A stretch of 64,000 bases of DNA from Octopus vulgaris (lineage: Eukaryota), in NCBI GenBank assembly GCA_951406725.2, contig OX597834.1:17918001-17982000 (forward strand), in the 5' to 3' direction. The first letter of the stretch is position 1. Each line of letters opens with the position of its first letter. The position numbers were made by a program, and so were the translations under genes. Positions 1 through 64,000 of this stretch are shown here, piece by piece. The notes beneath the pieces are model-generated. The model was not told the origin of the DNA, did not search any database, and saw only the letters and a list, made by a program, of their open reading frames with translations.

Positions 1-55
1 AGCTATTAATTATTTGTGCAAGTTTTGTGTGGCTAAGGAAACTGAAGTAGCTGTC

Positions 56-60
<5 letters not shown>

Positions 61-143
<83 letters not shown>
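61..143. repeat. (GA)n microsatellite
   Basis: Perfect GA run. Confidence 0.98.
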
Positions 144-147
<4 letters not shown>

Positions 148-299
148 TGAGTGCAAGATAGTTTTGATGACAGATTTGATGGTTTGATTAGATAAATAAA
201 CAAAGAAAAAATATAAATAAATAGGAGACATATAAACTAAATACAGCAAGATATAGTATTTTGTTTTCCACTGCTCAAATCTGGATTGAATCTCATAAC

Positions 300-598
300 A
301 AATAGGTCAAATTTGAGTGTGTAATAACCAGATTTAACAACCCAAACTCAAATGACCAAAATTGAGTAACCAAATTTGAGTGACCAAGTCCAAATGACTG
401 AACTTGAATGATCCAACCCAAAAGACTGAATTTTAGTCACCAAAGCCAAATGACCAAATCTGAGTGACCAAGGCCAAATGGCTAAACTTGACTAAAGCCA
501 AATGATCAAACTTTAGTCACCAAACCCAAATGATAAGATTTGAGTCACCAAACCCTAATGACCAAATTTGCTTGAGTAACCAAACTGTTGATCAAATT
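300..598. repeat. Degenerate ~14/28-bp minisatellite (AAATGACCAAA..GAGTGACC)
   Basis: Recurring aaatgaccaaa / gagt(g/c)acc units. Confidence 0.75.
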
Positions 599-727
599 CC
601 ATCCACACTGTGTCCAGCCTTGTTCTTTAGACCTCAGGCCCTGTACTAGCCACATATTCCCAGTCCTGCTGGAAATCTTTCACTGACCATGCTTTTCTTG
701 CAACTGTCATCCTGTAGTTGTTGTCTT

Positions 728-1158
728 TTTATTTGTTTCAGTCATGAGATTGCAACCATGCTGGGGCACTGCCTTGAAAGATCTTTAGTCAAATGAATTG
801 ATCCCAGTACTTGCTTTTTTTTTTTAAGCATGGTACTTATTCTATCAGCATCTTTTGCTGAACTGGTAAGTTACAGGGATGTAAACATACCAACACTAGT
901 TGCCAGTTGGTGAGGGGGGGGGGGGGGCAAACAGACACAAAGACATACACACATATACACAAATATATATACACACATAATATATACATATATGCAATGG
1001 GCTTCTATCAGTTTCAATCTACCAAATCCACTCATAAGGATCTGGTCAGCCCAAGACTATAGAAGAAGACATTTGCTCAAAATGCCACATAGTAGGACTG
1101 AACCCAGATCCATGTGGTTGGGAAGCAAGTTTCTTACCACACAGCCATGCCTGTGCCT
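728..1158 (-). mobile_element. tRNA-derived SINE family A, near full length
   Basis: Reverse complement of the family A copy at 16547-16950. Confidence 0.85.
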
Positions 1159-1334
1159 ATGCTGTTGTTCGGAGAAAAACATCAACCACATCAATCCCAC
1201 TGGTGTCAGAAGATAAATGAAGACTCTGGACATTGAGCAATGCTAAATGAAGACCATGGCTACAACAGTTCCTTCTCTCGACCAGGCCATTAATAAACAC
1301 AATTAATTTTTTCTGAAGAATAACCACACATAAC

Positions 1335-1860
1335 TGATTAAACCCTCCTCCAGTACTGTTCTGACCTCAACGACAGAATTCATACTTTTTCCATCCAAAT
1401 GATTTTGAAGACTGCAGAATAAATGATAATCAGATGGGGCAATGTCCAGCTAATATGGTGGTGGCATTGTTTCCCACCAGGGTTTGCAGGATGTCCTTAT
1501 TAAACGCTACAGATCTTCCAGGCTGTAGTTTCCAGCTCGGAATTTCTGGAACCACCGTTGACATTAGCTTATGCTTATTATCCAATCCCCATATAGCTGC
1601 ATTTATATTCCTCACAACTCTTGTATTGCTGCCTTTATCGAACTCATAAAGCAAAATATGCCAAATATGCTCTTTTGTCACTTCCATTATAGCTTTGACA
1701 AAATAATTGTTAAAATTGAATTGCACTCTTCAAAATTTGCACTATGATTAAGTACAAGGTAAAATTACTACCAGCTTTTATAGCAAGTTGATGCAGGTAA
1801 TTTATCCCACCCCACTTCAGCTTTTAGTTCATGCATTTGAAAAACCACATTATTTATTTT
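1335..1860 (-). mobile_element. Decayed mariner transposon fragment
   Basis: ORF MEVTKEHIWHILLYEFDKG (mariner HTH start). Homologous to 11199-12119 with further deletions. Confidence 0.85.
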
Positions 1861-1880
1861 TGCTTTTTGAGCCAAAAAAT

Positions 1881-1915
<35 letters not shown>

Positions 1916-1961
1916 ACCCCTATATAAATGCATGGCATTCTACCAAAATTTAAACTTGTTA

Positions 1962-2191
1962 TTAACCCTTTCGTTACCGTATTTATTTTGAGATGCTCTG
2001 TGTTTCATTCAATTAATTTTAATTATAACCAGGAATTTAGTAAGAGAACTTAGTTGTCATTAGGCTAGCGTTGGGAACATAAATTGTGACTAAGGTTTGG
2101 TGGAAGATTTTAATTCAATACTTATGAAAACAAGACATTTGCACTACAGAGCCAGAGCCGGTTTTGGCCGGGTTGGTATCAAAAGGGTTAA
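1962..2191. mobile_element. piggyBac-like MITE (TTAA-CCCTTT...AAAGGG-TTAA)
   Basis: TTAA on both sides with TIRs CCCTTTCGTTACC / GGTATCAAAAGGG. Second copy at 12233-12460. Confidence 0.8.
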
Positions 2192-2470
2192 AGCTTGATT
2201 TAGTTGAAATACAAAACACATTTGTTTTTATTACTACCTGTTTCTTTTATATCTTCGTATTTATATATTAAAACATAACTAATACATTACGATGTTTAAC
2301 TTCAATGTGTCTATTGGTGTTTTAACAGTTGGGTTTATAATGATTTACAGTAGAGCCTGTTTCACCAGTTTATGATGTGTCAGTATTTGTCAGTTATTGG
2401 AGTCAGGCAACAAAAGAGAGAAAAAAATGAGGACAAAAAGAACAGTTTTATGATAAAACAAAACACTCAC

Positions 2471-2599
2471 TGCTTTGTTGGGACCGGAAGCCGAAGTCCA
2501 GCCAAGAACAACATGAGTTGTTCATGAAGACTGCGGAAATGTTTATAGCGTCGATAAATTGTCCAATGGTGTTCTTCATGTACCAAATCAACTTTATAT
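2471..2599 (-). CDS. PLD1: Phospholipase D (PLD1/2-type) internal exon, PX domain
   Basis: Minus strand reads ttttttcggtAG|exon|GTgagt. The 129 nt translate to (L)YKVDLVHEEHHWTIYRRYKHFRSLHEQLMLFLAGLRLPVPTK, which resembles the PLD1 PX segment [42 protein letters not shown] (recalled, not searched). In frame with the exon at 10709-10859. Confidence 0.93.
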
Positions 2600-3759
2600 C
2601 TACCGAAAAAAGAAAAATATAAAAGAAATATATAAAAATATATTTAAAAAGTATTCGTTAGAAAAATGCTAAATTTTCTGAAAAAGAAATAATAACCTCA
2701 ACCAATGATGATCTGGCTGGCTCAAACACGACACAGGTAGAATATTTGGGCCAGATGTGGTTGGTTTAATCCATGTCTGCAGACAAGGAGCTGTTGAGCA
2801 GGTGGGCTTACTGTTGCACAGGACATAAACAATGTCATCACAACCCAAGCAATGTCAATCCGAAGACACAAACACACATTGATGTAGATGAATATGATTG
2901 GTCTTGATATATAAGATATACATGCATACATATATACACATCTAGGGATATATAGAGATATATATAGAGAGAGAAACAAAAACTGAAACTATCCAGATGC
3001 ACTTATGCATAAATTTACATGGAATACAAAGAGTACAAAAATCTAAGGGATATTTTAAGTTCAACAGCTGTTTCTGGAAGCCCAGAATTATGTAATAGTT
3101 GTAACGGTCACACACACACACACGTGAGTGCAACAAGTTTCCTCATAGTTTCTGTCTGCCAAATTTAACTCCAAAGGTAGAAGACGTGCCCACTTACAGA
3201 AAGATCACAATTGAAACCATGTAGCATGAAAGCAAACTTCTTAATCATGTAGCCATGCAACCATGTTATTACAGTGAAGTGGCAGAACCATTAGAGTATG
3301 GTGGCAGGGAATGCTTTGCAGTATTTGTTCTTTACATTCAGAGTTCAAATCCTAAAGAGGATACAGTTGGAATAATTTGATCAGAGGTCAGGTTTACTGG
3401 GTTAAGAATGACCTGGGGCTAAAAAGCAAAATCAATGCAACAACAACAAGAACAACAATTACGAGAACATTACTAAGTCAATGAGATTTTCAGTAATTCA
3501 ATAGGTTTCACAAGTTTAGACCTGTTTATCTTATCATAGCTTGTCAACGAGTGACATCAACGTAATACTCAAGTTTGCTAATCACCAGTCAATTAGACAG
3601 TTCTCCCCCCTACTGCACACAAAATGATTGAACCAAAACCCTGCATGAGAGCAGGGTTTTTGTTTTATTGCATTTTACTAATTTTTCTCTTGACAACCAA
3701 CTGGTCACAGCTATTGAGACTCAACCTTTTGGGAATAAGATTATTCTGTGAAATATCTT

Positions 3760-4130
3760 TTGTCTGTTTCACTCATTAGAATGTGGCCATGCTGGGGCAC
3801 CACCTTGGAGACCTTTTCTGTCAAATGAATCAACCCCTGGTATTTAATTTTTTTAAAGCCTGGTACTTATTCTATCAGTCTTTTTTTTGTCAAACCACTA
3901 AGTTACAAGGATGTAAACAAACCAACACCAATTGCCAAGCAGTGGTGACACATACACACCACACACACATGAATACGATGGGCTTTTTTCAGTTTCCGTC
4001 TACCAAATCCACTCACAAGCCTTTGATTGGCCCAAGGCTATAGTAGAAGACCCTACTTGCTCAAGTGGGACTGAACCCAGAACCATGTGGTTGTGAAGTA
4101 AGCTTCTTACCACACAGCCTCACCTGTGCC
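3760..4130 (-). mobile_element. SINE family A
   Basis: Homologous to 16547-16950, reverse strand. Confidence 0.8.
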
Positions 4131-4149
4131 TATAATGCTTCTTTATTCA

Positions 4150-4320
4150 ATGTTTTGAATTAATCATGCATCATCTCATAGCTTTGAGATTTCAATGATG
4201 TGATTGTTTACTTTTAGAATGACATTGTAGGGTAGGTGTACAAAGCCAGATCTGGCTAGTTTGAACACAAGACAGGTAGAACATTTGGGCCAGATATGGC
4301 CAGTTTAAATGCTAAAAGAT
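4150..4320. mobile_element. Second piggyBac-like MITE family, partial
   Basis: Homologous to 26862-27085 and 2710-2770. Ends in tttaaatgctaaa. Confidence 0.55.
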
Positions 4321-4488
4321 CAGACATCTTTTTCCTTAGAATATATTGCAGCAATGGATGCAGTATATGAACCATTAACCATTATTCTGCAGGTGCCTTG
4401 TCAGTTGATCAATTTGGTCCACTGACACAACACCCTGCAGATGAACAGCAATATCAGATAAGGCGGAAGGCCAGATAAGGCATCCATT

Positions 4489-5092
4489 TCACCACCACCT
4501 TCACCATCACCACCACCACCATCATCATTACCATCACCATAATCACTACTACCATCATCGTCACCACCACAACCACCACCATCATCACCACCATCATTAC
4601 CATCACCATAATCACTACTACCATCATCGTCACCACCACAACCATCGGTTATCACCACAACCACCACCATCATTACCATCACCATAATCACTACTACCAT
4701 CATCGTCACCACCACAACCATCTGTTATCACCACAACCGCCACCATCATCACCACCATCATTACGATCACCATAATCACTACTACCATCATCGTCACCAC
4801 CACAACCATCGGTTATCACCACAACCACCACCATCATTACCATCACCATAATCACTACTACCATCATCGTCACCACCACAACCATCGGTTATCGCTACAA
4901 CCACCACCTTCACCACCACCATCACTGCCACCACCATCATTACCATCACCATTACGATCACCATAATCACTACTACCATCATCGTCACCACCACAATCAC
5001 TACCACAACCACCACCTTCACCACCACCATCACCATCACCATCATTGTTATCACTACAATCATCACTGCTACCATCACCGCCACCACCACCG
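4489..5092. repeat. (CAC/CAT)n compound minisatellite with higher-order units
   Basis: Repeating caccataatcactactaccatcatcgtcaccaccacaacc blocks. Confidence 0.95.
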
Positions 5093-6017
5093 GCAACATT
5101 TGATATCTGGTTTCTATCCTGCCATGGTTTGATAAGACAGAACACAACTATAAAGTCTTCCAGTGAACAAACTGCTGCATTGAGTGAAACACACAGGAAG
5201 ACAAGAAATTTGTGGATGAGTTTGACAAGTTCATCGGCCACAAGTGAGCAATTTAACACTTCATACTTAACACTTTATACTTATGCCTGTCATGTGAGAT
5301 TGGGAGAAATGGAGAAAGTGCTGTCATCAATGGTTTAGCAGCAGGGATAGCCACAAAATGAAGAATAGAGGGAATTGAAGGGGGTAATTGAGGGGAGGGA
5401 GGATGGAAGAGGAGAAAGGACTGGTGAGGGTGGTGTGTGAGATGGACAATAGAGGAGGCAGTAAAGGATGGGTGAGGGTAGGTAAAGGGATCCAAAGCCA
5501 AGGTCAAGTGAAGATGAGAGAAAGGTCAAGTGAAGATGAGAGAAACGTCAATGTCCTTAGAATGGAGTGGATGGACAAAGCTAAAAACAAAACTAACCTA
5601 ATAAGAGAGTTTTTAAAGCTCCAAGTCTGCCAGCCATGACCAACCTGGCTTTAGTATAACACAGACTATAATGCCCAATGTCTCCTTTATTTAATACAAT
5701 ACAGAGAGATTTAAGGGGAATTTGGTTTCTTTTTCTAGCAGATTCATTGACCACATAGAAGCTCATTTGTTAGCGCATACCTGATTGGTTACTCATGTTA
5801 CAGCCTACTCCACAGGTGTGGCTGTGTGGTAAGAAGCGCGCTTCCCAACCACAGGTTCCAGGTTCAGTCCAATTGCGTGGCACCTTGGGCAAATGTCTTC
5901 TACTATAGCCTCAGGCTGACCAAAGCCTTGTGACAGGATTTGGCAGACAGAAACTGAAAGACCCACAGTGTGCATGTGTGTGTATAGATATGTGCGTGTG
6001 TGTATATGTATGTATGT

Positions 6018-6048
<31 letters not shown>

Positions 6049-6236
6049 GCCAACAAGTTATTGTCTATTTGAAATCTTTATGTGTGTGTGTGTGTATATT
6101 AAAACTAAGAATACCTCATAAAAACGAGTGAGAAGAAAAGAAATGACAAAGGTCTTTAGATATGTATGCAACTCCTTTTCAAACTAGAAACAATGCAATT
6201 TTCTCTAAATTCAGAATATCGGTGACCAGGTCAGAC

Positions 6237-6271
<35 letters not shown>

Positions 6272-7019
6272 AAGAATGACATTGAGAAGAAGAAGAAAGG
6301 AGGAGGAGGAAGAGAAAATGAAGAAGAAAGAAGAAACGGGAAGGAGGGGGAGGAGGAGAGGATGAAGACAGGAAGGAGAGAAGATGAAGGCAAAAGTGTT
6401 TTTAATTTAGACACAAGGCTAGTGCATTTGAGGGCTCAGGTTAGTGATACTATCAACCCCTAGACCTTATTTTATTGTCCCCGAAAGGATAAAAGACAAA
6501 GTTCACCTTGGCAGGATTTAGATTCAGAAGAGCAAAAAAAAAAACACACACACACACACATAAGATGCTTTTACCGATAATGACTAAAATTAGTAGTGCG
6601 AATATTTAACAGACATTTTCACAATGACTCTTAACTGCCAAAAATAGCCGATGAAAGGATTAAAAATAGAGTTATGTTGAAAACTACATTTATTTTAATG
6701 GAAAAAATCTGTCAGATTTTGGTAATGTTTTTTTTTTCAATAAAAGCATTAGGTCACTGTAAACTTAGGCAAAAATTTGGAAGCCTGTTTAATGAGAACT
6801 GATTGGTACTTTGAAAGCAGCATAAAATAACAACGGTATCAATCTATCAAGAAAATAGCAGTGTTATAATAATAATAATAATGATGATGATGGTTGCTCC
6901 CATCAGTTTCATCAAATGAGTGTTTGAAGGAGAGGACTTGAAGTTAAAGAGAGTAATAGAAAGAAAGAAAAACAAGCGACTAAGAAGCTGCAACTATTTG
7001 CAATGGAGGTGTGAATGTA

Positions 7020-7813
7020 TCAGGTTGAGGAATAATCCATGAGCGGTTTTTTCTTTTTTTCAAATTTAAAAATGCATGCAGAAATAAAACACATTTTATG
7101 TAATTTAAAAGAGAATTTTTTGTTCTACAATATAGTGTATTTTGATTTTTTTATCTTATTGACTTTTGTGTATTTTTAGATCATTAAAATGGAATGTCAA
7201 GTGGACAAAACTGAGCATTTTCGACATTTGCTTTTTGCATTTAATTGAGGTGTTTAGGCTGCTGAAGCTGCTCATGAGATTTGTGTTGTGTATGAACAGG
7301 GAGCAATGCCTCAAAGTACTGCCCATTGTTGGTTTTCTTGCTTCAAAAATGCAAATTTTGACCTCAAGGATGGATCACACATTGGTCAACCAACTGAGTT
7401 CAATGAAGAGCAATTGAATTGGCTTCTCCATGAAAATCCACGTCAAACGACCAGAGAATTGGTGGAGCAGCTGGACTGTGATAAAAAAAACCTGTGGTGA
7501 ACTACCTTCATTCAATGGGCAAAACTCACATCACTAATATGACCAAAGATGTGATTCAAGAACTTGAATGGGAAGTGCTGCCTCATCATCTATACTCTCC
7601 AGACTTGGCACCATCAAATTTTCATCTCTTTTGACCACTTTTGAACGGGCTTGGTTGAATGAATTCTTTGAGGCAAGACTGGGAGATTTCTATCACCAAG
7701 GCATCAAAAAACTTATTAAACAATGGGAGGAAGTATATTATTGATCAATTTGTTGTAGTTTTTTGTTTAGAATAAATTTGAAAAAAACGCTCATGAATTA
7801 TTCCTCAGCTCAG
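7020..7813 (+). mobile_element. Internally deleted mariner element with both TIRs and TA target duplication
   Basis: TA|tcaggttgaggaataatccatgagcg ... cgctcatgaattattcctcagctcag|TA. Broken transposase remnants (ENPRQTTREL; WEVLPHHLYSPDLAPS). Confidence 0.9.
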
Positions 7814-8010
7814 TAATTTGAGTCCTGGTATGGATTTTGCTATGAAGTTGCAATGAGGACATAGACGATTTTGATTTTGCTTGAGATTGGACAAGTGTGT
7901 CTGTTGATCGCTGGATAGTTCTTCCATTGTTCTTTTTCTTCAACTCAAATTATTAGGGTGCATCATCACACATTTTATACCATGCAGACGATAATAATAA
8001 TAACAATATT

Positions 8011-8365
8011 AACAAGAGCACTCAGCATAAACCTCCACCAAGGCAACATCAACATCCAAGGCAACATCAACATCCTCTCAACGATTAGCCGATAAGCCAG
8101 AGATGATTTTCACAAATGAGAATACTAAAAATGAACCTGACTGCTCTCAAAAATCAAGTAAAAAAAAACAGGAAAAATAATCCAGAATCCTTGTCTGGTA
8201 TCAGATCGATCCCAAAATTTAATCAGTTTGTGCCAGTCATGAGGCCAAACATCCTTGAAAGTTTTATCCAAATCCATCCAGCGGTTTTTGAGATATTTTG
8301 TCCACAGACAAACAAATAAACACAACTGAAAACAATACTGCCACCTTTGCTAAGGTGGAAGTAAT
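8011..8365. mobile_element. Non-autonomous DNA element with subterminal inverted repeat (HINE/DINE-like or Crypton-like, unresolved)
   Basis: Starts aacaagagcactcag. Has acctccaccaaggc near one end and gctaaggtggaagt at the other. Embedded in AAT repeats. Confidence 0.5.
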
Positions 8366-8390
8366 AACAATAATAATAATAATAATAATG

Positions 8391-8442
<52 letters not shown>

Positions 8443-8513
8443 TAATGATAATAATGATAATAATAATAATAACAATAATAATAACAATAATGATACTAAT
8501 AATAATAATAATG

Positions 8514-8547
<34 letters not shown>

Positions 8548-8574
8548 ATAATAATAATAATAATAATAATGATG

Positions 8575-8605
<31 letters not shown>

Positions 8606-8622
8606 TGATGATGATAATAATA
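8362..8622. repeat. (AAT)n microsatellite
   Basis: Long imperfect AAT/GAT run. Confidence 0.97.
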
Positions 8623-9544
8623 AAAGCTTTAAGCTTAATCAATTTCAAATCTAAATAGAAGAAAAATTGCTAATATAGAAATTCAAAGAGAAAGATTGAG
8701 CTGAAGTGTAAGTATTCAAATTAAAATCTAATATCACAAATGATTTTTATGAGATTTCACTTTATGATTCCCAAATCAAAGAATGCATATTGCTGACAGG
8801 CTGGTTCACTGCAGGATTTTTCTTGAGATAACATCTCTTATAGATTTGATGTGTTAAAAATATTCCGTAAATATCAGGAGGCTATTTTAATTAAATACTG
8901 CATTAATTGCAATGTCGGTGAACGTTTTATTCACTCTTTATTATACCAGAGGTGATGAATTTTCATTTGTGCATCTGATTATCTATGAGTGCATACCATT
9001 GAAAGGGCCCAAAAAAGGCCGAAATGGATTTGGCACTTTCACTAAATGCTGCTGGGATAAATTTCTATCTTTCTCTGATATTTATTGCATTTTTAACACA
9101 GAACATCCATAAGAGATTCTATTTCTGGATAAATACTGCAGTAACTGGCCTATCAACAGTATATACACAGATGGCTATTTAAATTAGACACTGCTTCAAT
9201 TTTGTACACTGGGTTACAAACTTAGTATGCTAGAGCCTCTAAAGGGTCGCTCTTTATCTTTCCTTTTATCTATTCTTGTTTTAGTCATTAGACTGTGGCC
9301 ATGCTGGGGCAGCCGCTTGAAGAATTTTTTTGGTCAAATGAATCAACCCCAGTATTTATTTCTTTTGAAGTCTGGTACTTTCTTTATTGGTTTCTCTTGC
9401 TGAACTGCTAAGTTACAGGGACGTAAACACATCAGCCTGGTTTGTTGAGTGATGGTGGGGGACAAACACAGAAATTATAGTAAAAAATCAAACTGTGAAG
9501 GTGACAACATGCCACTCCACATCTTTGAGCAAATGGTTATGCAA

Positions 9545-10040
9545 AGCTGCTGGAGACTGGCCAAAGCCCGGCTGGAGATGGTTGCAGCTGGAAGACCATA
9601 TATATGGCAGCAGGATTCAGCCCCTAGCCATATCTTCACAAAAATTTCAGAAATGTTTGTCAGAGAATTTTTACTTCATCACCCTCAATTTCTGGCCTCT
9701 TAATTCTCCTGAATGTAAATCCCAGGAACTGCTGTGTGAGGGGCACAGCCAAGAAAGACGCCAACTCCTCTGTTTGCAACACCAAGGCTGAGCTGGTGGT
9801 CAAAATCAAGGAGATATTCAAAGATCTTCCCAAGGACACAGTGAGAAACACATGCACCAGGTCCCAGAGCTATCTTGAGGCCATTGTGGAAGCTGAGGGT
9901 AGCTACTTTGAGTAAACTGTTTTCTCCCAGCTATAATCTAGTTGATAGTTTTCAAATTTCTTAAATATTTTTATCTTTGGAAGAAATGTGTTTTCTTTAC
10001 TCTTTATACAAACTGCCAAATTCAGCCTGAACCCACTGGA
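9545..10040 (+). mobile_element. Tc1/mariner transposase C-terminal fragment (frameshifted)
   Basis: Motifs WQQDSAPSH and FWPLNSPE(C), plus C-terminal AIVEAEGSYFE*, spread over several frames. Confidence 0.85.
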
Positions 10041-10244
10041 GGTGATCGATTCTTTGAAGATAAAGTCATTAACGGAGCTGGGATATTTCAAATAGTTTTA
10101 GTCATTCGTTTATGCTTTTACTTGTTTCAGACATTTGACTGCGACCACACTGGAGCACCACCTTGAGAGGTTTTAATCGAACAAATTGACCCCAGGATCA
10201 TGCTTTCCTTGCAACTGTCATCTTGTAGTAGATGTTTGTTTTTT

Positions 10245-10653
10245 TTACTTGTTTCAGTCATGAGATTGCGACCACGCTGGAGCACCACCTTGAAAAATCT
10301 TTAGCCAAATGAATCGATCCCAGTACTTCCTTTGTTTTTTAAAGCCTAGTACCTATTCTGTCAGTGTCTTTTGCTGAACTGCTAAGGTACAGGGAGGTAA
10401 ACACACCAACACTGGTTGTCAAGCAGTGACGTGGGTACAAATACAGACACAAAGACACACACACATACACATAAGTATATGTATATATCAATGATGGGCT
10501 TCTTTCAGTTTCTGTTTTCCAAGTCCATTCACGAGGATTTGGTTGGCCAAGGCTATAACAGAAGACACTTATCCAAAGTGCTATGAAGTGGGACTGAACC
10601 CAGAACCATGTGGTTGGGAAGAAAGCTACTTACCACACAGCCATACTTGTGCC
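10245..10653 (-). mobile_element. SINE family A
   Basis: Homologous to 728-1158, including about 40 bp of 3' flank. Confidence 0.85.
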
Positions 10654-10708
10654 ATTAATAATTTTTATTTCTTACATTTTTTGTTTTTATAATGATTTTA
10701 ATACTTAC

Positions 10709-10859
10709 AGGTTTGAATTAATCCTGTGACTCGGTCGTTTGTCAAGAGACACTTTCACACTGACTGTCACACCAGTAATCCAGACATTGAAATGGTTTTT
10801 CTCAGAAAAGCTGGTAGCTTTCTGGTGAACACGCTGGTATGGAACTTTGGGTCCATAAT
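10709..10859 (-). CDS. PLD1: Phospholipase D (PLD1/2-type) internal exon, N-terminal region/start of PX domain
   Basis: Minus strand reads ttttctggtgttttAG|exon|GTaagt. The 151 nt translate to xYGPKVPYQRVHQKATSFSEKNHFNVWITGVTVSVKVSLDKRPSHRINSN(L). The terminal CT joins the first A of the next exon to give Leu, producing ...SNLYKVDL, like PLD1 ...SINLYTIEL. Confidence 0.88.
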
Positions 10860-11198
10860 CTAAAACACCAGAAAAAGAAGAAAATTATTTGAAAATAAAT
10901 GAAAATAACCATAAATAATTAACAAAATCAAAATGTAAATATCAACAATAAAATCTAATGGTAGTAAGATAATGAGTAAAGTGGGTGAAAAGAGGAAGGA
11001 ATTTCCTGCAGAACATCCACTTGTTGAAGAATAGCATTGCAGTCTGTACAAAAACTAGTAGTATAATGGTTTCAAATTTTGGCACAAGGCCAGCAATGTC
11101 AGGGAGAGTGGGGAGATAAGTGAATAACATCAACTCCAGAGTTCATTTGGTTCTTATTTCATTGACCTGATGATACACAGTAACAGACACCACAGATA

Positions 11199-12119
11199 TT
11201 GGGTTATCCCGTAAATAACGTGGGTTTTTTTATTCTTCTTTTATTTTGCAAAATTAAGATAAACAAAGTTCTTTTTTAATCTAAAATATAATCTTTATTT
11301 TCTACAATCCTCTTCCATTTATCTGGTAAACTTGCAAGGCCCCTCTTCCAAAATCCACTTGTCCATGACGAAAAATACTCCTCCAGTACTGTTCTGACCT
11401 CATCTATAGAATTCATATTTTTTCTGTCCAAATTATTTTGAAGACTGTGGAATAAATGATAACCAGATGGGGCAATGTCCAGCGAATATGGTGGGTGGGC
11501 ATTATTTCCCATTCAAACTGCTCCAGCCTTTGGAATGTCATCCTCGCTGTATGTGGCCAAGCATTATCCTGATGGAAGAACACCTTTCATCTTGAAACCA
11601 AAAATGCTTGTTTTCTGATGGCATGCAGGAGTTGATGAATGATTGAATGACCAAATCCAAGCTTCTCTGCTAGTTCTACAACAGTTACGATGGGATTTTG
11701 TTCCACTAGGTTTTGCAGGATGTCCTTGTCAAGCTCTACAGATCTTCCAGGACATGGCTCATTTTCTAGGCTGTAGTTTCCGACTTGCAATTTCTGGAAC
11801 CACCATTGACACTGATTTACACTTATTGTCTGATCCCCGTATACTGCATTAATATTCCTTGCACTTTCTGTTGCATTGTTGCCTTTATTGAACTCATAAA
11901 GCAAAATATGCTGAATATGTTCCTGTGTCACTTCCATTATAGCTTTGAAAAAATAGCTGTTAAAATCAAACTGCACTCTTCAAAACTTGCACTAAGAATA
12001 AGTATAAGGTAAAATTACTACCTGCTTTTATAGCAAGTTGATGCAGCTAGTTTATTCCATCCCCTCCAACTTTTAGTTCATGCAATTGAAAAAACTGCAT
12101 TAATTATGGGATGACCCAA
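11199..12119 (-). mobile_element. Internally deleted mariner element with both TIRs and TA target duplication
   Basis: TA|ttgggttatcccgtaaataacg ... cattaattatgggatgacccaa|TA. ORF remnants MEVTQEHIQHILLYEFNKG and HPPYSLDIAPSGYHLF (YSPDLAPSDY motif). Confidence 0.93.
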
Positions 12120-12232
12120 TATATAAGCAAGAAAGGTGTCCTACGTAGTCACAACATCTGCTACAAGTGGCAGTCAAAATCTAATTTTAACTCCAAAAGG
12201 ATGAAAGTCACTGTATATCAAATTGTGAGGGT

Positions 12233-12460
12233 TTAACCCTTTTGTTACTACATTCATTTTGAGATGTTCTGTGTTTCTTTCAATAGTTTTAAATATAACA
12301 AAGACTTTAGTAAAATAACTTAGTCATCATTCATCTAGTATTAGGAACATAAATTGCGACTAAGATTTGGTGGAAGATTTTAATTCAAAACGCATTGAAA
12401 CAAGACATTTGTACTCAGAGCCAGAGCCGGTTTCAGCTGGGTTGGTAACAAAAGAGTTAA
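12233..12460. mobile_element. piggyBac-like MITE
   Basis: TTAA-CCCTTTTGTTAC ... GTAACAAAAGAG-TTAA. Homologous to 1962-2191, with a more decayed copy at about 12675-12900. Confidence 0.8.
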
Positions 12461-13469
12461 CAAACATCTTGATCAACAAAAATACTTAAGAATTTCCTAA
12501 ACAATAAATTTCTTCAGTGAAAAACTCAACTTGACTAAAATCTAATTAGTAAATTAAGACAAGATGCTGCATCATTTATAAAATGGAAATTCAAAAAGTT
12601 TTTGGGGAAAAAAAAATAACAAAGGAAAAGCTTAAATAAAAATAGGAAAGCTGAGTTGAGGGTCCAAAATGTCTTTAATACTTTTGCTACTATATTACTG
12701 TTGAAATACATTGCCTCAATTTCAGTTAATTTTTAAAATAATGAAGAAGTTAGTAAAATAACTGTCATCATAAATCTAGTATTTGAAACATAAATGAACA
12801 CAAAATTTTGATGGCATATCTTAATTAGATCATTTTAAAACATGAATTTTCTATCACAGAACCAGGGACAATTTGAGGTGGATTGGAATCAAAATGTTTA
12901 AATTGGCATTGGTGTTTCTTAAATCATAAAAACCTAAGCATATTCAAATATCAAATCTGAAATAGCTTTTAATAATCATTTTTTTCCCTAATTATAATTA
13001 ATGTTGTAAATCACGAGGTGTTGGTAATGCTAATTAAATGCCAGTAAAATGATATTACACAATGAAAGCAAAATGGTAGGAATAAAAAACTTGATTGCCA
13101 GAAATAGCCGTGTGGTTGAGTTTTCTTTGTAACCATGTTGTTTCAGGTTCAGTTCCAATGTGGGGCACTTCGGGTAAATGTTTCTAACATAGCCTTAGGG
13201 TAGCCTATAACTTGTCAACAGATCTAATAGAAAATGGGTAAAAACCTGCTACACACAAACATACGTGTATATGTGTGTAAGAGCCTGTTACACACACACA
13301 TTTGTATGTGTGTGTATTATATATACATAAACATATGTGTATGTATATAAATATACATATGTATATATTTACATGTGTGTGTGTGTGTCTATATATATGT
13401 GTGTGTGAGTGTGTGTGTGTGTGTATGTACGTATATATATATATATATATATATATACATTTTTTTTAT

Positions 13470-14247
13470 TCTTTTACTTGTTCCAGTAATTTGACTGCAG
13501 CCATGATGGAGCACTGCTTTTAGTTGCACAAATTGACCCCAGAACTTATTCTCTGTAAGCTTAGTACTTATTCTATCAGTCTCTTTTGCAGAACCGCTAA
13601 GTTACAGGAATGTAAATGCACCAGCATTGGTTGTCAAGCGATGTTGGAAGACAAACACAGACACACAAACATATATAAACATACACAGACACACATACAC
13701 ATAGACACACACACACACATACAACAGGCTTCTTTCAGTTTCTGTCTACCAAATCCACTCACAAGAGTTTGGTCGGCCTGAGGCTATGGTAGGAGACACT
13801 TACCCAAGGTGCCATGCAGTGGGACTGAACCCAGAACCATGTGGTTGGTAAGCAAGCTACTTACCACACAGCCACATGTATATATATATTCTTTTGTTCT
13901 TTTACTTGCTTCAGCCACTTGACTGTGGCCATGCAGGAGCATCGACTTTAGTCAAACAAGTAGGACTTATTCTTTGTAAGCCTAGTACTTATTCTATCAC
14001 TCTCTTTTGCTGAACTGCTAAGTTATGAGCGGCATAAATACACCAACATTGGTTGTTAAGCGATTGTGGAGGGGCAAACACACATACACACACATATATA
14101 TACAACAGGCTTCTTTCAGTTTCTGTCTACCAAATCCACTCACAAGGCTTTGGTCGGCCCAAGGCTATAGTAGAACACACTTTCCCAAGGTGCTACACAG
14201 TGGGACTGAACCTGGAACCATGTGGTTGGGAAGCAAGCTTCTTACCT
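13470..14247 (-). mobile_element. Two tandem SINE family A copies
   Basis: About 13470-13875 and 13895-14247, each matching family A on the reverse strand. Confidence 0.85.
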
Positions 14248-15887
14248 AATTGTTTATGTGTATGTCTATGTATATATTTGTGTGTGTATGTATATATATG
14301 TGTGTGTGTGTGTGAGTGTTCACAAGTATGTATGTGTGTATAATTGTTTGTCCTTCCCTAATTTATGTTAGAATGGGAAAGAAAAACATTGATGTAAAAG
14401 CTAAAGAATAAATGAACAAAAAAAAAAAAATGCTTTGCTTGTGAAGATCCTTGTAACTAAATAGACACTCCTTTATCATCATTGCCATTCCCAAACCGTG
14501 ATATAAAATATCACAGAATAAGAGTAAATAGAATAAATATCACTACATTATCAAAGTTCACATCAATGATACACATTTGAGATGTTGCTATGGATTCATC
14601 ATAGTAAAAATTGTCAATTTTTACTGACACAGCTGCAAATAATTTGTTAAATGAACATAAATATGTTATTGTTAATTTAACTATGGTTTTTGTATACAGA
14701 TGGCATCTCTGGATAAGTCATTCTGTAAAATATGCTAATTTTTATGCAATACTGTTTTAGAATATTGTACAAATCTATAATAATAAAAGCGAAATTTTGT
14801 CTGCCCTCCTGGGACCCCTGTATCTCAATCTATATTTGTTCTATAGACAAATCTTTTTGGAATCAGGATGATCTCAGGATTCAAAATCTGCCCTTCATTT
14901 GGTTCTTAAACATCCAGCATTGGGATCTGAAGCATTTGGACTGCTATTTCAAGCAGGTAAAGCTTGGCTGATTCATGCCATCTTGGTTGGCATTTGTCAG
15001 ATGACATCAGAGACCAAGGGGCGAGATAAATTAAATTCACTTGATTAATTTTACGCTGAGATAAGAATTTTGGGACAAACTGACCAACAGTTGGAATTCA
15101 GTTTGGGATTGGAATAATAGAATGATTGCATTAGATAAATAATTCTCATCTGTCCTTAATCACAGAGTATGACTTTTAAGCTAGTACTTAATAATTTTCT
15201 TTCCAATGTTTTGGCAACTACAGTGAAGGTATGGTTTGCTGAGGAGGTGTAATACCATCAAAACAAGTTCAGGGTTGTCTCCCATAATTATCAGGTGCAG
15301 ATGTAGCTGTGTGGTTGAGAAGTTTGCTTATCAGTTAAGTAACCTAGGGTTCAGTCCCACAATGTAGCACTTGGGACATGAATCTTCTACTATAGCCCCT
15401 GGCTGAACAAAGTCTTGTAGTGGATTTGATAGATGAAAACTTTTGTATCTTTGTATTGGATATATAACATAATGAAGCAGGCGAGAAGAAAGTATATACA
15501 CAACACACTATTATTACTATTACATGAGACTCAACACTCTATATCAATGACTCACAGTGAACTGCTCCCAACACAAACTGCCAATTGACACACAGTTCTT
15601 TAATTTATAACAATGAGTCAGTCCACTTTTAGTTATTTGATGGGGTGGTTGGAATACTTCCACAACAAAAACTGAAAGATTACGTCATCATCATTATCAT
15701 TTAACATCTGTTTCCCATGCTGAGATGGGTTGGACAGTTTGACGGGAGCTGGCGAGCCAGGGAACTGCACCAGGCTCCAGTCGTTTGTTTCTTTTCTATA
15801 GCTGGATGCCCTTCTTAACACCAACCACTTTACAGAGTGGACTGGCTGACTTAGGAAGGGTATCCAGTCATTGAAACCATACCAGGG

Positions 15888-15932
<45 letters not shown>

Positions 15933-16546
15933 TTTGTGCTTGTGTTTGTTCCCTCTCCCCACTGCTTGACAATCAGTGTTGGTTTGTTGACATCACCGTA
16001 ATTTATCAGTTCAACAAAAGAAGCCAACAGGATAAGCACTAAGGCAGTGCTCCAGCAGGGTCACATTCCAATGCCTGAAACAAGCAAAAGAGAAAATAGA
16101 AGCTTCTCTACAATCATCTTCACCTCATTTTATAGTTAATTCTAATTAAGTTTTTTAATGCTTGCTTGCATCAAACCCATTAACACTAACCTAATTAATG
16201 ACATTCATACAAGGACCTCACTAATAACTTCACACTTAACGAATGCTTAATCAAATGATCTGTAATTCACTACACACAACAGCTAAGGCCACTTCAGTCT
16301 CCACCACCAACAGCAGCACCTGCATGTAACAGGCTTCACAATCTCTGGTAACCAGCGATCACACAAGTATATCTTAGCCAAGACTCAAACACACAGTAAG
16401 ACTTCCTCTTCAGAGACAGAAACCACTTCAACCTTTTCAGCAGTTTTTTTTTTTTTTTTTTAATCTTTCATCTTCTGTGTGTTTCAGTTGTTAGACTGTA
16501 GTGATGCTGCAGCACCACCTTGAAGAATTTTAGAGAAATGATGACA

Positions 16547-16950
16547 GGCGCAGGAGTGGCTGTGTGGTAAGTAGCTTGCTAACCAACCACATGGTTCCGG
16601 GTTCAGTCCCACTGTGTGGCATCTTGGGTAAGTGTCTTCTGCTATAGCCCCGGGCCGACCAATGCCTTGTGAATGGATTTGGTAGACGGAAACTGAAAGA
16701 AGCCCGTCGTATATATGTATATATATATATATCTGTGGGCTTGTGTGTTTGTGTCTGTGTTTGTCCCCCTAGCATTGCTTGACAACCGATGCTGGCGTGT
16801 TTACGTACCTGTCACTTAGCAGTTCGGCAAAAAGAGACCGATAGAATAAGTACTGGGCTTACAAAGAATAAGTCCCGGGATTGATTTGCTCGACTAAAGG
16901 CGATGCTCCAGCATGGCCGCAGTCAAATGACTGAAACAAGTAAAAGAAAT
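16547..16950 (+). mobile_element. SINE family A, well-preserved full-length copy
   Basis: tRNA-like head with A box (TGGCTGTGTGG) and B box (GGTTCAGTCCC), internal TA/TG microsatellite, tail gactgaaacaagtaaaag. Roughly 25 full or partial copies in the window. Confidence 0.9.
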
Positions 16951-17667
16951 TAAAAGAAAGTAAAGTAAATGAATCGACCCCAGTACTCTTTTTTTTATAA
17001 ACCTGGTATTTATTAATCAGTTTCTTTTGCTGAACTACTAAGTTATGGGAACATAAACATATCAACACCAGTTGTTGAGCAGTGGTGGCAGACAAACAGA
17101 CACATACACACACACATGCGCACAGACGCACATACAAGATGGGCTTCTTTCAGTTTCCATCTACCAAATCCACTCACAGTGCTTTGGTTAGCCCATAGCT
17201 ATAGTAGAAAACACTTACCCATGGTACCACACAGTGGGACTGAACCCAGAACCATGCAGCTGGGAAGCAAGCTTCTTGCCACCCCTGTGCCTGTTTAGTT
17301 GAACAAATCAATAAAAGCACATTTTTTTTTCAAAGTCTGGTACTTATTTTAGTGGTCTCTTTTACTAAACTGTAAAGTTACAGGGATGTGAACAAACCAA
17401 CACCAGCTGACAAGCAGTGGGAAGACAAACACAAGATACACACGTACATATATACTCATATGCATATATACATTTATACACACATACGACAAGCTTTCAC
17501 ACAGTTTTCTACCAAACGGTCTTACAAGGCTTTGGGGTCAGCCTGGGACTATAGTAGAAAACACTTGCCCAAGGTGCCACACTGTGAGACTGAACCCAAG
17601 ACCACATGGTTGCCAAGTGAGCTTCTTAACCATACAGCCATGCCTGTGCCTATGAAATCCACAACAT

Positions 17668-17886
17668 ATGAGGGACGCTAAAATGTTCCTGGTTTTGGGT
17701 AAAAGAAAATACAGGAGGATCAGTTAATTATGATATTATTCTACAAATTCCCCTCTTAGATTCACACATTTATTGCAGCAGCCCTTCAGTTTTTCTAAGC
17801 CCTGTAAAAGAACTTGGAAGGTTTGGCCTTCAACTAGGCCCTTCAGGATACCCCTTAAGCCAGAAAAATTTCAGCGCTCCCTTGTA
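17668..17886. mobile_element. mariner-type MITE
   Basis: TIRs tgagggacgctaaaatgttcctggttt / aagccagaaaaatttcagcgctcccttg-TA. Partial copy at about 41290-41445. Confidence 0.7.
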
Positions 17887-19259
17887 CATAAGAATGCTCG
17901 AGCCAATGAGAGAACCTCTACATCAGTGGTTCAAAACTATTGGTAGCCAGCACTTGTTCTCCCTGCTACCCCCAGTTCATGAGGTCGTGTTTTACAAATG
18001 TCCTCCACTCCATGTTTGGAAAAACAACAACAAAAATTTAATCAACCTGAAACTAATTTTGTGCAGTGTTTCCTTATCTCATCCAACATGGGCCCTTTTA
18101 AGAGATATGTGATATGTGTGAACTAGTGTCCCCTATTTTAAAGTAGTTAAAGCTACAAATAATCAAAAGCTGTCAAAGGTTCTCCCTGAGCCATATGCTC
18201 ATAAGGCTGGTTTCCCAGATTTTGTGGTGTAAATATTGGTCCCCTGGATAGGATGCCAGTCCATTGCAGGTTTACTCACTTTTGCCAGCTGAGTGGACTG
18301 AAGCAACATAAAATGAAGTGCTTTCTTCAAGAACACAACACATGACCTAGTCCAGGAATTGAAACCACAATCTAACCATCATGAATCCAACACCCTAACC
18401 ACTGAGCCACAGCATGTAGAATATGGAGTTAAACCCCCTTTGATGAACCAAGTCAGTCTTTTATTTTTTTCTATCCATAGATATTTTTTTTAATCCTACA
18501 CTCTACATGCTATTATTTATAGCTCATCTACTTTCACTTATGCTGTTAAAAACAATTTATTTCACATTTCTGCAAGTTTCTAATCTTTATTGTTCGCTCT
18601 CTCTCTCTCTTTATATATATATATATATAAAGTGAGAGAGAGAGAGAGAGAGACACACAGACACATAAGTAGAAAAATGTAAAACCAAGTGGAAGAAAAT
18701 AGTACTTGAATACTGAAGCAAGAACAAAATTCTTTTATCCAAGCTGTTACTCAGTTTCATGTTATTGCTTGTCAGACAGTTGTGATCATACACCAGGTGA
18801 AATGCTTAGCGATATATTTTGTCCGTCTTTATGTTCTGAGTTCAAATTCTGCCGAGGTACTGGAGTCGATCTAATCGACTGGCCCCTTCCCCAAAAATTT
18901 CAGGCCTTGTGCCTAGAGTAGAAAAGAACTGTCCAATGAACAGGAACATGAAACTCTGAGTAACAGTTTGTGAACGATTTTGCAGCTTGAATAAAGTGTA
19001 TACAACACACACAGACACATGCTCCAAATGTATATTAGAAGATTCAAATTTGAAAGTTGAAATATTATCACTTTCGCAACAGATATTTATTCCATAAACA
19101 GCATTAAAAGAGAGCTCTTTTCTTTCTTTTTTCTTTTTTCCATAATAAGATATTCTTATTTAAAAAACCTATAATATTCCCTCTTATATGTTTTCATGGT
19201 ACATGCACACACATATGCTACATTTCAAATGAAGTTAATCTGTCAACAGCAAAAGATAC

Positions 19260-19304
19260 CAGTTTCAACAGCCGCCATTTATTTCTGTATCTCCCATTAA
19301 ATTT
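19260..19304 (-). CDS. Candidate PLD start-codon exon (MAAVET, phase 1)
   Basis: ttgcttacAG acceptor; aATAAATGG Kozak-like ATG at 19278-19276; ATG GCG GCT GTT GAA ACT G|gtatct. The phase fits the 10859 exon (gives MAAVETDYGPK). The donor is weak and there is no homology support. Confidence 0.22.
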
Positions 19305-19427
19305 CTGTAAGCAATTTAAAGAATTCCAATACAATGAATCTCAAAATATCTTTAGTAATTTACATTTGGATCAGCATCATGTGTACGCAAGAAGGATTCT
19401 GAAGATGATGGGTTTATATATAGCGTC

Positions 19428-19480
<53 letters not shown>

Positions 19481-19667
19481 AGATAAGTATGCATACATAT
19501 ATACACATGTAAAGAGAGAAAGATGCGTGAGTGTGTGTATATAAATATGTATATATATATATATGCATATATGTGTGTGTATATACACATATGCATATGT
19601 GTGTGTATACATACATATGTATACATACATACATATATGTATATACATACATATGTGTGTGTGTATG

Positions 19668-19704
<37 letters not shown>

Positions 19705-19790
19705 GTGTAGACATACATATATATGTATATGTGTATACATACATATATATATGTATATACATACATATATGTGTGTATGTGTGTGTGTTA
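19428..19790. repeat. Compound (TA)/(TG)/(CA) microsatellite
   Basis: Dinucleotide runs. Confidence 0.95.
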
Positions 19791-20629
19791 GTTGTAATAA
19801 AGAGATGAAAAGTACTCAGAACCAGAAATAGGGTTTAAAATAAATTTTTGACTGATTGGATTAAATTTGTTTTTCCTTTTAGCTTTTCCTTTTGTTTCTC
19901 CTTCCCCACCTCCCCCACTTTTTCTCATTTCCTCTCAACCATTATATCCTATGACAGAAATCACACACACACACAAACACATTTTCATATTTATATATAT
20001 ATGCATGCATATATGTTTACGTACACACACACACCAGTAAGACAAAGTAATTGTCTCTGCTTTACTGTGGAAGCCAAAACTGGAGATTGTGCCTAATGTT
20101 GTATTCATATTTCCTAATTATTATTACATGTAGAATGTAGGCACAGAACCATGTGGTTGGCAAGCAACCAGATGGCTGTGGTAAGAAGCTTGCTTCCCAA
20201 CCACATGGTTTGGAGTTCGGTCCTACAGTGTGGCAGCTTGGGCAAGTGTCTTGTGAGTGGATTTGATAGCGAGAAAGTGAAAGAAGCCCATTGTATATAT
20301 ACATTACTCTTTTATTTGTTTCAGTCATTTGACTGTGGCCATGCTGGAGCACTGCCTTTAGTCTAGCAAATCGACCCCAGGACTTATTCTTTGTAAGCCT
20401 AGTATATATATGACAGGCTTCTTTCAGTTTCCGTCTACCAAATCCACTCACAAGGCTTTGGTTGGCCCGAGGCTATAGTAGAAGACACTTGCCCAAGGTG
20501 CGACACAGTGGGACTGAACCCGGAACCATGTGGTTCGTAAGCAAGCTACTTACCACAGTGCCACTCCTACGCCTATATATATATATATATATATAAATCA
20601 AAATAAGCAACAAGGATATCCAGAGGTAA

Positions 20630-20721
20630 TGCAGTACGATCGTTTCATGCAACTCCATTTAATTGAACAATGCAATCATTTCATCACATCAATTTAAAAT
20701 GTAGAGCAATCTTCAGCTGCA
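20630..20721 (-). ncRNA. Type I hammerhead ribozyme-like motif
   Basis: Minus strand: TGCAG-CTGAAGA-[long stem II hairpin]-GAAA-CGATCG-TA-CTGCA. Stem I is 5-6 bp and helix III is the palindrome ACGATCGT. The base of stem II is U-U rather than G-C. Confidence 0.68.
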
Positions 20722-20892
20722 CAAAGACATAGAATTTAATTAAATTAGGACACATTAGCATAATGTGATTTTAATCACCTTATTTTGAAATTGTATGGAT
20801 AATACCATACTAAATTCTGGTGCCTCGACTTAAGCACCATATTCATCTGAATCTAAATTTTTATATAATATATATATTATATAAAAATTTAG

Positions 20893-20933
<41 letters not shown>

Positions 20934-22278
20934 TACATGTGTGTGTGTGTGTGTGTGTGCATTTCTCCTCCATCACTGCTTGACAACCAGTGTTGGTGTG
21001 TTTATGTCCCTAAAGATTAGTGGTTTTGCAAAAGAGACCACTAGAATAAATACTAAGCTTTAAAAAAAATATCTCCTGCAGTTGAGACATTCAACTAAAA
21101 ATTCTGCAAGATGGTGCACCAGCATGGCCGCAGTCTAAGGACTGGCAGAATTGTTAAAGCAGCAGACGAAATGTCTGGGAGTATTTCTTTTATCTTTTAC
21201 TCTTTACTTGTTTCAATTATTAGATTGTGGCCATGCTGGAGTGTTGCCATGAAGAATTTTAGTTGTACGAATCAACCCTAGGACTTCGGTTTTTTTTTTT
21301 AAAGCCTGGTACTTATTCTAGTGCTTTCTTATGCTGGACTGCTAAGTTATGAGGATGTCAACACACTGATGCTGGTTGTCAAACAGTGGTGGTGGTGGTG
21401 GGGGGGACAAACAGACGCAAACACACACATGTATACAACAGGATTCTTTCAGTGTCTGTCCACCATATCCAATGCTAAGGTAATTGGTGTTAGGAACGGC
21501 ATCCAGCCATCAAAACCATATCAAAACAGACAGTGAAGCCTGGTGCAGTCTCCTGCCTAGCCAGCCCCTGTCAAACTGTTCAACTCATGCCAGCATGGAA
21601 AACAGATGTGAAATGATGATGACGATGATGAAATCAAATCCTGGTGAGATCACCTCACCACTCCCAATTAATGTCAACTTAAATCCTCCCCTCAAAAAAG
21701 CTGGTTTAGAGCCTGAATGGGAAGCAATTATTGCATATGCAGTATACAGTAACTACACTAAGATATTTATGAAATTGCTTTTCATGAAATTATTAATCCA
21801 AATATCACATGTTCACCTGCTGTATTCTCTTAGAAACAAATAAAGTCGTTAAAATATTTCACATATAAACACTGTCAACACATAGCAACTCTGACCACAC
21901 ACTATTCCTATATGAATGTTGCATCTTGTTGAAGCATAAACTCTTCCTGTTTTTCAGTCTATAATTTAACTTATGTGTCAACGAGATCGTTCAATGCAGC
22001 TGGATTCACCTAAGTAACATAAGCTTGGCAATGTATAAGCATAATTAATAGCAACATCAGATGAGAACATAAGCATTCATCAGTTAATGTCCTCTTTTCA
22101 ATGCTTGTATGGATCAGGCAGTTTTTTTTTTGTTTCTTGTGACAATTGTAAATGAGCATCCCTGTCATACAAACGAGGTTGTTCATTACCAGTTTCCCCT
22201 GAAAAACATGTCAAGCCACGAGAAAATATTTCCTTGCCTAATAACAAGTGAAGGCGGGTGACAGGAAGGGAATCCGAC

Positions 22279-22880
22279 TAAGGTGGCGAGCTGGCAGAAC
22301 CGTTAGCACGTCGGGCGAAATGCAGAGCGGTATTTCGTCTGTCTTTACGTTGTGAGTTCAAATTCCGCCGAGGTCGACTTTGCCTTTCATTCTCTCAGGG
22401 TCGATAAATTAAGTACCAGTTACGCACTGGGGTTGATGTAATTGACTTAATCCATTTGCCTGTCCTTGTTTGTCCCCTCTATGCTTAGCCCCTTGTGGGG
22501 AGTAAAGAAATAGGTATTTCGTCTGTTTTAACGTTCTGAGTTCAAATTCAGCAGAGGTCGACTTTGCCTTTCATCCCTTCGGGGTTGGTAAATTAAGTAC
22601 CAGTTATGCACTGGGGTCGATGTAATTGACTTAATCCATTTGTCTGTCCTTGTTTGTCCCCTCTATGCTTAGCCCCTTGTGGGGAGTAAAGAAATAGGTA
22701 TTTCGTCTGTTTTAACGTTCTGAGTTCAAATTCAGCAGAGGTCAACTTTGCCTTTCATCCCTTCGGGGTTGGTAAATTAAGTACCAGTTATGCACTGGGG
22801 TCGATGTAATTGACTTAATCCGTTTGTCTGTCCTTGTTTGTCCCCTCTATGTTTAGCCCCCTGTGGGTAGTAAAGAAATA
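22279..22880 (+). mobile_element. SINE family B (MetaSINE-like core): head plus three 184-bp body units, 13-bp TSD
   Basis: Head ggcgagctggcagaa; core ggtcgactttgcctttcatcc..gtcgataaattaagtaccag; units start at 22330, 22514, 22698. aggaagggaatcc occurs at 22263-22275 and 22880-22892. Confidence 0.9.
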
Positions 22881-23264
22881 GGAAGGGAATCCAGCTGTCA
22901 AAAACTACTTTAAGCCCCATGCAATATTTATGATAGTTGAGTGTTTGTCCTTGCTATAGAAGTTCAAAAACTGGTATGATAGTGATGCACGATGCTTTGC
23001 TTTCACTATTTTCAGGTTTTCCTAGAAAGACAGGTTGTGTAAGTTAAACTGACAACAGTACTTCACAAGTGGACCTGCTGTTTACTTTTATTTTATATTA
23101 GTGAACAAGAGTATTATTAGTTTACAGGCCTCCAATGAACCAATCCTTGGTTTACTCACACATTGATGTCAATATGTTTACGTGACTCCGTATAGAACAG
23201 ATATTAGAAGAGGGTGGGTCAAAAAGCAATGGGTTTTTCTTACACTGTTGTTTATATTCTACGC

Positions 23265-23430
23265 CTATATATATACATATATACACACACACACACACAC
23301 ACATACATATACACACACACATCCATATATACACACACAGACACACATCCATATATACACACAGACACACACACACATACATATATACACACACACACAG
23401 ACACACACACACACAGACACACAGACACAG

Positions 23431-23471
<41 letters not shown>

Positions 23472-23726
23472 CAAGAAATTAAATGCTGACAGGTGTCTCT
23501 GCTATATGATGCAATGCACTCAGAATTGAGTGCTTGTGTGTCACCATATATTATATATAGATATGGGTATCTATTTATATATGTATATATGTGTGCGTAT
23601 GTGTACATATACCATATGCATATGTGTATACATGCATATATACATATGTAAAAAATTAAATGTTTACACGTGTTTCTGCTATATGATGCAATGCACTCAC
23701 AGCTGAGTGCTTGTATATCACTATAT

Positions 23727-23792
<66 letters not shown>

Positions 23793-23798
23793 TACACA

Positions 23799-23844
<46 letters not shown>

Positions 23845-24018
23845 ACGGGAAGGTTTACGAAAATACATACATACATACATATATATATATATACATACAT
23901 ACACATATATATACATACATACACATATATATATATATATACATACATACACATATATATATACATACAAAAATACATATACATACATACACATACATAC
24001 ATACATATACATAGATAG

Positions 24019-24054
<36 letters not shown>
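23265..24054. repeat. Compound dinucleotide microsatellite field with an internal ~75-bp duplication
   Basis: CA/TA/GA runs; near-identical blocks at 23476-23550 and 23653-23725. Confidence 0.9.
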
Positions 24055-24298
24055 TGCAAATGATTAACGTCAGGCTAGGTGTGAAGTTCGGGTACTCCCA
24101 GAGAAGCACTTGACCCGAATATTGGGCCATCATCACTGACGCACAATGTAATTGCACACCTTGATGCAAGTCTTATGAAGTGCCTCTCCAATGTCTAAAG
24201 CCACAAATATTACATGAATTTTCACGTAAACTGGTGTTGCAAAACTATTGTAGATATTGCCATTAAGGTGCTTAACTTTTCATAGTTTTACGATATCT

Positions 24299-24800
24299 AT
24301 CATCATCATCATCATCATCATCATTTAACGTCCGCTTTCCATGCTAGCATGGGTTGGACGGTTCAACTGGGGTCTGGGGAGCCCGAAAGCTGCACCAGTC
24401 CAGTCAGATCTGGCAGTGTTTCTACAGCTGGATGCCCTTCCTAACGCCAACCACTCCAAGAGTGTAGTGGGTGATTTTATGTGCCACCGACACAGGTGCC
24501 AGACGAGGCTGGCAAACGGCCACGCTCGGATGGTGTTTTTTATGTGCCACCGACACAGGTGCCAGACGAGGCTGGCAGACGGCCACGCTCGGATGGTGTT
24601 TTTTATGTGCCACCGACACAGGTGCCAGACGAGGCTGGCAAACGGCCACGCTCGGATGGTGTTTTTTATGTGCCACCGACACAGGTGCCAGACGAGGCTG
24701 GCAGACGGCCACGCTTGGATGGTGTTTTTATGTGCCACCGACACAGGTGCCAGATGAGGCTGGCAAAACGGCCACGATCGGATGGTGCTTGTTACGTGCC
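24299..24800 (-). mobile_element. SINE family E with RTE-like (ATG)n tail and five internal 63-bp tandem units
   Basis: Minus-strand tail ...ccaacccatgctagcatggaaagcggacgttaaa(tga)n; units start at 24481, 24544, 24607, 24670, 24732. Confidence 0.88.
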
Positions 24801-25468
24801 CACAGCACGGAACACTACATATTATAGGTTGTTTGCACCAACTGTAAAAAAAATAATAAATCACATACAACCAATAAGGACCACATGCTTCAAATGATGC
24901 ATTGGTCTCCATCTGTCAAATCCATTCAGAAGGCTTTGATTGGCTGACAGCTATAGTAATAGGCAGACACTTGCCAAGGTGCCATGCAGTGGGATTGAAC
25001 CCAGAACCTTGTTTGTTGGGAAGAAGTATCCTCTTTACTACACAGCAACACTTGTGTCCATGCTTTAAAACACGTGCTAGTCAAGTTATGGACCCACAAA
25101 CCTTTGGATGAAGCCCAGAATAAACAGAAACTATCCGCAGGGTATAGCTGGTATTTCTATCAATTTTGGAAAGATGAAAGACGTCTGGACTTCAGTACAA
25201 TTTGAACTTGATACAAGCATGTTAGATGGTCACAATGGATAATATAGTCCTAGATACATTATGTCAGTAAAAAAAAACCAAAAAAAAACATGGACAGTAA
25301 GTGGTCACAGCAGGAATATTTTATGATCAAAGTTCTGCTTAATCAGGATTTATTTGAGATTTAACAACAAATACAACGAAACACATAAATATATTAATTA
25401 AAGAAAAATCAATTTGCTCTTAACGACAGGAAAAAAATCCCCCAATAAATATATACATGCATGCATAC

Positions 25469-25512
<44 letters not shown>

Positions 25513-27339
25513 ATACAATGACAAAGAAGTAAGCCAATGTGGAATTCAGTAACCAGGAATATTTACAAAAATCAATTTAAAATGTGGTGATTTAAGGTAG
25601 GGGGTGGATGGGAGTGACTGACTGAGGGAGAAGAAAAGAGGGTGAGTGAATGAAACAAGTGTCAAAGTGGTGTGGGGGGGGGTCGAGTATGTGTGGGTGT
25701 ATTGAGATAAAATATGTAAATAGAAATTAAGAGAGAAAAAAGAAAAAGAAAGAATCTGCCTTCCACTCACCTGGTTAAATAAAAAAAAGTTAATATAACT
25801 TTAACAGACTAAACAGATGTTACCAAAACTGATTTGTAATTTAAAAAAAAAATTTTTTTATTTTAATATCAAAGTTTCCAGCTGATGCCTGCATTGGAAA
25901 AAGCTGACTTAAAAACGATGATGACGATGACAATAATGAAATTTAAAGTTAATATGCTTGACCATTAACAAGGGATGGACTTAAACGGAGATATCTTGCT
26001 ATTTTGTTGAATTATTATTATTACTATTATTTGTAGTTGTTCACTTTGTAATTCAGATTTGCTGAACTCATTGCACAATTTTAAACTGGCTACGACAAAG
26101 ATTCAATGTTAATATTATTGCTGCTGTTGTTGTTGCTGAATGGCTTTTGGAAAATCAGATTGATATCTGATCAAACACTTTACAGTCCATTGATGTTGTC
26201 ATTATTGATTAGCCATAGGGAAGCCTTAATCAAGAAGACCTATGATGAAAGACCTTCCAGCTGTGATCATTTCTTTATTCAGACACAGTGTGCCTGAGAC
26301 TAATCGATATATCCTCCCTATTTTTAGGACATGAGGTTGTGGTTTGTGAATGATCTGTTCAGCTGCTATTCCATAGAGGCTGAGTAATCATACAAAGACT
26401 TTCTTACTGAGTTAGTTTGATTGATATATTTCTTACCATGACAAGAAATACATGTTGCTAAGATGTTAAGCTTTCAAAGACAGTGGGAGATCTAAGTGGC
26501 TAGATATTTTTTCCACACACAAACTGCATATCTCACCTCTCTCTCTCTCAAACACGCGCGCGCACACACACACGTGCACACACAATATGTATGCAAACCA
26601 CAAGGGAGCCGCTGCAAAGTCATTCACTCAAACTACAAGACAAAGCAGCCAAGATTCCTTTATAGCACAAGCTTCTGTTTTAAATAATTAAAAGATATAT
26701 TAGATAATGATGAGATAAAAAAAAATCACAGCTGGAACACTTTTAATTTTATGAATACTTAATCTGGTGCTAAACAACAATAGGAATACACAAACACACA
26801 CACACACACATCACATTAGCACATAAACACACATACATAACATTAACACATACAAACAACATTAATCCTTTCACATCCAGATTATTCTGTGAAATGTAAT
26901 GCTTCTTTAATCACATTGTTTTGAATTAATCATTAATTATCTTGTAACCTCAAAATTTCAAAGATGTGATTCTTTACTTTTAGAGTGACATTGTAGGGTA
27001 GGTATGAGAGGTTAGAACTGGTTGTTTTAGACTTAAAATGGGTAGAATATTTGGGCTGGATATGGCTGGTTTAAATGCTAAGGGGTACTTGGATGTTGAA
27101 TGTCTCCCACAATAATTAACAACCAAGTATCAAAGCTTATAATGTCCAGAAAGGGACCCTGTGAGACCTCTGATAGCAGGATGCTGTCCGCCCTCATAAA
27201 ATCAACCAGTGCAAACAAGAATGAGCACTCTGAGAAGTAAAACAATAATAATAATTTTTAACACAGACTCAAGGCTATATACTCTGAGTTGGGAAGGTTT
27301 GCTTAACTGCACTGTCCTTAGTATTTCGCCTTAGTATTT

Positions 27340-27572
27340 AAGGCGGTGAGCTGGCAGAATCATTAGCACGTCGGGCAAAATGCCAAGCGGTATTTCGCCT
27401 GCCGTTACGTTCTGAGTTCAAATTCCGCCAAGGTCGACTTTGCCTTTCATCCTTTCAGGGTTGATAAATTAAGTACCAGTTACGCACTGGGGTCGATATA
27501 ATCGACTTAATCCGTCTGTCTGTCCTTGTTTGTCCCCTCTGTGTTTAGCCTCTTGTGGGTAGTAAAGAAATA
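27340..27572 (+). mobile_element. SINE family B monomer
   Basis: Full head, core and aaagaaata tail; flanked by agtattt on both sides. Confidence 0.88.
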
Positions 27573-29369
27573 AGTATTTCACTGACATTATTAACCCTTT
27601 ACTGGAATGTAATGAAATATAGTTTATCTCATTTTTGACCAAGTTTATTGACTGCTTCTTTTCCACTATGATGATAGCAAAAAAAAAATAAACAAAAAAA
27701 AACAAAACCAAACAATGGTCACAAAATTCTATTCATCTTTTATCTGAGAAAAAGTTTTAACAAAATTTGATATTAAAGGTAGAAAGCACAGAAAATAACT
27801 GCATCAAACCAGTTTATTTCGCAACTATATACGTGTTGAGAGTTTGAGGAAATTATCAGGCAGCCACAAGTTAACGAGGCAAATTAATACAAAGGTGAGT
27901 CAGAAAATGATGCTATTTTTATTTGCATTACTTTCTACTCCTCACAGATGTATTGGGGAGTCAAAAAGTATTGCAAATAAAAATTGCATTACTCTCTGAC
28001 ATGGTGGGGAGACACTCTAATGTATGTATACTAATATGTACAGCATCATGTACACGGAGACATCAAGAATTCAAGACAATTCACAGTCATCACCTCTCGG
28101 TGATGAGAGAAACAGATATTTTGTCTCGCTACCATGAACACACACACATCAAAAGTCCAAGGATAATAACCGTAGACAAAAACCAATTCAGTAAAACTCC
28201 CATAAAAAGACTAAATTTGTGTGAAGTGAAGAGAAAAGAATTCCAATAAATCTTCAAAAGTACCAACAACATTAGTTCCTTCATTTATGACGAACCATTC
28301 TCGATTACCTATTAATGAAATCTTCAGTGAGCATTGTTAACGAGTAGGAGAAAATTCTCTCTTTCTCTCTTTCCTTTATTTCTCCCTTTATACACTTATA
28401 ACTCTCTCTCACTCTCTCTCAACAATAAATTGGTTACTCAACAACTCATACCCAATCATTGACGCAACACTGTAAATCTTGGACACTTGATTGCCAATGG
28501 CCCAGTCCAACTTGCTGCTGCTGCTGCTACTACCACTGCTTCTTTTTCTTTCCACATTTGCCTTCCATGCTGATGGCATGGGTTGGACACGTTTCTCGGG
28601 ACCCAATAGGTCAAAGGGCTGTGTTGTGCTCCAATGCCTGCTTTAGCAGGGTTACTATGGCTGGTAGCCAAGCAGCTTGCAAGACTAAGATCTCCTTTGA
28701 CAGAATGACACAACCTGTGCACACACGCATACACAAATTCACATACACACCTGTACATATACATACACACACAATATATGCATACACGTGCACATACACA
28801 TACGTATACACAGACACAGACACACACAAACATGCACACACATATGCATGCACACACACACATGAATGCATACACCTAACACTCACAACCCCATGGATAT
28901 ATGTATATACACCCACATAAGCATACACGCACATACGACACACAAATAAACCCACACATACCTCCCATGCACACAGCACACATACAAGCACACAATTATA
29001 CATATACACACATACAAGCACACACACACACATACACAAAGTAAAGCACAGTTATTCCCCACACACACAACCTCTACACATACACACACGAACACACATA
29101 CATACACACACACTGCAAACAAAACACACATACACACACATCAAAATACCAGTACCTTCCACTGACCATTCTTCTACGCACATGGGTAGGTAGACACAAG
29201 AGCCACTCCTACTATCATTCTTCCAAGCCCAACCACACACATAGATTAACAGCCACAACAACACACACACACAGACCTCCTTATCCACACATACCTCCTT
29301 CTCTTGCACTCTCCTGTCTTTGAAAGAACATTTTCTTCACCCATTACCTTCCAGTCATTCAAAATATGA

Positions 29370-29573
29370 CCGCGTGTGTATCGTTGGTGATTTTTTCCCT
29401 CTGTCTTCCTTTCCTTGGATCTTTCCTTTTCCTATGTTTCTGACGAAGAGCTCCGCTCGAAATGTTAAATCCTCCTCCTTTCTTTCCTTTCCTGAGCGTC
29501 CAATAACACTATACTTGTTCCACGTCCTCGCGTTGTTGTGTTTTCTCTTTGTATTTTTATGTTTGGATTAACC
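29370..29573 (+). mobile_element. Penelope-like terminal fragment carrying a minimal hammerhead
   Basis: Second copy at 58822-59025 (-). Contains CTGACGA-A-GAGCtccGCTC-GAAA and ends in (TA)n. Confidence 0.65.
29436..29470 (+). ncRNA. Minimal hammerhead ribozyme-like motif
   Basis: GTTT-CTGACGA-A-GAGC-TCC-GCTC-GAAA-TG-TT-AAAT. The consensus with the 58923 copy gives GAAA-CG-T(A/T). Confidence 0.55.
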
Positions 29574-30205
29574 CTATATATATATATCATCATCATCATC
29601 ATTTAGCGTCCGTTTTCCATGCTAGCATGGGTTGGACGGTTTAACTGGGGTCTGTGAAGCCGGAAGGCTTTATCAGGCCCAGTCAGATTTGGCAGTGTTT
29701 CTACGGCTGGATGCCCTTCCTAACGCCAACCACTCCGTGAGTGTAGTGGGTGCTTTTTACGTGCCACCTGCACACGTATATATATATATATATATATATA
29801 TCAGTTACTATTTAACCCCATGTCAATAGTTATATACATACATTGTTATTTCACCACAGATCAGCAGTGATCAAGAACACCAATGATTAAATGCATTCCA
29901 GCCATGAGCATCCCATTTTTTTTTTTTTTAGATATATCTCTAATAGTGACTTTATTTAATGTGCTCTTTTCTCTTCTAAGCCAGAAAGGTGTGATTTGAG
30001 GGAAATTTGGCTACTAATTCTATTACTACTATGGCTGAAAACCCTTTTATTTTATGCCTACTTAATCAGGGCTGATCTAAGCTAAACAGTACAAACAATG
30101 GGAGAATTTGCTTTCCCATTTCAAACCAATACAATACTCAACAATAAACCCTGGATTACCATTTACAGTGGGAACTGTGCTTTCTTATATTACATACACA
30201 GATGA

Positions 30206-30450
30206 TGTATTTGCATAGCGAGTGACTTGATCTGAGATCGTGTGCTGGAACGAAAACAATTACAGCGTGGAAAGTGTTTATAAGCCATTTAAGAAACACA
30301 AAACCATTAGTTTCACTTCAACATTGAAATTTAATTTGTCAAAATATTTTCGTCACGGTCTCAAAGCGACGAAAATATTTTGACAAATTAAATTTAAATG
30401 TTGAAGTGAATCTAATGGTTTTGTGTGTTTCTTAAATGGCTTCCATGCTG
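30206..30450. mobile_element. Fold-back insertion (about 70-bp arms, 30282-30442) with 13-bp target-site duplication
   Basis: catacacagatga at 30193-30205 and 30451-30463; arms aagccatttaagaaacac...ttttcgtc / gacgaaaa...gtgtttcttaaatggctt. Confidence 0.8.
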
Positions 30451-30520
30451 CATACACAGATGAGCCAGTTGTGAATCATGTAACGTATATGTGGATTGGC
30501 TGCCCAGGCTGTCCCCTAGT

Positions 30521-30797
30521 ACAGGGGTTCCCAACCACCGAGCTGCGGAACAGCACTGTACCAAGAATCCTTTAGTACCAGGCTGTGCAGAAAGAACAGA
30601 TTTTAAAATTTTATTTTTATTTTATTGATTATTGCAGCCAGCAAGATGTCTTTGCATTCAACAAGTATTATACATGCAATGTATGTGTTTTATTCGTTAT
30701 GTACTTTATTGTTTTGTTATGCGCATGATCTGGTCTGTGGAAAAATTGTTTGGCATGGAACCAGTCCATGGTGTAAAAAAAGGTGGGTGTACTACTG
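30521..30797. mobile_element. hAT-like MITE, decayed
   Basis: Begins CAGGGGTTCCCAAC and ends with degenerate ggtgggtgtactactg. Confidence 0.55.
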
Positions 30798-32235
30798 GTC
30801 TTGTACACTAACATATTTGCTTTGATCATACACTTTGGAACTATTTTGCTGTGGTCCTGGAGGTGCCTTTAATACAAGCAACTCTAGTGAAAGGTATCTA
30901 TCATTGATCAATCAGTTAATTGATTGAACCATCATTTCCTACAATCTGGAAATTGTAAGAAATCTTAAAAAAATAAAAGGAAGGAAACACCACACAAGAA
31001 AAGAAGAAATTATTGAACAGAAATTCTACAGAACAAAAAGAAAATATATAAAGATAATGGTGCCTGTAAGAATTCAATGTTTCATCAATGAATACCAAAA
31101 TCATGAAATACTGGGTTATTTCAGAGACATTCCTTGTAATTTATGTTTTAGAATATTTCTTCACTGCTACAATTTAAAACTGTTATCTTTTGATGGCATA
31201 TTTTCGTGATTCTGTTTTAAAAGTAGCTGATTTAATTCCATGTAGATACTGAGCAAATATATTTAATATTGATTTTGCATGAATTTTATTTTTTGCATTG
31301 TTAACGAAAGGTGATGTGTTTATTTGCTCTGGGAAAGAAATGCTTTAAATAATGTTTAGCAATGAATTCATTATATGGATATAAAAAAAAGCACAATGAA
31401 TTTGACTGATAATGCATTTTTCATGGCGATGATTTTTAGCAGACACCAAAGTTTAGTTGTATTTCACTGTATTATGTTACAGAGAATAGTAATTAGAGCC
31501 ATGTTGGAGGTATAAAACAAAACCAAAGTCAATGCAGTAGAAAATGGGGAGAGAAATGGAAAACTGAAACAAATTCCTATGCAATTGCAATTATGCAGAA
31601 GCAGAACAAAGAACATTTTGAAAATATCAATGAAGAAGAGACAAACTAAAATTAAGTGTAGCATTGTTTAGGAAGTGAATGAAAGTGATATGAAGGAAAT
31701 GCCATCAAAATTGGTCGTACAGTTTGATTGCTGTTCACAGTTGTATAAAGACAGATGAAAATAGTTAAAACAAAAACAAAATAAAAGATAAAATTTTTTA
31801 CATATTCAACCAGCAACTGGTTTTAGTTTTGTATTCTGCTTAATGAATGTTAGGCATAAAAGGTTTTATCATATTTTACATTTTATTTTAAAGTTCAATT
31901 AATTTGATTAAATTTAATTGGAGTGTAGAGAAGTGTATATTTAATACTGTATAGCAGCAGCAGCAGTTGTATTAATGATGATGATGATGATGATTTGCAA
32001 CAGTGACATTGTTTTCAGACAAAAGCATGGGTGTATGGGTAAGGAGATTGCTTCCAAACCATGTTGTCTTGAGTTCAACCCCACTGGGCAGCATCTTAGT
32101 CAAGTGCTTGCTTTAGCCTAGAGCCAATCAAAGCTAGCCTTGCGAGTGAATTTGGTAGATGGAAACTAAAAGAAGCCTGTCATGTACATATATATGTATG
32201 TGTGTGTGTATATATATATAATATATATATACACA

Positions 32236-32572
32236 CATGGCTCAGTGGGTAGAGCATTGGGTTCACAACCATGAGGTAGTGAGTTGGATTCCTGGACCAG
32301 GCTGTGTGTTGTGTTCTTGAGCAAGACACTTTATTTCACATTGCTCCAGTTCACTCAGCTGTAGAACTGAGTTGCAACATCACTGGTACCAAGCTGTATG
32401 GGCCTTTGCCTTTCCCTTGGATAACATCAGTGGTATCAATTGTAGGGGAGATTGTTATGCAAGGGCAACTGCTGGTTTTCCATAAAACAACTTTGCCTTG
32501 ACTTGTGCTTCAGAGTGGAACTTTCTAGGTGCAATCCCATGGTCATTTATGACTGAAGGGAGTCTTTACCCT
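32236..32572 (+). mobile_element. SINE family D
   Basis: Head tggctcagtgg, core gttcttgagcaagacactttatttcac. Related copies at 40600-40886, 43190-43275, and on the minus strand near 18200-18415 and 50915-51212. Confidence 0.8.
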
Positions 32573-32587
32573 TTATATGTATATATA

Positions 32588-32898
32588 TCACCGTGATCAC
32601 CGTGACCAACCAGGCTATCAGATGTTGCTACACATCGCTGGTCACAATGCGCTTTGCATTGTTTTAGCCTTCAAATGAAGCCACCCCGCTGGCTAAGCGA
32701 GCAGGCCAACAGAAGAAAGAGTGAGAGAAAGTTGTGGCGAAAGAGTACAGCAGGGATCGCCACAACCCCCTGCTGGAGCCTCGTGGAGCTTTAGGTGTTT
32801 TCGCTCAATAAACACTCACAACGCCTGGTCTGGGAATCGAAACCGCGATCCTACAACCGCGAGTCTGCTACCCTAACCACTGGGCCATTGCGCCTCCA
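32588..32898 (-). mobile_element. SINE with family C head and a different 3' body
   Basis: Head matches 44831 onward (ggaggcgcaatggcccagtggttaggg); the sequences diverge after ctttctctcactct. Confidence 0.8.
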
Positions 32899-32904
32899 CA
32901 TATG

Positions 32905-32947
<43 letters not shown>

Positions 32948-34760
32948 ATGTGTTTATATGTATATGTGTCTTTGTGGTTGTCTCCTACCACCACTTGGTT
33001 AGCTAGTGTTGGTTTGTTTACATCCCAGTAAGTTTGGCAAAAGAGACTGACAGAATAAGTACCAGACTAAAAAATAAACAAACAAACAAATAAACAAGTT
33101 CTGGGGGTCAATTTGTTAGACTAACCCCTTTAAGCAAAACCCTTCAAGGTGGTGCTCCAGCCTAGCCACAGTTCAACGACTGCAACATTTTAGTTTTGTG
33201 TTCTGTGTCATAAATATTGAACATAAAGCTTTGATTTAATTTTCAGTTTTACTTTAAAGTTCAATTAAATTTAATTAGACTGTAGAGAAGAATATATTTA
33301 ATAATGTGTAGCAGTAGTGATGTTGATGATGATGATGATGATGACTTGCTACAATGACATTATTGCTTATAAAGAAAGAACTATTTCCACTGGATTATTA
33401 TTATTATTATTATTATTATGGTGTTACAGAGAAAATGTAACATCTTTACAAATAAGTTTGGTTAGGATTCATTGCTGTTCACTTAGAATTCATACCAAAC
33501 CATTAATTTTATTTTATATTTCAATAAACTTGGAGCGAAAAAGAAAAAAAGAGGTAAAAAAAATTCAAATAGATCAATGAATGCCAAAGAAAAATATTTT
33601 TATTTTTTGAACGAGTAACTAATCAATAAAACAAAAATTAAAGAGGAAGAAAACAACCTCCTCTCGATTTCCAAAGAGCAACCTAATTTCACAATAATTT
33701 AAGATTAGTTTTCAAATAAGCAATAGTCTGGAAATAAAATCTTGTATATTTATTGGTAATTTATAGGTGATTTATTGGTTCAATCACTGGATTGGAATAA
33801 CTGGTTTAAACTGGTTTGTTGTGGAGATTAACGAAGAGTTAATCTGGAACAGTTTGGTAAAGTGTGGTCTGTTGTGGTAGGCAGTGTGTAGTGGTATGGT
33901 GCACAATGGTGACTGTGTTGTAGGCTGTGCTGTGGTATGGTGTACAATGGTGGTATACTGTGTTGTAGTTTGTGTCATAGTATAGAGTGGTGTATTGTAG
34001 GTTCCCATGTCTCTGTACAAGCACTTACATGTACACACACACTTACCAAATGCAATCACAAGGCTTATACTGCATTGTGGTGTGTGTGTATTAGAGTAGT
34101 CGTGCAGTATGGCATGTTGCATATGCGGTACAGTGTGTGTATATTGTAGTGAGTTATGGTATGTGTTTGTGTCATAGTGCATTTTATGTGATACCAGCAC
34201 CAGCGGTTTTAGTGTGACACTAGCACCAGCGGTTTCTATGTGGTACCAGCACCAACAGGGTCACCGAGTACCTTTGAACTGGGTGGGTGGGCAGGGTAGA
34301 GGTGACTGAAGGTGACTGAATAAGGGAGTGAAATATAGAAAAGGCACAGGTGTAGGGGCTGTGGCAGGTATGCGAGGGCATTGAGGGGGATTGCAGGTAA
34401 GCAAGGTGTTAACATTCGTGTGTTTTTCAATCAGGTATCGAGTGTCTTATAATTAGGAATTTGAAACGTTCATGCATTTCCCAGGGATGTTAAACCATGA
34501 TTGAAGTGAAAATGCTTTATCAGAGTTGATTATAAAGAAATATCTTTGCCGTTACTAAGAATACTTTCGTAACCATGCAGCTTCTTGTGTGTGGGTGGGT
34601 ATTGGATGCTTATGGATGCATGGATGTGTATATATAAATATAAACGGCTTTTGTTAAAAATCTTTGCACAAAAATAAGCCTATTATTATTAGGAATTATA
34701 AACCACATTTCTAATTTAATTATAGTTGATAAAAACCTACAACATAAATTGATTGTGCAC

Positions 34761-34811
<51 letters not shown>

Positions 34812-34889
34812 CATACATACACACATATAGTTATATATATATACTTTAATCTAAATAAAGAAACCTCCCACTATGATTCTCTCTCTCTT

Positions 34890-34934
<45 letters not shown>

Positions 34935-35027
34935 AATATTTATGGTTATTTATACACACACACATATGTATATATGCTTTACTCGAAATGAAGATACCTT
35001 CCACTTTGAATCGCTCTCTCTCGCTAT

Positions 35028-35420
35028 CATCATCATCATCATTTAACGTCTGCTTTTCATGCTAGCATGGGTTGGACGGTTTGACTGAGGTCTGGCGAAC
35101 CAGACTCCAATCTGATCTGGCAGAGTTTCTACAGCTGGATGCCCTTCCTAATGCCAACCACTCCGAGAGTGTAGTGGGTGCTTTTACGTGCCACCTGTAC
35201 GAGGGCCAGTTTGGTGGTACTGGCAACGGCCACACCCAAATGGTGCTTTTTACGTGCCACCTGCACAGGAGCCAGTCAAGTGGCACTGGCAACGACCTTG
35301 CTCGAGTATTTCACATGCCACCAGCACAAGTACTGGTAAGGGGACGCGGTAACGATCACACTTGAATGGTGTGCATCAGCACGGAGGCCAGCTTGTTGCT
35401 CTGCAACGATTTCACTCATA
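35028..35420 (-). mobile_element. SINE family E
   Basis: (CAT)n tail and degenerate internal units, as at 24299-24800. Confidence 0.8.
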
Positions 35421-35458
35421 TGGTATGTATAAATAAAAAAAAACACAAATACATATAA

Positions 35459-35675
35459 GCAAAAAGTTAAATTCTGGTCATAGAGTTATCAAAGGTTTCA
35501 TATCCACAAAAGCCAAAGCCTTGTGGGCAGCTCACCAAACACTATACAAAGACAAACTCATGGTAGAAAGTTTAATTTCTCTCTTTGTATTGAGTCTGAT
35601 GAGCTGCCCACAAGGCTGTGGTTTTCATGGATATGAAACCTTTGATAACTCTATGACCAGAATTTAACTTTTTGC
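35459..35675. repeat. Long inverted repeat (about 90-bp arms) containing a hammerhead-like core
   Basis: gcaaaaagttaaattctggtcatagagttatcaaaggtttcatatcca... mirrored by ...tggatatgaaacctttgataactctatgaccagaatttaactttttgc. Confidence 0.92.
35592..35651 (+). ncRNA. Degenerate type I hammerhead-like motif
   Basis: GAGT-CTGATGA-[gctgcccacaaggc..tggatat]-GAAA-cctttga-TA-ACTC. Stem I is complementary; stems II and III are imperfect. Confidence 0.5.
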
Positions 35676-37627
35676 ATATATGTGTATGTGTGTGCATGTG
35701 TGTGTGTGTGTGTGTGTGTGAGGATGTGTATGTGTGTATGCATATATTACTGCTATTATGTTAAACTGTCATATATCCAAATTTGGCCAAATGTGTCGTT
35801 TTCAATATCTATTTTTGCTTGCAATAGCCAGTTCTTTTGGTCAAACTACTATAACTCCAGCTGCTTCAGATGCCAAGATATGAAAATTGTCAAGATGTTG
35901 AAAATTGTCAAATTGTCAAAGTGTATGTATAAACATTATATACACAGACACACAGGCAAGCACACTTTACTCTAGAGAACTTCACCCACGCTCGTTGATT
36001 CTCTTCCTGTAGATATGTATGTATCTTTTGTCAGTGATGTTTGTAGTCTCAACCACACATTGTTTAAAAATTGGAAACATTCTTTCCTCAATCTTCCTGG
36101 CCAAAAAATGGTTTCTTCCACAATGCAAACATAATCATGTAGTTAAAAGGTCCACTTTTACAACCATCCACATGGTTAAGACCTGTGGCTCAGTTTCAAT
36201 CCTACTGCACAGCGCATTAGATGAGCGACTTCTCCCTATTGCTTTGAGTCAATCAATACCTTAAGAAGGAAATCTGGCAGATGAAAGAAACTGTGAAGAA
36301 GCCTGTTGTGTGTGTGTGTTGTGTAAAGTGGTGTAAAACAGCAAGTGATGTTGCATGGCTTTATATCAAAAGGTAAACTTAACCATTTGACAAACAGAAA
36401 CTGATGAAAATAAGTAAAGGGGTCAATATTATTGACCTTTAAGTGATGCTCAAGCATGGCCACAGTCCAATGACTGAAACCAGTGAAAAAATAAAAGGAA
36501 TTTCCATAGATATTTGAAATGAAATATATAATATTAATAATAATTTCAAATCTTGGCACAAGGCCAGCAATTTCGGGGTAAGGGGTAAGTCAATTACATT
36601 GACCCCAGTGTTCAACTGGTACTTATTTCATCAATCCCAAAAGGATAGAAGTCAAATTTGATCATGGTGGAATTTGAACTCAGAACATAAAGACAGAGAA
36701 AATGCCGCTAAGCAAAGGATTCTGTCCAGCATGCTAAGGATGCTGACAGCTGGTCACCTTACAACTACTACTACCACCACCACCACTAGTAATGATGAGG
36801 ATTTTTTTTTATTTGCCACAGGGGTATCTAACGAAGTGCATTACAAAGGCAGTTAAAAATATGGGGTGGGGGTGGGTATATAAAAGACAAGGGAAAAAGA
36901 AAGGGAATAAAACCAGAAACTTTTCAGCACCCCTCATAAATACCAAACTTTTTAAAAAAATGTGTACTGGTGTCATTTATGACTAAACCCTTCAAGATGT
37001 GCTCTAGCATGGCCACTGACCAATGACAGAAACAAGTAAAAGGTTAAAAGTAAACATAGTAAGAATACAAAGACCAGTTGGATTATATAAGATTAAAAGG
37101 CAAATTATAAACTGTTTGTTTTGACTTTTGTCAGTCAACAAGTAGACAGTTTACCTCTAATGACTCTGACCTATTGTAGAATGTTTGTCTGAAGTACTGT
37201 TTTTACATAAATATTCAGCCATTTAGAGAAATGCTTTTTTGTTTTCAAAGTATTTATAGCAGCAAAATGTCAAGAATTTTTAACTTAAGAAAACAATAGC
37301 TTCTTGAGTGAACATGGTCAAACAAATCAACATGAGTACTTATTCTATCAACATCTTTTTTCCCCCAAACTTCTATGTATGACAAAATGCTTCTAGATAT
37401 AGATAGAAATGCTACTTGAACTTCTATACTGGACAAAATGCTTAGTGGAATACAATCCACCATTCTGGGTTCAAATTTTGTTGAGGTCAACTTTGCATTT
37501 CATCCTTTGAGAGACAATAAAATTCATATCAGTTTAGCTCTGAGGACTCTCTCTAAAACTGTTGACCTTATGCTAAAATTAGAAAGAATTATTTTAGATT
37601 TCCCTTTTATCACACATAAAACAAGTT

Positions 37628-37705
37628 ATCACACATAAAACACAAATATATCACACACAAAACACAAATATATCACACACAAAACACAAATATATCACAC
37701 ATAAA
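37628..37705. repeat. 22-bp tandem repeat, about 3.5 copies
   Basis: atcacaca(t/c)aaaacacaaatat repeated. Confidence 0.85.
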
Positions 37706-38039
37706 ATAGAAAATATTTCTCATAAAAAAATTATATTTGTAAGTAGTTGCAAACTGAAATACACACAGACACAAGCACCCACACAGACACATACCCCAGA
37801 CAGCAGAATCTGATGCATTCCATCAGCTTATTGGCTCCTGTCAAACTGTCCAACCCATGCCAGCATGGAAAGCAGATGTTAAATGATGATGATATAGTTG
37901 GAAATGAGTTTTCAATCTGCAATTACTTTCAAATATACATTTTTTATAGGAAAACTTTGCTTGTAAATGTAATGACATCAAAGAATTAAGCTGTTTAGCA
38001 ATTAAAAAGAGAAATATGTAATTATAATACTTAATACAT

Positions 38040-38776
38040 TTAAGGTGGTGAGCTGGCAGTATTATAAGTATGCCAGGCAAAATGCTTAGATGCATTTTGT
38101 CTGTCTTTATGTTCTGAGTTCAAATTCTGCTGAGGTCGACTTTGCTCTTCATCTTTTCAGGGTCAGTAAAATAAGAACCATTTGAACACTGGGGTTGATG
38201 TAATTGACTTACCCCTCCCCCAAAATTGCTAGTCTTGTGCTAAAATTCAAAACCACTATTAGCATTTTGTAAGGCAGTGAGCTGGCAGAATCATTAGCAC
38301 ACTGGGTAAAATGGTCAGCAGCATTTTGTTCATCTGTATGTTCTGAGTTCAAATTCTGCCAAAGTCGACTCTACCTTTCATCCTTTCAGGGTCAGTAGAA
38401 TACCAGTTGAGCACTGGGGCTGAGCCAATCGACTTACTCCACCCACCCCTGAACATGCTAGCCTTGAGCAGCCAAAATCTGAAACCAATATTTAATACAT
38501 TGCCAGCTTCGTCTGGTCTCTGTGCTGGTGGCACATAAAAAGCACCATCCGATCATGGCTGTTTGCCAGCTTCGTCTAGCACCTATGCCGGTGGCACGTA
38601 AAAAGTACCCACTACACTCATGGAGTGGTTGGCATTAGGAAGGGCATCCAGCTGTAGAAACATTGCCAGATCAGACTGGGCCTGGTGCAGCCTTCTGGCT
38701 TCCCAGACCCCAGGTGAACCGTCCAACCCATGCTAGCATGGAAAGCGGACGTTAAACGATGATGATGATGATGATG
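38040..38776 (+). mobile_element. Cluster of two older family B SINEs and a family E SINE
   Basis: Heads ggtggtgagctggcag at about 38043 and 38272; family E tail ends in (gat)n at 38776. Confidence 0.8.
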
Positions 38777-39321
38777 ATTTCTTTCGTTTATTCTGAATAT
38801 CCAAGTCCCTTTTTGTATTTTCCCCAGATTGTTTTGGTTTTAGTACCTATCTGGCCAGAAATTTGTATCTAAAAACCAAAGATCAGCAATAAATAAAAAC
38901 AAAAGAGTATTTGAAAATTCTTCACTGACTCCCTTTAGGGTCTACGAGATGACACATTGTTCTCATAGCAAGAGATTTTAATATTTTATTTAAATGCGTA
39001 GTAACACTGGTCATGTTGCTCCTCAGTATATTTAAGTGTCTGAACTGAACACATATTTAAACAGCTCTGTTGTAGCTTAGGAAATGTTTACATTTTGTTT
39101 ACAATATCAAGTTTTCTCTGTATGAAGCAGTCATAAATTAAACAGTTCCAATATTCACTGCATTATGAAGCTGTGTGAATGAAGACCGGCTTACATATTT
39201 TATTTTTGAAGCAGAATGCTTCAACTTACTCATACTATTGTGTTTCCCTTATTTACAAATAGATAATTAAATAAATCCATCCATCCATCCATCCATCAAT
39301 CCATCACAAACATACACACAC

Positions 39322-39471
39322 GTGTGGCTGTGTGGTGAGAAGTTTGCTTTCCAGCCACATGATTCCAGGTTCAGTCCCACAACATGGCACCTTGGGCAAG
39401 TGTCTTCTACAGTAGCCTCTGGTCAACAAAAGCCTTGAGAGTGGATTTGGTAGACAGAAACTCAAAAAAGC

Positions 39472-39507
<36 letters not shown>

Positions 39508-40086
39508 GATATGTGTGTGTTTGTGTGACTGTCTTTGTGCCTGTGTTTGCCCCTACCACTATTTGATAACCAGTGTGGGTGTGTTTGCATCTCTGCAACC
39601 TAGTGGTTTGGCAAATGAAACTAAAATGTTAGGTACCATGCTTAAAAAAAAAGTACTAGGGTCAATTGATTTAACAAAAAATTCTTCAAGTGCCATGTAT
39701 ATATATATATACATCGGCCACGTACATATATATATATATATATATGTACATGGCAGATGCCAGCGCCGCCTTGACTGGCTTCTGTGCCAGTGGAATGTAA
39801 AAAGCACCAACCAATCGTGGCCGTTGCCCGCCTCTCCTGGCACCTGTGCTGGTGGCATGTAAAAAGCACCATCCGTACGTGGTCGTTGCCAGCCTCCCAT
39901 GGCACCTGTGCTGGTGGCATGTAAAAAGCACCCACTACACTCATGGAGTGGTTGGCGTTAGGAAGGGCATCCAGCTGTAGAAACACAGTCAGATAAGACT
40001 GGAGCCTGGTGCAGCCTCCTGGCTTCCCAGACCCCGGTCAAACTGTCCAACCCATACTAGCATGGAAAACGTACGTTAAACGATGA

Positions 40087-40090
<4 letters not shown>
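39322..40090 (+). mobile_element. SINE family A followed by family E
   Basis: Homology to other copies in the window. Confidence 0.8.
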
Positions 40091-40120
<30 letters not shown>

Positions 40121-40910
40121 ATATATATATAGTTGTGTGTGTGTGTCAAGCAACTTTATCGGCACAACTGTATAGATAACAGCTAAGTTACAGAGTGCTC
40201 AATACAAAAGTAGATTATGATAACTAAATAAATAACAACATGAAATAAAATAAGTGAATAATAACAAAAACAAAGAGACAGTTAACTTAATTGAAATTTC
40301 ACATAGATGTCACTCTATGAAGAATCAATAAAGTCATGATCAGTTCATGTTGGTACATAATATCCATTATGTAACAATATCAGATGTTCGTGACTTTTTA
40401 TCTATGGATTCTTTTTAAGTTTTAAATATATTTACTATCTCTGTGTTATTTACATTTTTTTTTGTATTTGTCAATAACTTTTACTGCTTTTTTATTTCTG
40501 TTGTTTTTTTTATATCAGTATTTATATATTTTTTTCAATATTCATTTTTTACCAATTTTTGTTGTTGACATCTTTTGAAAATGTTCCCTTATGTACCCTT
40601 ATGTGGTTAGAGCATTGAGCTTACAATCGTGAGGTCTGTTGTGTTCTTGAGCAAGACACTTTATTTCACGTTCCTCCAGTTCACTCAGCTGTAGAAATGA
40701 GTTGCGACATCACAGGTGCCAAGCTGTATCGGCCTTTCCCTTGGATAACACTGGTGGCATGGAGAGGGGAGGCCGGTATGCATGGGCGACTGCTGGTCTT
40801 CCATAGACAACCTTGCCCGGACTTGTGCCTGGAAGGGTAACTTTCTAGGTGCAATCCCACGGTCAGTCATGACCAAAGGGGGTCTCAGCATATATATATA
40901 TACATACACA

Positions 40911-41231
40911 CACCTTCTCTTCGACTTACAACCTATGCGACTTATGACCACAAAAAATAAGGAAATAAAAATAAATAGATAATTAAAAAGTCAATTTTCG
41001 GATATTGGTTAGCTGCACATATGATAATTATGGTAGCATCTGGAAACGCAGGTCCCCCCCACCCCGCTCAGACCCAGGCATCCACTGCTTGCCACTGTCT
41101 CTTAGTCGCTTTGAAGCACCAGTTGTGTTTGAATGAAAATAGTGTTGAAAAATATAAATCCAACATGTGACCAGATTGACTTACAACCTGTCAGTTGGAA
41201 TGGAACTTGGTCGTAAGTCAAGGAGAAGGTG
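40911..41231. mobile_element. pogo/Tigger-like MITE
   Basis: TIRs caccttctcttcgacttac / gtaagtcaaggagaaggtg-TA, with internal gacttac(a/g)acc repeats. Confidence 0.72.
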
Positions 41232-43309
41232 TATATGTGTTTAAAGAAAACCCTTGTACTGTTTCCAATGAAATTAAAAGATTGGAACTGTAATTAATTA
41301 GGATCAATTAACTACGATTTTAATGAACATATTCCCCTCTCAGATTCACACACTTGTTGCAGTGGCCCTTCAATATTTTTAAGCCCTGTAAAAGTACTTG
41401 GAAGGCTGGGCCTTTAAACCAGGAACTTTTCTTCACACCCTTGTATAAATGTTTGTATCTCCTTGTTTTGATATAGAGTCAATGTTGTAAATGAGTATCA
41501 CTATCATAAAAGCAGTGTTGTTCATTTCTAATATTCTGTGATGACAGATCTGGCCATGGGGAAATATTACCTTGCTTGGAATGAAGGTTGGAGTTGCTGA
41601 CAGGTAAGGCATCTGGCCATTGAAAAATCTACCTCAAAACAACAATGAACAGGTGGATGGTTATGAACAGAATTACCATTTTTGCAGAGAGTCCTGCAAG
41701 CCTGTTTGTTGTCAGGGAATCACTATCTCAGGACGAATACAATGGCATGGTTTCCCATTGCCTTTACTAAAGCATTCAATAGCTTGTGCTATTGTTCATA
41801 CCCAGTGGTTTTAATCTACAGCTTGGTGGACAGAGCCATCTGAGAGTTAAGTGCTCTGACCAAACAACAGATCAGCCAATAGACCAGATGATGTCTTCCA
41901 CTGTATCAGAGAGAGAGAGGAGGAGAGAGAGAGAGAGAGGGAGAGAGAGAGAGACAGAGAGGGAGAGAGGGAGAAAGAGAGAGGGAGAGACAGAGAGAGA
42001 GAAAGAGAGATTATGTGAGAGGGATTGTGTGAGGGGTAAGTCTGAAGGAAATCAAACAAGCTGGAGGGAATTTGAGTGTGGTGGAGAGGGACTGATTGTA
42101 TGGGAGAAAGAGAGCAGGGGACAGAGAAAGAGAGAGGGAGAGGGAGAAAATACATGTGGGTGTGTACAAAAGAAAGTGTGTGTGTGTGTATGGGGGGGGG
42201 GACGATTCAGTAAACAAAATAAAACAGTTGCTATAATACTTTTTTCTTGCTGTGAAATTCTTTACAGAAATAATCTGATCTCTGACTGTAATATAAACAT
42301 TATTATTACTTCTGGCAGTCATTTTATTGTGAAATCACCAATAAATATTCAATGTCATTAATTACCATCATCATTATTAGTTTCTCTTTCTCTTTTACTA
42401 TATTTGCATAGATTTACAAAACTGTGTCTTGGCATCAGAATATCATTTATATTCAATCAAATAGATCTCTTCTGTCAGAAATCTTTTACCTTCAGGTTCC
42501 CCTCCTTCATGGTCTTCTGTTACCTACCACTACTACTCTACCACTCACAGTCCCTGGACACCACCAACTCTGAGATGATATAAATGATTTGCAAGTCATA
42601 TGCAAACAGTGGCTGCTTTTCTTGATTTTCTTATAAAAATCCTGCTAATGTTATTGTAAACAGTTTCACCCTTGCCATACCAACCCATCTACGACCACTC
42701 CTGGTTTTATAACGGAAATTTTCTGTTTTAAATTAAATCCTGTCATCAAAAATTCATGTTACTTTACGTTTCAAACACCAGTTTAATAATGGCAAAGTTA
42801 AATCAGCTAAAATATTAATTATTTTCAAAATTACTTAAAAGGCTGTGTATTTCAACAGAAATATGGTAGCATAAGGCTTAAGGAAGTGGTTCTCATCATC
42901 ATCATCATCATCATTTAGCGTCCGCTTTCCATGCTAGCATTCAACTGGGGTCTGGGAAGCCAGAAGGCTGCACCAGATTCCAGTCTGATCTAGCGCTGTT
43001 TCTACGGTTGGATGCCCTTTCTAATGCCAACCACTCCGTGAGTGTAGATGGAGCTGGCAAATGGCCACGGTTGGATGGTGCTTTTTATGTGCCACCGGCA
43101 TGGGGGCCAGGTAAGGCTGGCAACGGCCACGTAGAGAAATACCAGTTCCCACCCTACTCCACTTAGTGAAATTTCCACTCTTCCACTGTGAAGGCATGTG
43201 GCTCAGTGGTTGAAGCGTTGGGCTCACAATCATGAAGTAGTGAGTTCAATTCCCAGATTGTGCTGTGTGTTGTGTTATTATGACTACTACCAGATTACTT
43301 GAATTCATA

Positions 43310-43712
43310 TATTCTTTTCTACTCTAGGCACAAGGCCTGAAATTTTTGGGGAAGGGTGCCAGTTGATAAGATCGACCCCAGTAAGCAACTGGTACTTAAT
43401 TTATTGACCCTGAATGGATGAAAGGCAAAGTCAACCTTGGCGGAATTTGAACTCAGAGCATAAAGCTGGGTGAAATACCTATTTCTTTACTACCCACAAG
43501 GGGCTAAACACAGAGGGGACAAACAAGGACAGACAAACGTATTAAGTCGATTACATCGTCCCCAGTGTGTAACTGGTACTTATTTAATCAACCCCGAAAG
43601 GATGAAAGGCAAAGTTGACCTCGGCGGAATTTGAACTCGGAACGTAACGGCAGAAGAAATACCGCCAAGCATTTTGCCTGGCGTGTTAATGTTTCTGCCG
43701 GCTTGCCACCTT
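43310..43712 (-). mobile_element. Chimeric family B SINE dimer (two different tails)
   Basis: A full monomer ending aaagaaatAG is joined at GTATTT (about 43480) to a headless body with the alternative tail ..aggccttgtgcctagagtagaaaagaata. Confidence 0.85.
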
Positions 43713-44400
43713 TTGAATCCATATATTGTGACTTAAATGTGTGTGTGTGTGGGGGGGGAGTCTTGATAGGTATTGTGTCACTGGCCCACAGCAATGGTTG
43801 TTAATCAATTGTGATGTTTTAGCAAAAGACGACTGGGCTGTGAACAGGAAAGTGAATAGTTCAAATCTGTCACTAAGTCTTTGTTGTTTTTGAATTCAAT
43901 CATTATTCTGTGCAATACTGAATAACACCACCTCAGTACAGCTAACTGCCACTAAAAGGTACTGCTATAACATGTTGTATTTTGCTACATGTGATAGACT
44001 GACATCTACTCCACAAGTGGCATGAAAGTGAGATGCTCAATTCCAGGAAACCAGGAACCCAGTGGAGCACCTGCTCCTTCAAACCTACTCAAGATTTGAA
44101 AGACTTTTATGTAACATGATATAAAATTGGAAGTTTTCTCACGATACACCCAGCAGCATCTTTGATATGAAACCACTTTTGTCAATTCAATTGCACTTCA
44201 GTTGTTCCAGTAGATAGCAATTATTAATATTAGAATTATTAAGAGAGTGATGAACTGGCAGAATTGTTGGCAAGTCAGACAAAGTGCTTAGTAGCATTTT
44301 CATCAGACTTTACATTCTGAGTTCAAATTCTGCCAAGACCCTTTCAGGGTCGATAAAGTAAGGACCGGTTGAGCACTGGGATTAATGTAATCATCTTACC

Positions 44401-44633
44401 TATTTCTTTATTACCCACAAGGGGCTAAACACAGGGGAGACAAATAAGGACAGACAAAGGGATTAAGTCATTTATATCGACCCCAGTGTGTAACTGGTAC
44501 TTAATTTATCGACCCCGAAAGGATGAAAGGCAAAGTCGACCTTGGCGGAATTTGAACTCACAACGTAACGGCAGACGAAATACCGCTAAGCATTTCACCC
44601 GGCGTGCTAACGTTTCTGCCAGCTTGCCGCCTT
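44401..44633 (-). mobile_element. Family B SINE inserted in an older, oppositely oriented family B copy, 15-bp TSD
   Basis: tgtaatcatcttacc on both sides (44386-44400 and 44637-44651). Confidence 0.88.
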
Positions 44634-44830
44634 ATCTGTAATCATCTTACCTGCTTCCTCAAAACTGCTGGCCTTGTGCCAAAATGTGAAACCAATATTA
44701 GGATTATTAATAGGGTGCTGAAATGGCAGAATCATTAGCAAGCTGGGCAAAATGCTTAACGGCATTTCATCCATCTTCATGATCTGAGTTCTAATTCCAC
44801 CAAGGTCAACTTTACCTTATGTGTATACCA

Positions 44831-45216
44831 TGGAGGCGCAATGGCCCAGTGGTTAGGGCAGCGGACTCGCGGTCGTAGGATCGCGGTTTCGATTCCCAGA
44901 CCGGGCGTTGTGAGTGTTTATTGAGCGAAAATACCTAAAGCTCCATGAGGCTCCGGCAGGGATGGTGGTGATCCCTGCTGTACTCTTTCACCACAACTTT
45001 CTCTCACTCTTACTTCCGGTTTCTGTTGTATCTGTATTTCAAAGGGCCGGCCTTGTCACTCTCTGTTTCACGCTGAATATCCCCGAGAACTGCGTTAAGG
45101 GTACACGTGTCTGTGGAGTGCTCAGCCACTTACACGTTAATTTCACGAGCAGGCTGTTCCGCTGATCGGATCAACCGGAACCCTTGTCGTCGTAACCGAC
45201 GGAGTGCTTCCATCCC
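44831..45216 (+). mobile_element. SINE family C, young full-length copy, 10-bp TSD
   Basis: tRNA-like head (TGGCCCAGTGG, GGTTTCGATTCCC) with CpGs intact; atgtgtatac at 44819-44828 and 45217-45226. Confidence 0.88.
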
Positions 45217-46114
45217 ATGTGTATACTGTGAGTATGTATATATTATCAGCATGTATACATATTGTCTCCATGTACATATAAAATATGGAAGTTGATAGAA
45301 CAATTTGTTGTGTCACTTTGTTAAGAAGCCTTAGATATTCCTGTTTTTGAATTCTACATAAACTTGGCATCCAGTCAGCCATTTAATACTTAGTATTGTT
45401 GGGTGATTTAAGGTGGTGAGCTGACAGAGTTGGTAGCACACCAGACAAATCAGTATTGGCAGTATTTCTTCTGACTTTTTATGTTCAAACCCTGCCAAGG
45501 TCAACTTTGTCTTTCAATGAGTTCAATAAAATAAAGTACCAGACACGTACTGGGGTTGATTACGTCGACTTACCTTCTCCTTTCAAAATTACTAGCCAAA
45601 TGCCAAGATTAGAAAGAATAAGGTATAACTGTTTATTTAGCTCCAGGTCAGACATGACCAAGCAGAGTTATGATCGAAAGGGTTTATTTTTTTTAAAATT
45701 TCATATCGAAACCTACATTTTCTGATGAGACCTTCTTTGGTAAATTTGTAAGATATGATTTAAGGAAATTTGGTTGCTATTTCTAGCTTACCATATAAGC
45801 TCAAAACTCTGTTGCTTATTCGCAATGGCCATCTCTTCCCATTTACTTTATTTTCTCACAACACCCTCTCTATCACTTACCCACCCCCATCATTTTATTT
45901 ATGTGTTTTCGTTAGCCTACAAGATTTAACCAGTTAAAAAGTAAAAGTAATGAAGATTAAAAGATGTGATTATTATTGGGAGTTTGGCACCATCTATTCC
46001 AAAGAACCAGTCTTCAGCAATGCAACAATACTAAGAATTCATGTGGGTGAGTGCTGAGTGGATTTTTACAACAATTTTTTTTTGAAAAAAGCGAGAAAAG
46101 ATGATTGACAGCAG

Positions 46115-46445
46115 GGATGGTTGTGATGATGGTGGTGGTGATTGAGGTGGTAGTGGTGATGGCAGAGATAGTGGTGATAGTGGTGAAGATCTGATGAGAT
46201 ACTGAAGGTGGTGGTGGTGATGACAGAGGTGGTGGTGTTGGTAGAATTGTTGATGGAGGTGGTGGTGGTGATGATGATGAAGGAGATGGTGGAGGTAGTG
46301 ATGGTGATGATGGAGATGGTGGTGGTGGTGATGATGATGGAGATGATTAAGGTGGTGGTGGTGGTGGTGACAGCACTGGTTGTGGTAGAGACAATGACGG
46401 GTGATGGTGACAATGATGGTTGTGATGACAGAGATAATAACAATG
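46115..46445. repeat. (GGT/GAT)n low-complexity repeat
   Basis: Trinucleotide runs. Confidence 0.92.
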
Positions 46446-48347
46446 AGATGTTTTAGCTGTGGAAAACAGACTTTATCTGAAGAATAGGAAAATGAAAGTA
46501 GACAGACACACAGACAGACAGGGACATAGAGAGGGGGTAGAGAAGGGGTTGAAAGTTGGCAAAGAATTGGGGAGTCGGGGAATTAATCTTGAGAAACAGA
46601 AGCCATAGAAAGAACTTCCAAAATTCAGGAATCATTCTAAGTGACTGAAATAATGAAAATAATAAAAAAATGTAAAAAAGAAGAGAGAGAGAGGCAGGGT
46701 TAGTCATACAGACCTAGCTGTGTTATTAAGAAGCCGACTTAGCAATTATGTGGTTCTGGGTTCAATCCCAATACATGGCACTTTGGAGAAGTGCCTTCTA
46801 CAACAGTTCATATGAGTGAAAATGGTAAAAGAAAGTCATGGAGGTTGCCATCGTGTGTGTGTGCGTGTGTGTGTGCGTGTGTGTGTGCATATGTGTGAGT
46901 GCATGTGTGTGTGTGTGTGTGTGTGTGTGGTGTTAAAACAAAAAGTACTAATAATGGCTGAGTGGTTAAGAAGCTTGCTTTGCAACCATATGGTTTTTGG
47001 TTCAGTCCCACTACATGGCATCAGGGGCAAAAGTGTCTTCTACTATAGCCCAGGGCTAACTAATGCCTTGTGAGTAGATTTAGTGGATGGAAACTGTGTG
47101 GAAGTCTGTCATATATGCGTGTGTGCATTTTTGGTTGAGTTTATCTTGTCCCCCACTGCTTGACAAGTGATGTTGGTTTGTTTATGTCCTTGTCACTTAA
47201 CAGTTTGGCAAAAGAGAACAATAGAACAAGTACCAGCTTAAAAAGTAAGTAGGCTGTTTGATTTAAAACCTTTCAAGGTGGTGCCCCAGCATGGCCACAG
47301 TCTAATGAATGAAACAAGTAAAAGATAAAAGAAAGAAAAAATTAGATTGGCCAGTGGCATGACTATCTGGACAACAATAAAGACAAATAAAGGTATACTA
47401 AATGCCATACAAAAAAAGTTGTGATTTATAGAAATTAACTCATTTTTAAGAGAGAAGTAAACAGATGCCTGAGGGTAACTGCAATCAATTCTACATGAGA
47501 GGGGAAGATAATTTCATGAATCAAGAATTGTCTTATCTGGTTGAGTATTCTCGGACATTTTTCATCAATCTTGGTCCTGCATTAGTTGAGCAGGGACTTT
47601 GTGGAGGCATTAATGTCTCTGGTGAGCTGATCTACACATGTCAAGTTTGAACAAACTTTTTTTTTCAGAATTTCCTAGATTACACAAATGTTTTGTTCTC
47701 TTCCACAGGAGTCAAGGTAAAACAACAGCTATGTTGATGATGGTTACTAAAGTAGAAACATGTATTTAGAACTGCCCTCTTGTCTCTAACGGCAGTTTTG
47801 AATAAGCAAACTTATGGATCAAAGACAGTCCTCAATAAACTCCATAAAATCCATGCAAACATGGAAAAGGGGACATTTAATCAGAATCATAGTTATACAT
47901 GCAGTGTCCTTCATCTCCAATCTTCGATAAAACCGTGTTTAGCCAGTGGTGGAGGGGGGATATTATCTTACTTGGAAACAAGTGGGGGTTGATGACATCC
48001 AGCCATAGAAAATTCACCACGACAAATTCCATCCACCCCTATACAGGCATTGAAAAGTGGATGTTAAAATGATTATGATGATGATGAGGTGAACGTGGTG
48101 CCTTAAAGAGCCATATGCAACTTGTAGCCCACAATCTGACTACTTTTGTTATACAGAAAACATCCAAAAGGGAAACGGTGTTCTTAAGACTCACCCTCTT
48201 TCTTTGCATTATGAATATATGAAATAGAAAATAATTCCATCTGAAAGACAGGATTTTGTTATAATTTAAGTGGTGAACTTCAGATGGCTTCAATAAGATT
48301 GCGTAAAAATAGAAAAATAACTGAGCTTACTTACATCAATACATACA

Positions 48348-48398
48348 TGTATACTGTATATATATACACACACACACACATACATATATACTGTATAT

Positions 48399-48447
<49 letters not shown>

Positions 48448-48461
48448 TATACTGTATATCT

Positions 48462-48500
<39 letters not shown>

Positions 48501-48560
48501 TATATACTGTATATCTTTATATATATATATATACACACATACATATATACTGTATATCTT

Positions 48561-48600
<40 letters not shown>

Positions 48601-48620
48601 TACATATATACTGTATATCT

Positions 48621-48667
<47 letters not shown>

Positions 48668-48677
48668 TTATATACTG

Positions 48678-48717
<40 letters not shown>

Positions 48718-48739
48718 AACACACATATATACTGTATAT

Positions 48740-48774
<35 letters not shown>

Positions 48775-48848
48775 CATACATATATACTGTATATCTTTAT
48801 ATATATATATATATACACATACACACATACATATATACTGTATATCTT

Positions 48849-48879
<31 letters not shown>

Positions 48880-48885
48880 ATATAA
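48348..48885. repeat. Compound minisatellite: TACTGTATATCTT + (TA)n + (CA)n, about 10 units
   Basis: A fixed anchor recurs between microsatellites of variable length. Confidence 0.93.
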
Positions 48886-50674
48886 TATCATAATTATCAT
48901 TATCATCATCATTTAACATTCATCTTCCATGCTGACATCTCACATACACACATACACACACTCAACCTCGCTCATACATCATCATGGTCTTTTGTTTATA
49001 TAGAGCTTAAGATACTGAAGATCTTGTCTGTGTTTTATATATACAATGTTCATGTGTGTATATATTCTTTTATTTGTTTCAGTCATTTGACTGTGGCCAT
49101 GCTGTAGCACTGCCTTTAGTCGAACAAATCGACCCCAGGACTTATTCTTTGTAAGCCTAGTACTTATTTTATTGGTCTCTTTTGCTGAGTCACTAAGTTA
49201 GGGGACGTAAGCATGTCAGCATCGGTTGTCAAGTGATGGTGGGAGGACAAACATAGACTCACAAACATACACACACACACACAACAGGCTTCATTCAGTT
49301 TCTGTCTACCAAATCTACTCGCAAGGTTTTGGTCAGCCCAAACCATGTGGTTGATAAGCAAGTTACTTACCACACAGCCATTCCTAAATCGTCATGATTT
49401 TAAATAAGAGCTATGTTGCATTATTGTGGTGGAAACTGGACAGTGAATATAGAACATCTTCGTATCTTCAATAATGGAAGATGAAAGAAATGACCGCATG
49501 TAGAGACATTTTAATGTCGAGTATTGTTTTATAAGAAAGTTGATGATTGCCCAGGAGAATTGATGGAGTGGTTGGACATGAGTGGTTATGATATGACCAC
49601 TTGAGTAGTTTGGATGTATAATGGGAAGAAATGGCTGATATATGTCAAGAGAGAAAGCATTGAGAAGTGATGGTGGCGGTGGTGGTGGTGTGAGGATGCA
49701 CTCAACAAGAGGACAGGATGCGTAAGAAGGATTTGAGAGGAGAATATTTAAACCAAGATTATATTCTTTTATCATTTTAATTGTTTCAGTCGTTGGTTTC
49801 TGGCCATGCTGGGGCATCACCTTGAAGTGAGTTAATCAAACTGAGTTCAGTAATGTATTTTATCAGTCACTTTTCCTTTGTTAGAAAACCACTAAGGATG
49901 TAAACAAACCTACAACAGCTGTTGAGTGATGAGAGACAAACACAAGCATACGCACTGAGAGACACACATAAACACACACACACACACACAACAGGTTTTT
50001 ACACATTTTCCATCAGTTAAATTCACTCAGAATGCAGTGGTCAGCCCAGGACTATAATAGAAGACACTGGCCATGATGCAGCACAGTAGGTCAGAACCCA
50101 AAACTATGTGGTTACAAAATGAACTTCTTAACCACATAGCCATACCAGCACTATACATCATCATCATCATCGTCATTATTTAATGCCTGTTTTCCATGCT
50201 GGCATGGTTGGATGCTCTGACAGGATTGTATAGTCCAAGGACTGCATCATGCTCTAGTGTCTGTTGTGGATTGGTCTCTAAAGCTGGATGCCCTTCTTAA
50301 TATTAACCACTTTAAAGTTTGTACAAGGTACATGTTTTGAGGCCGCCATGCAACTCGCAAGACAACAAACTCCAAGGAAGGAGGAACTTGGCGTTATGGT
50401 AAGAATTAAGGGGTTAAAGTATGGGGTAGAGTGCAGCAGTATAGGTCCTAGTAGAGGAACTGTATGGCTATTTACAGTGTGTGTGTATTAGTTAAGTAAG
50501 ATTTGGAGCCAAAACATTGTAGAATGTTATGCAAAGCTCATCCACATTTATTGGCTACCTGATGTCATACTGAGGAAATACTCCTGCAGCCATACATACA
50601 TCCAGAATTCCATAGTATCTGTAGGCTCTATATAAACAGACAAATGAAAAAATGTTATTACATTTTCTTTCATT

Positions 50675-50719
<45 letters not shown>

Positions 50720-51662
50720 ACATATAGACAAATAAAAGAAAATGTAATTAACAACACAACATAACAAGAATGTTGTTAATTTTATCGACTAGTACTTATT
50801 TTATCCAGAAAGGATGAAAGGCAAAGTTGACTGTGGCGGCATTTGAACTCAGAACGCAAAGACATGAAATGCTCCTAAGTATTTCACCCAGTGTGCTAAC
50901 AATTCTGCCAGACGACGAGGTTTCTAGTTGATCTGATCAAAGGAAGAGCCTGTTCATGAAAGTAATGTATGCAGCTGAGCACTCTACAGACCCGTGTACC
51001 CTTGATGTAGTTCTCAGGGAGATTCAGCGTGAAACAGTGTGTGACAAGGCTGACCCTTTGAAATACAGGTACTACCTATTTTTGCCAGCAGAGTGAACTG
51101 GAGCAACATGCAACAAAGAGTCTTGCTCAAGGACACAACATGGCACTGGTAATTGAACTCACGACCTTGTGATCATGAGCCAAGTAACCTAACCACTAAG
51201 CCACGCACCTTCACCTAACAATATTAATAACATTAACACCATATAATAACATTAACTTGATAATGCGGCTGGCATCTTCATGCTATTCCCTTTCTAAACA
51301 TTAATGGAATTACAAGAAGTACTTTTAAATCCAAGTATTTCAGTTATTGTAAAGCAAGAAATGTTCCTGGAGGCAGAGAGAATCTATTGAAAGGATAAGC
51401 CTTAAAATGCCAATATTTCTAAATCATTATGGCTGCCAAACATATACATGTCTAATAAACTCTCCAGGATTTACAATTTCCCTTTTTGTTAGGTTTGTCC
51501 TTTTTTTTTTTTTATTATTGCGTTTTTTTTCATTTAATTTTAGTTTTTTTCTTTTTTGGAAGTCATTAAGTAAGAAATTTTTGAGAATATAACATTTGGA
51601 ATCATAAAATTTAATTTCATTAGAGAGCCATAATGTTTTATGTTAAAGAAGAGAAAGGGGAG

Positions 51663-51700
<38 letters not shown>

Positions 51701-51813
51701 AGAAAGAAGAAGTGGGTATTGAAAGTGAAATGGCAATTCTGTGTGAGAGAGAGAGAGAGAGAGAAAGAGAGATAGTGAGAGAGAGAGACAAAAAAAACAG
51801 TAAAACCGGTAGG

Positions 51814-51850
<37 letters not shown>

Positions 51851-52293
51851 TAAGTATGTGTGTGTGTGTATTCAAATGAAAGGAAAATTTCAAAATATGT
51901 TGCCAGATTGAAATCCATACTGTAAAAGATAAAGACCAAGCTTCCACACCATGAAAAGGGAATAACTGATTAAATCTCAGATTATTTTCAACAACCACAG
52001 ATTTAATCCTTTCATGACCATATTTCTAATGAAATACTGCGTATTGTAAATAAGTCTGAAAATAATCAAAAATTTGGAGGAATTAGTATAAGAACTCTTT
52101 CCAAAACAAAGCTTTTATCTAGAACATAACTAATAAGGTTTTTAAATACAATTAGACAGTTTTAAATAATTCTCGTCTCATCAGCTTCAATCTTGTATCT
52201 GAGAATTTATTTTCTTCTTTGCTGAATGCTTCCTTTATGATGATGCTGTTGGTGACTCTCAGACCAGTTAATTGCATCGATGGTATTGACTGT

Positions 52294-53130
52294 AAAGGTG
52301 GCGAGCTGGCAGAAACGTTAGCACGCTGGGCGAAATGCGTAGCCGTATTTCGTCTGCCATTACGTTCTGGGTTCAAATTCCGCCGAGGTCGACTTTGCCT
52401 TTCGTCCTTTCGGGGTCAATAAATTAAGTACCAGTTACGCACTGAGGTCGATGTAATCAACTTAATCCGTTTGTTTGTCCTCTCTGTGTTTAGCCCCTTG
52501 TGGGTAGTAAAGAAATAGGTATTGACTGTAAAGGCGGCGAGCTGGCAGAAACGTTAGCACGCCAGGCGAAATACTTTGTGGTATTTCATCTGCCGCTACG
52601 CTCTCAGTTCAAATTCTGCCGAGGTCGACTTTGCCTTTCATCTTTTTGGGGTCGATAAATTAAGTACCAGTTACACTCTGGGGTCGATCTAATCGACTTA
52701 ATCCGTTTGTCTGTCCTTGTTTGTCCTCTCTGTGTTTAGCCCCTTGTGGGTAGTAAAGAAATAGGTATTTCGTCTGCCGCTATGTTCTGAGTTCAAATTC
52801 CTCCGAGGTCGACTTTGCCATTCATCTTTTCGGGTCGATAAATTAAGTACCAGTTACACTCTGGGGTCGATCTAATCGACTTAATCCGTTTGTCTGTCCT
52901 TGTTTGTCCTCTCTGTGTTTAGCCCCTTGTGGGTAGTAAAGAAATAGGTATTTCGTCTGCCGCTATGTTCTGAGTTCAAATTCCTCCGAGGTCGACTTTG
53001 CCATTCATCTTTTCGGGTCGATAAATTAAGTACCAGTTACACACTGGGGTCGATCTAATCGACTTAATCCGTTTGTCTGTCCTTGTTTGTCCTCGCTGTG
53101 TTTAGCCCCTTGTGGGTAGTAAAGAAATAG
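52294..53130 (+). mobile_element. Two family B SINEs (monomer plus trimer) at one site with a triplicated TSD
   Basis: ggtattgactgt at 52282, 52518 and 53130; body units start at 52581, 52765, 52948. Confidence 0.9.
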
Positions 53131-53602
53131 GTATTGACTGTGTCGTTATGTTGGTGGGGGACGAAGCTGGTTTTGTCGATAGGCAATTTTAAAATGAAAT
53201 TGTGTAGTCCTGTATTGTAGACCTTTGAATAGTCTCAAGCAAGTTGGTATTGAAAAGCTTAAAGAAAATGTGAAACTTATCTATAAATATTAGTCCAACA
53301 CAAAGAATGGCATTGTGTTGCATGTTTAGGCGAGGGAATTTCATTGTTCTTCATTGGAAAACTTGCACAGTTTGCAGTGTTTGCTTACATCAGGTCTTTA
53401 TGTGCTGAAGTTGAATTGCAACTTAAATTGTAGGCAGTGAATGAGGAGAAACTGCAGTGTGAGTGGAGTGGTGGGAGTAGTAGTGGGGGGGATGGGGCTG
53501 GGAGAAATGCTGTGATAGGATCAGTATATATATATGTGTGTGTGTGTGTGTATATGTATATGTGTGTGTATATGTATATATATGTGTGTGTGTGTGCATA
53601 TG

Positions 53603-53636
<34 letters not shown>

Positions 53637-53642
53637 CATATA

Positions 53643-53682
<40 letters not shown>

Positions 53683-53769
53683 CATATGTATATGTGTGCA
53701 TAGATACAAAATGAAGGATAAATCCGTTAAAGATTTTATCAGTGGCTAGTATCAAATATAGACACAACA

Positions 53770-53814
<45 letters not shown>

Positions 53815-53958
53815 GCAATAAAGAGTCAAGTTAATTTAAATGAATTTACTTGAATATGGTACCTAACTTAGATGCACCAAAAAAAAACTATACTGATTTA
53901 ACAATACAGTAATGTGGGGTGATTATAAGCGAGAATGAAGCAACAAGAATGGATAGGT

Positions 53959-54048
53959 TTTTAGTACAATCGTTTCATACAAGGACAGGTTTTATTAAAA
54001 GTTGCAAAATTACAGCATATAAACGTGTCCCGTACTCATCAGCTAAAA
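53959..54048 (-). ncRNA. Type I hammerhead ribozyme (left arm, minus strand)
   Basis: Mirror image of 54139-54229. Confidence 0.75.
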
Positions 54049-54138
54049 TACATGTGAGTTCTCTAGACATCTTAGTGGTTGAGGCTATACTCATGAGTAT
54101 AGCCTCAACCACTAAGATGTCTAGAGAACTCACATGTA

Positions 54139-54229
54139 TTTTAGCTGATGAGTACGGGACACGTTTATATGCTGTAATTTTTGCAACTTTTAACAAAACC
54201 TGTCCTTGTATGAAACGATTGTACTAAAA
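54139..54229 (+). ncRNA. Type I hammerhead ribozyme (right arm)
   Basis: TTTTAG-CTGATGA-GTACGGGACA..TGTCCTTGTAT-GAAA-CGATTG-TA-CTAAAA. 6-bp stem I, about 10-bp stem II base, short helix III, GUA triplet; predicted cleavage after 54223. Confidence 0.78.
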
Positions 54230-54309
54230 ACCTATCCATTCTTGTTGCTTCATTCTCGCGTATATATATATATATATATATTGCACACACACACACACAC
54301 AAAATCTAA

Positions 54310-54393
<84 letters not shown>

Positions 54394-55309
54394 CAAAATG
54401 AAGGATAAATCCGTTAAAGATTTTATCAGTGGCCAGTATCTAAAATAGGCGTATTAAGGTGAATTCACACATAGAGATTTTGGCATCTATTGGTGGCATT
54501 TCTTCAGTCTTTGGGTTTTGAGTTCAAATTCTGCTGAGGTCAACTTTACCTTTCATCCTTTCAGGGTTGATAAAATAAGTACCAGTCAAATACTGGGTTC
54601 TTTGTAATCAACTTACCCTATCCTTGAAATTTCTGGCCTTGTGCTAAAATATGAAACAACCATCACAAACACACACACACACATTCTATTCATATATATT
54701 ACATGCTCATTCAATTTCTCCGGCCCCATTTTCATATTCTGATCCTGTCATACATAATAATTTTTTTCTACTTTAGGCACAAGGCCTGAAATTTTAAGGG
54801 AGGGGGTTACTTGATTATACTGACCCCAGTGTTTGACTGGTACTCAGTTTATCAACCTCAAAAGGATGAAAGGCAAAGTTGACTTCAATGGAATTTGAAC
54901 TCAGAAAGCTGACATGCAAGAAATGTTGCTCAGCATTTTGTCAGGTGTGCTAATAATTCCAGCAACGCAGGAACAATACGAAATCTTTTAAGATTGCATC
55001 TATGATAATTAGTGAATGATGAATTAGACAAATTGGATTGGAAAGTTCTGTAGAGCTTGTACAGAAGGTTTGCCTCTTAGGAATAGGGAAGACCATCAGA
55101 AAGGTTTTGAGCACTTGATGACTTAATAAAATCATGTGGATATCTGAGGTTATAGGAAGGAACCTGCTACCTAAATAAATTCTTTCAGAAATAAGATCAA
55201 TCTTGATTGAAGAAGATTATAATATCAATACTAATAATAATAATGAGCCTATCGTATACAGTGCTCAAGTACAGTACAACTTATCAGAAAAAGATAATCA
55301 CTATTATTA

Positions 55310-55920
55310 CTATGGCCAGGTACCAACCTGGGTCGCAGCAACAAAGTCCACCTGCCACTCTTCTCAATCCATCATCACTGTCTCCAGGTCCTGGATATAG
55401 TCCAGGCCAGTGTCTGCAGTCAAGTTGTTCATGTAAATGTGACAACATTTTCCCCTTCTTACATCATCATGAAATGGGTTCCACATGGCTAATTTGGATG
55501 TTGCCAGTCCAGGATGGTGCACACACTGACCAGGTAGTCGCAGGAGTCTATGCTTGATCTACTCACTAACTTTTGGCAGGTCTCCATAAAGACTTTCATT
55601 TGTCATATATTGCTGCCATTTCACATTTAGGGCCATACGTAGCATCCACTTAACCCATTTGATAATTTCTTTGTCAGCATCCATGTTTCACTGCCATATA
55701 ACAGCACTGATTCGACAGTTGCAGTGAACAGCTTGATTTTGATTTGCCAAGGCAGTTTGGAGTTGCAGACCTTCTTTAGTTTGTAACAAGCTGTCCACGC
55801 TTGTGCCTTCCTGATCTTGATGCCTGCTTCCAAACTGTTCACCCAACCACTTAAGTACTTGAAGTCTTCAACAGCATTCAATGTGGGACCATTCAAAGCA
55901 AACAGTTCATGTATTCCATT
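55310..55920 (-). mobile_element. RTE-clade LINE 3' fragment (decayed reverse transcriptase C-terminus)
   Basis: VEDFKYLSGW...KIKLFTATVESVLLYGSETW followed by LRLPGQCVHHP, typical of the post-RT region of RTE LINEs. Confidence 0.85.
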
Positions 55921-56496
55921 TCCTTGACATTTGTGTGCAGTCCCACTTTAACAGCTGAGCAGCTGTTGTGGTTGATTTATTTCCTTAGACATCATCTGTG
56001 AAGTCCAAAAAAGCGCAAAACAAGAAAAAGAGAGCAGAAATAAGCAAAGTAAAGAAAGACAACACCAACAGCCAAAAGTACACGTACAGCACATGGGATA
56101 AAACAGAAAAGTGAAGAGTAGAAGAGTGAAATAGAGGAAAGGGTGGAGAGGCATTTCAGGAATAGTGTTGGAAAATTTCAGGAAGTATGGAAAATTTTGA
56201 TAGATACATTGCCCTGACAGCCAACAAGTGATATGTGTAGTTTATTTCATGCTTCAACAATTTTGTGTGTGAAAATATGCTTCTGAAAGTCACAGTTGGT
56301 AGAGATAATGAATTGAAGAGGAAAGCTGAAGATGTTGCTGGAAAAATGGTGGATAATCTTTATAGACTTCTACCAAGTCAGTTGCTAGATGTCGAAAATT
56401 TAGGACACCAAAGCCCAAAGAAACCAAACAATCAAGATATGATAACTGACAGAGAGTATTTGTTTGATTGCAAGTCACTGGGAAGCTTCCGATAGA

Positions 56497-56525
56497 TAAT
56501 TATTATTATTTTATTGTAGTTGTTG

Positions 56526-56557
<32 letters not shown>

Positions 56558-56703
56558 TTATTGTTGTTATTTTGTTGGTGTTGTTATCATTATTATTATT
56601 TTATTGTTGTTATTATTTTATTGTTGTTATTTTGTTGTTGTTATTATTATTATTGTTATTTTGTTGTTGTTATTTTGTTGTTGTTACTATTATTATTTAT
56701 AAT
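56497..56703. repeat. (TTA/TTG)n microsatellite
   Basis: Trinucleotide runs. Confidence 0.95.
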
Positions 56704-58513
56704 AAGGCAGCGAGCTGGCACAATTGTTAGCACACCAGGCAGAATGCTTAGAGGCATTTCATCTGCCGCTATGTTCTGGGTTCAAATTCCATTAAGGTTG
56801 ACTTTGCCTTTCATCCTTTTGGGGTCGATAAATTAAGTACCAGTGAAACACTGGGGTTGATGTAATCGACTATCCCTCAACTCACAAATTTCAGGCTTTG
56901 TACCTTTAGTAGAAAGGATTATTCATCATCACCATCATCATCGTTTAATGTCTGTTTTCCATGCTGGCATGGGTTGGATGGTTTGACTGAGGTCTGGAGA
57001 GCCAGTGGCTGCACCATCCATGCTCTAATCAGATCTGGCAATGTTTCCACAGCTGAATGCGCCTCCTAATGCCAACCACTCCAAGAGTGTAGCGAGTGCT
57101 TTTTATGTACCACCGGCATGGTAGCCAGTCAGGCGGCACTAGCATCGACCACGTTTGGATGGTACTTTTTACATACCATATTATTATTATTATCATCATC
57201 ATCATTATTATTAGCATGTTGGACAAAATGCTAAGCAGTATTTCAACCAGCTTTTACATTCTGAGCTCAAATACTGCCAAGGTCAAGTTTGCTTTTCAAT
57301 CTTTCAGGGTCAATAAAATAAGGACCAGTTAAGTACTCGTGCCAATGTAATCAACTTCACTCTCTCCTCAACAGCTACTGGCCTTGTGCTAACATTTGAA
57401 TCATTATTATCATCATCATCATTATTATTATTATTATTATTCAATGTTTGATTTTTGCTTTATATTTGTACAAGTTGGCTCCAAGTCTCACCCAGAGACC
57501 TCAAGAGACAACAGGTTGGAAGTTCATGTTGTTGTTATGCCTAGAGTGCCATATATTTTTTTAGGGGGGGGGGGAGTTTTTGGTGTTGTACTAATGAATG
57601 TCTAAAAAAAAAATTTAAAAAAAAAATTTTTTTTTAAAACCGAAAATTATGTTTGTTTTAAACCTTGAGATTACATAGAAAGTATTTTGCGTAGGATATG
57701 AGCAGTTCCCATGAGCACTATCTTTTGAATTTCTGCCATTTTTGGGTTTCCTGGTATCTGAGTTAGGTAGCTATCAGCCCCTTTTGCTATTATTATTATT
57801 ATTAAGGCAGTGAGCTGGCAGAATTGTTAGCACACAGGAGAAAATGTTCAGTAGCATTTTGTTTTAACATCCTAAGTTCAAAAGCAGCCAAGGTCAACTT
57901 TGCTTTTCACCCTTTCGAGGCCCTTAAATAAGTACCAGTCAAGTACTGTGATTGATGCAATCAATTCCCTATTTCCTCAAAAATTTGTAATCATTGTACC
58001 AAAATTTGTAACTACTACTACTACTGCTTGGCTAGTGGGAATGATGAAGAACTTTTGCTGTTGCCTAGTCAATCATTGCTTCAGTAACATCAGTTTGAGA
58101 ATGGGAATCTCCTGGGAAAGTTAATTTAGAATGAATGCTTATTCGTGTACTGTTGAATAAATAATAGAAGAGGAAACCGATTATGCCAAATGTACGTATA
58201 CATAACACTCTATTGTATTACTATATAAATTAATAATTATATACATAATTATATAATATAGTGTGTATAGATTTATGGAGAAGAGGGTGAGAAAGAAATG
58301 GTGTGGAAAGACAGGCAGTGAACGGAAGGGGAATAGGATATGGAGCGGAGAAACAGAGAAGGTAGGGAAAGAAAGAGAGAGTGAATAAGAGAGAGAGAGA
58401 ACATTTATGTGTGTGTATGTAAACAAAATGTACAATATAGACAAATATGTGAGAGAGAGCCTATACACACAAACAAAATGTGTAACACACACACACATAT
58501 ATGTGTGTGTGTG

Positions 58514-58569
<56 letters not shown>

Positions 58570-58821
58570 AAACTAAATGTGCAATATACAGATATGTGTG
58601 AATGTATCAGAGAGAAACAGTGTGTGTGTGTGTATTAGAGTGTGTGTGTGTGTGTGGGGGTATGCTTGTTCTTTTAAGTACATATAACCTTATAATCTGT
58701 TGCTGTTTTCGTATTTTTTATCTTTGTTGTATATAGATGTGAATGTGTATATACGTACACGCACGAACACAAATATATAATATACTACATATATAAGCAA
58801 GCATCTAATATATATATACAT

Positions 58822-59025
58822 ATAGTTAATCCAAACATGAACGAAGAGAAAACACAACAACGCGAGGACGTGGAACAAGTATAGTGTTATTGGACACTCA
58901 GGAAAGGAAAGAAAGAAGGAGGATTTTATGTTTCGAGCGGAGCTCTTTGTCAGAAATATAGAAAAAACAGAAAAGTCCAAAGAAGGGAGGACGGAGAAAG
59001 AAAATCGCCAACGATGCACACACGG
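58822..59025 (-). mobile_element. Penelope-like terminal fragment with minimal hammerhead (58923-58957)
   Basis: Reverse complement of 29370-29573; ATTT-CTGACAA-A-GAGCtccGCTC-GAAA-CA-TA-AAAT (core G to A change); TA runs on both flanks. Confidence 0.65.
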
Positions 59026-59054
59026 TTATATATATATATATATATATATATTTT

Positions 59055-59458
59055 AGTTGTTTCAGTCATTTGACAGTGGCAATGCTGGAGCACTGCCTTT
59101 TCATCGAACAAATCGATTCTAGGACTTATTCTTTATAAGCCTAGTACTTATTCTATTGGTCTGTTTTGCTGAACCGCTAAGTTACAGGGACGTAAAAAAA
59201 CCCAACATTGGTTGTCAAGTGATGATGGGGGAACAAACACACACAAATACATATATGTGTGTGTGTGTATATATATATACATATATATATGTGTGTGACA
59301 GGCTTTTTCTGTTTCCGTCTGCCAAATCCACTCACAGGGCTTTGGTCAGCCTGAGGCTATAGTAGAAGACACTTGCCCAAGGTGCTACGCAGTGGGACTG
59401 AACCCGGAACCATGTGGTTGGGAAGCAAGCTTCTTACCACGCAGCCACTCCTGCACCT
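59055..59458 (-). mobile_element. SINE family A
   Basis: Full-length reverse copy. Confidence 0.85.
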
Positions 59459-59789
59459 GTATGTATAAGTATTTGCAATTTATTTCATGTACTTTAAATA
59501 CCAAGAAGTATCAAGACAAATTACCAATCTATCTATCTTACAGCTGTGGAAGACACACGAAAAAAAATCTCTTCCATCAGTGTTATATATTTTGATTTAT
59601 AATTCTAATGTAGGTGCATGAAAAAAAAAACTCTATATCAAAGAGAAATCAAAAGTGCTTGTTCACAGCAGGTTAACTCCAAGGGAATCAATTATCTATC
59701 TATCTATCGATCAATTATCTATCTATCTCTCAATCTCTCTGTCTATCTATCTTTCTATCTATCTACATGTGTGTGTATATACCACCACC

Positions 59790-60172
59790 ATCATCATCAT
59801 TCATCATTCATTTTCCATGCTAAAATGTATAAGAGGTTTAACTAGAAGTGGTAAGCTGGAGTGCCTGTCTGATTTTGGCATGGTTTCTATGGCCGGATGC
59901 CCTTCCTAATGCCAACCACTCCAAGAGTATGGTGGGTGCTTTTTACATGTCACCGACACTGTTTATGACTACAATTTTGCTTGGCTTGATGAGTCTTCTC
60001 AAGAACAGCAAATTACCAAAAGTCTTGATCACTTGTCATCACCTCCATGAGACCCAACATCTAAATATCATGCTTCACTACCTCATCTCATGCCTTCCTG
60101 GGGCTACCTCTTCCACAAGTTCCCTCCACAGTTAGAGACTGGCACTTCTTTAAGTAGCTGTCCTCGTCCAAT
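59790..60172 (-). mobile_element. RTE LINE 3' end joined to a family E-like tail
   Basis: Minus translation DEDSYLKKCQSLTVEGTCGRG...DEVVKHD, followed by ggaagggcatcc and an (ATG)n tail shared with SINE family E. Confidence 0.65.
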
Positions 60173-60376
60173 GTGTATGTGTGTATGGGATTTTTTTTTT
60201 TGTTTTACTTCCCAATGGATGACTTACCTTTTTTATCTTTGCACACAGGGGTGGAGTGATCATTTAAATTAATCAACTGCCCCCTTCCTACAACCGCACT
60301 CACTTCAAAGACATTAGGGCTTTGTATCTAAGTTATAAATTATTATTATTAGCCCCTAAAATGGCACACTGCCAGA

Positions 60377-60700
60377 ATCATCATCATCATCAAGTGCTTT
60401 AAATCCGGGTTTTGTCCCTGTTAATGGGGGTGGTCAGATCTATCTCAATACCATAGCAACCGCCCTCACACAATCTCACCCTGTTTCGGGTGTCCTCCCT
60501 TCTAAAGCTGACCTTCCCAATCTCCTCCTCCACCTGTCCCCTCCATGTTTTCCCCAGTCTAGTTTGCTTTTGTGGTCCATTTCCCTCAAACCCAAGCACC
60601 CGCCTCATCCCTCCTCAACACATGCCCATACCACTGCACTCTGTTCGCCCTTGCCAGCCGTTCCATTGATTCCTCCAACCCCAGCATTTCCATCAAGTCC
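60377..60700 (-). mobile_element. RTE LINE 3' end (second family) with (GAT)n tail
   Basis: MRRVLGFEGNG...GKTWRGQVEEEIGK...REDTRNRVR; second copy at 61788-61943 (+). Confidence 0.8.
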
Positions 60701-61414
60701 TGCCAGAATAAAACCTTTGTAATATTTAGCTGACACCTTTTAAATTATATATTGGTCAAGTACTGGGGTCAGTTGATTCAACTACATATAAAAAAAAAGA
60801 AAGAATAATACAAACACTGAACCAAATTAGTTACCTGACCCTTGATCTGTGCCCTTGTATGACAGTTCAAAATGTCTGTTGCAGGGGTCAACTTTGCCTG
60901 TCATCCTTTTAGGACAAATAAAATAATTAGCAGTTCAACATTGGGGATGATGCAATTGGATGCTCCCTCCCCTCAAAATTTCTGGCATTGTGTCTATGGT
61001 AGAAATAATTATTTACATATCCAACTGAAGAAATGATATGACATGGACCCTAATGGCTCAGTGGATTGAGTGCATGTGTATTGGTTGGAGAGTTGTGAGT
61101 TCACAACCCACCACAAGCATTGGTCACCTACTAAGGTAGTGGGACATGTCAGTGCTTGTAGTGAGATATTATTCTTTATAAGAAATGTTAGAATGCTGGG
61201 TGAAATGCCAAGCAGTGTTTCGTCTGTCTTTATATTCTGAGTTCAAATTCTGACGAGGTCAACTTTGCCTTTCATCCTTCTGGGGTCGGTAAATTAAGTA
61301 CCAGTTGTGTACTGGGTCAATCTAATTGACTGGCCCCCTCCCCCAAAAATTTTGGGCCTTGTGCTTAGAGTAGAAAATATTATTTTTTATTCTGCTCCAA
61401 GCATCCTGTCAATG

Positions 61415-62045
61415 GGACACCTACAACCATCCTACTAAAGTGGCACCAACAGCAATCCCACTAATGTGACACCAACAGCCAACCCACTAAGGTGACACAT
61501 CTACCCTACTAAGGTGGCACCAACAGACACTCTATGAAGGTGACATCTATGGCCACCCTACAAACGTGGTGTCTATAAGCCCCCCTCCCCACGGAGGTGG
61601 GACCAACAGCCACCCTGCTAAGATGACACCTACAACCAACATACTATAATAATAACAGCCACCCCTCTAAGGTGACACTTACATTCACCCTGCTAGGGTG
61701 GTACCAACAGTCACTCTGATATGGTGACATCTACTGCCACCCTACTAGGGTGGCACCGCCAACCAACCACCTTAGACTGAAGAAAACATGGAAGAGGAGA
61801 TTGGGAAGGCTGGCTTGAGAAGGGAGGACACCCAAAACAGGGTGAGATGGTGTGAGGGCGGTTACTATGGTACTGAGGTAGATCTGGCCACCCCCATTAA
61901 CAGGGGAAAAACCCGATTTAAAACACTGGATGATGATGATGATTTTAGAGCAACCCTAACAAGATGGAACCAACAGCCTCCTTACTAAGCGGACACTAAC
62001 AGCCACTGTACTGAGGGAACATCAACTACCACCCTACTGTGACCA
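61415..62045. repeat. Degenerate ~26-bp minisatellite (AACAGCCACCCTACTAAGGTGGCACC) interrupted by an RTE fragment
   Basis: About 14 units before 61770 and about 4 after 61945. Confidence 0.85.
61788..61943 (+). mobile_element. 5'-truncated RTE LINE tail
   Basis: EEEIGKAGLRREDTQNRVRW plus (GAT)n; homologous to 60377-60535. Confidence 0.8.
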
Positions 62046-62074
62046 GGGATCACATGTGAATTAGTATTCCCAGT

Positions 62075-62448
62075 AAAAAGCACCATCCGAATTGTGGCCG
62101 AAGCCAGTGCCGCCTCGACTGGCTTCCGTGTCGGTGGCACGTAAAAAGCACCATCCGAATCGTGGCCGAAGCCAGTGCCGCCTCGACTGGCTTCCGTGCC
62201 GGTGGCACGTAAAATGCACCAATCCGTCCGTGGCCGATGCCAGCCTCGCCTGGCACCAGTGCAGGTGGCACGTAAAAAGCACCCACTACACTCACGGAGT
62301 GGTTGGCGTTAGGAAGGGCATCCAGCTGTAGAAACATTGCCAGATAAGACCGGAGCCTGGTGCAGCCTTCTGGCTTCCCAGATCCCCGGTCGAACCGTCC
62401 AACCCATGCTAGCATGGAGAACGGACGTTAAACGATGATGATGATGAT
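62075..62448 (+). mobile_element. SINE family E with internal tandem units
   Basis: aaaagcaccatccg units and a (gat)n tail. Confidence 0.85.
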
Positions 62449-63059
62449 TGAAACTCTAAACGTGATGCTGGTCATAGCTGGCTCGACCCACCCTGGGTGA
62501 AGCCTGTGATATGTACACGGAAGCATCCTACTAACAAAATACCCAGTTACCCTACAAAAGTGTCAGAATAAGACATAACACAAAGGAGACAGAGGAAACG
62601 AATTAGCAGTTTAACATGAAGCAAATGAGTAAACACCCAAATGGTTCGATGGTTTACAGTGGTGTAACCTAATTTTTCTGTAGCATTAATAGTAGAAATG
62701 TAATTTAAACTAATTACAATGAAGTAATTATGCAAAATAAAATGTAGGTTGGATAAAGTCGTTAACAGAGCAGACTATATTAGATATCAACTTTTTCCTA
62801 ATGGTTAAGTCACTGCTGCACCTGACACCATTTTCATGGGTCTGTGAGGTTGATGTGGGGAAGGGATGAAGTTATTCTTAGAAGAGAGAAATGCTTGTAA
62901 CAGAATGGATTTAGCTTTAAAGGCTGCCACGGGCCCAGGGGGTGGCAGTGGTGGTGGTGGTGGTGAAATGAGTGACAAAATATGTCTGCTACAAGGAATT
63001 GGATAAGAGAACAACATGCTGGTTGGTGGTTAGCTTCTAATAAACCAAATCTGTAACAC

Positions 63060-63262
63060 TAACACACACACACATTTGTACACATTCACTCACACACACT
63101 CACATGCATGCACACACACTTACACATACATTCATACACACACACGCTCTCACATGCACACACATACATGCATGTACATGCACTCACACACAGTTGCATA
63201 CACTTGCACATGCACATACACTCACTCTTGCATACATGTGCACATACACATGCACACACACA
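63060..63262. repeat. (CA)-rich microsatellite
   Basis: Imperfect CA run. Confidence 0.9.
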
Positions 63263-64000
63263 TTTGATTCCTGGTTGAAATGCTTCTCAATATTCAGTTC
63301 TTGGTCAAATGTTTGCAACTAATATTTCCAAAAAAAAAAAATTGCCTAAGAATGGCAGAATTATTAGAGAATCTGGACAACAAAATACCTTGCTGTAGTT
63401 CTTTCATCCATTTACAGTCTGGGTTCAAATCCTGCTGATGTTAACTTTGCTTTTCATCCCACCAGGACTGATAAAATAAAGTACCAAGCAAGTACTGAGG
63501 TTGATGTAATAGACTTACCCCATCCCTCCAAAATTCCAGGCCTTGTACCAGAACTAAAACCAATGATAAACAGCCCAGAGGGGGAGAGACTCATTTCAGC
63601 TCAACACTGAATATGAAGACATGATATATGAAGAGCATATACATACACACATACATATATAAAGTGTATATCATTTATACACTGTTCCAGTCAGCCTCCC
63701 GTCGATTTGGTCTCCAGCCAGCTCCGAATGTTGCTCAGGCCTTGCCTACTTGTTGCAGCGGAACCGACAACAGTAAAAGACTGGAACCGGCCATGACCTA
63801 TATGTGCATCCGGTGCACACAACCCTTCGGAATTATGTGAAAATATGTAGTCTAGACTTTTTTTATGCATGCAAACCACAGGTATGAAATTTTTCTGAAT
63901 TTTCTACCCTTTTAATTTTCACAGTAAAATTTTCATACTTTTAGATTCTTGAAGGGTTTCTTAGCTAAAATATGTCAGGGTTGGATTAAAGTGCTATTTG

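Follow-up and report, generated by a model that had tools for sequence, protein, structure and literature searches.

Head-to-head insertion of a young Penelope-like retrotransposon as the origin of a hammerhead-bearing palindrome in Octopus vulgaris

Inverted, 5′-truncated copies and one-sided tails of 30-40 bp are described as standard features of Penelope-like elements (PLEs) (PMC8557442). Dual hammerheads, located on opposite strands and 100-700 bp apart, have been reported in PLEs (PMC4209133), and the hammerheads of these elements are described as weak or protein-assisted (PMC11167929, PMC4209133). Naiads carry "half-core" motifs 35-50 nt apart, and the long loops II of two plant PLE-X hammerheads provide a precedent for a long stem (both in PMC8557442). 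The same source defines the Hydra clade by its RWK, DKT, CxCx5C, CxxC and CxH motifs, while asparagine-rich inserts in the ORF have been described for rotifer Penelope elements (PMC3846280). With the PAc element in vitro, both target strands were cleaved and extended, and two reverse transcriptase (RT) start sites bracketed the tail (PMC11167929). The formation of tandem and inverted PLE structures, together with the bias for microsatellites, is named an open problem in section 15 of PMC8557442.

The window analysed here, a 64,000-nucleotide stretch of the Octopus vulgaris genome (contig OX597834.1, positions 17,918,001 to 17,982,000), contains a palindrome with a hammerhead motif on each strand. 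We conclude with high confidence that this palindrome is a short, 5′-truncated, head-to-head insertion of a young Penelope-like retrotransposon, one that bears Hydra-clade motifs, into a (TA)n microsatellite.

The palindrome and its parent element

The palindrome (53929-54259) is centred at 54093/54094 and has a spacer of 0; its arms of 165 and 166 nt add up to the 331 bp, with two differences between arms, that a first-pass annotation of the sequence had described. The arms pair without mismatch over 88 nt (54006-54181) and are interrupted further out by one T-run indel and one substitution. Among the short-spacer palindromes of the window this is the strongest, and an exact search found its 22-nt centre only once across the 2.8-Gb genome. 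What the initial description had missed is that the left arm carries a further 119-nt tail: the palindrome is the common part of an asymmetric 451-bp insertion (53810-54260; Table 1), both outer ends of which adjoin (TA)n. Relative to a natural full copy of the element (L037), positions 53810-54096 correspond to element positions 4362-4648 on the minus strand, and 54091-54264 to element positions 4362-4535 on the plus strand. In tandem copies of the element the 119-nt tail runs into the 5′ UTR and the ORF. An independent insertion (L049) is joined at the same TCATGA quasi-palindrome as the window insertion, with a 5-nt loop.

Table 1. Features of the head-to-head insertion and its target (window coordinates).
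Feature	Position	Strand	Remark
(TA)n target microsatellite, left	53771..53809	.	Nearly all family ends adjoin (TA)n
119-nt element tail, on left arm only	53810..53928	-	Outer end is site 2 (long-arm end)
Left palindrome arm, 5′-truncated 3′ UTR end of element	53929..54093	-	Alignment to element
Type I hammerhead motif, 59-nt stem II, predicted cut after 53965	53959..54048	-	
Head-to-head junction, 6-nt microhomology TCATGA common to both arms	54091..54096	.	Natural quasi-palindrome of element
Right palindrome arm; outer end is site 1 (short-arm end), 36 nt past predicted cut	54094..54259	+	
Type I hammerhead motif, 60-nt stem II, predicted cut after 54223	54139..54229	+	
Additional G separating site 1 from (TA)n, absent from element there	54260..54260	+	Family's commonest short-arm end
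(TA)n target microsatellite, right	54261..54281	.	

That the palindrome is an artefact of assembly or of a fold-back read is highly improbable. Contigs from four public runs were checked for the exact centre of the palindrome and none of those listed bridges it, which would be compatible with an artefact. Against this, the arms are not identical, they end at different, family-specific sites, and their flanks are unrelated; since a chimeric read would duplicate a flank, the unrelated flanks argue against such a read. The head-to-head architecture is moreover common to 36 of the 62 clusters into which the first 100 core matches listed were grouped (see below). In contigs of three other runs, the two arms meet in eight joints located away from this centre, which we read as head-to-head junctions of other insertions.

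The insertion is recent, as had been proposed, being 98-99% identical to hundreds of copies. Comparison of the right arm with the organism's own genome returned 1,343 first-look candidates, of which the best 40 were scored, all with 99-100% identity. A 19-nt hammerhead-core pattern gave 814 exact genome matches (411 + 403), and the control gave 0. In other copies the hammerhead-bearing end is preceded by a 1.6-kb 3′ UTR and, upstream of it, by an open frame of 970-981 codons (stop-to-stop). The earlier suggestion that the arms derive from the 3′ terminus of a PLE is borne out. The predicted protein contains RWK at 37, DKT at 124, YRDD, CxCx5C (CKCRIKSKC, 813), IYx12YIG, CxxC (CQLC, 910) and CxH (CVH, 940). 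A Pfam scan of the whole-length ORF detected no domain, and the domain matches obtained for RVT_1 (E 0.013) and GIY-YIG (E 0.004) were both under the cut-off; in the sister family represented by L129/L130, the GIY-YIG match passes it. The protein's atlas neighbours carry RVT_1/HTH_animal and GIY-YIG. A PDB sequence search with the ORF protein gave no match, and a single-sequence AlphaFold model of the C-terminal domain (pLDDT 30) was not used. Several sister loci encode related proteins, with up to 82% identity in pieces.

Several traits of EN+ Penelope-like elements were found in this family: RT and GIY-YIG in a single frame, partial tandems (L032/L033), an inverted 5′-truncated copy and a one-sided tail. 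Of the motifs of the Hydra clade, RWK, DKT in place of DKG, CxCx5C and CxxC/CxH near the C-terminal endonuclease are present, as is insertion into (TA)n. The family departs from that clade in the length of its unit (~4.7 kb, against <3 kb) and in its hammerhead, which is not short (stem II of 59-60 nt); both the short length and the canonical short hammerhead are typical traits in PMC8557442 rather than strict criteria. Judged by eye, the ORF protein resembles the Hydra alignment in the supplement to that paper. The motifs and the alignment suggest membership in the Hydra clade.

Two other classes of element were considered and rejected. A DNA transposon or MITE would have symmetrical terminal inverted repeats of fixed length; the arms of this family range from ~100 bp to >4 kb and the outer ends differ. 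A non-LTR retrozyme would form a head-to-tail non-coding array; these copies lie head-to-head and their parents carry an ORF.

Asparagine-rich stretches lie between the RT and endonuclease of the full copy (L037:5160-6150), with 27% N over residues 500-830. At L032/L033 (C2 37.617-37.628 Mb), a ~10.7-kb head-to-head insertion has arms that each exceed one element unit and cross the tandem junction; these are 99.5-99.9% alike and one of them retains the 981-codon frame. Other repeats in the window include an imperfect inverted repeat at ~30296-30426 (61-nt arms, 9-nt spacer) and two tandem arrays, at 22329-22882 and 52282-53135, made of 183-236 bp units of a dispersed repeat, presumably SINE-like, that has many copies in both orientations. 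A degraded coding-like stretch at ~55260-56000 gives the impression of a LINE fragment on the minus strand.

A type I hammerhead with a long stem II

Each arm contains a stem I (TTTTAG/CTAAAA), CUGAUGA, a stem II of 59-60 nt, GAAA, a helix III with the sequence ACGAUUGU, and GUA. The CUGANGA/GAAA/NUH core and the three helices of a type I hammerhead are thus present on each strand, in agreement with the first-pass annotation, with cleavage being predicted only. The Rfam model Hammerhead_1 (RF00163), comparison with which had been suggested as a check, does align to 54139-54229, but with a score of 18.4 bits (E 0.034) that falls below the gathering score of 34; an Rfam scan of 8 kb around the palindrome did not have Hammerhead_1 among the matches listed. 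The low score is probably due to the 60-nt stem II. When constrained to the hammerhead fold, the sequence gave -10.3 kcal/mol, as compared to -12.3 kcal/mol for the minimum free energy structure. Folding z-scores for a single arm were unremarkable (+0.5 to -1), so that the case for the structure rests on covariation rather than on stability. Helix III of the window family includes a G-U pair, and the dimer helix predicted for it is weaker (-5.8 vs -10.0 kcal/mol).

A pattern in which the core is combined with a perfectly palindromic helix III and a spacer of 45-75 nt yielded 3,938 matches in the genome, from several sister families, and one in the control. In 37 distinct motifs, the first two pairs of stem I are kept in 36 and 37 cases, with four Watson-Crick pair types. 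Sixteen motifs were taken from the 37 so as to span families and were analysed for covariation, the search pattern having fixed the core and helix III and left stems I and II free. In this sample 83.9% of cells were paired, compared to 63.5% in shuffled sets (0/500) and to 29-46% in slid controls, and two-sided changes were found at 9 of the 12 helix I/II pairs. Helices I and II thus covary among genomic copies, as the proposal of a conserved hammerhead had implied. The hammerhead likely serves the RNA of the autonomous element, probably with the help of dimerisation or a protein, and is a passenger in the window insertion. Hammerheads with such long stems suggest that standard descriptors undercount ribozymes in genomes of this kind.

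Two further motifs were noticed in the window. A sister-family type I hammerhead with a long stem II lies at 20625-20726 (minus strand); its stem I is different but paired, its helix III is a perfect palindrome, and the copy ends ~35 nt past the cut site at (TA)n, resembling site 1. At ~29430-29480 (plus strand), another dispersed repeat contains a short hammerhead-like motif (CUGACGA, short stem II, GAAA).

The geometry of the palindrome is such that, whichever the direction of transcription, the ribozyme is made after its own antisense copy, as the first-pass annotation had pointed out. For a transcript through the palindrome, the hairpin is predicted at -286 kcal/mol, against about -10 kcal/mol for the hammerhead fold. 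Of the two fates that had been envisaged for this RNA, collapse into double-stranded RNA agrees with these values; self-cleavage does not stand as an equal alternative. The prediction for a host transcript across the site is that it closes into a hairpin of 165 bp without cleaving. Among 24 runs on record, none was listed as an RNA run that contains the sequence, a result with no bearing on expression. Rfam miRNA matches over the centre were discarded, being under gathering scores and expected of any perfect hairpin. The annotation had further raised the idea of a self-silenced, strand-independent ribozyme cassette. The geometry is as described, the transcript would form long double-stranded RNA, and small RNAs are reported from rotifer Penelope copies (PMC3846280). 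Yet the hairpin is favoured over the ribozyme fold by more than 270 kcal/mol, the junction occurs at no other place in the genome, copies differ freely in arm length and the insertion is recent. Head-to-head dual hammerheads are, besides, the ordinary insertion form of the family and are published for PLEs. A functional cassette of this type, kept by the host or by the element, strikes us as most implausible. The window locus itself is a passenger, ordinary for its family, and its head-to-head form likely records the element's way of integrating and not a host function.

End types, arm lengths and shared variants

The 62 clusters formed by the first 100 listed core matches consisted of 35 in the "-+" arrangement, one "--++", 26 single motifs and none in the "+-" arrangement. 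To the question of whether copies are usually palindromic, the answer is that head-to-head pairs are the usual form and that tail-to-tail pairs were not seen in this sample; some of the singles (L038, L045, L076) do in fact have a partner, one that does not match the 19-mer exactly. A set of 40 two-arm insertions was hand-picked from several hundred, by combining the best BLAST matches with pairs from contigs C1 and C2; 14 loci with a single arm and three of complex structure (L067, L082, L032/L033) were set aside. In every one of the 40, one arm stops at site 1, ~36 nt past the predicted cut, and its partner stops at site 2, which lies another 119 nt out. The three complex loci also show one end of each type. 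Among sister-family pairs, judged by eye, 11 of 15 follow this two-end rule; L099, L131 and L132 do not, and L134 is ambiguous.

The arms of an insertion tend to be equal in length, their starts lying within 15 nt of each other in 16 of the 40 cases against 2.1 expected (permutation, 0 of 20,000). The share of equal arms is 40% in the older as well as the younger subgroup (4/10 and 12/30). In the 24 unequal insertions, the arm with the tail is longer in 14 and the short (tail-less) arm in 10, the excess of the latter reaching 3.7 kb; in near-equal cases that have a loop, the loop is on the tail-less arm in 7 of 10. In one insertion (L007), all that is left of the second arm is a 29-nt tail tip; insertions with a single arm also occur, some with one end type and some with the other.

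Several observations concern the ends themselves. The extra G before (TA)n (e.g. at 54260) accounts for 30 ends in the tally, and most tail ends also finish in G; it may originate from slippage or from a preference for this nucleotide when synthesis begins. Conservation of the tail extends to sister families (53810-53964, minus strand; loci L110-L139), with an AC-rich motif just past site 1 and three predicted hairpins; covariation in it is weak (5/21 pairs, covariation term +0.45). A 5.2-kb spacerless palindrome of the same family, with arms 97.5% alike, is found at L031:1793-6958.

Comparison of the insertions leads us to lean towards a mechanism in which cDNA synthesis is primed from two sites, at both ends of a cut (TA)n, and the two cDNAs are joined by microhomology or snap-back. 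The GIY-YIG domain would cut both strands of the microsatellite; one target end would prime at site 2, thereby including the tail, and the other at site 1, 119 nt apart. A single template molecule, or a single source locus, would have given rise to both arms. Some DNA-templated copying is probable, by snap-back of one cDNA followed by annealing to its partner. In the window insertion, both cDNAs would have stopped at the TCATGA quasi-palindrome, leaving no spacer. That each end represents a separate RT start is suggested by the two fixed outer ends, by the fact that either arm can be the longer one, by the tail tip in L007 and by the single-arm insertions of both types. It agrees with the pair of RT start sites and the cleavage of both strands observed in vitro with PAc, an element of the Poseidon clade (PMC11167929).

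Sequence variants shared between partner arms point to a coupling of the two cDNAs. Partner arms diverge by 0.10%, compared to 1.0% between insertions, and at 15 polymorphic sites a single discordant partner pair was observed where ~84 would be expected under independence (the sites are linked). Over 12,158 overlapping bases, 20 private variants shared by both arms were counted, against 19 unshared ones. Of three private shared variants tested genome-wide, two were confined to both arms of one insertion and the third had 7 matches. L093 and L079 have many shared private variants and 0 unshared; the arms of L031 differ at 15 sites and share 12 variants. Variants confined to both arms cannot be accounted for by two separate RT runs; they require copying at the DNA level, conversion at a later time, or a source locus that the assembly does not contain. 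Microhomology averages 2.4 nt, against 0.69 nt at random, at the 14 filler-free measurable junctions of the 40; it was counted by exact extension, which halts at SNPs relative to the reference copy, and 26 of the 40 junctions, including that of the window, are classed as "filler". Templated-looking fillers are present at junctions, and L041 shows a 42-nt snap-back. Together with the equal arm lengths, these features suggested that the cDNAs are coupled, each serving in part as template for the other. The distributions of shared-private and unshared variants along the arms showed no significant polarity (P 0.17), so that polarity lends no support to the snap-back step, and an A>G excess among shared private variants, which would hint at an edited template, was absent (4/20).

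Second in our order of preference comes pure fold-back with central deletion, a possible but doubtful scheme. A single cDNA begun at site 2, or alternatively an antisense RNA, would fold back at a micro-palindrome and copy itself outward, the copy being resolved at site 1, and unequal arms would result from central deletions, whether immediate or later. Fold-back accounts for variants confined to both arms of one insertion and for the 40% of insertions with equal arms; centres lie at hairpin-capable sites (L001, L049, L086, L090), the L041 junction is of the snap-back type, and self-priming has already been proposed for head-to-head PLE palindromes (PMC3846280). A copy cannot exceed its template, however, and in 10 of the 24 unequal insertions the tail-less arm is the longer one; likewise, an extra deletion would be needed each time the tail-less arm holds the loop. 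Moreover, the share of equal arms is no lower with subgroup age, the large L031 palindrome persists, and insertions consisting of the short arm only exist. The fold-back of one terminus put forward in the first-pass annotation is therefore a poor fit, all the more as the arms end at different fixed sites.

A third scheme, which we regard as unlikely, has two cDNAs from unrelated RNAs joined head-to-head, with gene conversion or mismatch repair of the hairpin homogenising the arms afterwards. It fits the two fixed ends, the greater length of either arm and the shared private variants without unshared ones in L093 and L079. It leaves the 40% of equal arm lengths unexplained, and sharing is equally common over multi-kb spacers (11 private shared variants, in L079, L080 and L084) and in spacerless palindromes (9). 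Two-site priming, while preferred, also has observations against it, namely the 15 differences between the L031 arms, the three of 15 sister pairs that depart from the two-end rule, and the variants confined to one insertion.

Relation to described elements

The head-to-head, dual-hammerhead architecture of PLEs is already published (PMC4209133, PMC8557442, PMC3846280). In a search of largely open-access papers, no description of the window family was found, nor of animal PLEs with a hammerhead class whose stem II is ~60 nt long, nor counts of end types or shared variants. New here are the strict end rule (40/40), the variants shared by partner arms, the excess of equal arms, and the hammerhead with a ~60-nt stem II and its covariation. 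Hundreds of near-identical insertions with strict ends and intact frames make the choice between two primers and fold-back testable by counting and in vitro. A joint reading, which we offer tentatively and consider somewhat doubtful as a whole, would be that the main integration mode of the lineage consists of one ribonucleoprotein using both ends of a (TA)n break to copy the same RNA molecule from two programmed sites, with a snap-back finish; that the hammerheads constitute an undescribed long-stem-II class (~4,700 genome motifs, below the Rfam threshold where tested); and that near-perfect hairpins of 0.3-5 kb are a source of double-stranded RNA for editing or silencing. If this were true, the step by which inverted Penelope insertions arise, so far unsolved, would be on record in hundreds of young copies.

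The closest relatives are in the Hydra clade (Craig et al. 2021, PMC8557442). Hydra-1_Obim and Penelope-13_HM are alike in their motifs, C-terminal GIY-YIG, (TA)n targets and 3′ type I hammerhead, and Penelope-13_HM is also described with a 5′-truncated inverted copy and a hammerhead on each strand. The window family differs in its ~4.7-kb unit (the published elements are generally <3 kb), asparagine-rich inserts and 1.6-kb 3′ UTR, in a tail of 119 nt as opposed to 30-40, and in a stem II of ~60 nt, where the Hydra entries in File S2 have ~9-25 nt. Hydra-1_Obim belongs to a separate family, whose hammerhead and protein are not those of the window family (PMC8557442).

The minimal type I hammerheads of PLEs (PMC4209133) have the same core and, with a short palindromic helix III, a predicted dependence on dimers; their helix II is of 4-8 bp. 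Non-LTR retrozymes (bioRxiv 10.64898/2026.07.22.740005) are described as head-to-tail tandem arrays without an ORF, whereas the window family is head-to-head and has autonomous parents. In the Poseidon element PAc of Anolis (Frangieh et al. 2024, PMC11167929), the target is likewise AT-rich and the hammerhead lies just upstream of the start sites; PAc differs in its clade, in having a short tail and in a hammerhead that overlaps with the beginning of the ORF. Penelope of the rotifer Adineta vaga (Arkhipova et al. 2013, PMC3846280) resembles the window family in its head-to-head inverted pLTRs, the palindromes at their junctions, the tail on one end and the N-rich inserts of the ORF. The Adineta copies described are few and mostly old, whereas those of the window family are in the hundreds, near-identical and countable. 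The Adineta paper invokes self-priming on an antisense template, while the counts obtained with the window family favour two primed ends.
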